From Setoptus koraiensis (Eukaryota; Animalia; Arthropoda), in the NCBI GenBank assembly GCA_048013815.1, contig CM106585.1, positions 5,704,001 through 5,768,000 of the forward strand: DNA of 64,000 bases, written 5' to 3'. Under the pieces are notes generated by a model. It saw only the letters and a list, made by a program, of their open reading frames with translations, did no database searches and had not been told where the DNA came from. Numbering within the stretch: the stretch's first letter is position 1; each line of letters starts with the position of its first letter. Position numbers and translations under genes: made by a program. Below are positions 1 to 64,000 of the stretch, one piece after another.

Positions 1-2
1 CA

Positions 3-1046
3 TCAATCAATGATACTGCAACGTCGAATTCTCCTATCGTTACGTCCCTTCCAACAAGCACATACCAGCTGCAATCTGGACAAAAGAAAGTTCGACCCGG
101 GAAATGGCCACCAGGCAGATGTTCCTGTTCCAAAGGTTTCATATTTGATCAAATGGTTCGTAAATGTTTACCTTTGTCATTGGCGGATGCACGTTGTAAA
201 TCCGATGATGATTGTCGGTATATAGCTCGCACACATTGCGATCCTTCAAAGAACAAATGCCTGTGTGATGACCATCTGATATGGAGTGAACAAGAGCTAT
301 CATGTAATAAAGAAAACGATACGGCCGAAGTGAAAGTTACCGGGGAGGAAACGGATGTTACGTGGAAGGGTGGGCCACAGTCTTCAAAAATATTCACACC
401 AAATATAACAACATTTGTTATTTTTTCATTATGCGTAATATTTGGTACAGCATCGATTCTAATCATCACATATAAATGTTTCTCCACTAAAACATCATCC
501 ACTCTTATCACTGCCTCTGACCGAGACAAGCGCAGAAGGCGAGCCAACAAACAAAAGTCTAAGAAGAGCTCCAAACAAAACTCCAAAAACGATCAAGTCA
601 CTAGCGTTACAAAACCCTCATCCCAATTGTCTAATATCACGAAAGCGACAAGAGGTAGAATTCTCAACTATGACTTCGAAACAGGTAATACAAGTCCTGT
701 CTCTTGTGCCAATCCAGCAACACCTAACAGGCAAACCAGAAATTCAATATCTTCGCTCAGCTCCGACACAACTGTTAAGAGTTTGAATAACCTTGACTGC
801 GAGGACAGCGATGGCTCCGATTTAGACAAAAGCGACGGAGGAGTTGCCAATCCTACGATGCTACCACCGTCACCGGTACCTAGTCAGCCCCATTATATGA
901 TGACATCAGCTCTGAAGGGAGCCAGTGCACCTTCAGCAATTGCGGCCGCCGCAGCAGCTGCAGCGAGAAAAAGAAAGGAGCGTCAGAGCGGACATCTCAC
1001 CGATTCAAACGCCAATCACAAACCACACGACCCAGTTTTTCTATGA
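3..1046 (+). CDS. 5'-partial single-pass membrane protein with Cys-rich (EB/EGF-like) extracellular repeats, one TM helix and a basic, Ser-rich cytoplasmic tail
   Basis: The frame of ORF 153..1046 stays open back to base 3 (SINDTATSN...GRCSCSKGFIFDQMVRKC), so the gene starts before the window. Cys module CKSDDDC-x6-C-x6-CLC-x12-C, TM ITTFVIFSLCVIFGTASILIITY, then KRRRRANKQKSKK. AATAAA at about 1389. Confidence 0.75.
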   Translation, partial: SINDTATSNSPIVTSLPTSTYQLQSGQKKVRPGKWPPGRCSCSKGFIFDQMVRKCLPLSLADARCKSDDDCRYIARTHCDPSKNKCLCDDHLIWSEQELSCNKENDTAEVKVTGEETDVTWKGGPQSSKIFTPNITTFVIFSLCVIFGTASILIITYKCFSTKTSSTLITASDRDKRRRRANKQKSKKSSKQNSKNDQVTSVTKPSSQLSNITKATRGRILNYDFETGNTSPVSCANPATPNRQTRNSISSLSSDTTVKSLNNLDCEDSDGSDLDKSDGGVANPTMLPPSPVPSQPHYMMTSALKGASAPSAIAAAAAAAARKRKERQSGHLTDSNANHKPHDPVFL

Positions 1047-1166
1047 TTTGGTTTAATACTCCAACATTGAAATATACATGGGCTATTCATTAGGAATGAG
1101 AACCTCAATTTGAAGCACACTGATACTTTTCATGCTGCTCTTTCCGCTAGCATAAAATTCTGCTGC

Positions 1167-1397
1167 GAATCCACGGCCATTGCTTTATTTTGACTATGAT
1201 GGCTTAGATCGCGGACTTTACTCGCTTTTAAAACATCTGCGGCATTTTTTATATATTGACTTGTACTGTTGAAATCTCTTGTATTTGTTACTATTCCTAC
1301 TTATAGAGAATTGTTTTACTTGTGCTAAAGTTACTAGCTAATGTTTTATAAACGTTTTATAGGCACGCGACACATCGATAAGTGAAAAATAAATTCT
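1167..1397 (+). repeat. Copy 1 of a diverged dispersed element of about 230 bp (copy 2 at 3253-3468)
   Basis: Blocks shared in the same order: GATGGCT(T/C)AGATCGC, CATCTG, TATTGACTTGT, TCTTGTATTTG, TAGAGAATTGTT, TATAAACGTT, AAATAAATTC. Confidence 0.75.
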
Positions 1398-1778
1398 GTT
1401 ACAAATGGACAGCAGTCTTTTATGCAAACACTTATTTTGGCGAGTGATCCAAAGATTACACGTTTCCCCTTCGTCGGATTCTAAAACAATAATAATTATA
1501 TATTTGATTGAATTTGAGTAGAGGATTCAAAGGATTTTCTCTCCACGGTAGTGTGACTACGACAATAGTACATATCGAAAGATGATGTTTGGACTGAGTT
1601 AACTAAACACTTCTAACCGAAGCAAAGTGAAACAAAATCAGACGCGGTGGAATTCTATGATTTTAGTGTTTGGTTGACAATAACTTAATTTTTATTCTCT
1701 TGCAAAAGACGCAAACTTCATTAGCATTTGTGAATTGAGTGTAACTGGGCGGAATCCGAAAGTATGTCAATTTGTTGT

Positions 1779-2316
1779 CTATTTGCCTTTGCCGACTGGA
1801 TGCTTATCGTGCCATCCAAAAGCTCCCTTTTTGGCTGTCCAAGCGCCCATGTCCAACCAACCTTTGGCTCCATGTCCGTGGTGACCATGATGACCTAAGT
1901 GTGTAGTAAGTGATAGTTGAATCAGAGCTAACTGTTAGAAATATCCCAAACAAAATGTAAGAATAGATTCGTTTGGATGCTGGCAATTACTTACTTGCTG
2001 CAGTTTTCAGATCCATCGAGCGTTTTTGTTGCTGAGGATGCATGCTTATGTGAGCTTGAGGTCTCGATTCTGCCGGCGACTCATCAATTGATTGAGTATC
2101 TGGAACTTGGATCAAAACTGGAATAGCTTGAGTTTCATCGATGTTCATACCATTGTTGATTAAATCTCGCTGCGTGACACCACGTTGTTGTTTTGATGGA
2201 TAATCATCCCTGTCTATATCTTCCGAAGATGATGGGCGGCATTCGTAGGAATTTAAAAAAAGTGAACCACACACCAAGATGCTGGCCACCAATAACGTTA
2301 TCGATGTGGTAGACAT
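1779..2316 (-). CDS. Secreted prepropeptide, 2 exons (2316-1995, 1894-1779), 145 aa, with a His/Gly/Trp-rich C-terminal peptide
   Basis: N-terminal signal peptide MSTTSITLLVASILVCGSLFLNSYEC. A GTAAGT donor at 1994 and a TAG acceptor at 1895 define a 100-bp phase-1 intron, giving ...QKRSMDLKTAASHHGHHGHGAKGWLDMGAWTAKKGAFGWHDKHPVGKGK*. Confidence 0.8.
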
Positions 2317-3252
2317 TTTGCTTCTTTTGTTTAGTCAATCTAAATCAACACTGGACGAGGATTTTGATGTTAAGTAGTTGTGATGCAAACTTTTCAAGTC
2401 TCTTTCGATAAATAAGTTAAAAATTTATCCAGCTTCCCTTCTTATACTGCAGTTCGGATGAAACTTAACTGAACTGATGATACGCTCAGTTTACTGCAGT
2501 TATCAAGCTAGAACAAAGAAATTACTGGTGATGGCAGTGAGGAAGGTCGCGTTGACATCCTTTAATAGCTAATAGTGATTGACTAAATCTTTTAGATTTC
2601 CAACAACCACCATTCTTTATGAATCGAGCTCAGAGATGGGTCATCCAAGTGTAAATGTATATATTTTACATTGTAGATGGTTTGAGATGTCTCTTGAAAA
2701 TTTATCGATCACAATTGTCGAGTGAACTATAGTGTAAAGAATGGATAGCACAGGTAGTGAGCAGGATGAGCACAAATCACGATTCACGGTAACATTCGTT
2801 GAAGGTGTAAAAGTTGTACCTATAGAATGACATAAAATTGCTACCAGTGATCAAGTCACCTCCCAATCAATTAGCGAGTTTTAAGCGCAACAAAGCCAGA
2901 ACTTGAAACAAGTGTCATCAACAGAGAACAGTGAATGTACGCTTGCACTTTCTTAACAAATAAATTGCTAAGGTTACAGTATGAGCCTGCCCTTGTGTCA
3001 TAAATTGACAATCATCAGTTGTTTGTTATCATGCCCACACAAGGTTCTCAATGGATGCTGCTGTTATAATTCAAGATTACGTCATATTGTTACACCCAGA
3101 TAATTAAGTTGTGCTATTGTCTGACGATCTCTCTACATGAACTACTCCACTCGCCCGAGCCTGTAAGATCGCAAACTGTAAGGGTTGGAAACCCTCTTTT
3201 TACGATTACGAAGCACCAATGAATTTTGAATTCAAGTATCAAGGCCTCTCAA

Positions 3253-3468
3253 GAATCTACCATTACCTTATGAAAGAACATTGACCACGATGGCTCAGAT
3301 CGCATTAGACTAAACGCTAGCTATCTAGACCATCTGTGCTGTTTATTGACTTGTTAAACGGTTAAACAATCTTGTATTTGATGCTACTGCTACTAGTAGA
3401 GAATTGTTGCAATTGCGCTGAAGATTCTGGCAAGTGTTGTATAAACGTTCTGTTCAACAAATAAATTC
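3253..3468 (+). repeat. Copy 2 of the diverged dispersed element (see 1167-1397)
   Basis: Same ordered conserved blocks as copy 1, ending in AAATAAATTC. Confidence 0.75.
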
Positions 3469-3507
3469 CGTTTCATACAAACACATACCGATCTATCATG
3501 TAAACAT

Positions 3508-5244
<1,737 letters not shown>

Positions 5245-5835
5245 TTACTATGCACCTCCGATGTTGCCACTCTATCGCCGGTTGGTGTCACTGTTGTTGT
5301 CTTTTTGTTGCAGTACGCACACGACTATCACTTTTACACCACACACCACACACTTTAATGCTGCCTTGTTAGCCTTGAATTGTTACGTAATGGTACTGCA
5401 CTGTACAGTAGTGTGTAGTACGGGGTATAGGGTGTAAAGGGCAACTGAAGCGCTCGCCTAGCAGCTATAGCTTGTTAGATCCGCGTTCAGCATTCACGCA
5501 GCCCCCTTCCGTTCCCCATCGCTGAGCTGGCTTCCACACTGAAAGCCAGCTTCAGTGTGTGCGCGCGTGTGTGTTGTGCGCGTCTTTTGCACATTATACA
5601 CTCGATTGTATGCACATTGCCGAGGCACATTGCACAATCACGTGATTCGCTAACATTCGATTGTGTTTTGGACAGTGGGTCAGAGTTGACGCTTCCCCTC
5701 GTTTGCACAGCTAGGCGCCGGATTCGAACCGATCGAAAGTTTGTTGCAGCCACTGGGGCACATCTCGTCTCTCGGCCGAAACGAGCGAAATTCCGGAAGC
5801 TGGCAGACGAGAGGCCCGACGAGTCGCCCGTCCAG

Positions 5836-5908
5836 ATACAGTAGTTTCTTCGTGTCATACAGTAGTTTCTTCGTGCGATACAGTAGTTTCGTCATACGAT
5901 ACAGTAGT
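5836..5908. repeat. 21-bp tandem repeat, about 3.5 copies (ATACAGTAGTTTC(T/G)TC...)
   Basis: Units start at 5836, 5857, 5878 and 5899. Confidence 0.9.
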
Positions 5909-6120
5909 TGGATTTCGTTGGATCTGGGTGCCCCGGGGGCCGTTTCCAGGCACAATGGCCGCGCGAAATCGAGTCAACATTATCGGTTTGAAAACTGTAT
6001 TCATAGGACGCCTCAAGTCTAGACTAATTACTGGCGCCAGTGGCACAAACTCATCTTTATCGCGTGAACGTTTTTCAATTGTATTTCAGTTTTTTCTCTG
6101 CTCACTGTTCACACTAGTAC
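5895..6120 (-). repeat. Left arm of a diverged inverted duplication (partner at 6490-6712)
   Basis: The core GAAAACTGTATTCATAGGACGCCTCAAGTCTAGACTAATTACTGGCGCCAGTGGCAC matches the reverse complement of about 6565-6620, and weaker similarity extends on both sides. Confidence 0.85.
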
Positions 6121-6489
6121 ACTGGCTGTTTGCTGCAACTTTGCCCTATTCGATAACATTCATCATTTCTCAGAGTTGGCACTTACAAAAACAACAATTC
6201 AGTTCTGTCAGCCACGCCAGAAGCGAGATATACGTGCAATAAAAATGAACAACAACAATCGGTGGCGCCTTACTCATTTGATGACCCTGTTAGCTAACTC
6301 TCCTCTCGAGCAATGCAACATGGGATAAACCAACCCGCAGCACTGGCGCTACCAGTTGCTGTTCGTTATTATATGAAATGTATCTCACAACTCTGCAGCC
6401 TGATGATGACTCCTATCGAATGGGATAGAGTTGTCGTGAACAGTCAATGGCACGATCGATGTTCACGGGCAATCATACAGATCGTACAG

Positions 6490-6712
6490 AATCTGTACTA
6501 CAGATGTGAAAAAAAAAACTGTGATCCACTAATGAATCACATTCACACAACAGCGATGAATCCGTGCAACTGGCGCCAGTAGTAAGTCTAGACTCGAGGC
6601 GTCTTTTGAATAAAGTTTTCAATTCGAAAATGTTTACTCCAAATCTGAAGACTTTCATCAGCACGATCATTTTACAAATGGCCACCGAACCATCCAAATC
6701 TGGTGAAATCCT
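6490..6712 (+). repeat. Right arm of the inverted duplication, directly upstream of the nanos-like gene; probable promoter element
   Basis: GTGCAACTGGCGCCAGTAGTAAGTCTAGACTCGAGGCGTCTTTTGAATAAAGTTTTCAA mirrors the left arm. Confidence 0.8.
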
Positions 6713-6744
6713 TCAAATTAATAACAGCATATCACATTTTCGTC

Positions 6745-7299
6745 ATGAATCGTTCGATAGCGCCTCGCTTCCCGTATTCGAAAGGTCGAAACAACAATAT
6801 TAAGGTTCCCCCAATGGGTTCATACTGTCGCCTGTGCTACTCAAATGGGGAACCAGAACAGTTCTACCGAAACCACACACTCAAGGATAGGGACAATCAG
6901 GTGACATGCCCAGTCCTCAAGAACTACGTCTGTCCTCATTGTCACCAAAAGGGTATTCATACGGCAAGCTACTGCGACAAATTGGATCGCTACGCGAAGA
7001 GAAATGAAGCACAATCAAATCCCAGGCCAATCGCTCCTCTACTAAGAACTAAGACTCAATCCAGCGGACGTCGTAAACCGGTGAAAAACAACTCAATGTC
7101 GTCCGACTCTTCGTTTGGAAGTATCGGGACTTGGTCCCCCAGCGAGGCACCCTCAACATCGACATCATCGTCGTCGTCAGCGAGAACTAATCGCAATTTG
7201 GATAATTCTAATGAATTTAAGATACGATTCGCGCCAGAAACAATCTCATTGCTGGTCCAAAGAATAATTTTATCTCTTATATTGAATTACAGAGTATAA
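6745..7299 (+). CDS. nos: Nanos-type (CCHC)2 zinc-finger protein, intronless; ATG at 6745 or 6814
   Basis: C-x2-C-x12-H-x10-C-x7-C-x2-C-x5-H-x4-C (CRLC...HTLKD...VTCPVLKNYVCPHC...HTASYC) at 6826-6975. The listed ORF start at 6703 is a GTG. Confidence 0.8.
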   Translation: MNRSIAPRFPYSKGRNNNIKVPPMGSYCRLCYSNGEPEQFYRNHTLKDRDNQVTCPVLKNYVCPHCHQKGIHTASYCDKLDRYAKRNEAQSNPRPIAPLLRTKTQSSGRRKPVKNNSMSSDSSFGSIGTWSPSEAPSTSTSSSSSARTNRNLDNSNEFKIRFAPETISLLVQRIILSLILNYRV

Positions 7300-7312
7300 A
7301 GTTCAAAACACA

Positions 7313-8248
7313 TTAGCTTAGCATTGCTGAAATAACCGACTCCAACTTTACTTGATCCTCGACGAACTTTCTTATTCCTTCGCCCAGTTTGAAATGTGCC
7401 ATGCTGTTTTGGTTAAGGGCAAATCGGAAAGATTTCTCGCTAACATCCACCTTTTTAATGTCCAACAACTTAGCTTTTGAATCCTCCAACTGCCTGTCGA
7501 CCGTGACTCCTTGCTCACTATCAAGCTGACCTAGGAGAGCAGGCGAAATGGTCAACAAATCACAACCGGCCAGACATTTGATCTCGCTGATGTTACGAAA
7601 TGAGGCGCCCATGACAACTGTCTTATAGCCAAATTTCTTGTAATAGTTATAGATTCCGGTGACACTTTTGACTCCGGGATCTTCGAATGGGTTCTCGTAG
7701 TGTTTGACTTGATAGAAGTCATAGATACGACCAACGAATGGCGAAATGAGTGTTGCCCCTACTTCGGCGCAAGCTGCGGCCTGCTCCAAGCTAAAAAGTA
7801 ATGTCATGTTACAATGATATCCATATTGACTCTCTAGAACCTTAGCTGCCTGAATACCTTCCCAAGTGGACGCCAATTTAATAAGGATCCTGTCCTTGTT
7901 GATTCCCAAAGATTCATACAACTTGATTAACTTGACGGCTTTGTCAATCGAACCTTGAGTATCGAAACTCAGACGGGCATCAACCTCAGTGGACACTCTA
8001 CCTGGAACAATCTTGAGAATTTCACATCCAAATAGTACATTCAGATAGTCCATGGTAGCTTCGAGATTTTTTTCGCCCAAAGCTATGGCCTTATCTATGA
8101 TATGCTTGTACTCAGGTTTTTGAGCTGCTTGTAGTATTAATGATGGGTTAGTTGTGGCATCAGTGGGCTTGAATTTTGCCATTAACTCAAAGTCCCCAGT
8201 GTCGGCAACCACAACACTATGTTTACGTAATTGCTCCAAAGATGACAT
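7313..8248 (-). CDS. Taldo: Transaldolase, intronless, 311 aa
   Basis: [47 protein letters not shown] (catalytic Lys), [24 protein letters not shown]. The start is placed at MSSLEQL (8248). Confidence 0.97.
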
Positions 8249-9735
8249 TGTAGAATAAGTAATTGAAGTAAAATTTCTTAATGAGATGAAGTAAAACAAT
8301 GAAGTAATTTCAACCTAAAATGAAGCCGTAATGTAAGCTATTCCTTTAAATACTGAACTTAATACTGGGTGTGATCGGACTTGAATCTGAAAAGGCAATC
8401 AAATTTATGAGACAGCGATTGTACTAAACACAAGTGGTAAGATCATCATCATCAATGAGTGTCTGTGAGTGCAAGAAGATTTGCGTTATATAATAATGTT
8501 GAGCCGGCAACCTGTTTAGATCTCTCGAAGTTAATCGATAGTAGTTAGTGTGTGCAAGCTACACAGTCTAGCTTGATAGCCGGTATCATTGATACTTTTA
8601 CACCTCACTAGCACTCGCACACCACTACAACTGTGTGCAAAAGTAGAGATGTTATATGAGATGAAGATTTGTTTCCTCCCTGCTGAAGCCACCAAGACTT
8701 TCCTTGTTACCGTGCCTATCCATGGCGACTTGTTGAGAGTTCAAAATACGGAGTATAGTTATATTCTCCGGTAGATAGCACGAGATGCTTGACATGTGTC
8801 TTTTTTTAAAAATTTGAAAGAGGTTGAAGTAAATCCATCTGTCCATCAATTGTTGTTATTGCCGAACGGAACAGTTATATAATAAATCACCTCTTGCGGC
8901 TTTTAAATCTTTCAGACACTTGAAACAGAATTTGTCCTCTTGAAATATTATTCAAGGGGGAGCTGTCAGACGACATCTTGAAATCACGAGGTCGATAGAA
9001 ATATAGAATAATATTATACAAAGAAGAATATTGCTAACAAGACTTCCAGGTCTTCGGGCATCTGATGGCAAAAAAGCTAATAAATAGGTAAAAGTTACAC
9101 TGGGTCGGTGCTGAAAGGTTTCTCTGTACGAATCGTCCACTGGGAAGTACATTTGTTTTCCCCCAGAGTGAAATCGCCGGCATATTTACATGCCAAACTG
9201 TTCGTTCGAAGGGGAACCAAGTAACTGCTCATCGCCCGTTAATAAAATCAAAAATTCCTTATTGGCTTCATGATTTCCAGCACACAGAGGCAGAAAAACT
9301 AGTAGACTTTTCTTTCACTAGGTGGCTTCGAAGATTACACTTCTGTGACTACGAGTGTGTGCGTTGGCTAAAATCACATAGGATCATCATGTGTTTGTTT
9401 CAGCGTTGTTGTCATCGAGTTTCTCAGTTTTTGTTAGTTTCATTATTATTGTACGTCTGGCTATTACCTGTATTATGCATATATTTACTATTATTTGTAT
9501 TATTGAACAGACTATTCTATTAGAAGGACTCGACAAGTGGACCAAAAGGACTGATAATCAAGTCAGAGGCCGTTGTGTAAGGGAGAAACACAATGACTCG
9601 GAGGTTGACGATCTAGCATTTATTATACATTGAATAATATATTTCAATATTCCTCAAATCAAAAGAAAGCGATATTTTTGTGTCTAGAGAAACAATGAGG
9701 TCAAACGAAAACTAAATTGCCGCAGAATATTCATC

Positions 9736-12700
9736 ATGAAAAAGAGACTTGAGTCCAAAGCAGACAACGCCGGTGATAGTGGCGGTCAGAATGACCCGAA
9801 CTCGCCGGGACAATCGCTGTCCTCTGCATTCATCCAATCTATCATAAACAACAGCGGCGTAGCCAAGACAAGCCACACAATACAATCAGGAGGCCCCTCC
9901 GGAGACAAAGAATCTCATCGGCAGCATGATGAACTGAAGTGGAATATAACAAACTCTGCACAAAATATAGTATCTGCTCTGGTGGATCCTAGCAAGCAGT
10001 ATGACTATGCTTTCCGTCGAGAATGGAGCAATACGTTCTCGTCAGGACCGTCCGGAATACCATCAAGTAAACTACTGAAATCAGCTTCGATGGCCAAAAG
10101 AGATGCAGAACTAAGAAGCAAACTGCGAGACTATCTAACTAAACTAGAGGAGAGAAGAATTATTAAACAGAAAGAGCTTCAAGACAAATTGTCTCAAGAA
10201 GATCAAATCCCGTCTAATCTGCCAGAAAATCATAGTAAATCTAGATCAGGCATCAAAAAAGTGCCAGATTTGTTCATGCACGATCAATTAGACTTATCAG
10301 ATTCGAAAACGTTTACAGCTATATTTGATCTACTGGTCCAAGACGTGCCTAAGAATTCGGAATCACAAAGTGAGCACACAAAAGATATCAATTCATCTAC
10401 AACATACAATAAATATACTTTCAATAAATTTCAGCTCAGACAGCTTCAAAAACAATTCACCGATTATCTGGATGCAATAGAGGAGAATCTAGCCGGACAG
10501 ATTAGTAATAGATCTGGAGACTTCTTTCAAGTTATGTCCTCGGTGGATTCTGTTATGGACGAAGTTTCCCTCGCTATTAAGAGTGTAACCAGCCTTAGGA
10601 AGAAATGTGCCACACTAAACAATGCTTTAATTCTACCAAATCTTCGGAATATACAATTGACTAAATCACGCAATAATGCTAACGAAGTATTGGTTAGGTT
10701 GAATAATATAGAAACCTTGTGCAGAGTGCAATCTAAAATACAGCTACTGTTATCGTCCTCAGATTTTGTTGGAGCACTAAATTTAATCGCAAAGTCACGA
10801 AGAATACTAGAAAATGAGCTTGTCGGCGTCGTTTGCCTCAGACACCTTGAATCTCAATTAAATGAAATAGAGAGAGTGATAGGAACCATGATGCAACAAG
10901 AATTTATAACTCTTATAACATCTGAGTGGAATCGACCTGTTCCGCCCACCCAAAATGGATACGCAATAGATCCTGATAATAATAGTAATGAGGCAAAACT
11001 CTTTGAACATGAACGTGTGCTTTCCATCGTCCAAGGTATGATAAGAATAAATAGATTGAATTTCGGGGAATATTTTCTACAAGAGGCCAGAATAGCGATT
11101 AGCACTTGTGTGAAACAAACTCTTATAGAGTTTTTGTCAGACGAAGATGATTGCATTGGCAGTGATGACAAAGTATCCCATGATGTTTACAAAACGGTCC
11201 AACTTATCAACTATACGAAATGGGTTGCCATGATAAAGATAGTATTTATTAATTTATTGTCCATACTAAAACGCATCAAGATAGTTTACAAGGTTATATT
11301 AAGTTCACTGGAGCAAGTAGAATCCTATTTATCAGATGGAAACAAATCAACTGTCACAGATTCGATCGCATTCCCGACTTCAGAAGAGGTGATAATTCCA
11401 GAGATCTTTCAAATGATTGATGCAGATGTTAAACAGAGTACTTTGAGCAGTGTCAGACAAGGCAAAAACGGACTCTCAACATCTTTTCAAGCAGTGTGCA
11501 ATTTCGCTAAACACTTGACAGTTAACTTAATAGAATGCCGCATAAAAGAGAGCAACTTTGATAAACTTTTGGCCACTGAATTTATCAATCTATCGAAATT
11601 GATAGAAGATTTTACTCGCGTCTTTTCGGACATATGTGATCGAGATCAACTGATTCTACGTTCTTTGTTGCAAACTCAAGCAGACAAATTTGTCAATAAA
11701 TTCCATGATGAACGCACTAAGAGAATTAAGTCTAATCTAGATATTGAGCAATGGAGAATGGTCGAAGAGATACCCGAGGATTTTCAACAATTAATCACCA
11801 ACATTGTCGATGATGGTATTCCATTGTGGCAATGTCTGGAGGCAGATAAGATCAAGGAGTATCAGCAACAGCAGTCTGGTAAGACCATCAAAGGTTCGTC
11901 GACACATGCCAATAATGATGTTAAAGATGTCTGTGATGTCCAACAACGAAAGAGTGAATTGCCCAAACAGGAGCAGGCCCAGAAAAAATCCGGCCGCTCA
12001 TCTGTGTTGGCCAACAAACAAAATTACGTGATAGTTAATTCTGCTATAAATCTCATAAGGACAATACTAGACTATTGCCGATGCGCTAATGATATTAAAT
12101 TTTTAAGCTCAGAGATTTTGGCTAGGCTATTCGAATTGTTACATCTGTACAATTCGACTACATATCAATTAGCTTCGTCATATTTACGCGCTGGGACACT
12201 TCAAGTGGGCGGATTGAAGACGATCACAGCAAGGAATTTGATTGTATCTCAGCGGAGTCTCAAGTTGATACTACTAGTTTTGCCATCTATACTTCAGCAT
12301 TTCGAAAGGCTTCTACCAGAGGACCATTGCTCAATGTTGAAACGTTTCGACGAGATCAGTCTGACGTTCAGAGATCACGCCGGAAAAATACCCGAACGTA
12401 TTACATCGAGAGTGAAGAACGTGATCAATAAATCGCTAGATATGTGGGAACCTAAACCGCCTGTACCATCGCCCCAGTTTTGTGCCGTATCTCAGCATCT
12501 CATGATGTTACATGACAATATCCAGGACGCTATGCCACATGATGATTTGAAGGAACTGTTCACAAAGATACACAAGACATTCAAGGACGTTCTAAGAAGC
12601 CATTTGATACGGCTGAGAATAGCCAATGATTCTGGGCCCCAGCAATGGTTGGTGACGCAAGAGCTGGCGTTTTACAAGATGAATGCCGCAAAATTAGCTG

Positions 12701-12783
12701 TTTTTAAATCGATGGATCTTGATTTTGATGACCTTTGGTCTAAATTGGATGCAGCACAGAATATTGGCCACAATGTGAGCTAG
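9736..12783 (+). CDS. VPS54: Vacuolar protein sorting-associated protein 54 (GARP complex subunit), intronless, 1015 aa
   Basis: LQKQFTDYLDAIEENLAGQISNRSGDFFQVM, GLKTITARNL and DSGPQQWLVTQELAFY match remembered Vps54 motifs. Confidence 0.92.
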   Translation: MKKRLESKADNAGDSGGQNDPNSPGQSLSSAFIQSIINNSGVAKTSHTIQSGGPSGDKESHRQHDELKWNITNSAQNIVSALVDPSKQYDYAFRREWSNTFSSGPSGIPSSKLLKSASMAKRDAELRSKLRDYLTKLEERRIIKQKELQDKLSQEDQIPSNLPENHSKSRSGIKKVPDLFMHDQLDLSDSKTFTAIFDLLVQDVPKNSESQSEHTKDINSSTTYNKYTFNKFQLRQLQKQFTDYLDAIEENLAGQISNRSGDFFQVMSSVDSVMDEVSLAIKSVTSLRKKCATLNNALILPNLRNIQLTKSRNNANEVLVRLNNIETLCRVQSKIQLLLSSSDFVGALNLIAKSRRILENELVGVVCLRHLESQLNEIERVIGTMMQQEFITLITSEWNRPVPPTQNGYAIDPDNNSNEAKLFEHERVLSIVQGMIRINRLNFGEYFLQEARIAISTCVKQTLIEFLSDEDDCIGSDDKVSHDVYKTVQLINYTKWVAMIKIVFINLLSILKRIKIVYKVILSSLEQVESYLSDGNKSTVTDSIAFPTSEEVIIPEIFQMIDADVKQSTLSSVRQGKNGLSTSFQAVCNFAKHLTVNLIECRIKESNFDKLLATEFINLSKLIEDFTRVFSDICDRDQLILRSLLQTQADKFVNKFHDERTKRIKSNLDIEQWRMVEEIPEDFQQLITNIVDDGIPLWQCLEADKIKEYQQQQSGKTIKGSSTHANNDVKDVCDVQQRKSELPKQEQAQKKSGRSSVLANKQNYVIVNSAINLIRTILDYCRCANDIKFLSSEILARLFELLHLYNSTTYQLASSYLRAGTLQVGGLKTITARNLIVSQRSLKLILLVLPSILQHFERLLPEDHCSMLKRFDEISLTFRDHAGKIPERITSRVKNVINKSLDMWEPKPPVPSPQFCAVSQHLMMLHDNIQDAMPHDDLKELFTKIHKTFKDVLRSHLIRLRIANDSGPQQWLVTQELAFYKMNAAKLAVFKSMDLDFDDLWSKLDAAQNIGHNVS

Positions 12784-12808
12784 CAATCAATCAACTGTAG
12801 ACAGTGCG

Positions 12809-12823
12809 ATAAAATAAAATAAA
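12809..12823 (+). terminator. Tandem AATAAA polyadenylation signals of VPS54
   Basis: ATAAAATAAAATAAA lies about 25 nt after the stop codon. Confidence 0.65.
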
Positions 12824-15800
12824 TTATTTTGAATAAAGAGATCAAGATCCTGCTGCTTTGTTGACTTAATCGCATTATAGGCTTGCATCAGCCAGGTCGT
12901 TGATGTTGAAATGTTTGATTATCTGCTCCTTATTCAAACTGCGTGTGTTTCCATATTTAGCTAGCATATCCAGTGTGGTATTTATATAGTTTGCAGGTGA
13001 CGTCAGGAAGTGGATTGTTTTTGTTGCGCATCATGCATAATACATGTAGTTATGCAACTATTGCATAACTATTGAATTTCAGTAATTTGATCTATTGATT
13101 TCGTGCGCGGCATGTTACGGTATGTTATACTTAATTGATTAGAAGGGCCGTCAATTGATGCAAAAACTGCCACCCAAATCCCTTGGCCCGAAGCTGTCTA
13201 GTTAGTCTCCTTGTAGTTGTGTCATCAGATGCTACAACAAGCGCTGTCATGTCAGACATCGAGGCACGTGTCTGACACGATTTCTGGCATGCCAATTGGT
13301 CTGTTGGGCAATTCATTCAAAACTTTACACTGGCATCTAATGTTACCTTGGCTGCCGGTGTTGGCTCTGTAGCGGTAGCAAAGGTTCGCTATATTAGTTA
13401 TTGGCTCTGCTATAGTGAATATCTCTAAATCATTTGTATAATCGAGGAATGTTAATGTTGGGCAAGCAAGCAGCGTTATGCGAAAGTCGATAAAGGTCAT
13501 CCGTACAATTTGTAGAATTATCAGCCTCATTTTGAGTCTATAGAATGACACATGATTGGACTGAACAGTTATAACTAACAGCTAACAGCTAAATAGGCCC
13601 GTTCCACTTTTTCAAAGAAACAACTCGGCAAGCGGGGGCCAGTTGGGCGTCTGGCGAGCAGCCATGATACATAAGCCATACATAAGTGGAGCGAGAGCGT
13701 AAGTTTTGTTGGCTGAATAGTGGGCATTTTTGTGACGGTGTCCGATTGCAATTGGTTGAGCTGTGCGGCGATAATGGCGCCCGCCGATGACAGTTAATTA
13801 GCCACACTCACATTGTCAGATATTTCGCTGGCTCGCACATATAGCCGGCCAATGTCGCCTGCTAAATGGGTCTAGTCTCACGCGGGTCGTCGCAGATAGG
13901 CCGGCAAGGGAGAGCGGAGCGGGAGAGATCGGGAGAGAGAGTAGGACAGTGGTGTATATGTGTGAATAATAATAGTAATCTACCCACTTAAGTATACAAT
14001 GTCTCTCTTTTGATAGAGTACAGAATGAATTCTGTCTCCAATTTCCATCGTTGCAGTCAACCTCGTTTTGCTTTTGCTTTCTTTTCACGGCATCACCACT
14101 GGCGATTGGGCTGGCTGGCGGTGGCAGTGGCAGAGAAAAGAAAACTATTTATATTATTGGCTACAGCGCTCTCAACAAATGTTATCCAATGTGTATTTGA
14201 TTTATGGCGTAACTGTGGCCGGCCGGCCGGCCGGCCAGCAGCAGTAGCGGCAACTAGGATTTCGTCGTGTGGTTGGCGTTGTTGCTGCCGTTGCTGTTGT
14301 TGCTGGCGCTGGAGATTCTGGCAGAGATTGTGTGGAGCAGCAAGAGAAGAAGAAGAAGAAGCCACTTAATGACATCGATTTGTTGGCCGCTGCTACAGTT
14401 ATACCTGTTTATAGCGCCAGCCACAATGCGATAAGACCGGCTGACGGTTTGAGTTAGTTACAATTGGGCTTTGTTCGCACAATACCGTGCACTTGATAGT
14501 TGCAGCGGCCAACAACCAACGGCAACAGCAACAACGGCAACAGCAGCGGCAACAACAACTGCACTGATGATGATAATGGGCTAACAAACCAAAATAGACA
14601 AGTTCAATGGCTCTCAATGTTGCCCAATTTAGCTGCTGGCCGGCGAGCTGGCTGGCGAGCTAGCGGGCAGCAGTGAAAAGCAGCAGCAGCAGCAAGTGAA
14701 AAGAACGGCGCAAACTTGAATTGAATCTGTCTTTTCATTTTCACTATTTGCGCCGACACACACACCTGAGCACATTTCAGCGTCCATTTATCCTTTATCG
14801 CTGCCTCCATTTCTTGTCGCTGCTTCTATTCTGGGCAACATGATGCTGCAAGTTGTTGCTGCTGCTGCTGCTGCTCGATGTTGAACTTGCGGCAGAACAA
14901 CAACAATGGGCATGATAATCCACCTACGAGCCGCCGCTTACTTGAGAGAGTTGCTGGCAAGTTGCGAGGTGAGCTCAGGTGAGCGACGGAGCTCAGGTGA
15001 GCGCCAGAGATCAGGTTTGCAGCTTGTTGCTTGGCCACTGCTGGACGGTGATGGGTTGTTCATGTCCATGTACTTGCATTGTTGGTCTGGCGTGCTTTTG
15101 CAATGGAGCGCGCCTATACAGGCCTCAAACCAGTCCGGCTGCGACCGGCGACTCGACGCAGCAACTTGATTCATTCATTCTCGATTGCGGCAACTGCATC
15201 GAGTTGCCGCCGAATGGATCGCAAATACTCGCTGCTACTCACGGCGCAACTGACAGCAGCAGCAGCTTGTGTGAGTTAGCAGCGGCCTGAGAAGCGGCCA
15301 GCAACTAGTGGTCGGGCCAGCATCTCGCCTAGACGCTTCTTTAGGTCACAGGGACAATGACTTCTCACGGAGTCTCGTGTGCGGTCATGCCGCTTTCCAT
15401 TTCTTCGCACTTGTCTGCCCTCCAATCTCGGCGCTCAACTCTCTCGCTCTCTCACTCTCTCGCTCTCGCTCGGCGAGACTGGCCTGTCCGTGGGCCGCAA
15501 GTCGGCGCACTGGACAGGCCACAGTCTGTCCGAGCCTCGAGTGTCGAGCCTCGAGTGCCGCGCTTCGAGACTCTCGAATCGAGGGTCGAGAGTCGGCGCC
15601 GAGCCGGCTGCCAGTGAGAGCGGCCGGGATCAGACTCGCTGCTGGTCGGCGGCCGGTCGGCCAGCCAGCAACCTGTTCGCTGGCCTTTGGCAGCGCCACA
15701 AATAACTCTCTCGCTCTGAAAGTCGCACAGTCGGCCCGCTGGTTGTGAGAGCCGGCCCGAGCCGAACGCAGCCGGGCCGGCCGAGAAGAAGAGCGACGGC

Positions 15801-16122
15801 CAAGAAGTGAGAGTTTGCTATTTAGGGAATGAGCCAGGGCGCGGTCATGACACCGCCGCAACTGGCGAGCGCTTTATATAGCTTCGCATAGCCGGTCGCG
15901 TATGGCCAATGGCGGCGCCGGCCATGGGATAGGCGAGCGCCATTGAATGGAACGAGCGCTACTTTCAATGCGACTCAGCGCTCACTAGACGAGCGATCTA
16001 GGCAAATTGCAAATTCAATTCTGTGTGATCGCTATTTCGGTTCGCACAGCGCCGATTCATTCAGCCTTGGCCAAGTTGGCCCGTTAACGAGACAGCTCGC
16101 CTTTGTTGTCGGTGGTGTCGTT

Positions 16123-16153
<31 letters not shown>

Positions 16154-16254
16154 CTGCTGTTGTTGCCGTTGTTGTCGTTGCGCATCAACAGTTGACGATG
16201 AACGTCGACGCAACGGTCGCCGCTCGGTCGCCGCTCGGTCGCCGCTCGGCCGCC

Positions 16255-16361
16255 ACTGACAACACTGACAACGCTGACGACGCTGACGACGCTGACGACG
16301 CTGACGACGCTGACGACGCTGACAACACTGACAACACTGACAACACCGACGACACTGACAG
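16255..16361. repeat. 9-bp minisatellite (GACGACGCT/GACAACACT), about 12 copies
   Basis: Directly visible tandem array. Confidence 0.9.
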
Positions 16362-17865
16362 CGCCAACAGCTGACGGCTGACAGCCGACGGCGGCCAGCT
16401 CGGCAAGCCGGGCGAGCAAACTCGTTAGCGATTGTGTGGCTGGCGCACTGATGTTGCTGCTGGCCGCGATGCAGTTGTTGTCGATGCCGTTGTTGTCGGC
16501 GCTGTTGTTGTTGTCGCTGTTGTGGCCGCTGGCCGCTCGGGCCGACGCACAAGCGAAAGGGCGATGTGACCGAGCAACAGCGTGTATAAATAACGGAGCC
16601 GGCCCAACGGTCGCGCTGACAATGAAAGCCGATGACGCAACGAAAGTCTTTGTTTCTGGCGTCGGCGAGCGACTCAGCGGCCGCACTGGCGAGCGACTCA
16701 GCGATGCCCGCTAACCTAGTAACGTTTTGCGCTGAGTCGCTGCCAGTCTCGCCGTGTGAGAGACCCTTTCGCCCGAGACACAGCGCATATAAATAGAAAC
16801 TTTCAATTACAGTTCAACGGCGACTTGCTGCACTTGTCAGCGCCAAATGGTCGCTTGACGGGGCTTGTGACGGCCGTGTTGCCCAAGTTGGCCACCGATC
16901 GGGCACACACTGGGTGTGCAGTGTCTCATTTCATCGATTGCTGACTGCTGTTCGCTGATTGCTGATTGCGTTTGTGTCGCCGAGCGGCCACTTGTGGCTG
17001 TCGCTGATCGCTGGCCGACCATCTCGAGCTTCAGCTCGTCGCTCGGTCGCCGTTGCAGCGACCATGGCGACGGTCGCGACAATCGCCTCGGTCGCTACAA
17101 GCCCGAGCTGATAAAGTGATTAATGCGCCCATCGATCGTCGCTGCAATCCGATGATGCACTTGTCGTCACACCATCGCCGTTGCCATTGCCTAGCCGGTC
17201 GCGCTTGCCGCGTCACATGAACGCAACACATAAATGCAGCATATAAAACAAATACCACGACAAGCTCGTTTTATTTTATTATTATAATCATGTTGTTTGC
17301 CATTTTCACACTTGCATCATATGCTTATCATATGACTATTATACTGCATGACTACAACGAAGCTGCCCAGATAAACTTTGCACCCGCCTGTTGTGGATAT
17401 TCGTCTGTTGTGGATCTGTGGTTCATCTGTCCGGATCGATATACACAATGCTGGCAAATTGTGCATATTATCCAGCCAGTCGAGCATCCAAACAGCCGGC
17501 TCGCCAAATGGAGAGTCTGTAGTGTTTTTGGGCCCATCATTTGTGCCTCCATCACAATGATAGCATCATTTGTGCCTCTGTCATACTGACAGTGTCATTT
17601 GTGGCTCGTGTGGCGCGGCCTTGGCAAGATCGTCGGCTGTTGTCTTGGTCGGGCGCAGTTGATGGCCAGACCGACTAGAGAGCCGAAAAATTGCCAATGA
17701 GAGTGAGCCGCAAAACTGGCTCGGATGGTCGCAATGGCAACAGGCATATTGCATGCATATTGCGCTATAGTGGATGATTTTGTGTCAAGGTGGCTGCCGT
17801 GAACTTGCACTAGATCGCATTCATTAGGGCAACCATTTAAGCTTTTCGGCGCCAAACAAACAATG

Positions 17866-18000
17866 CCAACCGACAGCGACAGCAGCAACAACAGCAACAA
17901 CAACGACAACAACAACGACAACAACAACAGCAGCAACAGCGACAACAACAACAACAACAACAGCGACAACAACAACGACAGCGACAACAACAACGACAGC
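17866..18000. repeat. Compound (CAA/CAG/GAC)n trinucleotide tract
   Basis: Directly visible. Confidence 0.85.
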
Positions 18001-18780
18001 CAGTAGCTGGTGTGCCAATGGCAACTGGCTGGCTGGCTGGCTGGCTGCTATTAATAATAATGATTGCAATGATCCCAACGAAAACAAAATATATATCATT
18101 AACAGCAATTACACAGGGCGATAAACAGGGCATTGTTATTAATATTGCCTATACTTGTCTCGCTACACACAACTCGGGCCGCTTTTATGGATACTTTACT
18201 TTTGTCTGGATTGTAGTAATTAGTCAATTACGACGGCTGGTGTCATCTCGCTTGCTCGTCGTCCGTCGTTGGTCTCTTTGTTTTGAGCCCGTTTATACAT
18301 GAATGACTTGCGTTCTTTTCGGTTGTTTTCACTTCAAACTTTTAAGGTCAGCGCGAGTTTGTTGTGTTCGTGCAATATCAATCAATCTGTTCGAATGCTG
18401 GCTGTCAAATTGACTCTAATCACTCTCTGGCTGGATCACGTGCCAACGATGCCCATCATCATGCTAATCGTCTGCAACTTGCCAGTCGATAGTGACTACT
18501 AGTCACTGACTAGTGACTGGCGCTTGCGACAGCGGCACTGGGCGCCCAGGTGAGCCCAGCACCGTTCGTCGGCCGATCTGCTAATCATAATTCACGAATC
18601 ATGATTCCTGATTGGTGAATCGGCCAACAGGGCGCCAAACTGTCAAGTTGACAGTGTCAAGTTGGCGACTGTCAAGCTGCAAAGCTTGCAAAAAGTTGCA
18701 ACAAAACCAACAACAATCAATTGGCCATCGAGACACCGTGGGTTGCGTTAATGTATATAGATAAATATATACTCGCTATT

Positions 18781-18980
18781 TGATAGAATTCTTTAATTAA
18801 TCTTAAATTATTAATATTAATTATGTTAATAATAATACAATGGTGACAATAATTTTAATCAATAATAATAATAATATTAATAATGACAATAATATTAATG
18901 ATGCTAATAATAATAATAAAATAATAATAATAATATTAATAATAATAATAATATTAATTTGTGTGTGTGTGTGTGTGTGA
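18781..18980 (-). promoter_or_regulatory. Very AT-rich (TAA)n block followed by (GT)n; reads (UAU)n in the probable Tis11 3' UTR
   Basis: Almost pure A/T for about 180 bp, 1 kb downstream of the Tis11 stop codon. A regulatory role is inferred. Confidence 0.5.
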
Positions 18981-19972
18981 TAGTGATCTTGGTGATAATA
19001 TCAGTTAATTAGTTATATTAGCCAATTAACCAATAGCTAACAACTATAATACTGGTGACAATGGCTGATGTGTGTTACACTGTATGTTAGTTGCTAGTTG
19101 CGTTCGGCTAGACAAGCAACTCTCAATTAAGCTACTCTCAATTATATAGATAAATACGTGCCAGCTATATCTAGATGCATCTTGGTGATATACTGTGTGT
19201 GATTTATTGATTGATATTTGCTTGGCGTATATCATCATCGTCAGCTTCATCGTATCAGTGGCAAGATCAGTGATAATGATGATACTATACTGCATGGTAT
19301 ATATACTGGTGGTATTGACTGGCTGGCTGGCTGGTCACGCTCTAGATATAATTGTTGCTGTTGTTGTTGTTATTATTTCGAAAGTATGAGATCTATTCTC
19401 TTGATTGAAGACATACGGTAATGTTCCCGAAACGATACCATCATGATGGTGGCGTTAAATGTTGTTTTGTTGTCCAACTAAATATAATAATAATAATAGT
19501 AATAGTAATAATAATAATCGTTTATCACCGTCGTCATCACCACAACAACATATCACCGTCTAATCACGCTGTTTAATCTGTCGCTTAATTAACAACAACA
19601 ACAACAACAACAATTGTTCGTGTGTGTCTTGCTTATGTCGGCATGGATAGATTCTGCAAATAATATTAATAATAATAATAGTAGTTGTAATAATAATAAT
19701 AATATTAATAGTAGTGATGGTTTTAGCTTCGCGCGTCCAAACTGTGTGTCCCAATGTGTAAGTGTTTGCCGGACTCTTTCTCAGATGGTGCCCGCGTGGC
19801 GACAAACAGCCAATAATTAATAATTACTTTTTACAATTTACTCACTAGTGATGATAATATGATGATGCCTCGCCTGATTTGTGTGTGGTTGTCAGTTTGT
19901 CAGCTAATCACGAATATAAATGTGTGTGTGTGTGTGGAACTTGACGACTCAACTAATTAATTGCTCAATTAA

Positions 19973-21460
19973 TTAAGCAGAGGACGAGGTCGACGACGAC
20001 GACGACGATGAGAATAGCGATGATGAGAAATTTGTTGGCGAGGCCGGCAACGAGTTGGAGGATGAGGACGACGACGAGGCCAACGACGACGATGTGTGGT
20101 CAGTGATGATGGACGACGGTTGTTTGTTGACGTTGACGGACGAGCCAACCAACGACGATACGTGATGATGGTGATTGTGATGATTGTGATGATTATGGTG
20201 ATTGTGATGATTGTGATGCTGCTGCTGAAGCTTGCTGTGATGGCTAGATGAATGATTCAAATGATGGCTAATGACATGATGGGCGCCTAATTGGTGTTGC
20301 ATGGGAAGCTGATGAAGATGATGATGATTGTGATGATTGTTGGTCATGTTGTTGACGGCGGCTATGCTGTTGGCGGCGTTAATTAAGGTATTATGATGAT
20401 AACTATTGTTCATTTGGGTCGATTGGTTTGTCGGAGAGCCGGCGTTGCTGCTGGCGCCACTTGCGGGCGCACCGTGGCCCGTGGACAGGCTGCCGCTACC
20501 GGACAGGCCGTTGCTGGACAGGCCGTTGCTGGACAGGTGAGCCAGGTTGCCTGTTGGGGCCTTGCTAGAGTTGTTGATGTTGTTGCCGTTAGTTGTTGTT
20601 GTTGTGGTCGAGTTGTCCAAACCGTTGACCGCTTGGCCGACATTGATCGGATTCAGGGCGCTCAGCTGATGGCCGACGGCGCCCAGCTTGTTGACGGCCG
20701 ACATGACGACATGATGGTCGTGCAGCAGAACCTGATCCACGTCCCCATCAACGTCGTGCAAATTTCCCGACGACGAGTGGTGGCCGTGCGACGAGTCCGA
20801 AGACGACGACGAGTCACTATTGTCAAATGAGTGCACCGACGAGTGGGTCAGCAACGAAGCGGACAGTGTCGACATGAGCGTCTTCTTTGAATTTTCACTA
20901 TTGTGTATAAAATGACACCGTGGACCGTACGGACAAAATCCGGTTGTGTGAAAGGTGCGACAAAATTCAGTCTTGTATTTGGGGTGTCGGGCGAGCGTTC
21001 TGAGCTCGTTGATGCCGTGCGCAAATTGACATTTTTCGCCGTATTTGCAGCAGCCGTTTTCCTCGAAGGGCCGACACAGCTCAGTCTTGTATCTGGATGA
21101 ATTTTGTTGCTGCTGTTGCTGTTGTTGTTGCTGGCTGTTTGTTTGCTGGCCAGCGGACGGCTGCTGCTGCTGCTGCTGCGAAATGGGTATCGCCGGCGAC
21201 GATTTCGGGGGCGACTGTAGGTGGTTGTGACTTTGGTTGTTTGCTTGTTGCGCGCCGCCGCTCTTGTTGTGACTCTGCTGTTGGCCGGCCAGCGGTTGTT
21301 GGTCGTGCTGCTGCTGGTGCTGGTGAGAGTGGTGCTGGTGCGGGTGGTGGCGATGGTGGTCGGCCGTTTGCTGTTGGTGCAACAGGCCCGCGCCCGCCGG
21401 ATGGTGCCCGGCCGAGTGGTGCAAGTGGCTGAGCAGGTGGTGCAAGCTGGACATTGTCAT
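19973..21460 (-). CDS. Tis11: Tis11/ZFP36 (tristetraprolin-family) tandem CCCH zinc-finger ARE-binding protein, about 495 aa, with polyQ/H/S tracts
   Basis: [26 protein letters not shown]...[26 protein letters not shown] (two C-x8-C-x5-C-x3-H fingers with the YKTE lead-ins). The first ATG is at 21460; the listed ORF start at 21625 is a TTG. Confidence 0.95.
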
Positions 21461-21554
21461 GGTGCTGGCCGCTGGGTGCTGCCGATGGCGGTTGGTCGAC
21501 TGGTCAGTTGGTCGATCGTTCACGTTCGGTTGGTGGATCTTTGAGTTGGTCGAA

Positions 21555-21910
21555 TGTTCAATTGATCGAATGTTCAATATGTCGATTGTTCGATAGGTCG
21601 ATTGTTCAATAGGTCGATTGTTCAATATGTCGATTGGCTATTTGGTCGATTGTTCAGTTGGTCGATTGGCTATTTGGCTGATTGGGTGGTCACCGGTTGC
21701 TGTGGGACCGCTATGGGCTGGCTGTGACTGGACTGACTGACGTAACTGGCGTATAACTGGCGTATAACTGGCATATAACTGGCATATAACTGATAACGTG
21801 TAACTGATATAGGGGGCGCGATTGTGGGTTGCGCCGGCCGCTGGTGCGACTGGGGCCGATAAACTGAGACTGGGGCCGACAAACTGAGACGGGCGCCGAT
21901 AAACTGGGGC
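21555..21910. repeat. Stacked short tandem repeats upstream of Tis11: a GGTCGATTGTTCAAT-like unit, an 11-mer TATAACTGGC(G/A), and a 20-mer ACTGGGGCCGATAAACTGAG x3 (21849-21908)
   Basis: Directly visible. Confidence 0.8.
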
Positions 21911-24900
21911 TGGCGCGATGCGCGTGCGGCGGATAAATACTTTTTAAATAGGGAATAGTTTAAATACTGAACAGTAATGAATAACAGTGACACTGACTGA
22001 CAATTGTGTGAATAGTTTGCGAGTCGGCCGACTATGCAAACTGCTATGCAATGGCGATGCAATGACTGGCCGTGTCTTGTCGCTGCGAGCGATACTGTCT
22101 TGTCGCGCGGGTGTCGCTGTTGTTGCGACTAAATGCGATTGGCGCAGTGTATGCAGTTGATATACAAATGCAATCACAGTCGACGACACACACACACACA
22201 CAATTAGACGATACGATACGATAATAACGCGACGAGCGACTGTTACTAAATGGCCGCGCTAATATCGCCGAGTATATATACGGCGTCGTCGTGATTGATA
22301 TCTAAAACTGATAATTGTCGCTGGGTGACTTGAGCCGACTAAAGTTGCATTGGCTGTCGCTGTTGCTTTGGTGGTTGCATTGGCTGTTGCTGTTGCAGTT
22401 GCTTTGGTGGTTGCTGTCTAACTGACACTGGCTGAGCGAGTTGAGTTGCGCGACTTTGCGCCTGCCACTGCAAATAAACACTGACAACAACAACAACAAC
22501 AACAGCTAAATTAATACACACACTCTGGCAACTATTTTCACTGCTTACAACAGCTTGTTAGCTGCTATTAGTGTCAGTGTTGCTCAAATAGCGACACACT
22601 CGCTGACACACCCTGTACGAGCTAACCAGCCACTTGTTCGCTTATTTCCGTATGGCGCGTCGCTGTCGTCGTTGTCGGTGTCGCTGTTGTCGTCGTCGGT
22701 GTCGGTGTCGCTGTTGCACTTGTCGCAACGAGCACTCGACGAGCGTGTGTGTGGTTGGCCGTTTGCGGCGCTATGTTATGTTTCCAAGATTTGCCGTGCT
22801 GTGATTTACTCGTGTGTGATGATGCTACGTTAACACTCGCTAATGCGTAACTCGCTAATGCCAATCGTATTGGCGAGCTCTGTCTCACGGCGAGCGTCTC
22901 CGCGCTTGCCTCTGGCGGCCGACTCGCTTACTCACTTGTTAGACTCAACACTGTCGACTCAACACCAACGTTGACGCTGTTGCTGGATCTGGCCGCCAGT
23001 GGCAACGCCGACGCCCGATCGAATAGCAATCACTCCCGCAGGGCGCCACCTCGCGGCCGAACACGGGCTTCTCTGGAGTTGCGTGTTGTTGTTCTCTGGG
23101 GGGGCCGGTGGTACTACTGGCCTAATGACTCCGATTCGCTGTGAAACGTTCGCTGTGCCTACGCTCGATGTTCGCTCGATGTTTGTTCGATGGTTGCGCG
23201 TTCCTCTGCGCGTTCGACGGTTGCGCGTCGCCAACGTCGGAATGCTCGAACGTTTGAGCGACGTTCGAATGTGCGTTCGAATGCGCCTTCGAATGTCGGC
23301 AGCTCGAGTGTGTGAGCGGCGCCTCCCCGAATGTTCGCCAATGAGTGGCTGTTGTTTGTTGTCGTTGTTGCTCGTTCGTGGCTGCCGGCTCGTTTTTGCC
23401 AGAGCGCCTACTCAATGGCTCAATTGGATATTGTTGTGGATATATTATGAGCGGTGCGCGCTGTTCAAGTAGCGCGTCTCTTTAGCTCGCACAATCTCTG
23501 CCAAGGGAGGCAGCTCGTTGTTAGCGTCTCTATTGGCTCTATTTGGCTCAGCAAGCAACAACTGCCGCAATAACCTTGACGCTACTTGTTGTTGCTGTTG
23601 TCGCTGCTTCTATGGCTGTTTGTTGTTGTTGTTGTTGTTGTCGCTGTTGTCGTTGTTGCCTCTATGGCTGTTGTTGTTGTTGCCTCTATGGCTGTTGTGG
23701 CTGCTTCTATGGCTGCTTGTTGTTGCTGTTGATGCAGCTCGCACTCTGGCACGAGTTTTAACGACGCCGCTGTTATAATTGTTGTTGCTGGCAGTGTGAT
23801 GTCAGTCAGTGGTTGTTGTTGTCGTCGTCGCGCTGTTGTTGTGACTCACAACTTGCGAGCAGCAATATATCTTGTCGTGTGTGCGCTGTGAGAGAGTGAG
23901 CGATGCAACGAAAGTCGAAAGTTGCAAGATCACCAGTCTAGCAGTCGCTAGTGCTGGCTCGACGACTCACTTGTTGATAACAATTCTAACTGGCTCACTA
24001 TCGCAGCTGCCTCTAGTTGTTGCTGCTGTTGCATGGTGGTTGCTGTTGGCTGCTGCTGCCTAGTGGCTGCTGGCTGGTGGTTGAGTTGTTGTTGCCGCGG
24101 CGGGCAGAGCGTCTCCCTCGCGCTCCCTTTCTAGCTAGCTACTCTGGCTGAACCACGGTAGACAAGCGCAACAACAACAAGCGCAACAACAACAAGCAAC
24201 AACAACAAGCAACAACAACAAGCAACAAGCGCAGCCGAAAGCAGAGGCGCAGCCAGCAGCGGAGGCTCAATGGCGCTAACAGTGCCGAGTTTACAACTCG
24301 CTCGCTTTGCGCCGGCTCATAGGCGCATTGGCATTAGTGTGCCAATGGCGATAATAAAAGTAAAGTCGCCAACAACAACAACAGCAACAACAACAACAAC
24401 AACATCGGCAGCCCCACAATGGCTGTTGCGCAACAGGCATAAGCCCGGCTCACGAAGCTCACCTGTTGCACAACTGGCGGCGTTGCGCATGCTTGCTCGC
24501 CTCGGAATGTGCGCTCGCCGGAGAACAGCGCTCGCCGGAGAACAGCGCTCGCGGGCGCTCCAACAGCAAAACTCCGACAACAAAACTCCGACAAGCACAA
24601 CTCCGACAAGTACACACTGCAGGCTATTGTTAGGCCTGCCCCCTCGCAGCCGGCCCAGCGGGCCGGCTCCGCCCGCCATCCCTTCAGCAGGCAGCCATCG
24701 CCTGGTCGCTTGGTCGGGCAGCCGGCGAGCTCGCCAAAGCTCGCTGGCTGGAATTGACGGCCAGGTCTCGAGACGACGACGACGACGACGAAGAGTTGCA
24801 GTCGACACAGTCGGGCAAGTACAACAGCAACAAGTTGAATGTCGACACACACACACAATCAATGCCGAGGCTCGCCGAGTGTCGTCACTGTGTCAGACCG

Positions 24901-25199
24901 CCAGGCGTCTCGCCAAACATCGCGCCACCAGCCACTAAAAATAAATTCATTATTCTCTGGCAAGCTAGCCCAAGTTCGACCATGAGCGCTGTCGATGAAT
25001 GCAGTAGGCGCGCTCAGTCGGTGCATGCAGTCGATGACGCCAGTGGCTCAATGCATCGATGGCCGCCGTCAGCCTTGAGCTGGCGGGCGGGCGGGCTCTG
25101 TCGTCGCCAGTGGCTCAATCTTGCCAGAAACGACAAGATTGACTTAACATTATTAGCGGCAGCCTCTGCATGCTCGCTCCCCATTAATCACGGCTGCTA

Positions 25200-25258
25200 T
25201 CAATCGCGGCCTCTGTCAATCGCGGCCTCTGTCAATCGCGGCCTCTGTCAATCGCGGC
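25200..25258. repeat. 16-bp tandem repeat TCAATCGCGGCCTCTG, about 3.7 copies
   Basis: Units at 25200, 25216, 25232 and 25248. Confidence 0.9.
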
Positions 25259-26445
25259 GGCAACAAGTAGCCCATTTGCACTGCTGCGGGGGCCGCGGGG
25301 CCACAACTTTCCAGTTTGGCGCCCTCTTTTCGGGCCAGCCGAGCCCTCTAGCCCTCTCAATGGTGGCTCTCTCGCTGTCTGCCGCTGGATCACGCTGCAG
25401 TAATGCCGTCATATTCATATCATTCTCGCGCAACATTCACCATATTCACGCGCAATATTCACCCGCAACATTCACCATATTCAGCCGCAATATTCACCCG
25501 CAATATTCACCATATTCACCCGCGAATATCAGGTGAATATCGGAGCGAGTGCCCGACAAACGCTCGGCGGCTCACGCAAGCGGCCAATTCCAACTTGCGC
25601 AAGTGCGCAAAATCGCCAGCCAGCCCCGCATTCGTTGCGCACAAACTCAACAAACCGGGCCCCCCAATCCGTGATATTACGTCATACTACGCGTCTGTTG
25701 CACAAGCATTGTTTGTCAGCGCGCACACGCACGCCACATGCGAGCCGAGGCTCATTAGTCAGAGGGCTTCCGGTCGTGTGGTGAGTTGTCAGCGAAGCGG
25801 TGGCTCGATTTCGGCTCGCTCCATGCGAGTGTATAATTCGAAGTTTATAATTCGAGTTTTCGAAAGTTGATAATATTATTGTTGAACACAACAAAACTAC
25901 AATTATTTGCAAATTCCTTTGCACAGGCGCGCCACTTGCCTCTTGCTCGCCGGGCGCCCCCTCGCCACGCTCACAGGCATTCGCTCAGTCCGTTGTTCGT
26001 GAGGCATTTACCGCGTATTTATCCTGCATTAAACAGTATTTATCCTGCGTTATACAGTGTTTAGCCTGCTGCGATCGTGAGCGAGTATCTGTTAGCCATG
26101 TATAAGTTAATTACAGTGACCGCCATCTTGTCTGTCTGTTTGCTTGTCTTTGGCTGATTTTTCTCGAAATGTCGGCCAGCATCGACAGCGAGCGAGCAAC
26201 AAAACAAAAAACAAAAAACGGCAACAGGGGGAGCCCTGGCTTGTTTGGCCGGCGCTGGCAATTAGCGAACACGAACGAACAGCCCGCGCCGCGGCTTCGT
26301 GCGGAATTGATCGGGGTGCGTTTATATTTATCCTTTTTCTATTAGTTTTGTTTGATACAGGCCTGAAAAGGCGCTAACTCACCTGTTGCTATTATCGGCT
26401 ACAAATTGCGTTTCGCTCGCCCCCAGCCTTTGACGGCGGCGAAGG

Positions 26446-26446
26446 C

Positions 26447-26523
<77 letters not shown>
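26446..26523. repeat. Perfect (CAA)26 microsatellite
   Basis: 78 bp, uninterrupted. Confidence 0.97.
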
Positions 26524-26525
<2 letters not shown>

Positions 26526-28221
26526 GCGAGCGATTTCTCAAGTAACTAAGTTGTGTGTATCGTCTGATCATCGTGCGCAGTTGACAGAGAGACAAAGCCA
26601 GTGATTGAGCACACAAAATAATGATATTTACTTGTAAAGAAAGAGAGAAAAAATTGCGAAAATTTGTTTGGCGAGCTCGTTAGCGAAATTCTCTCTCGCT
26701 CGCTCTCTGACTCTTTTTTCTTGCGCTCGCTGTGTCGCTTGCAACTCGTTCCGAGCGAATTCATAAAGCAAATTCAATTCAGCAAATTCAGCGCTGCCAA
26801 GCGCTGCCAAGTGCCAGCGCTAAAACGCGATAATTCAAATCCAAAAGGCAGCCAAATTTCAAGGTGAAACTGCTAGCGCACGCTAACGCCACCACACCGA
26901 CAATGGATATAAATGGATTGGAAATCGGCAAGCGAGCCTTACTGTCGCTGCTCCTCTCACTGGCTTGCCGTGGCTGGCTTGGCAACGCGTTTCGGCCCGT
27001 CAAGTGGCTGGCTGTTCCTGGATTTGCAACTCTCTTTATTCATTTATTCATTTCATATTCTCGCTCTCTCTCTCTCTCTCTGTTTTTTTGTCGCTCGCTC
27101 GCGCTGCCTCGCTCGTATTTGCGCTGTCGCTTTAGCCAGCCAGCGAAGCCAGTAGCCGGCTGGCTGGCTGAACAATTCCTTGGCTGGCACCCGTTCGACA
27201 TTGCCGACACACACACACACACATCTACCTGTTGTACCTGTTCTCGAGCCACTTGTTGTTGCATTGTCGGCTGCTGCTGGCATCATTTGACGTGTACGCG
27301 CCAGCCTGTTTGAGCGTGCAGCTAGCTTGCCAGCGCCAGCGCCGTCGTCGTCGTTTAGTCGCTCAACCTGCTAGCTCGACGCTCGCTCGTGATACACCAA
27401 GGGTACACTCAAATGGCAAGCGAGCCATTTTTCCATTCCAGTGCGCTGTTGTGATGGAATGGAAAAATTTCCTCGGGCCCGTCGCGCGATATATTCGCTT
27501 GCACGTCAAATGTAAGCGAGCTCGAATTAGCGCTCGCCGACACCAGAAGTGAACAAGCCAAACAGCTCGCCAAACTGACTTACTGTTGCGCCGAAATCGA
27601 TTGTGTGTTACTGATGGAATTTCTCAATGTCGCCATCGCCACTTCCAGCTGACAATTGTGAATTTCGGCCGCCTCTCACGCACCTTGCGAGCTGCCCGGC
27701 CCGTAGGAAACTGCGGCTAAACTAAATTTCCGCTCGCCGGCCCGATCCGAGTTTGGCCCGGCGGCATCGCCGGTTACTGGCGGTTACTGGCGTCAGCGAT
27801 TACTGACAGCGTCGGCGGGTCGCCAAGGCCGCGTTCGAGCGCATACACAGGCATTGCGGTATGCCCATCGGTATTGTAATGTGATGTTGTATCGAGCCGC
27901 ACGCGACGGTAGGTGTGGCGCCGCGGGCGGCTACCGACCGCCGGGCGGGAGCGGGCAGCCCGCTGACTCAACGGCGACACTGTTGACTCGACAGCAACGC
28001 TGACAGAGGCTCGCCGATAGAGGGCCGCTGGGGCTGTTTTCCGCCTTGAAGGGAGTGCGACGAGCGCCAGCAGCGCCGCCAGTGTCACTACCGGGTGTAG
28101 CATTGATTTCGACAACAACGAGCCAATGAGTGGCGGATCGGCGGCTGAAAAGCACAAATATATATTTTTAGACTAAAATATAATTAGACAACAGGGGACA
28201 GCGAGCGAGTGAGCGAGCGAA

Positions 28222-28912
28222 CAGGTAGCAAACAGGTAACTAAATAGGGTAGGCAGCTGAAAAGGGCTGCAATAAAAAGCAACGGTTCACCACTTTCACG
28301 GTCATCCCAAGCTGACAAGTTTAGCGTCAGCGCGCTCAGCCAGCCATTGAGCCAAGGCCAGCGAGACACTTTGCACAACAACGGCAGCAACGGCAACAAC
28401 GACGGCAACAACAACAGAAATAAGCGGTGGCGACAACGGCAACAAGCGCACTCAATAACCTCCATTCATTAGAGAGTGAACGTCGAAAGGCAGGCGAGGG
28501 TGCACCAATTTGCATTGTAAACTGTCTAAACTATTGTGTGCCCACACCAGCACACTGGATAACGGCTGCGGACAGGTACAGGCCGCTGGCCAGGTAACCT
28601 AGATTATCTAGGCTAGATAACGGTGGCGGCGAGACAGCGGCTGTTAGCAGTTGTTTGCAGATGAAAAGGTGCAACAATCAACAATGTTATTATTAGCCCT
28701 GTTGTAATTAACTGTGCGCGCCTTGATTGCTGTGGGGGCCGTCAGTGTGGCCTACACCTAGCTGAGCCTGCTTGCTAGCAGCGTGTGCGACGCCATTTGT
28801 AAACATCACTCTCTCCTCGCGATACCTGCATGCGTTTACCTGTATGTTACCTGTATTTTACCTGTCCGAATACAGCGAATGCACAATACGTACAGTGCGC
28901 ACAATACAGGTA
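28222..28912. promoter_or_regulatory. Homotypic CAGGTA/TACCTG cluster (9 sites), candidate enhancer
   Basis: Sites at 28222, 28233, 28573, 28591, 28823, 28837, 28848, 28859 and 28907. Confidence 0.5.
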
Positions 28913-31900
28913 AATAAGGTAATAAGTAGTGCGAGCTGCACGAGCAGACCGCCTACTGTCAATACGAGCGCCAGTGTGGCGCTTGAAACGGGCCGAGCCA
29001 GCCGAAATCAGGTTATGTCACGCCAGCGAGGGTCCTTCATTTGCATGCTGTTACGCCCGTCGCTCTGGCACAAAACGCGAACGCAAGCGGTGTAATTAGT
29101 GTGTGTTTAAACGGCGAGCTGAAACTAGGAAAACGCGCCACCGACTCGGCGGGCCAGCTCGGCGAGCTTGCCAAGCGACTAAATTTAGCGCAATCTGGTT
29201 CCTTGAATGCTGATGCTCGCCAGCCCGGCCGCCAGCTGAATCGCCGACAACAACAGGCCAGCCGAGCCGCCGACAACAACAGGCCAGCCGAGCCGCCGAC
29301 AACAACAAATCACCGAATCAATGTCAACCACACGCACGCACTTGTTGCCCGTCAACAAGGATATGCAAATAATTTCGGGCAAAGTTTCCTCTCCTAACGC
29401 TCTGTTTGTTTTCGCTGTTTTGCTCGCCGTCTCGCCGCTGGCACACGCGCAATTCTGTGCGCCTGTGCGAGGTGCCCAAGCGGGGGGCCCGTCATAGTGG
29501 CGCGGCTCGGGCGAGCGGCCCGAGCAGCGCCCGGGAACCAGCACGGGCAGCCTCCGAGAAACTCCTGTTCGACGCTCGGCACCGTCGCGGTCGAGCGGCA
29601 AACAGGAGTTTCTCGTGGCAATATTTGTGTTAGATGTAGCGGCGGCCGGACGGTCTTGGCGGCGCCCGACGCGGCTCGTGCGACCGTTGGCGTGCACTGA
29701 GCGTCGAGCGGCACAGCGACAGCTCGCTGTGCCGTCATGCTGGCAAGCCAGCAGTAGCTGGTAGCTTGTCAGCAAGCTTGGCGAGCGGCGCCAACGAGAG
29801 CATGTGACACAACAAGTGATGTTTGTATGATGAAACACAACAAGTTGATTGCAACAAATTGCACCATGACGACTTGTGATAACCGTGATACCGTGGTACA
29901 TATATATGCTGCATGTAATGCCACGAGAAGCGAGATAAGAGCCACTATCGCGCCGCCACTGACAGTTGTGAGCGATGCCATAAGTGATGGGCACAAGTGT
30001 CTCGGCAGTTGCTGTCATTTGCGCCCGTTTGCTCGATGGCTCGTATCTATTATACATGGCACATGTATGCATTATCTGGCCGTTTAGCTCGGCAAATATA
30101 AACATAAACATATGCTCCCATTGTGTGCTCGTCGCGATACACAGAGCGAGTGCTGATACATACCAGAGACGCCAGCCAGTCAGCCAGCCGGAGAAGAAAC
30201 AAAATCACTGCTGATACGATCATCCTTTTATGTAATAAGCGCACTCAATCTCCACACATCCACCGCATACCGCCATACACCGCCATGTACCGCCATATTT
30301 ATATCGCGACTATATTTATAAATATGTATATAAATATGTTATAAATGTATGTGGCATATAGCACATTCAGTCGCATACCCGCCAAAGTGCTATTGGCAAG
30401 CTAGTTTCATCTAGTCTAGATTCGGCTCGGCTCGGCTCGATTCGCTTCAATTTGCCATTATAAGCGTATCGTGTATATCATTATCAATCATATCATTGCT
30501 ATTGTAATAATTGCTGGGTGCACCATTGTTATTTCCTCGTGTCATCACCAGCCAGCCAGTAAGTAATTGCCATTGTATGTAGATATTGTGTGTGATATAT
30601 GTGTTGTTGTTGTTGTTAGTGGTAGTGGTAGTAGAGACAAACGGCAAACAACAGACGACGACTATCTCACCAACGACTCATTAGCCGATCGTTGTCATCA
30701 ATGGCCTACCCACTCTACTGCCAATATATTTTTGCAATCCAACTGACACGCAACGCCATCTGGCGTGCCGTGTGCATGTTCTTTTGACATTGTCGCCCCC
30801 ATCCACTAGTCGCCTCTCCATCCGCTTGTCGCCAAATATCTACCAAATTGAGGGCATACTGGCAGTCCCAATATGCCCATAATGGGCCAGTATCCACACT
30901 GGCCCGTATCCGTACTGCCCGATATCTGTATGCAAGCGCAAATCTATGGGCTAATGCCAATCTAATCATGCACGGCCAGTGATGATCGAAGCTGCAAAAG
31001 TTGCTGCATAGGTTGCACTTGCGCCAATCACAACCGAGCCCGAGTCTAAATCCAAATCAGTGCTGCCGGGGCAACTCCAAATCTAAACAGCCGACAACTG
31101 GCAAACAAGGCTGGCGCTAGATCGCCCTGATTACCCGGCCGCAGTGGAACGCCGCAACATCAGAAGTCGGGCCGGCCCGCCAGAGATAAAACAGCAGCCC
31201 AGTGAGTGCGAGAGAGCTGCTGAGACAGTCGTTTTCGTTTTACAAATGATACAAACGATACAAATGATGAACCCTCTCATCGTGTGCACCATTGCTGCTG
31301 GCAATAATTATCAATCCGGCTATATCTGGTGCAATTGATAGCGATCTTTGGTGCACTCGCAACACTTGTAAGCTACAACCACAAACACTCAGCGAGACAT
31401 ATGGAGCCAAGTAATGAGCGATCGTTATCGCATTGAGTGCACATCTTTGTTTGTTGGGCGCCAGGCAACCGCAATCAACCATCAATTAGCGCTGGCGCAC
31501 TGCGAGCCCATCAAGGCGCCACAATAATAGTGTATCAGCGCAACAGTATCAGAGTAAAAGTTTCAGGATTTTATCTCGCGGCAATATTATCAGAATATGG
31601 AGAAATGCAAACAATGGACTTGTTGAGCAGCCCAAGGCCCGAACGGTTGGCCCTGCGTATGGAGTCCATCAGCCGCCCACGACAGCTAGTTGCTATCTGT
31701 CACTGCGCCCCGATGAGCGGGGGGGGGGCACTCTGGAGACCGTATGATGGTTTGGCCACCTTTGTTGCGTAACAAGCAAACATTGTCGTAATCACCAACA
31801 CAACCCATTATCATCATCTGATTAAGGTTGTGTTGTGTGTTTGGTTGTGGCAACTACTGGCAGAATGTGTTGAACAGATATGATAATATTACCAGAGCCA

Positions 31901-32232
31901 GCAAACAATGAATGATCGCTGTTCGCAGGGTTGCCAGTAGGCACCTTAATCTCGGACGCGACTCGCAGCGAGCAAGCAATGACGAAATATTATCAATTGA
32001 ACAACAGCAACAACAATAAACACAAATGTTATCGCTCGCACAGATTGTTTGCATGTTCGCCAAAGCGTTGCAACAGCCCAACGACAACAACAACAACAAC
32101 GACAGCAACTACAACAACGACAACAACAACGACAACAACAACAACGATAGCAACTACAACGACTCCACTATAGCGACTAGCTGCAGCGAAGTTTCCAACA
32201 ACCATCAAGCGCACTTGTTGTCGCTGGTCGCG

Positions 32233-32263
<31 letters not shown>

Positions 32264-33346
32264 CTGCTGCTATAATACAGGCATGAATTTCCGCGATATA
32301 TGATGATGATACATTGGCTCTCGGATAGACTGTGTCTGTGTCGATGCAATAGGCACACAAGATGATGATAAAGTAAACAAGCTCGTCTCCTCTATCAAGC
32401 TGACGACAGCATTATTTCCATTTACACTTATTGCGCTGGCTAACACACACACACACAATTTAATAGTGTGTTATTATTTGTTTCCTTCTCATGAATAATC
32501 TCTCGTCGTCTTTAGATAGCTCGTTCGCTAGCTGATAATGGCTGTATGGTAATGGATACATCTTAATCAGATGCTCGGTGGCGCCAAACTCTTCCTCCAA
32601 TCAACTCTGTGACATCACAACAACCACATCTCTCCCGTCCGACTTTACCCGTCTATGCTCCCACCCACGCGCGTATGTCCCGATTGGTTTTTTTTTATTC
32701 GGCATGGAAAAAATGTTACTCTAGACGCCACTATTCATCGTTGGTGCGTATTCGCCGACTCGGTACTTTATCAAATGCGCGCAATGAAACTTGATCCGCG
32801 GATCTGGTGTCGTATCGCCCGTCTTGTGCATACGGCACGAAGCCCGTATTCTCGTGTGTTCGCTCCGAGATATTTGACGCGTTCAAGATGGGGCCACATC
32901 GGATACCACAGCTTGGCTGCCGCTCGGCCTCCCAATGGGTTTCCCAATTGGTTTAGCCCACGTGTTTATCCCACGGAATAAATCCATCCGTCGAGCCGAC
33001 AACCTGTCGAGCTGTTTGAATCTGGCGCCAGTCGACACCGTGGCACGGGCTCAATGTAAAGCGATCGCGATTAAATTTTTGTTGTTTGTGAGTGTGTGCG
33101 TGTGTGTTTGTTTGTGTGTGTGTGCATGATGAGCCTCAATGATATTGGATTATCATCATTATTGACTGACAGGCTATCTCATATTTAGCATCAAACAACA
33201 ATATTTATCACCACCTTCATCTATTGCTAACACTATTAGCACCATTAATATTGCTAGGTACATCCACGCTACAACACCACCCAAATTCTCACAACAGATC
33301 AGATCGGATTTGTGTTTAATTAATTAATTGCCTTACTTTAAACACA

Positions 33347-34495
33347 ATGAGCTTGTTGGCAAGGAAAGTTATCAATTGGGCCATGCCGCTCAGTTTTATT
33401 CTTGGTGGTATCGTCGTCAACTTGTTACAAATTGTTATATTTCTATTTGTCAAACCAATTAGTAAGCCGTTATTTCGCACAATCAACCACTATCTACAAT
33501 ACTCAACATGGTCTCAAACAGTTGCAGTCGCTGATTGGGGCTCCAACATCAACCTTAGGGTATGGCTCGCCGACGAGGAATCACACAGAGACTTCGGGGC
33601 ACGCACCGGTCTGGTTATCATGAATCATCGTTACGATCTCGATTGGCTGACCGCTTGGATGTATGCCGATAAAATAGGCACGCTGGGCGCCGATAAGGCA
33701 CTTGTGAAGGCCTCGTTGCGTTACATACCCGTCGTTGGCTGGGGCTGGGCCATCAGTGACATGATCTTCTTGCATCGTGACTGGAAAAAAGATAAGGAGA
33801 GCCTCCAAAAAACAATGGACGAGATTCTACAGCATCCCAGATCGCTTATATTATCCTTTTTGGAGGGCACACGCTTCACAAAAACCAAGTACGAGAATAG
33901 TGTGAAATTTGCAAAGGAAAAGAATCTCCCCATATTGAGACACCATCTATTGCCTAGAACGCGCGGGTTCATTTCAATGATGACGCACGTCATTGAGAGC
34001 AAGGCCAAAAACAAAGACTTAAAGTTTGATGTATTCAGCATGCAAGTTGCATTTACTGAGGACGAAACCAGTAAGGCCAATCTGCCGTCCGTGCTAAGTT
34101 GTGAAAAGGTCACAATATATGTCTATGTTAAAAAATTGAGCATGGACAATATCGATCTTAGCGATGAGAATTCCCTTTCCGATTATCTCTACAACGTCTA
34201 TAAAGACAAGGATGAGCTCATGGAATATTTCAAGAAACATGGCCGCTTTCCGGGAATTGAGAAACCCTACAGGCGCAGGCTCGCCTCCTTGTTAAACTGG
34301 ATAGCCTGGTTTTTCCTAACTTACACGTCCCTATTTTACGGTTTATATAAAGTTTTCTCTTCTGGTAACACCGTTTTGATGGTTTGCGTTGCAACACTTA
34401 TTTTAGCAGCTCTTACAGGTGTAGTCGTGCTTATCAATTCGACTAAAGTCAGTAAATCATCTTCATATGGGGTTACTGGCAAGAAGTCTAAATGA
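33347..34495 (+). CDS. Agpat3: 1-acyl-sn-glycerol-3-phosphate acyltransferase (AGPAT3/4-like), intronless, 382 aa
   Basis: NHRYDLD (HX4D), IFLHRDW, FLEGTRF, LPRTRGF, C-terminal TM helices and a dilysine KKSK ER-retrieval end. Confidence 0.93.
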   Translation: MSLLARKVINWAMPLSFILGGIVVNLLQIVIFLFVKPISKPLFRTINHYLQYSTWSQTVAVADWGSNINLRVWLADEESHRDFGARTGLVIMNHRYDLDWLTAWMYADKIGTLGADKALVKASLRYIPVVGWGWAISDMIFLHRDWKKDKESLQKTMDEILQHPRSLILSFLEGTRFTKTKYENSVKFAKEKNLPILRHHLLPRTRGFISMMTHVIESKAKNKDLKFDVFSMQVAFTEDETSKANLPSVLSCEKVTIYVYVKKLSMDNIDLSDENSLSDYLYNVYKDKDELMEYFKKHGRFPGIEKPYRRRLASLLNWIAWFFLTYTSLFYGLYKVFSSGNTVLMVCVATLILAALTGVVVLINSTKVSKSSSYGVTGKKSK

Positions 34496-34660
34496 GGATA
34501 TGTCGCCTGAAAAATAAACTACTAAATGTTATAATATAAATTCTCGAACAAGCGCCTTGAAATGAATTAATCCTTCTTTTTTTTTCTTTCAGATGTTTAA
34601 CACTTTTGTTAGTAATATACGCTAGAATTCAACATTATCTACATAAACCTGTCATAATAG

Positions 34661-35137
34661 CTACTCAGCTTTCAATATAGCCTCATTTACTTCGATTGCA
34701 ATAAGAGCCTCGGCCTTGTCCTCTGGCGTGTTAGCACTCGATAGTTTTGAATTGGCTACATTAAGGTTCTCTTGGGCCAGACTTTTGTCGAGATCCTCCA
34801 CTTGGGCCACCTCACTCGCTAGTATTTGAAGGGTTGAATCATCATTGATTGTGACAGTACCTGCGGCTACAAAGTACTTTTTGACCGCGCCTTCCTCCTC
34901 GTAGACTGTGACAACGCCAGGTTTCATGACGGCTAAAACAGGAACATGATCCGCTAATATACCTATCTGACCAGAGTATGAGGGTACATCCACTTGGCGC
35001 ACTATTTGGCCCTTGTAAAGATTATTTGCTGGTGACGCAAAAGTCAACGACAGTTGCTGGGCTGCATATCCTCTAGATGTTAACCTCCTCAATGAGCCGA
35101 CGGCTAACAAGGCCGATTTTTTTGCTAATACGTTCAT
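34661..35137 (-). CDS. ATP5F1D: Mitochondrial ATP synthase F1 subunit delta, 158 aa
   Basis: Basic targeting presequence, LTFASP, QVDVPSYSGQIGILADHVP, KYFVAAGTVTINDDS and C-terminal EALIAIEV. Confidence 0.96.
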   Translation of the reverse strand: MNVLAKKSALLAVGSLRRLTSRGYAAQQLSLTFASPANNLYKGQIVRQVDVPSYSGQIGILADHVPVLAVMKPGVVTVYEEEGAVKKYFVAAGTVTINDDSTLQILASEVAQVEDLDKSLAQENLNVANSKLSSANTPEDKAEALIAIEVNEAILKAE

Positions 35138-36923
35138 CCTTGTTAAGTGTTATTTGATTCTCTGATATAGAGAGTAGGTGTGGATAGCTGGTCTGACTTG
35201 GGGCCAACAGCAGGAAGCAATATCAGCTCAAGATGGAGTAAAATAATATCGGTTTCGCTGTGTATTTATTGTTGTGATTATTAAATATCCTTGAGGATCA
35301 TGATGCACACAAATAATTTGTGTCTCGAGAGCTCTGGACACGATGAGCCCATGACACAGGATCGAATGGCGCTAAATTCAAACAGATTTAAGTTGGCGAT
35401 TTCTATCTGTGAATCTGTTTAGTTCGATTCTTTAGCCTAGAGATGGAGTTTGGTATGCCAGATGAGTTGAGCAAGCAATTGTATGAGATGTATTCAATGG
35501 GCGATGCGATTTCAGAGAACAGATAAAAATCTGCGGTGGCACCAACATTTGCATTGTCAGATCCGAATATCGATCGCGTAACGCGCGCATTGAGACCGAA
35601 AAATAACCCGGCAGAGTTTGCAGAGCTGCAACGAGTGAGTGTTCGATTTCCATTGCGCCCAAATCTTTCGATGACTGTTGGGCCAATCGAACAATCAATT
35701 GTCATTCATCAACTAACGAACTCGTTGGGGCCATCACTTGGCGAGCTTGTCTCGGGACTGTCGCACAACAAAGAGGCCCATGGCGACATGGTACCTTGAA
35801 GGGCATTGAAAAGTGTCACGCTTGCTAACTAGAGCAGCTAGTTTGCAACATTGTCAGTAGTGGATATTATTCTGGATAGATTTTCAGGCGAGAACTGGTA
35901 GATGCGCGAAGGGTCTGACTCGTTTCATATGCAACCATTCTTCCTTTAGATTGTGGCATAGGCAAAAATTGAATCGTTCTGGAACGGCTGGATTGGCAGG
36001 TGCTCATTCCATGTTGCCATATCATTATTGACTCGCTCAATAGTTGCCCACCAGAATCTGGCAAAGACTTGGATTGCGTTGAATAGTGCGCCGTATGCTT
36101 GGATATTTGCTCTCGAGGGTCGGAATTCTTGGGCGAGCGAACGTTTAATATTTGTAACAAATAGTACAAATAATTTGTTTGCTCTGGTATTCAGGAGCAC
36201 ATTCCTTCATCGTTGGGGGCGCCATGTTGAACGGGGGGCATGAACGGCGTAGATATGCGGTGCAGACGGGCATCGAATTTCACTCACACACACACACTGT
36301 GATAAGTTGTATGGTCGAACTATCTCACGACAATCGTTCGATAATCGAATTATTGGATCTGGACCAGTGGCACTGCGACATGCGTGCGTCCATGTTGGCG
36401 CGCAGCCGTGCCCCAATGCAAAGTCTGTTTGTGCGCATGCACTAGCCCACAATTTGGCAAAAAAGTTCGCTCACGCACACACACACACACACACTCAGGG
36501 AGTCACACACACAGAGTTGAGTTGATACAACAAGAGTGGCTGGCATGCGAATGTGCGAGTTCATTTCACGTTCGATTCTCATCGAAACAGCAACCGCGGC
36601 GAACTCTGTAATGCGAACTCGAATCAAAGTTGTTGTCGATCAACAGGGAAAGTTCCATCGTCATCACTGTATCATCCGTACAACTGTTACCACAATTAGA
36701 GAACAATTTTCAACAATTATTATTAATCTCATTATTTAATTAGTCCAACATAGTTATTATTATTATTATTTAATCAGTCATTACGCCGCTTAATCAGTTT
36801 ATTTGCATATAATTAAAATCATCGTCACCATTTAATTAATTGGCGTCATCGCAATTATTAATTTAATCAACCAATTACACTATTGTTGCGTGGAAAATAC
36901 AAATTACAAATTGTCAATTAACC

Positions 36924-37921
36924 ATGGCTCTCAAGTTCAACGTGCTACAGCAACAGCAGCAGCAGAAGAAGTCACAGCAAGGCACCGCCAGCACCAACAC
37001 CAAATCACATAGGTCTGGCCTGGTCAAGGCGGCGGCCAGCGGAACCCATACTCAGTCGGCGACATTGATGCAACAGCAGCAGCAGCACAGCACACTAGCG
37101 GCCAGACGGCAACAACCGGGCGCCCCACAACAAGTCAAACAGCCGCACCATCAGCAGCGCCACATATTGCCCCTCTCAACTAATGGTAACAACAACAACA
37201 TGGCTAATTTAAATCAGTATCCACATCACTACAATCAACAATATTTTCAGCACGCTCACAATCACAACCACCAGCACCCTATTCATCACCAGGCAAGATT
37301 GTCTAGTTTGGGCTACACAACCAGGCAGCATTTGTCCCAGCAGAGGCGCCACATTAGATTGCGCGAATACAAGAATCTACGTCAAGTCATACCATCGCTA
37401 AGAATCCAACGAACAGTATCAAAGGTCGAGGTTGTATCAGAGGCGGCGCGTTACATCGACCAGCTACATAAGTCACTATTGGAGCGATTCGTCACCGAGG
37501 GCATACCCGACAATCTCAAAGGTAAGTGTCCCATGCAACATCTATGCCGATGTCTGTGATATATGCGAAGATTGCGAAAATGAAAAAATGCAAAAATAAT
37601 TGGGCCGATTGTGGGCCGACAGTGTGTTGCGAGTGTGAGCGAAAGAGTTGTTGCCAGCGTCGTGTTGCGCAACACCACACTGTTCAATCAGCAGCCATTG
37701 ATTGATGACCGTACAAATATGGATTATTCTCTGTGTGTGCGTGAGTGTGCGCGTAACGTCTCACTCAGCCACCCGGTGGTGGACAGCGCTTCGACTTTGA
37801 GCCTTAAAGTTTGAGCCCGATCGACACACATGGCGTGTGAGTCGGGCCGGCCAGTTGTGGCCAGTGGTTGCCAGTTGTGGCCAGTAGTTGCCAGTTGTGG
37901 CCAGTTGTTGCAGTATAAACC

Positions 37922-38000
<79 letters not shown>

Positions 38001-41000
38001 AAACGAAAGCAAAAGGGCCACTCTTGTGCACCGCTTGCGTATCGTGTAACAGCTGAGCAGCATTTGCAGCTCACAAGTTTGTCAGCCGGCTACCTTTTCG
38101 CTAATGTGCGTGCGTGTGCGTGTGTGAACATGAAACGTTATACACTTCCTGTGCGTTGGAGAGAATATTGTGCAGATGCAACGAACCGCCTGCAAGCACG
38201 CACACAACGCGGCGCGCTTGCACAACGATGGGCGATCGCGCGGCCGAAAGAGATATGAGAAAGTTTTACATGTGAGAGTGGCACATCACATGAACCTGAA
38301 ACGTCGTTTTGAACTTATTAGTTCTAGTTGATCAGTCACTTCCTCCCGATTGCGGGGCGCACACACAAACATCGGGCGCAGATGACTGCAACGGCCGGTG
38401 AGAGCAAACGTTTGTCGGACAATGGGCACGAGGTGGCAAAGGTACGGATGGAGGTGGCAGCAGGCGGCGCGTACGCCGACGCAAGTTGTGCAGCTTGCGT
38501 TTGTGTCAATTTGTGAAACACATGCCGATTGCGACGATGACCGCCAGTGGCAGTTGCAGGGACAGCGGCAGCAGTTGCATCCGTTGTGTTGCGGCTGCTG
38601 GAACGGCTGGTGTTGATGTTAGCGTCGGGGGCGCACGTAAATTACGTGAACCCGTTCGAACGCGCGGTGTGTGCGTGCGATTATGCTCGCGCCAGTTGGG
38701 GCCAGTTTAGAGTGGCGGCAGCAGCGGCGGGAGGCTGGCCGACGAGAGGCCAGTTGGCTTTGACACACACAAGCAGCTGTCGAAAGCATCCTCGGCGGCT
38801 GGCTGGCCGGCTGACAGAGAGAGAGAGAGAGAGACATTGGCACAAGTTGTGCACCTCCTTTATTCTTTTATATTTTGCAAAATTATTTGATCATTAGCGA
38901 TTATCATCACAATACATCATTGATACTACCCATCTCAATATCATCTGCTTTTGATTGGCGCCAGAAGCGCGAGGCCAGAGCGGCACACTGTGCGCGTTGG
39001 GCCGCCTCGCCAGATGTGTCTGCGCCAGCGGCCCGAGAGTGGCTGGCCTGAGAGCCCGAGAGAAACTAGGTCGCTACAGCGACTGGCTGGCAGCAGCTTA
39101 TTTCCATGATTCTCATGGCCGAGACAGCTGGCACGCGCAACGTGCGCTCGCTGGCTTGTTAGCTGGCCCCTCGAACGGTTCGCAGAGTCGAATTGCAACC
39201 GACGACCAATTGTGCGCCCCGTTCGCATATCGTTCCCGTGCCGACACCAACAAATGCGCCCAACAACCAGCGAGCCACACACTAAACTCAGCTGGCGCAC
39301 ACAGGTGACCATGTCAAATGGCACAATGTCCCACATGCAGTTGACAGATATGATATGCGACAACTTGATGACCAGTTGTTGATCCGGAGGCAACAGCAGC
39401 GGCTGCGGCGCCAACTGCTGTTGCGACTGTAATTGTTTGCTGGCCCGGCTGGCACGCACGCGCAACGTGTCGTTGCAACGCGCGCCACTTGCGCCTAGCC
39501 CGACAGCAGCCGGCCCGAACCGGCCCGCAACAAAGCTGCGCGCAACAGCGGCCCCTTGACTGGTTGACCTGTCTGTCTGTTTGTCTCGCTCGCTCTTCTT
39601 ATGCTAATAATGACCCTCGACTTGCCCAAACAAAGGTGCGATATTCAGCGAGTAGCGTCTGGCGGGGGCCCGCTCGCCAGCGCCGATAGATTTCTCGTGC
39701 GCGCCTCTCGTTCGCTGTCGCTTGTGTTCGCCATCTGTTGTCGTTGTGACTATCATCTGGTTGAATGGTGCGGCGCAGCGGCTACACCTACACTGCATCA
39801 GAAAGCATCGCTGCCAAGCCCGCGGGAGCGGCCGACACAAGCTAACGGTTGGCCGGCGCTATGCCCGCGACTCGCATGTGCGTCTCCCGGAGGCAGATGC
39901 ATCTCCCAAGTCGGCGAATGGTGTCACAATGGGCGCAGATGTAACCATGTGTTGTCCGGCCATTGTCGCCTTTCCCACCGAGGCACACACACACACACGC
40001 ACACATGCTCGTCAGATGGACGGGCTGGCAACCGCTTTCCAATTTGGCAGCGGCGCACGTTGCTGTTGGCACAGACGACGGTTGTCGCGAAGCCATCGAC
40101 TGCGAGCCGGCCCGGCACACTGTTGCCGGCGCGCCGAACAGCGACGCAATCAGCACCTAGGTGCCCCGTCCGCGCCACCCATTTCCAGGGGCGCCGCAGC
40201 GGTGATACTTGTGCATGCACAGTTTATACTGCACAGCATAGTGTGCGCAATAGTTGCTTGCGCGGCAATCAGAGCCGACGCCTGGCGGCGGGCCCGTCCA
40301 CTACTGGCGCGGCAGCTGGCGGTTGGGAGCCGCGAGTCGTGAGCGAAGAGGCAAACAAATGTTGCCAATGGCTGCCGTGTAACCGACGCTCGCGATTATG
40401 GCCAGCGCGGCACAGCCGAACCAGCGTAGCGTACGCGCCACGACGAGCTTACATAATCGGTGCGCACCGGCGTACAACACCGAGCGGCTGCATATGCGGT
40501 GCGAGCGCCGGCCATGACCGTTGCAGCGCAACGGTTGCACAACAACAACTTTCGTTTGCACAGTTGCGGATAATCTGCTCGCTCGTTTGTTGGCGTATAG
40601 CCATATAGCACCGTGAACGGGCACCGTTCATGTAGCACCAATGCACGGGCCGCTCGCTCGGCTCGTCGCGAACCATCGGAAGCGAGCGGCAACCAGAGAA
40701 TCTATATCCGTTTTCACTTCTGACGAACAACACAATTGTTAGCTGGCGAGAGTTGGCGCATCCGAGAGGATGCCGTTGTGATTCGATTCGACGAGTGGAA
40801 CACACACTTTCGAATCGAATCGAAAGTTTCGATGGATGTGGCCAATCATCATTATTTGCATTGTTTGTGCTGATGTGTGCTGTTGCCAACCAGAGAGCGA
40901 GCGATTCGAACAATGGTGCGACTTGTTGTTGTGAACAGTGTTCAGCGTAAAGTGTTTTATGCCGGCGGGCCGTTGGTGAGCAGAGTTGCAGCGGTGAGGT

Positions 41001-44000
41001 CAGCACCTTGGTCGCGCGTGCCATTAACCTTAGTTTGGCGGTGTCACACCCAATGTCGCCCAATCGCGCTTGTTTACACATTGCGCTGATTGGTGCGCCG
41101 GTGCTTGTGTGAAAGTTGAGCGGAGATGATCTCTCACCCATTCACCTACTCACCCATTCACCTATTCGCCAGTGTCAAATAATTGTTGTTTGAACAGCAT
41201 GTTGCTGACGATGTTATGCAACCATTATATTGTCATCATCATCGTGACTGGTGTCACTCATGAACACAACCGGCGGAAACCAAGTCGCCGTTGTTTGCTC
41301 AGAGTGGCAACTTGTGACTCACAACTTGTGAGCCAACTTACCTGTGTGTGTCGTCGCATTGTTGTTAAAAATGTATATAAATAAACCTGTTCATTTTGAA
41401 ACATATGGCACACAATGTGTGCGTTTGTGTGTTGCGCAATGTTTGCTTCTGTGCCAACAATCAAGCGTCGTTGCGCCATCAGGTTAGCGGCGCACCACTT
41501 ACCCGCAGCACACCGGGCCGAGGTCGCAATCTAGGCCACCATCACCATAGTCACTATGGCATTGCAGTGCCCATTGCGCCAGTGTTAATCTTAATCATCA
41601 TTTAGCGAGTGACGCACCGACACCCGCAGCACACACCAAACGGAAACGGCGACTTCTTAAAATAAACACACACACACACACACACACCGGCGCCGGTTTG
41701 ATTAGCGGTGATGGTGCCACTTCCGTTGTTGCTGGCCGGCCGACCGATTGTGTAACATTATAACCATGGTGTTACATCATCATGGTAATCATTATTATCA
41801 CTATTATTGCCATTATGATTCGGATGCCGCCGTTGATGTAATGATGAGTCTGGCTACTTGCTGTTGCAGCCCGACAGCAGCGGCTCGACGGCAGCTTGAG
41901 AGGCCGGCTTCTATGGCGGCCGGTGACCAGGCTTCTATGGCGGCCGGGATTACGGGCGAGCCGCGCACGACAATGGCGCGCCACCTGATCCATGTAATCG
42001 GCTTGCGAAGCCGGCGCCGGCAAATAGTGTTAATGATGATGGATTAGCCAGCCCGTTTGTTGCCAGTTAATATACGACAATCAGTCCGACAGACAACAAA
42101 ACACTTGCAAGTTGCAAGTCGCCACAATGGACGCAGCGCACTGATCGTAAACGAGATTACATTAGCTCGTTTGTTTGTTGTTATTTTAGCCGATCGCTCA
42201 ATTGGTCAACATGCTCGGCCACTCTGGTGCGACTCGATGGCAGTGGACAGTCGGACAGCCGACTCGTTTGCCGGCGTGACACATTAGCAGCAACAACAAA
42301 TCGCTACAACAAATCAATTGGGTGTTTGCGGTGCCACAATTGATCGAGACGACGGCCATGTGTCATGCGTGGCGGTGTTGCGAAAATATGCAAATAATCG
42401 CATCATGATGATGTGCTCGCTAAACAAGATGCGATCGCGATGATAATAAATGACAACATAATGAGCTTCTCTCATGCCACTGGCGACTTGTAAACTGTGT
42501 GCACTTGATTCATATGGCCGCCCGGCCATATGTTTTATTGGGCCGGAGCGCGGCGCATCGGCGGAATTAGCAAAAACGGCAACAAACGGGCTTTGGGGTG
42601 GGGGGGCGACGCAAACAAACTTGCAAACAAAAACAACACGCCAGCGCCAGACAACACGGGACGACAGATTGAGCAAAGGGCAAACTGTCGAGCCCGCGTC
42701 GGCCGTGTCAGCTGCGTGTCAGCGAGTGACAGCGCGGACGGCGCTTTATCCGCGCGCGCGCGCCCGACGGCTCACTTAGGAAGCCCGTCGCTACGAGCCC
42801 CAGCGCCGGGCTGGGCGCTTGTGTCGCTAAACGCTGACAATAATGTATGCGCGCCAGCGGCGCGGACAAGTGTCGCGCCGGCCAGATTGAAGCCGTACCT
42901 CCCGTGCGCGCCGCGAGAGCCCCGCTCTCCGTTATGCGCTCGCCCGACCGGCTGGCCCGTCGGCGGCTGGCCCGTTGAGTGCGGCATTGTTGTTGTTGTC
43001 TTAGCAACACATTGAGTCGCTGGTGTGCGCCATACGGCAGCAACATTAACGCCATATGGTAGAAGTATGCAACATCAGGCGCCAAATGACGAGGCCTGCA
43101 TCGATAATGGCAAATTGATACTACCATAATCACATGGTGCCGTCGTGTTGCACACTTGCCACCGATCTGGATCACCGCTAAAAAGTTGCGCCGCTGCGCC
43201 GCGTTTCGGGCGGCGTTTCGGGCCGCGTCGCGCTGGCCGGCCCTGGCGACGCGGTGCGACGCGGCCCGAACGGCGGGGCGAATCACTAGAAATACGCTAG
43301 CCGGCCCACTGGCCAAAAGAATGTGGGCGCCTGGCAAATCCGCCGCGGCCTGTTTGTTTGTTTATATATTCCGATCTATTCCGATGAGTAATTTACGTGT
43401 GTGACGTATCAATTGTGAGCCGCTCAGCCGACCGAACACTGGGCCGCCGGCTCGACCGGGCGAGCTCGGCGGGGCGAGCTGGCTGGCGCGGCAGCGACAC
43501 ACGATTGGGCGATGATTGATGCGCACTTACATAATGGCGCGCTGATACGCGCGCGCCGGCGCGACATCTGATCGGCGATAAGCGGGCCAATTATCGTGAT
43601 GATGGCCATTTTGCGCTATGTATTGAGCGAGCGCACCATGATTGTATTTGTTGGTGTCGTTGTTGACACACGATATTCTAATATCACCACTGCTAATGGT
43701 GCGCCGATGTTTGTGCGCCGGGCGGCGGGCCCCGGCCCGGCGGCGGCGGCAGCCGCTCGCTTGTTGCCAGCAGCGGGCGGGCGGGCGCTCGGGCAGCGGC
43801 TGCCGCCGCCGCTCACATATGGCATGTGTGCACGGCAGCGGCATATGGCACCCAGCGCGCCGAGCTGCTGTTGCCGCCATCTTGTTGGCTGTCGCTCGCC
43901 AGCCAACAGATGCCACCCGACCGATTGCAACATGTGATCGGCGTCTGATGTGTCGAGTGGCATTGTTTTGTTGCGCTTGTTTGTGCTCGGCTGCTCGCAC

Positions 44001-47000
44001 GCTCGGATGTTCGGCTGCTCGGATGTTCGGATGTTCGGATGTTCGGATGTTCGGCCGCTCCGGCGAGTCGCTGCGAGCAGTTGGCCGTCACCGGCACGTT
44101 ACGACATGCACCGTATGCCGCGCGGCGAGACCCGTCGCGGCACCCGTCCGCGCCAACGAGCCCCGGGAGCGGCACTCGACACCGGAGCGGCGCTCGCTCG
44201 CTGCCGGCGCACGGCTCGCCGAGCTTGTAACCGTGTGGCGCGATGATGACACTAATAACAACAGCTGCAAGCATATGCCCATTGGCATGATGATCGCGAA
44301 TTATCTGTCCATGCGTATTGCTGCGTATGTTGCGCGCTTGGCGTCTCTCTTTACATAATGCACACATGCTCTCCCCGGAGCATATCGCACAAGCAAATAC
44401 ATATGGATGACGTATCATCCAGATGCATCTGGCAGCGGGCCGAGCTTTGCCGGAGAGTGCGACTCCTCGGCGCGGCCGCGGCCGCAGCAGCCGCAAACAA
44501 CGCGCCCGCTCGCTGGCTGGCATATGGCCGCTTGTGCGCGCCATATGATGCCCGCCAGCCGAACGCTGGGGCCCAGCGACGGCGACGACAGCAGCGACAC
44601 TCTTTCCTTTTCCCGCCGCTCGCCTGCTCGCCGGCCTGCCGACACGGACCGCGAGCTCGGCTTGAGTCGCCATGTGCGAGGGTCGCCTCGTCGACCTCGG
44701 CGGGACCCCTCGCCTTGTCGACTCGCCTTGTCGACTCGTCAACGGCACGACGCGCCCTCTGCAGCGTGAGCAGCCGCGCGAAATCTGTGCCAAGACGCGA
44801 GCATCTTGACGCCACACGCACGGCCGGTCAGGGGCGCCCCGCGCCGGCCCTGTGACGGCCCGTTGGCGGCCCCTCGCGATTGTGGCCGCCGCTCGTCGGC
44901 GGCCAACTTTTGCGCCGAGCGGCGCAGCACGTGGTCGCCCCTGCATTATGTTAACAGCCCCTCGCGGCCCGTTGTCGCGCTCAACAACAGCGTGTTGGCC
45001 CGTCGCTTGCAAGTTACAAGTTGCGACTTGCAAGTTGCGACTTGCAAGTTGTGACCTACAAGTTGTAACAAGCGGGCTTGACAGATTGAGCGCAAATGCG
45101 AGCAGATGCGCCGCACATTGCGCACAATGTGGGCAAAATGGCCACTGCGGGCTTGTTGCTGGCCGCTCGTTGCTGGTGCCGTGATTTACGGCCCTCTCGC
45201 GGACAGCGGTCGCGGCGTCTCTGGCTCGAACGGCCGCCGAGGCGTCCAGTTGGCGGCTGACGCAACATGTCACTCTCGTAACAAGTGCCTGTTGTAACAG
45301 CCGGCCACTGTCCAGCCGGCAACATTGTGCGAGTGTGTGTCGCAACGACAGGAGTCAAGGCAACGCGATGACGCGATATCTGGCCAAGTTGCGTCACCAG
45401 CCGGCGGCCGCTTGTGTCGCTCGTTTGGCTTGTGTCGCTCATTGCCGAGGCGGCCGTCGCATGCTGTTGGTTGGGCGAGAGAGAGAGAGAGAGAGCAACA
45501 AGTCAAATATGGTCAGCCATTCCTTGGGGCAATTTCAATAGGCGCTCGCTGGCCGAGTTGCCAGACTGCCGACTGGCCGCTATCGCCGATATTGTTGGCC
45601 TGTCGGCGGGTCGGGCCGTAGCGCCGCTGACAGGCGCACTGGCGACCGTCCACTATTAGCTCAGCTGCTGGCCGGCGCCGATGATAATGATATTATTAAA
45701 TAGCGTATATATTTACAATCATTAAATAAACGTTAGCCGTTGTTGCGCCGGCCTGGCGTGTCGTGTTGGCCCGTCGCCGCTGTTGTTGCCCGTCGCTGCT
45801 GTTGTTGCCCATCGCTGCTGTTGTTGCCCGTCGCTGCTGTCGGTGCCCGGCGCTGCTGTCGGTGCCCGGCGCGGGCAACAAGTGGCAACAATAGGCGCGG
45901 GCCAGACGAGAAGCGTCATTACGCAACGCCAACAACAGCAGCACTCCACTGCAAATGGTTGTGTCGCAACAGGTGCAATTTGAGATTATCTGCTCTGTCG
46001 GGATAATCTCGTGTGCGTTGGCTCGGCCGCGTCATGCCGTCGGCCGGCTCGCCGCTCGAACAAACTGCGGAGCGTGCTCGCTCGCGGCCCGGCCAGTTGC
46101 GCCGGCCTACGCTGCGATACCGCGCCACTGCCGCACCGCCAAACTGCGATACTCCAGCACTGCGGCGCCGGGATATCGCCCTGTTGCGATACTGAGACAC
46201 TGCGATCTTGCGCGGCTCGCACAGGGCGCACACGCCACCGGCCGCCTAACAGCCACCGGCCGCCCGACAGGCACCGGCCACGGAACAGGCAGCGACTGGC
46301 CGGCGGGTCGCTAGCAGCGGGCACGCACTGCGATGGGCAGCGCGGCGCACGGACGCCTCCAGACGCGGCGGCCCACTCACGCGCGGGCGACAGGTGCGCT
46401 CCCACTCTCGTGTGTGCGCCGTGGCTTCGCTCGTCCCGGCCGCTTCTTTCTCGGCTCGCCGGCCGCTTCGTTCTCGGCTCGCTGGCCGCTTCTTTCTTGG
46501 CCTGCCCGGTCGCTTCTTCAGTCGCTCGCTGCTTCTCGGGCTCGCTCTCGTTGCCTTGCGCTGACACCAGCGCACTGGCAGCGCGCGACGCTCAGGCGCA
46601 GGCGACGCCCACTCGCGCGCAGCGCCAACATGGATGCACCTGTTGGAATTATTATTATCTCTCTTTAAATTATTTATTCGTCACTCCGTTTCCATAATTG
46701 GCAACAACAACATCCCGCCATCCGTCACCGACTGGCCGCCCGGCACAGCGACGGCACAGTGGCACAGCGCCACTCGTCGGTGCGGCACTTTCGTTGCTGC
46801 GCCCGGCCCTCGACCGCTGCATTAGGTGGCACCGGCGGGCCAGCGGACAATTCTGCTCGTGGGCCCGCCGGGCCGACGAGCAGACCGACAGCCGACTGTG
46901 AGTGAAACCCATCGAGCCAAATGGGGCGTGCTGGCGGCTCCGGCGCCACGTTGCGCCACTAATCACCCGTGCCCGCGCCGCCGTCTGTCCGCGGCGCCCG

Positions 47001-49606
47001 TGGAGAGACGGCGGGCCTTTTCGGCTGGCACGCACCGTTGCCCAGGTGAGTCGCCTGCACTGATTGAGCCGCAGTGGCGCTCACGGTGCGCCCTGTAACA
47101 GTTGGCTGCCAATTGTTTACAGGTGCCGTGCAGCAACTGGTGCAGCGTCTGACAAGTTTGTGAGAATGCCCGACGAGCGCATGAGCGCCATTCGCTCGCC
47201 GTGCAACTGGCAGCAATTGAGCGCCGGCCAACTAGCAAGTGGCAGCTGTTTGCGCGGCATGACGGCACCGGCGGCCCCGTTGGGGCCAGTGGTCGTGCCA
47301 CTGACCGTTACGATATCGGTCAGCGGCGGTCACGTTGCCGGTCGGCCCGGCGGCATCGGCCCACCGGGCCCGACGGCCGGTTCGGGTATTTCGGGCCTAT
47401 CTCGGGCCGCTTGCGCCCACAGTGGTGCGCCGCTCGGGCCAATGTGGCCAATGTGGCCACCAGTCGGCCACTGTGCGCGCATCTGCGCGCAAACAGCGAT
47501 GCACTTCGCTGTCCGCTGTCCGAGCAAACACTGGCCGAGCACCGCGAATGTTGATTCTCGTAGTTGTTGTTGTTGTTGTTGGTGTTGTTGTTGTTGCTGC
47601 CGCTGTTGCTGCTGCTGTCGTTGTTGCTGTTGCTGCTGTCGGCCGGCCAGAGAATTATTCCCACGCTCGTTTGCGGCTCGCTGCTGGCGTTGCGCTGGCA
47701 AACCCCGCCCACCTCTTATTTGTCACTACTGGCCGCACTGGCGGCCGTCGGTTGTTGTCGCTGGCCGCTCACGACGAGCCAGCGGAGCATACGCTCACCT
47801 GAGCTCTCCGTTCGGCCTTCTTCGATCTTCACTCCTCGTTCGGCGCTCTTCGTTCTTCATTCGAAGCTCGGCGCCTCGGCGAACGCCAACGACGGCCAAC
47901 AAGGTCACGCCAGCGGCCGCCCGAACTGGAAACTTGTTCGGTGCTCTCGATGCGCCTTTGTCGTGCCGTTCGCAAGCTCGCCGGCTCGCTGGCGAGATTG
48001 TACGTCGGCGTCGACGGCATCGCTCGTTCGCCTACACGACAATTAGCGCTGGCGACGCCGATCATAATAATTGTCACCATACTGTCCAGCTGCCATACTA
48101 CACACACACACTGGCCAGAGCAGAGTGGCTAGTATGGTGTGCAGTGCGGCGGCCGGGTAGCCCGGCCGGCCGGCCGGACAGCAGTGTGCAGTTGCGGCGG
48201 TTTAGGCGCGAGGTGCCCACGCACGTTGCGCGCCTAAACATTGATTATGCACCTGCTCGATTGGCCATCTCGATTGCGCAATGTGTCCAGCGATGTGTTG
48301 ATTGTGTCAGTCGCTTGTGTACTTATATAGTAAGGGGTGAACAACCATTCTGGTCGGGCCAGGATGTTTCGCAGTTTTGTTGGCAATGTACACATGTAAT
48401 AAGTTCATATGCTCATGCGTTTATCTGTTTGTATATAATACGTTTATCTGTTTATATAATACATAATACATTACATAATATATTTATATGCGATGCGTTT
48501 GTGTGTACGGCCAGTGGGCACACTGGAGCAGCCGACATGTTGAGCGAGCTGCGGCCCTGTCAACCGACGCAATTTGTTAGACATTCGCTGGACGTTTGTG
48601 TGTCGCTGCTCGCTGCGGCCAAATTGCGTAACCGGCATGCGATCAGTGGCATGTTAATACCGTGACCGTGCCAGAGTTGGCGAGCGACCGAACGGGCCGC
48701 CAGCGCCAAATCACACACATTAATTGCGCATTACGGCGCCGATAAGTTATGCCCCTGCCCGCAACACTGCCGATATCGTCGCCCTGCATTTTTCTGTAGG
48801 TTATCACCTGTATTCGTCGGCATGTTATCCGTGTTTATGTTATCGTCCGTGTGCCAAGCATTATCGTGTGCATCATGGCGACACAGGTATCGCACAGGTG
48901 AGAGGGGCCGCACGAATTGTGGTTGGTTGTTGTGGTGCGACATCGACGGTGCGGCTCGCAATTTGTCGCCGATCGCCGGTGAATACCCATGCAATCAGGG
49001 CTGCCCAATCGCCCTCCGATTGGCGCACAATTTGTGCCTCGCAGCAACATTTATAATTATATACTTGTAGCGTAAAATGACGCACTTGTGGTGCAAAATG
49101 ACGCATTTGTAGTGCGTAATCATGTATTTGCGGTGCATAACGATGCCTTTGCGGTGCATGAAGATGCGTTTGCACCAAAGATAATATATGACCACAACAT
49201 GCGCTCAGCATACTAATCCGCTCTTATCTCGCCCCTCATCCCCCGCGTGCCCGCAGGTCTGCTCAGGACGCAGAACGCCAACCACCTCAAGCCGCACGAC
49301 ATCATGGAGCTGGTGTCCAAGCTGGCCAGCTCGTCGCTGCAGCAGCACCAGCAAATGGTGCAGCCGCAGCCGGTATCGCACCAGCAGCAACAGCCAGTAT
49401 CACAGCAGCAGCAGCAAACAATTGGAGGCAATAACGCAAACTCGACCAACAACCGCGCAACAACCGCCAACAACGGCCACAGGTTGCCGCGCGTGCCCAC
49501 CGCGCACCAGTGTCAGGCCGACCAGTGTGCCCAAATGGCGGGTTCCGTCGATTGCGCACATTCGGCCCCGCTCAGCGCGGGCCAGTCGCCGGCGGTGCCC
49601 AACTGA
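36924..49606 (+). CDS. Id/Emc-like helix-loop-helix protein, 2 coding exons (36924-37521, 49257-49606), 315 aa, Q-rich
   Basis: HLH REYKNLRQVIPSLRIQRTVSKVEVVSEAARYIDQLH. Donor AAG|GTAAGT at 37522. Branch TACTAAT (49211), a pyrimidine-rich tract and CAG at 49256. The phase-1 join is in frame (PDNLKG-LLRTQNANHLKPHDIMELVSKL). Intermediate exons cannot be excluded. Confidence 0.75.
37925..37999. repeat. (GA)n microsatellite, about 37 units, in the HLH intron
   Basis: Directly visible, with one TA interruption. Confidence 0.97.
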
Positions 49607-52600
49607 GGCCGGCCCGCGCTGGCGGCCGGGCGCGCAACGCGACTAGCGCCCCTTGCAACTTACGCAAGCGACAAGCGACACGCACACACTTGGAATTAAC
49701 AGCACACACAGCTCCGACCGCAACAAACAAACACAACAGGTTGTTGTGGCGAGCGCGCAATGATTGATGATTGCCAACCCCAAGCCGGCTGACCCGCACA
49801 CTACGAGCCAACCCGTAACTGGCCGCTCACGCCCACGCCCTACCCGCTCCGACGGCCGCACTGCGTGACATGGAGGTCCGACGGCCCCATGTCACGTGCA
49901 ACAAGCAACGACTCTGGCTTGCGACAACTCTGAAGTCCAGAGTCTGGATAGGACACGTGCACAATTGACGCTCACCACTCATCAGTCAGTTGTACGCCAC
50001 GAGTCGGTGCGTCAACAAGTGGCCGCCGCACGGGCGCTCGCCGGTTTGGCTGGACACGGGATGCGCGAGGCGACAGTTGCCGCGAACTGTGCACACAATT
50101 TGCACAGCTCGCACAGTGCGCAATGACAACAAGAGCGAAACAGAGACACAACAAACGAGAGTGCTGGCGCAATCGAGTCACCATGATACTACTGCTATAA
50201 AACTATTACTATTGCTAGAAACTATTACCCACTATCGCTGCTACTATTACACAACACACACACACATGCACACATTATTATCATTATTGCATTGCGTCAT
50301 TATTATTGTCACAGTGCTGGGCGCAAATTGCGCAACCGCGACGCGGTCCCGCTCGCCCGCCAACCGAGCCGCCAGGCACCAGCCAACCGAGCGGCCAGGC
50401 ACCAGCCAACGGGATGCAACGGGATCCGGCCAGATGCAACCGACTGGCGCCATCCAAGGAGATCTAACCAAGGCGACGCGATGCGAGCGCGTTGCTGCGC
50501 ACACTCACAAGTCAGATGCGGTTGTCAGTGCCGTGCCAGATATCAAAGCAATTAAGGCAAACACATCCTGTTGTGTCCAGGGCCGGCTAACCGTTATTTA
50601 TTTATTGGGCCGCCCGTGTGTCGGCTCACGAATCGTATCGCCAGCGATCGCCTAATTAAGCGCACTGACAACGAACGGCGAGCCAACAAGCGAGCAAGTT
50701 GCGTTATGGCGAGCTGGCGCGATGTAGAAACAACAACAACAACAATAATAAACTTGACGATAATTGTCAATTATCGCCCTTATCTCTTGACACTTTTGCC
50801 CTATCTCTTGCGACTGACAATTTGCGGCCGGGCCGGCCGCACTCACCTGGCTGGCGCGGCTCACTCGCTGCCTAATTCGGTCACCTGTCGGCCGGCTCAC
50901 CTGTCGGCTGGTGCGTTCGTCTGGCTAATTGGCAAGTCGACACAAGCTGTATTGCACACTCGGTGCACAGTAAAACAGACAGTGATACTGCTAGAACAGA
51001 GTGACACTACTAAAACATGGTGACACTACTAAATTGCAAGTGCCGACAGTGCACAGTCTGGATGTGCCACACAAACTGTGCCTTGGACGTGCACACAGTG
51101 TGCCTTGGACGGCGTCTAGGGGCGCTGCGCTCGTATCACATATACGGGTGTCCATTTTAAAAGCGACAAACTTTTCTTTTCTTTATCTCTGTATAAGCAC
51201 GGTATGTGTGTGATATGCGATACGGCGATGGCCGGGCGCTGATTGAATAATTGATGACGCTTTGTTGTGCCAGTCGACGACGGCCTGTCATCGCGTTGCT
51301 GGCCCGACACACTCGCACAATTAATAAATAAATTAACACAATTAATTGAACAGGCCGCTGTACAAGTTTTGCGTCACCATTTGGCGTCGCCTTCGAATCG
51401 TTCAATTTGTTCACTGCGTTCGGTGTGTTCGGTGTGCTCGGTCTGGCCGGTGTGTTCGGCGGCCGACTGCAATTAGGTTTGTTTGTTCGGCTTTGTTCGG
51501 TGCATCTGCTGCCCGTCAGCGTTGTGACAGCAATCAGTGCAGCGAGCCAGCGAGTCTAGTTAGTCACCTGTGCACCAGCCCGCGAGTCACCTGTTACGAG
51601 TGTTCGGTGTTGGTGTGGTGTCGCAACAAACAGACACTTGCTGCCAACTTGCGAGCGAGCACTGCGCTGTCTTGCCCTGTCAGAGTGGCAGTAGCACACA
51701 GGTAACATTCGCAACAGGTGAACACACTGACGCAGGCCGCTTATCTGATGGCGAGCTAGTGCAAGAAGGGTTGACTGGGCCGACGCAACAGTGTGTGTGT
51801 GAGAGCCAGAGTGAGCCAGGTGAGCCAGGTGAGCAGCTCCATATTTAGTTGATTGATAGTGCGCATGGCTAACTAAGGCTGCCGGCTGCAGTGAGCAGCC
51901 AGACGCGGCCAACAGGTAGGCACAGGTAGACACATGACAGATGACAGCTGTTTGCTTTGGAGGCGGCAGATTCTCTCAAACTGTGTGAGACTCGCAACTG
52001 TGCGAGTCACAACTGAGTGCGCTGGCAGCACTTGTTAGAATGTTTGTAGCGGCAGCAACATATGTCTCGATTTACATTTGTATCATGTCTATATTTGAGT
52101 TGGCGTTCGCGCCACATCAGCTGCGCGCCCGACCGGCCATCCAGTCGTTCGGCCGGCCCGTCAACAGCGACCGGCCATCCAGTCATTCGGCCGGCCGACG
52201 GCAACGACGAGCGTCGGGCCGCTGTGGCCGCGCGCCGTCCGACCGCCGACTCAAAATCGTTCCAATGACAGTGGCACAGAGTGTGCACTTGTCCGTGGCC
52301 ATTGTCGGTGCCACTGGTTGCGCTGCACGCTACCTGTTGATTCGACGGCGCTGGGCCGTCAAGTTGCCGGGTTGCGCGCGAGTCGCGCTGCGCCGCCACC
52401 CCGTCCGCAGCGGCCAGTTCGCGGCGTGCACCGGCCCGCTGTCGGCGCTGCACCTGCCGTCCGGTTTGCCGAGCCGGTGCCAGTGCGATTCTGCATTGGA
52501 AACGCCAATTGCGGCATTCGACACTCTGATTTCGCAATTGGCGCTTCGACCGATTGACCGATTCAGAGCTCAATTCGGCGATTTAAAGGCGATTTAAAGC

Positions 52601-52950
52601 CCAATTCAGACTGCGATTCAGGCTCCGATTCGAAGCCCAGCCTGAGCGCGTTCGGACCGCGACGGGCCGGCCGACGCACCGATCGGCCCGCCTGACACAT
52701 GTGATGCGCGAGCGAGTGAGGCTCGCGTGGAATGCTCGCCGCCACGACCGCGGCACATCGATGCAGCGGTGCGACGGTGCAGCGGTGCGACGGTGCGACG
52801 GTGCAGCGTGCAGCCAGTTGCGGGCAACAATGACGGTGCGCGCGCGAGTTCGCATCGTGAGAAGGAATGTCGAACGGGCCGACTAGCAGGTGATAATCAA
52901 GAGAACGTGTGAACGTTGCGGGCCATCCTTCCATCACGCGCACCATTGTG

Positions 52951-53030
52951 CGCGTTACCTGCGCTATTCGCGTTACCTGCGCTATTCGCGTTACCTGTGC
53001 TATTTGCGCTATCTGTGCCGTCGCAGGTAG
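52951..53030. repeat. 18-bp tandem repeat CGCGTTACCTG(C/T)GCTATT x3 followed by CAGGTAG
   Basis: Units at 52951, 52969 and 52987, each containing TACCTG. Confidence 0.85.
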
Positions 53031-55795
53031 GCCGCGCGCGGCATCTGGTCAGGCGCTGGATTAGCGCCGGCCGGCCGCTCGGGCCATTCCAGCCAGTCGG
53101 GCCGTTCCAGCCGTCGGGCCGGCGAAGGCGAGGAATTCCATTGAGTCGGGAGTGCGCTGAACAGACGCGCCGACGGGCCACTTTTAACCTACTTGGGCCG
53201 CCTGCGACAGCGCCTCCGAGCACAACACACAGGTAACATATGTCGCTAACATGTTAATTGTGGCCCGTCCACTCTAATGCGCCATAAATAGTCGGCCGAT
53301 GGTCAGTTGTTGTTGGCGCTGTTGACAATGCGGTGGCAAACAATAACTGTTGCTGTTACTGCTGTTTGTGTCGTTCGCGTCGTTCGCGTTGTTTGCCGTG
53401 TTTGTGTTGGCCAATAAAACGGCGCACTTTATATCCACTGCATTTGCGCCCTTGCGGGTTCGCCTGTCAAATCTGGTGCGCGTCCAGCGTGCACCGTTCG
53501 ATGGGGCACGCTGCACGTTAAATGCCGAAGCTGAATCACGAGTCCGGCAACAGCAACAACAACGACGACAACAACGACAACAACGACAACAACGACAACG
53601 ACAACAACGACAACGACAACAACGACGACAACGGTGCCGTTGCAAAGGCAGCTCCGTGGACACTGGCGGCGATCGCGCTGCGCGCAGACTGGCCACTGTG
53701 CGGACAGAGCGTGGATATTGGCACACTATTGGTCCGACAGTGTCTGCTGGTTGCACAGGCTTGCGCCAGGCGCAAACACAAATGCGGGGCCTCTGCATTT
53801 GGAGACAGAGGAGGGGCACTTTTGTATGAACTGCGCCGTGATTTACTCGTGGGGCGCATTCTCCGGCCGGCACGTTGCAAAGCTGTGCGACGCGCATCAT
53901 TTGTCCACAAACAGGCCGCTCGCTGGCGAGTGACGGGCCAGTCGCTGGCCAGTGACTGACCGGCGACTGACCGGCGACTGACCAGCGACCGACCAGCGAC
54001 TGACCAGTGGCGTTGGGGTCCGGCGTCATTATATTATCACGGGCAGTGTTGCCGATGATAATATAACGATGAGGGCACTGTCGGCGCGCCACATTCGCGG
54101 CCACAAGGCCCAGTGGTCAATTGGAGTCGCATTGCGCTGTCACAATAGCGCCGGCGACGCGCAGTTGGCGCACAATGGCCCCACAACTGGCTCACAACTG
54201 GCTTAGAACTGGCCCAAAACTGGCCCACAACTGGCTCTGGAGCAACTCTGGCACAGTCACTGAGAGTTACTGCGAGTTGCTGAGAGTTATTGAGGGTTAC
54301 TGACAAGCGAGCAGAGCTGGCCCCATTGGCGGTGGCGCTGCGGTGGCGATCATACCGAGGTGCCCATACAACGAGGTGGCGATCGTACAATGCGATCATA
54401 CAAAGTATTGTCACCGGACAATCGCCGTATCGAATGCGGTGTGAGACACGTTAGACGAGCGGCCCACCAAATGACATTATCGACGCGGCATTGTTATCAT
54501 TGGTTGTTATTATTTGTTGTTGTTATTTGTTGTCGTTGGCGCTGTCGTTGGTGTTGTTGTTGGCGTTGTCATTGTTGTTGTTGGTGCCGTCGTCAGTGTT
54601 GGCCAGCGTCAGTGTTGGCCAGCGCCAGCGAAGCACCTCAATTGGCCCGCTAATACCCGGCTAATACCGTGTGGCGATTAGTCGGCCCGCTGGGTGTGGG
54701 TGAGCCAGTGGCAAAGTGAAGAGGTGAGCATATGTTTGCGCACCTCTCGCGTCATGCGTGTCCATTGTTGAACAATATACTCGTACATACAATGTATACA
54801 CAATATATCAGTATATTTATACGATTTACCAGTATGTACAATGTTCACCGGTCAGCGCTGTCGCCGGTACCCGTGGCTTGAGTCGCGCCCGATCGGATTA
54901 GCGGCCGTCGGCCGCCGGCCCGTCGCTGCCCGCTACCTGGCCGCTCTGCAAACATACCCCCAAACATATCGCCAAACACGTGTACAATGCACGTGCAACA
55001 TCGCACATACACGTGCAAACATGGTGCACGTTGGTGCGTGTTGGTGCGCGGATAGTTGGCGGCGGACGCGACGAAATCGATCGAGATCAACTGCGAGCAG
55101 ACGTTTCACAGTTGATTTAACTTTAATAATGGCCCAATTGATCCTTTATCGGTCGCCTTTGTTTGCAACTCGCCAGCTCCAGCGCCAGCGTTGTCAATTC
55201 AAATTCGCCTTGTTTGCGGCTCGACGGGCAATCTCGCACCACTCTGCACAACTGGCCGCACTAATGGCTTTGTTTAGTCACACCCGATGCGCGATCGCGT
55301 CGGCGGCGGCCCCGCAGCGCACAACCGGCTCCACCGGCCCGACCGGCCAATTGTGTTCGACCGAGACCGTGGCTGGCGCTAGTCCGACGCTGGTCCCAGC
55401 ATTGACAAATAACGCCGGCCGGCCGGCGTGAGCACTGAAATATCCGAAACTGAGAAATGAAATATCCATGAATATTTCATCGACACATTCATGCCAGATC
55501 ACATCACGTGCAAGTGCCACGTATCGCGCAGTGTCCAGTTGCTGCGAGCACGGTAGTTGGGGCACTGACAATTGTGATTTGTACAACAGACTCTGTATAA
55601 CAGGCAGCGCAAATCAAGAGGCGATTAAGTGGCCGTGGGCCGTCGACGCGCCCGACGCGGCCGGCCGACAGCAGGCGAGCCGCGCCGCGCCGCGCCAACC
55701 GTGCGACAACAGGAGATAATAACCAATTGAATGGGAGAGCGGGTAATTGTATACGCTGGCACTTTGTGCCAAGTGGCCTCACTTGCGGCCCGCAA

Positions 55796-55863
55796 GCGGG
55801 CCAACGAGCGACAAGCGGGCCAACGAGCGACAAGCGGGCCAACAAGCGGCCACAACGAGCGAC
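55796..55863. repeat. 19-bp tandem repeat GCGGGCCAACGAGCGACAA, about 3 copies
   Basis: Directly visible. Confidence 0.85.
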
Positions 55864-56306
55864 AGGCGGACACAAATAGGCAACAAATGAATGGATGACA
55901 AGCGAACAATAACAAACGAATAATAACAAATGAAGCAGCAACAGTTGATTGGCAACAGTTGACCAGGTAAATTGTTGAAAAGTGTCCATTGACTGGACAT
56001 TGGCTCAATTGGCAGCGCCGAGCAGCGCCAATTGTCTGGCAATTGTCGGACAATTGGTGTGCGATTAACGACGCTCCGGTGTGTCGCAGCACGCTAACTG
56101 TCGGCCGTGTTGTTGTATTGTTATTGCCAGTTAGTGTCAGCCAGTTGTTGTGTGTCCGGCGAATCGCGGGGCGCCAATTGGTCAGCACGCGGGCCGGCTC
56201 TATTGAGTGCGCACCACTTTGGGGCCAACTTGAGCTCACTGATTGAGCGGCTCAGCGGGCCGACGGGCCGACCGGCCGACCGAATGCAGAAGCCGGCAGC
56301 CCAAAT

Positions 56307-56363
56307 GGCCGGCACCAAATGCAGTGGCCGGCACCAAATGCAGTGGCCGGCACCAAATGCAGT
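56307..56363. repeat. 19-bp tandem repeat GGCCGGCACCAAATGCAGT x3
   Basis: Units at 56307, 56326 and 56345. Confidence 0.9.
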
Positions 56364-57161
56364 GGCGTGTCCAAACAACAACAGCGGTAGCAGCGGTTAA
56401 TTGAATTGATATTATCATCATTGAGTGACCACCCTTTTCATGGGCCATTCATTGGTGACTTGTGGCCAATGGCAGCATCATTGTGCGCTGGCATCATCAT
56501 TATTCGTGCGCGACCCATTCACACATACTCGCATTATCCGACAGCTGCCACCGACAGATAATAATGACATCGCGCGCTACCCGGCGCCCGTTAGCTCGCG
56601 CTGCCCGTCGCCCGTTAGCTCGCACTGCCCGTCGCTGTGATTCGGTCACGCCATTGCGATTCGGTCGCGCCATTGTCGTCGACAGTCCACAGTCCAGCGT
56701 TTTGCGCGGCGAGCGGGCGGGCCTCGGGCACAGCCGGGCCAATCGGGCAGCGCCCAACTCGTCCGGCGAGATGCGGCGAGACGCGCTCAGATGCGGCGAC
56801 GTCCGGTGAGGTGCGAGTTGGCGCCACCAGGCGCGTCGGTCTCGAGGACGAAAGTTGCGGAGTTGGTTAGACCGCGCTGGTGACAGTGTCGCCTGGTGCA
56901 GTGGTCGCACCAACAGCGGACAGCCGATGTTGGCTCGGCGAGCCGTCAACTGACGCTTGTGGCAGCCGAAGGCACAAAAGCGTCACCACAATGCCATCTA
57001 TACTCGAGCGACTCAACTAGCGTGCAATTTACAGTGTCCAACAATCGTATAATCCGACAACTGATATGTGAAACTAATTAGAGGCTAATTAGTGATTACT
57101 CTGATCGGGTCGCTCACAACCGCTCGTTGGTCCAGTCTACAAACCAAGTTTACAAACGCCA

Positions 57162-60075
57162 CTATTGGATAATCGTCTCGCCATTCTCGTTGATTTGTGT
57201 CGGATTTAGGGTCCCAAAATTTGGTAATTGGGCGCACCAGTATGAGCACGTCTGCGAGCCAATTCCGCAATTCGCGGGTGCAACCGCGGTGCGTTTAGTC
57301 ATAGCGACAGTCTTGGCGCAACCGCGGCAACTCACAGATTGTTCACAATTGTCAGATCAAGATTGACGTTAGAGGCTGATTGTTGCCAGACTCTGGCAGC
57401 CAGAGATCTTGTCAGAGCTCTTGTCAGTGGGAGATTGTCACAACGAGAGCGCCAACTGGCGCCCTGCCGATTGAGTAGTGAACCAGAAGAGGGCGTCTCG
57501 TGAATTGAGTCGCTCACTGACACATCAACACTGACACACAAAAGTGTATCATCGTATGGTACTGCTCGAGTCTCGCCAATAGGGGCGCTATTTTCAGTTG
57601 TTTCACAAGTGTGTCAGTTGTCAGTTGGCTCGCCACAAGTGCCACATTGGCCACTCTGACAGAGTGACTCTGTGACACAGAGTCTATGTTTGTCTTGCGT
57701 TGAACAGCAAACAACAACAACGACAATATCGTGGCGAGATATCATCAAATCACATTGGCTCATGTGGCGTCTGCCCAGCAAACACAATCAATCTCGAATC
57801 AATACTGCACCGATAAGCACTGTCGCTAATGGCACTAATTGGGTGACAACTTGCGCCGCGACAAATTAGCGCCGATTGATAGAGATTGATTGACAAATTG
57901 TGAGTGAGTCGACAACGAAAACAAACCTGTACTTCGTCGTGCTCGCACACACAAGCCCGTTGTTACTAACAACTTGTTACTCATCGTGGTCCATGATTCA
58001 TGGAGACGTCGGCGGCGGCAGATATCGGCTCTCGATGGAGATATCGGCCGTCGATGGCGACACCAGCGAGCGCCTTCAACGACATTGTTGTTGTTACAAC
58101 AATGATCATACGCAGAGTCATCAACTTGCGTCGCCGATATCAATACACTTGTCGAGTGGCAGCGATTAGCGCCAGTAAACAGGCGGCCGAGACATTCCGA
58201 GATTCAACACAATTCATTCAGTTTTCAGTGCCATTCTCACTCGCTCGCCGTCCCAATCCGTCACGCTCGATCGCACCACAGCTCACCGAGACCCACAGTA
58301 ACCGGCCGAGACCCACAGACGAACCAACTGGCCGAGACCCACAGACCCATCGCGAGACCCATCGACACACGACAAGGGATATCCCCGGACCACAAGCCAC
58401 ACATACAGCGCCACAGGACATAGCGGTAACAAGCACGCATTCGTACAACAATGTCGGAAAAGGCAACCCTGTTGCCCACAGGTGAGTGACAAACAAACCA
58501 AACCAAACTGACCAAGCAACCGTATACGCACTAGCGACTAATCAGCTGACTAATTAACAATGTAACAACAACAACAAATGTAAACACGACAATTACGCAC
58601 CACAATCAGTGGTGGACGCCAGCGGCACCCAACTGCACTCGGCCTCGTATTATCCGCCGCCCACCGGTGTCCGGCTGGTTATCGTGCCCGGCTTAGAATT
58701 TGACGCCAGGCGCCGCTCCAATTATGGCTACACGTCCCTGCTGGCCGCCCTGCTCACATTCCTCAGCTGGCTGATAATAGAATCGCGAAGCTGCTACTAC
58801 GGACCAGGATTGAATTTTGACCGGTTGCAGAGTCTGCACATAGCGCTCATGATATTCGCTTTCACAATATTTTTATTGAGTCTGTTCAGTATGGCCGACT
58901 ATTTGTTTCAATTTCGCATTCCGTTCCTGTGCACCGTGCTCATAATGTACGCCGCCGCTGGCCTCATGGTGTGGGCCGTGTACCAGGCCGCCGTCAGTCC
59001 GTGCATGTCGTTCCCGATTCCCAACACCCCTCTGGATATTTATCCCAACAAGTCCAATGTGTTTAAGGCGGGCGACGGCTTCGGAATATCCATCCTGCTG
59101 GTCGATATTGTGGCCGCCGTGCTGCTCGTTTCGGCCGCCTCCAGCTTTTACTACCGCTACTGACCGCTACTGACCGCTACCTGGACGCCGCCGCTACCCC
59201 TATTCGGTGGGACCAAATTGAACCAAATATGCGATGGGACAATCGTCCAAACACCACACACTCGGGCCATGCTAATATTGTCGCCTCACACACCACACAT
59301 ACATCACACAGTGACACAGCGCTTCAACAGTGTAACGATTACACACAATAAAGACAGACATTGCATCACAACACCATTACATCACAACCGAGCGAGTGGT
59401 CAGCCCAGCACGAGCGGCGTCTGGTTGCTCACCTGTTCCAAGCATTGCGTTATTATGCAAAACGCCTGCGTCGTGTTTATGTATTGCGTAACGGCCGATA
59501 TGCCCGTGCACCTGAGCAGCGTGTTGTCGAACAGGTTCTTGTTGCAGTACACGCACTGGCTGGCCAGTGGGGCGCCCTGCTGGTCGCCGGGCTGGTAGCA
59601 GAATCTGCCCGCGCCCGCGCCGTCGCGTCCCGTTACGTCCCGTTTCGTGAGTTTTGATGGTTTTTGTCGGTTGTTTGTCGGTTTTTGTCGGTTTTTGTCG
59701 TTTTTTGTCGGTTGTTTGTCAGTTTTTGTCGTTTTGGGGGTTCCCGCAAAGTAAAAAAAAGTACAAACAGTCAAAATTGTGTGTGTGTGCGTTAGAACTG
59801 GAGTTGCGTTAGCGGGATTATAATGTGATTAGCGGGCCACAGTGGGCGCCGAAGATTCTCTCAAGACGATCACAGAATCTGTGACACAGATCGATCTAAA
59901 TGGCTCACCTCATCTGAACGGGACGCTCGGCCATCAGCAGGCCGGCGATTGTTTTGCTCGATGCAACGAAACGGCCACCTGTTGTTGCCATGTCCAGCGC
60001 CATTAGTGACGTAATCGCCAGTGCTAATCGCAACGCCAGCGTTATCGTTTTTCTGTTCGTTACAAACAGAGACAT
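57162..60075 (-). CDS. Secreted 8-Cys small protein, 3 exons (60075-59909, 59604-59433, 57251-57162), 142 aa
   Basis: Hydrophobic N-terminus (ITLALRLALAITSLMAL). Both donors read AG|GTGAGC (59908, 59432), and both acceptors are CAG (59605, 57252). Phases 2 and 0 match. Exon 2 is GC3-rich. Product: ...RFCYQPGDQQGAPLASQCVYCNKNLFDNTLLRCTGISAVTQYINTTQAFCIITQCLEQ|TCSYWCAQLPNFGTLNPTQINENGETIIQ*. Exon 3 is the least certain. Confidence 0.65.
58451..59163 (+). CDS. Four-transmembrane protein (MARVEL/tetraspan-like topology), 2 exons (58451-58481, 58610-59163), 194 aa
   Basis: ATG in a good context (ACAATG), donor G|GTGAGT at 58482, branch-like GACTAAT sites and CAG at 58609. Four hydrophobic segments, one Cys in each predicted outer loop, GC3-rich codons. 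Confidence 0.8.
59655..59730. repeat. Decamer repeat GTTTTTGTCG-like in intron 1 of the secreted gene
   Basis: Directly visible. Confidence 0.8.
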
Positions 60076-61490
60076 TGTTGCCACACTAACTCTGTGACTG
60101 GGCTAATCTGGGCTGTTCAGCAATAGCGGCGAACGTTGGCGGCGATTGTTTGCGGCGAATAATTGCGGCAAATAATTGCGGCGAAAACTGCGGCGAAAAT
60201 TGTGCGACCAATTGGGGTCAGTTTGTCCAGTCGGGCGGTGGTCCTCGGTCCTCGATGCTATGGGATATTATGACGATGCTCCAATTCGACGTAATGACCT
60301 ACTCAGTGGATGAAACTCTTTTTGCGTCTGACTGACTTTCGCTGGCCACTGCAGCTCGCGATCTCGCTTTGCGATGGTCGGCAGTCGTTAACGCTAAAGC
60401 AACTGCCATTTTGCATGCGACCATGAACCAACTTTGACATTGATAGATTATCCTGTAACCGTATAGCACGAGTGCCCGCCAGCTAGTCAGCTCCCGAAAA
60501 CGCGATCGCAACAACAATGTGTTCTCGGCAAAGATCACATTCGAGCCACATGACGAGCGATACACATTTTGTTGATTTATTTTGCATTAACCTGTTGCGA
60601 TTTTCTATAGAAATTGGATCCAGATTTGGATGGAACAGTCATGATGGGCATAACCGGTCTATCACGAAACATCGAAAGCGGTGAAACATCGGACGATCAA
60701 AACAACGAAAACTTAATACACATCCAAAAGCCATCAGAACAACGAATGGCCTCTTCATGAATGATTGAATGATAAAACAACGAATGATCGAAACAACTAA
60801 CGCCGAATCAGAGATCTCCATAGACGAATTGGGGACCACGGTCGGGTTCTGTTCATCCTTGCCTTCGTTGGAAAGAGCATTCGTTGGAATGCCTTGAGTT
60901 GTTATGACCTCTCGTTGAAATGATTGATTAGTTGTTTAAGCATTAGTTAGAATTAGTTGTTTTGTAATTTCGATGTCGTTGTAATCGATGTAACGTTGTT
61001 ATGAGCGATTCGGTGTCGGTGCATTCGACGTTTGCACTATATATGGGGCATAACATCTTAATTGTTCAATGATAACGAAGGCCGAGATATGACAAAAAAT
61101 GTTCTTGCAAGAGTCGAGCCAAATTTTGAAGGTGAACTGCTGAAATCCTCAACTTGCAAGGGAGGCTCCCGAGATGATCTGTGAGTCAGATCTGAAAGCG
61201 AGTGTATCGGTTAAATAGAACTCGCCTCCCTCAACAGGGAAACAACTGTCTTTTCTCCAAAAGTTCATGAAAATTCCCCAAAAACAAAAAAAAACGGGGA
61301 AAAGACAGGTGTTTCCCTGTGTACATGTGTTTGTGATTGAAATTGTCTTTCAAAGGAATTCAAGAAAAAGTCTACCAGCGGACACCCTTTATAATATAGT
61401 ATTATCACGCATATCAAGGTCTATCCATGTCATCCATGTAAACAACAGTGTTACAACAGTTTCATGAATTTATTAACGAAATTGTAAACA

Positions 61491-63680
61491 ATGGACCCAT
61501 TCGACATGCTGCCGGCGGAGCTGTTGATCAAGATCATCAGTCACTTGGACGACTTACTCGATAGGCACAATTTGGCCCAACTATCACCTAGATTTAGAGA
61601 TATTATACATGCTGGCAACATGATTTTGGAGAGAGGAACTCTCGGTAGCACGCGGTCGGAGTTGCTAGATTGTCAGGTTTTGAGCACTATCCTTCAAGGG
61701 CTGCCCCAAATGAAACAGCTCGACCTGGGCAACGCAATCAGAAGATTTGGACCGGGCTCTCATTTCTATGTGACGGACAACTGCCAACGACTAACCAGAC
61801 TCAACTTAAGTCGGATATCTTTTGCAGCCACAGAGCTAAATTCTGTAATAGTTGATTTAGAACACTTGACACATCTCACACTGGATCATATCGAGCTAGA
61901 CGATTTATATGAGTTGAACGAAGTGATTCCGAATCTTTCGCGAAATCTGTTGCATCTCAGCATGATAGGAATTAAACGAAGACCCTTTATATATTTTCCC
62001 AGCATGGATAACGAAGTTTACGCGTTGCGTTCCCTCGATATCAGGAGGAATACCATTGTTGATGATTTTGAACCCGAGGCTGGGGATTTAGGCGATACAA
62101 CATTTTTTATCGAGGCATGTCGGCAATTGGACAGCCTAGCATTGACGTTGAAAGGCGAGGAATCGGTGCCTGAATTGATACGTACTCTTTCCAATATCCG
62201 ATTGAGAACTCTTGTTCTTGATCAATATTACGGCTCGTTGGCAGGTATTAACGTACCAACAATAATAAGCGGCGAACAAGCTGAATCACATTATGAAAAG
62301 AGCACTAACCGTGCGAAAAAACCTGCAAAGATTTCCTGTCACAAAGAGATACGTGATTTGGAGGATACCGTATCGTCAATATACAATAACTACTGGCTAC
62401 TAGAGTGCCAACAAAAAATATCCATTATACGATGGAAGCGAGAATCTCGAAAAGGTAAACATTTTCTATTTGCGAAGATAGATCGCCAAACTCTAGATGA
62501 ATCATTTGCAAGGAAAATTCATCATTCCAACAAGTTGAGAATGGTTGAATACGATAGAGCAGGTGGTAGACTGTTGTGGTCAGCCGAAGCTGTACCTATG
62601 CCTCATTTCATCAATTGCAGGCGATTTTTATATTTCAAAATCAATAGGGATAACAAACAAGAATTTAAACGCGGCCGACCGAAATCAGGCAAATATTTGT
62701 TGATCAACAAGAGTCTCAAGAAATTCTATCAGGAATCAATTGAGAGACTGAAACGAAATTTAAGACGAATCGAGGACGATGCATTCTTGCGTGAAATTAT
62801 CCAGAAAAGTGGTCAAGAGGGACAAGTCCTATGTAACTTGCAATCTAATAACGCGCTGAGATTGGAGGAAGGTAGTTTCGGCAGTCGGTTACCGGATGAC
62901 ATCAAATCGTCAATAAGACGAAGAATTTCGCTCATGGTCACTCCACCTGAGGAAGAGTTTGACCGGAGGAAGTCTATCGTGTTTTTAGCAAATTTTTTAT
63001 TTCGGACTATAGCAGATTTCAATTTGATGCTTCCTAGTTCAAAAGTATTAATATGTGCTGGTAGCGCTAAAACACTCGAGGCAATCGCAGAGAAAATCCA
63101 CGAAGTGAGAGCGTCGAATGAGTGTAGAATTAATGTGAAAATATTCAGCTCCAACTCCCGTCCTCAACGACCATCTTCTTCCTATGTTAATGATCTCATT
63201 GATGAACATATTGCTGACGATGATGCTATTGTTGATGATGATGATATTTACGAGGACGTCAATGTCGAAAATTCCAGAATCGATACCAGAGACCTGAAAG
63301 TTGATTCGGGACTGGGCATGCTGGCTGCAAGACAGATCTTGGATAACTTGGATAATTCTGATTGGTGTGATGTGATTTTATGCACTTTTCAAGATGCACT
63401 CAAGTTGTCGGCGTGGACTGGGTTGTTAATTGATACTCTGATACTTTACGAATGTAACGAGTTCAGTATGAAAGAGCTACATCTCTTACTCCATTTCCTA
63501 CCCAGACGAACAGTATTGATGTCCATCAGTCCCTGGATCAAGAGTGACCCCGTATTTCGGAAATTCCAGAAAATGGGCTTCACAAGAGACTTCAACTGGT
63601 TGAGACCCCCAGATTTCTATCGATCCGACAATAGGTGCTTCGCGCGGAAATCAGCATCCGTGTATCCGCCACCAAGATGA
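61491..63680 (+). CDS. F-box/LRR protein fused to a degenerate Upf1-like SF1 helicase 1B+RecA1 module, intronless, 729 aa
   Basis: N-terminal F-box (FDMLPAELLIKIISHLD...NLAQLSPRFRDII) and LxxLxL LRR-like repeats (MKQLDL, LTRLNL, LTHLTL, LRSLDI, LDSLAL, LRTLVL). The C-terminal segment aligns by eye with Upf1 motifs (KVLICAGSAKTLEAIAEKIH, DVILCT, ILYE, FYR). Confidence 0.85.
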   Translation: MDPFDMLPAELLIKIISHLDDLLDRHNLAQLSPRFRDIIHAGNMILERGTLGSTRSELLDCQVLSTILQGLPQMKQLDLGNAIRRFGPGSHFYVTDNCQRLTRLNLSRISFAATELNSVIVDLEHLTHLTLDHIELDDLYELNEVIPNLSRNLLHLSMIGIKRRPFIYFPSMDNEVYALRSLDIRRNTIVDDFEPEAGDLGDTTFFIEACRQLDSLALTLKGEESVPELIRTLSNIRLRTLVLDQYYGSLAGINVPTIISGEQAESHYEKSTNRAKKPAKISCHKEIRDLEDTVSSIYNNYWLLECQQKISIIRWKRESRKGKHFLFAKIDRQTLDESFARKIHHSNKLRMVEYDRAGGRLLWSAEAVPMPHFINCRRFLYFKINRDNKQEFKRGRPKSGKYLLINKSLKKFYQESIERLKRNLRRIEDDAFLREIIQKSGQEGQVLCNLQSNNALRLEEGSFGSRLPDDIKSSIRRRISLMVTPPEEEFDRRKSIVFLANFLFRTIADFNLMLPSSKVLICAGSAKTLEAIAEKIHEVRASNECRINVKIFSSNSRPQRPSSSYVNDLIDEHIADDDAIVDDDDIYEDVNVENSRIDTRDLKVDSGLGMLAARQILDNLDNSDWCDVILCTFQDALKLSAWTGLLIDTLILYECNEFSMKELHLLLHFLPRRTVLMSISPWIKSDPVFRKFQKMGFTRDFNWLRPPDFYRSDNRCFARKSASVYPPPR

Positions 63681-63694
63681 TGTGAATAGGTGAT

Positions 63695-63829
63695 GTATTG
63701 TTGTCCATCGGTCCGTGGATTTCGAAGATTCCAGAGAATGGGCTTCCAGCTAGTCGGTTGAGAGCCCCAGCTTTCCGTAGAGCCGGCATGCCAGTTGCGC
63801 GGACCCACTGCCTAAGATGGTGTAAATAG
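63695..63829 (+). pseudogene. Diverged, frameshifted tandem duplicate of the last ~175 bp of the F-box gene (source 63513-63689)
   Basis: GTATTGTTGTCCATCGGTCCGTGGAT vs GTATTGATGTCCATCAGTCCCTGGAT; GATTCCAGAGAATGGGCTTC vs AATTCCAGAAAATGGGCTTC; GGTTGAGAGCCCCAG vs GGTTGAGACCCCCAG; AAGATGGTGTAAATAG vs AAGATGATGTGAATAG. Confidence 0.75.
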
Positions 63830-64000
63830 CGAAGGGATATGAATATAGGGATATGAATAGCTCGGGATGGATGAATGGCCAGGGGCTTCGTTTGATCCGC
63901 ACTCACCTGAAGCTGGCTGCCACAGGTGAAATTGATTGGCTTTTCCTCTAATCGCTCGCCAATTACTGGTTTGCACAAAGTGCTGTTTTGCGCCACTGTG

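Follow-up and report, generated by a model that had tools for sequence, protein, structure and literature searches.

A single open reading frame (ORF) in the window, by which we mean the whole 64,000-nucleotide stretch that was analysed, encodes a protein of 729 amino acids in which an F-box and LRRs are joined to a truncated, catalytically dead UPF1-like helicase module. This combination had been described in an earlier note on the same DNA, and the observation is confirmed here. The gene is real, transcribed and single-exon, and it belongs to a family that is lineage-restricted and multi-copy. On balance we favour, with moderate confidence, the reading that its product is an SCF substrate receptor from a fast-evolving multi-copy family, in which the LRRs and the pseudo-helicase form a composite recognition module.

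Gene structure and transcription

The ORF (61491..63680, + strand) is intact and intronless and comprises 729 codons plus the stop codon. With the local base composition of this DNA (43% G+C), a run of 729 open codons would arise by chance with P ~2e-20. An in-frame TAA is located one codon (3 nt) 5' of the ATG, indicating that the N-terminus is as read and carries no signal peptide. An exact-protein look-up found no annotated gene for the protein.

Unspliced contig pieces of the RNA-type run X7 cover parts of 61378..63923 (+ strand) with 0-1 differences each (61378-61702, 61684-61896, 62280-62470, 63004-63167, and 63283-63923). That X7 is derived from RNA follows from the skipping of a canonical GTGAGT..CAG intron of the neighbouring gene, and its depth is zero across 59401-61200. 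Because the RNA contigs are fragmentary and 61897-62279 is without RNA contig coverage, the continuity of the transcript rests on the ORF. The contig 63283-63923 runs unspliced and collinear through the stop codon, and the relatives of the protein end alike; splicing to a downstream exon encoding RecA2 was therefore rejected. An independent Logan assembly contains one contig across 61554-63219 with zero differences, and the same architecture recurs in relatives that are only ~25% identical, so that a fusion created by assembly or annotation, a possibility raised in the earlier note, was also rejected.

Directly behind the stop codon, in the 3' UTR, lies a decayed tandem duplicate of the last ~40 codons of the ORF (63695..63788, + strand), which matches 63513-63630 in three blocks that are 79-89% identical. 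The spacing of the blocks shifts from 182 to 165 to 158, and the frame of the duplicate is thus broken; the duplicate falls within the X7 contig 63283-63923. A transposon-borne gene was considered and rejected, as read depth in the flanks is that of single-copy DNA and the gene is not enclosed by terminal repeats. The window also encodes an enolase, which among PDB entries is closest to that of Drosophila.

The F-box and LRR half

The F-box (aa 5-45; 61503..61625, + strand) was identified by Pfam, the family alignment and Foldseek, at the place where it had been predicted (about 61500-61610). PF00646 matches aa 5-40 (E 3.3e-4) with 20.9 bits, a score barely above its cut-off of 20.5, and PF12937 reaches 23.5 bits, slightly below its cut-off of 24.3; the Pfam scores for the F-box are higher in the relatives than in the 729-aa protein. 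Residues L7, P8, I16, D24, and L28 of the F-box are invariant throughout the family, and Foldseek returned SKP2 and FBXL2 for this region.

The LRR domain (aa 46-245; 61626..62225, + strand) was recognised from the structure model and Foldseek, while by sequence it stays below threshold (Pfam LRR_4, 17 bits). The presence of LRRs thus agrees with what had been proposed, and their number was revised from about six to about 7-8, as the structure model has 8 evenly spaced strands between aa 48 and aa 244. In the full-length model the strand/helix periodicity is regular, with pLDDT 80-89 for aa 20-140, and Foldseek with aa ~3-300 found SKP2, FBXL2, COI1, and TIR1 at E 1e-6 to 1e-4. A low-confidence linker follows (aa 246-283; 62226..62339, + strand), with pLDDT <50 over aa 242-291.

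The C-terminal half derives from a UPF1-like helicase

The C-terminal module descends from a UPF1-like SF1B helicase, of which it has the stalk helices, the 1B beta-barrel and RecA1. It had been thought to begin at about 62700, but it begins at aa 284 (nt 62340) with a UPF1-type stalk helix, followed by the 1B beta-barrel and a return helix (aa 284-428; 62340..62774, + strand), a segment with pLDDT ~90 that aligns to the 1B region of UPF1 and to P0008, a full-length helicase relative. The RecA1-like (1A) domain, which lacks the ATPase motifs, was delimited by profile and Foldseek (aa 475-700; 62913..63590, + strand). Within it, a remnant of the 1C insert (aa 556-623; 63156..63359, + strand) is acidic (net -12) and has pLDDT <50; judging from the model, this stretch in place of 1C is probably disordered, and it is deleted in the relative L002.

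The sequence of the 729-aa protein on its own gave no helicase match to Pfam AAA_11 or, by phmmer, to any PDB chain, and the homology to UPF1 is consequently demonstrated via relatives. The protein matches the full SF1B helicase P0008 with E 8.7e-10 over aa 296-681, and the named proteins closest to P0008 are all UPF1 orthologues. A profile built from the half-helicase relatives only found, among PDB chains, human UPF1 (9.4e-18), yeast Nam7 (1e-12), and Sen1 (7e-7). A word-index homology search with the whole protein and with the family alignment A3 was blank; as P0002 and its kin are in the collection searched, the blanks carry no information.

Structure comparison led to the same proteins. 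With the model of the C-terminal half (pLDDT 78.8), which leans to UPF1 through the UPF1 rows in its alignment, UPF1 came top in Foldseek (E 7e-13), and VIA-align placed residues 1-428 of this model onto human UPF1 300-700/726 with Z 16-17; in the full-length model, made from family rows alone, UPF1 likewise came first. The C-terminal half thus has the RecA-like SF1 fold that had been postulated (VIA Z 17), and the expectation that UPF1 and AAA_11 would lead its matches held for Foldseek and failed for its own sequence against AAA_11. The best matches in the PDB profile search and in the structure comparisons (UPF1, Sen1, ZNFX1, and IGHMBP2) are SF1B helicases; the profile search returned no UvrD-family or FBH1 chain and the structure comparisons no UvrD-family protein. 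Since the tree described below contains no outgroup helicases, an origin from UPF1 proper and one from a sister SF1B lineage are not separated.

Pfam detected no AAA_12 (the second RecA domain, with motifs IV-VI) in the protein, and the ORF ends 29 aa past the end of RecA1. Together with the RNA contig that reads through the stop codon and the like ends of the relatives, this bears out the proposed absence of RecA2. The UPF2-binding CH zinc-knuckle domain (PF09416) was likewise absent by Pfam from the protein and its relatives; it is present in every UPF1 orthologue matched to P0008. The stalk and 1B segment has a net charge of +18 and a pI of 10.3, against a median charge of -6 in 31 UPF1 orthologues. 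As the charge of 1B spans -10 to +18 among family members, a basic 1B is not a conserved property.

State of the helicase motifs

Motifs were read from a MAFFT alignment with true UPF1 orthologues, which reproduced most of the pairings that had been made by eye. At the Walker A site (aa 484-495; 62940..62975, + strand), TPPEEEFDRRKS stands opposite GPPGTGKT, and the pattern GxxxxGK(T/S) is lacking; the motif is destroyed, as had been claimed. The motif Ia region (VLICAGSA..IAEKIHE; 63045..63104, + strand) is kept in part: VLVCAPSN of UPF1 is still recognisable as VLICAGSA, but its Pro and Asn are gone, so that the description of this motif as well kept is only partly right. DVICCT of UPF1 is paired with DVILCT as suggested before. 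In the degenerate motif II (63438..63461, + strand), LILYECNE takes the place of LIDESTQ, YE replaces DE of Walker B, and the reported change of Asp to Tyr is correct.

Motif III is also lost, in agreement with the earlier reading. In the segment 63498..63536 (+ strand), the family-specific motif LPRR is followed by SISPW in place of GDHCQL; over the longer alignment TVLMSISPWI corresponds to LILVGDHCQL of UPF1, and GDxxQL does not occur. The four residues L670, P671, R672, and R673 (LPRR) are invariant in the family, and P0008 also has LPRR. Finally, LFERL..LGI of UPF1 corresponds to VFRKFQKMGF, which sustains the first part of the proposed pairing of VFRKFQKMG...FYR with LFERLVVLG...QYR, while the equation of FYR with QYR is uncertain. 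As the P-loop Gly and Lys-Thr, the Walker B Asp, motif III, a folded 1C and RecA2 are all missing, ATP binding, hydrolysis and UPF1-style translocation would, as judged from the sequence, be impossible for the module.

As had been proposed, the module could bind RNA or RNPs, or act as a decoy that mimics UPF1, and so aim SCF at NMD, piRNA or antiviral RNPs. Its derivation from an RNA helicase and the strongly basic stalk and 1B of this protein (net +18) would agree with such a role, and the F-box/LRR + RRM clusters of the ESM Atlas are a precedent for F-box/LRR proteins that carry an RNA-binding domain. In UPF1-RNA complexes, however, the RNA channel is made jointly by RecA1, RecA2, 1B, and 1C. 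The module has no RecA2, an acidic loop of low confidence (net -12) stands where 1C would be, and Pro and Asn are gone from motif Ia, which makes UPF1-style RNA clamping unlikely; the variation of the 1B charge across the family (-10 to +18) and the lack of a CH domain for UPF2 also speak against the proposal. We therefore consider an RNA or RNP decoy unlikely, and prefer the reading of an SCF substrate receptor.

Relatives and family history

An exhaustive phmmer search over 1.8e9 representatives yielded only 9 matches, four of which are ~700-aa F-box + LRR + AAA_11 proteins and one of which is a full AAA_11 + AAA_12 helicase (P0008). The relatives turned up in only two unannotated public runs. 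All half-helicase members share the truncation at the RecA1/RecA2 boundary, including the ~25% identical relatives from another organism. In the tree, the seven half-helicases formed one group (support 98/85) divided into two subfamilies, both of which occur in run SRR33593474, indicating that the F-box/LRR/half-helicase architecture is older than the species split. A very long branch separates the family from canonical UPF1s. Neither the Walker A Lys nor the Walker B Asp is present in the full-length relative P0008, and within its contig no F-box was found 5' of the helicase.

Two frameshifts and a stop make the closest relative, L002, a pseudogene, from which it follows that copies of the family do die; L002 has ~40-58% amino-acid identity to the 729-aa protein, and synonymous sites are saturated. 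Further contigs that are 85-95% identical to the gene were found in the DNA runs, so the family is multi-copy. Contigs of recent paralogues differ by 14 synonymous and 18 non-synonymous changes, a synonymous share above neutral that comes from a rough and non-random sample.

These features allow the gene to be seen as a functionless relic, that is, a paralogue, truncated and in decay, of a gene for a full-length F-box/LRR-helicase; it would still be open and transcribed but no longer under selection. The loss of every catalytic motif and of 1C, the decayed duplicate behind the stop codon, the pseudogene as nearest relative, and the additional contigs of a multi-copy family would all fit such a history. 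It would not account for an ORF that has kept 729 open codons at 43% G+C (P ~2e-20), nor for the retention of the truncation point and of the F-box and LPRR residues in ~25% identical relatives of another organism. The excess of synonymous changes among the paralogue differences, rough as the sample is, and the transcription documented by the X7 contigs argue in the same direction. A relic is in our view very unlikely.

Proposed function

F-box proteins acquire new targets by exchange of the C-terminal recognition domain. In the proposed mechanism, the F-box is predicted to dock the protein onto Skp1-Cul1, and the LRR solenoid and the pseudo-helicase would together offer a passive surface recognising a substrate, for which a protein is more probable than RNA. 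On this reading the gene would belong to a fast-evolving set of SCF substrate receptors, each copy with a specificity of its own. The recognition domain recruited here is half a dead RNA helicase, a combination that we did not find in the literature and that, in the protein collections searched, occurs in unannotated assemblies only.

Some F-box proteins are known to act independently of SCF, and by this precedent the protein might work outside a degradative SCF complex, for example by sequestering Skp1 or as a scaffold or inhibitor towards the UPF1-like helicases (P0008 type) of its own lineage without ubiquitination. With its Walker A Lys and Walker B Asp lost, P0008 hints at a clade whose members keep the helicase fold without being enzymes, which would suit such a role; the conserved core of the F-box, on the other hand, argues at the level of sequence that Skp1 docking matters. 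We regard a role of this kind as highly improbable and retain the SCF receptor.

A more far-reaching version, which we hold to be decidedly unlikely, is that of a new class of SCF receptor whose UPF1-derived pseudo-helicase, strongly basic in the 1B barrel of this copy, recognises RNA, RNPs or UPF1-binding factors. Ubiquitination would then be coupled to RNA surveillance or to defence against viruses or transposons, within a gene family that diversifies rapidly under conflict. Should RNPs or UPF1 partners be what the pseudo-helicase recognises, cullin ligases would be connected directly to RNA surveillance. If the pseudo-helicase is a protein-binding scaffold only, it would still be a clear case of an enzyme fold that a birth-and-death gene family has put to new use as the surface of an adaptor.

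Comparison with known systems

Literature searches found no published description of an F-box + LRR + UPF1-like half-helicase protein, nor any paper under the accessions of the two SRA runs. The claim that no such architecture had been described stands to this extent, but an F-box combined with a helicase is as such known from FBH1. FBH1/FBXO18 is an F-box protein with a C-terminal SF1 helicase that acts as an SCF ligase (PMC12946210, PMC2294136), and it is the nearest published architecture; in contrast to the protein described here, which has LRRs and a UPF1-type (SF1B), half-length and dead module, it has no LRRs and a complete, active UvrD-type (SF1A) DNA helicase.

The FBXL-type receptors SKP2, FBXL2, and TIR1/COI1 likewise have an N-terminal F-box followed by an LRR solenoid, but unlike the 729-aa protein none has a helicase-derived C-terminal module, and sequence-level orthology to a named FBXL was not found. 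The stalk, 1B barrel and RecA1 of UPF1/Nam7 are homologous to the module, and UPF1 tops every search; compared with UPF1/Nam7, the 729-aa protein is without the CH domain, folded 1C, RecA2, Walker A, Walker B Asp, and motif III.

The SSGP-71 effectors of the Hessian fly form a large, fast-diverging F-box + LRR family of an arthropod (PMC4617103, PMC7330099), and in being large and fast-diverging they resemble the half-helicase family. SSGP-71 proteins differ in having a signal peptide and in lacking a helicase module, whereas the 729-aa protein has its F-box from residue 5 and no signal peptide. Closest in shape to the full-length model are F-box/LRR + RRM clusters of the ESM Atlas (EEED8.10-like), with a TM of only 0.35 that is mainly due to the LRR part in common. 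Their added domain is an RRM and not a helicase remnant, but both architectures combine an F-box/LRR with a domain typical of RNA-related proteins.

The query ORF is intact and transcribed

Positions 61491-63680 of the window (+) form one uninterrupted frame of 729 codons, and the probability of 729 stop-free codons is about 2e-20 under the local base composition (G+C of the surrounding DNA about 43%). An in-frame TAA lies one codon 5' of the ATG, and the N-terminus of the encoded protein, hereafter the query, is therefore MDPFDMLP..., which leaves no signal peptide ahead of the F-box that starts at residue 5. Pfam searches of the query yielded an F-box at aa 5-40 (PF00646, E 3.3e-4, 20.9 bits with the cut-off at 20.5), PF12937 at 23.5 bits against a cut-off of 24.3, LRR_4 below threshold, and no helicase family; a search of PDB chains with the query alone gave no match. 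The F-box core is conserved at the family level.

Four sequencing runs were compared with window 58001-64000. Run X7 behaves as RNA, because it skips the 128-nt GTGAGT..CAG intron (about 58482-58609) of a neighbouring gene (58451-59400), joining a clean ORF; the spliced ORF of this neighbour starts MSEKATLLPT/VVDASG and is about 190 aa long. The depth of X7 is zero across intergenic 59401-61200, and the run covers 61378-61896, 62280-62470, 63004-63167, and 63283-63923 with 0-1 differences and a gap at 61897-62279. The pieces over the query gene are all unspliced and one continues past the stop codon, demonstrating, from fragmentary coverage, that the gene is transcribed. Within the transcribed 3' region, just past the stop (63695-63788), lies a decayed tandem copy of the last approximately 40 ORF codons (63513-63630), made of three blocks, 79-89% identical, between which length shifts of 17 nt and 7 nt disrupt the frame.

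In run X1, one contig covers 61554-63219 with zero differences. In the DNA runs, additional contigs 85-95% identical to portions of the ORF represent recent paralogues; the 32 listed differences divide into 14 synonymous and 18 non-synonymous changes, and although this sample is rough and not random, its synonymous share lies above the neutral expectation. Elsewhere in the window, long single-exon housekeeping genes encode enolase (3508-4596, -; best solved relative 5wro, then the human and lobster enzymes), Vps54 (9736-12783, +), a CCCH zinc-finger protein (19973-21625, -), and an acyltransferase (33347-34495, +), which together point to a compact arthropod-like genome.

The C-terminal half is homologous to UPF1

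A profile built from half-helicase members only, with complete helicases left out (A2), matched human UPF1 in the PDB with an E of 9.4e-18, the alignment starting at the LNxSQ region and reaching the end of RecA1, followed by yeast Nam7 (about 1e-12) and Sen1 (7e-7), and nothing convincing beyond these three. AlphaFold, given family rows alone, produced a full-length model of mediocre quality (pLDDT 59.8); in Foldseek this model still retrieved UPF1 first (E 1e-9), then ZNFX1, IGHMBP2, and Sen1, and its N-terminal half matched SKP2, FBXL2, COI1, and TIR1. A model of aa 284-729 from a 40-row alignment reached pLDDT 78.8 and pTM 0.76, again with UPF1 as top Foldseek hit (7e-13), with the caveat that this alignment included UPF1 rows. 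VIA-align superposed residues 1-428 of this model on human UPF1 300-700/726 (Z 16-17), a span which, from general knowledge of the UPF1 helicase core, we take to be stalk, 1B, RecA1, and 1C. These results bear out the Upf1-like C-terminal half reported in an earlier note on this DNA, together with its placement beside an F-box and LRR within one ORF.

Motif state and family boundary

Motifs were read from an alignment of the query, its relatives, and UPF1 orthologues (A4). Walker A (GPPGTGKT in UPF1) reads TPPEEEFDRRKS in the query, motif II (LIDESTQ) reads LILYECNE, and motif III (LILVGDHCQL) reads TVLMSISPWI; DVICCT, an unnamed element, corresponds to DVILCT, and the end of RecA1 (LFERLVVLGI) to VFRKFQKMGF. 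By this reading every ATPase element is lost in the query, one of the more degenerate members of the family. The ORF stops 29 residues past RecA1, at the same boundary as in other members, and RecA2 is absent. The dead UPF1-like half joined to F-box and LRR, as first described, is confirmed by the ORF, the A2 profile, the models, and A4, and the interpretation put forward in the earlier note finds support in part; motif Ia, described as well kept, is altered (VLVCAPSN to VLICAGSA). The tetrapeptide LPRR, specific to the family and invariant in it, stands just before former motif III. The reading of the query as a pseudogene-in-waiting is weakened by the length of the ORF, by its transcription, and by a truncation point common to the family.

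Relatives and family history

A word-index homology search with the query was blank, and an exhaustive phmmer search of 1.84 billion cluster representatives yielded nine matches (P0001-P0009). P0002, P0003, P0006, and P0007 (670-723 aa) combine F-box, LRR, and AAA_11, the last exceeding the Pfam cut-off in three of the four; P0004 (298 aa) is F-box/LRR only, P0001 and P0005 are short fragments with 56% identity to the query, and P0009 is a long, unrelated LRR protein. The relatives, all unnamed proteins, come from Logan assemblies of only two runs, SRR33593474 (P0002 to P0008) and SRR18067581 (P0001). The closest relative is the contig of P0001, L002 (39-58% identity), in which the copy at 200-2191 carries two frameshifts, one in the F-box and one near nt 590-602, as well as an in-frame stop, which make it a pseudogene; its 1C remnant is deleted. 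Contig L001 belongs to the same subfamily but is more distant.

P0008 (824 aa; L004 892-3366, run SRR33593474) is a complete AAA_11 + AAA_12 helicase matching query aa 296-681 (E 8.7e-10); it has a hydrophobic helix at the N-terminus and lacks an F-box, and its nearest named proteins are all UPF1 orthologues (31-33% identity). It shares LPRR and carries GPPGTGVT (Lys to Val) and NE for DE in A4; therefore, neither the Lys of Walker A nor the Asp of Walker B is present even in this full-length protein, which is probably ATPase-dead too.

A maximum-likelihood tree covering the stalk through RecA1 placed the seven half-helicases in a single group (support 98/85) made up of two subfamilies; 31 canonical UPF1s formed a tight clade, and P0008 fell between that clade and the half-helicases. 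Run SRR33593474 holds both subfamilies, so the half-helicase design predates the split of that organism from S. koraiensis. Descent from UPF1 proper is likely rather than proven, because branches are very long and the tree was built without an outgroup helicase.

Proposed role and comparison with known systems

We infer that the query would be an SCF substrate receptor, with the LRR and pseudo-helicase module serving as a passive recognition surface. The RNA-binding or NMD-decoy role proposed in the earlier note is also possible: stalk and 1B (window 62340-62774) are very basic, with a net charge of +18 where the median for UPF1 orthologues is -6. In 1B, however, values for the rest of the family run from -10 to +6, so the basic charge is not kept across the family, and the changed motif Ia and missing RecA2 and 1C also argue against this role. 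In place of the 1C insert stands an acidic remnant (aa 556-623, window 63156-63359; net charge -12, low model confidence), and the charge pattern is extreme in the query copy.

In paper searches, no account of F-box and UPF1-like modules together came up, in agreement with the earlier note, and shape searches of AFDB and the ESM Atlas gave no clear protein carrying both halves. One Foldseek alignment (query aa 5-696, E 7e-9, low TM of 0.15) linked the query to I3EIJ7, an AFDB cluster representative of 1229 aa named "Helicase ATP-binding domain-containing protein", which may be a further case, elsewhere, of an LRR-like region fused to an SF1 helicase. The nearest published architecture found is FBH1, whose helicase is active and of the UvrD type and which lacks an LRR (PMC12946210, PMC2294136), whereas the query has an LRR and a dead UPF1-like half. 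Expanded F-box/LRR families of the SSGP-71 type consist of secreted proteins that lack a helicase part (PMC4617103, PMC7330099), in contrast to the query, with its helicase-derived half and no signal peptide. F-box receptors are already known, and it is the recognition domain of the query that is novel.
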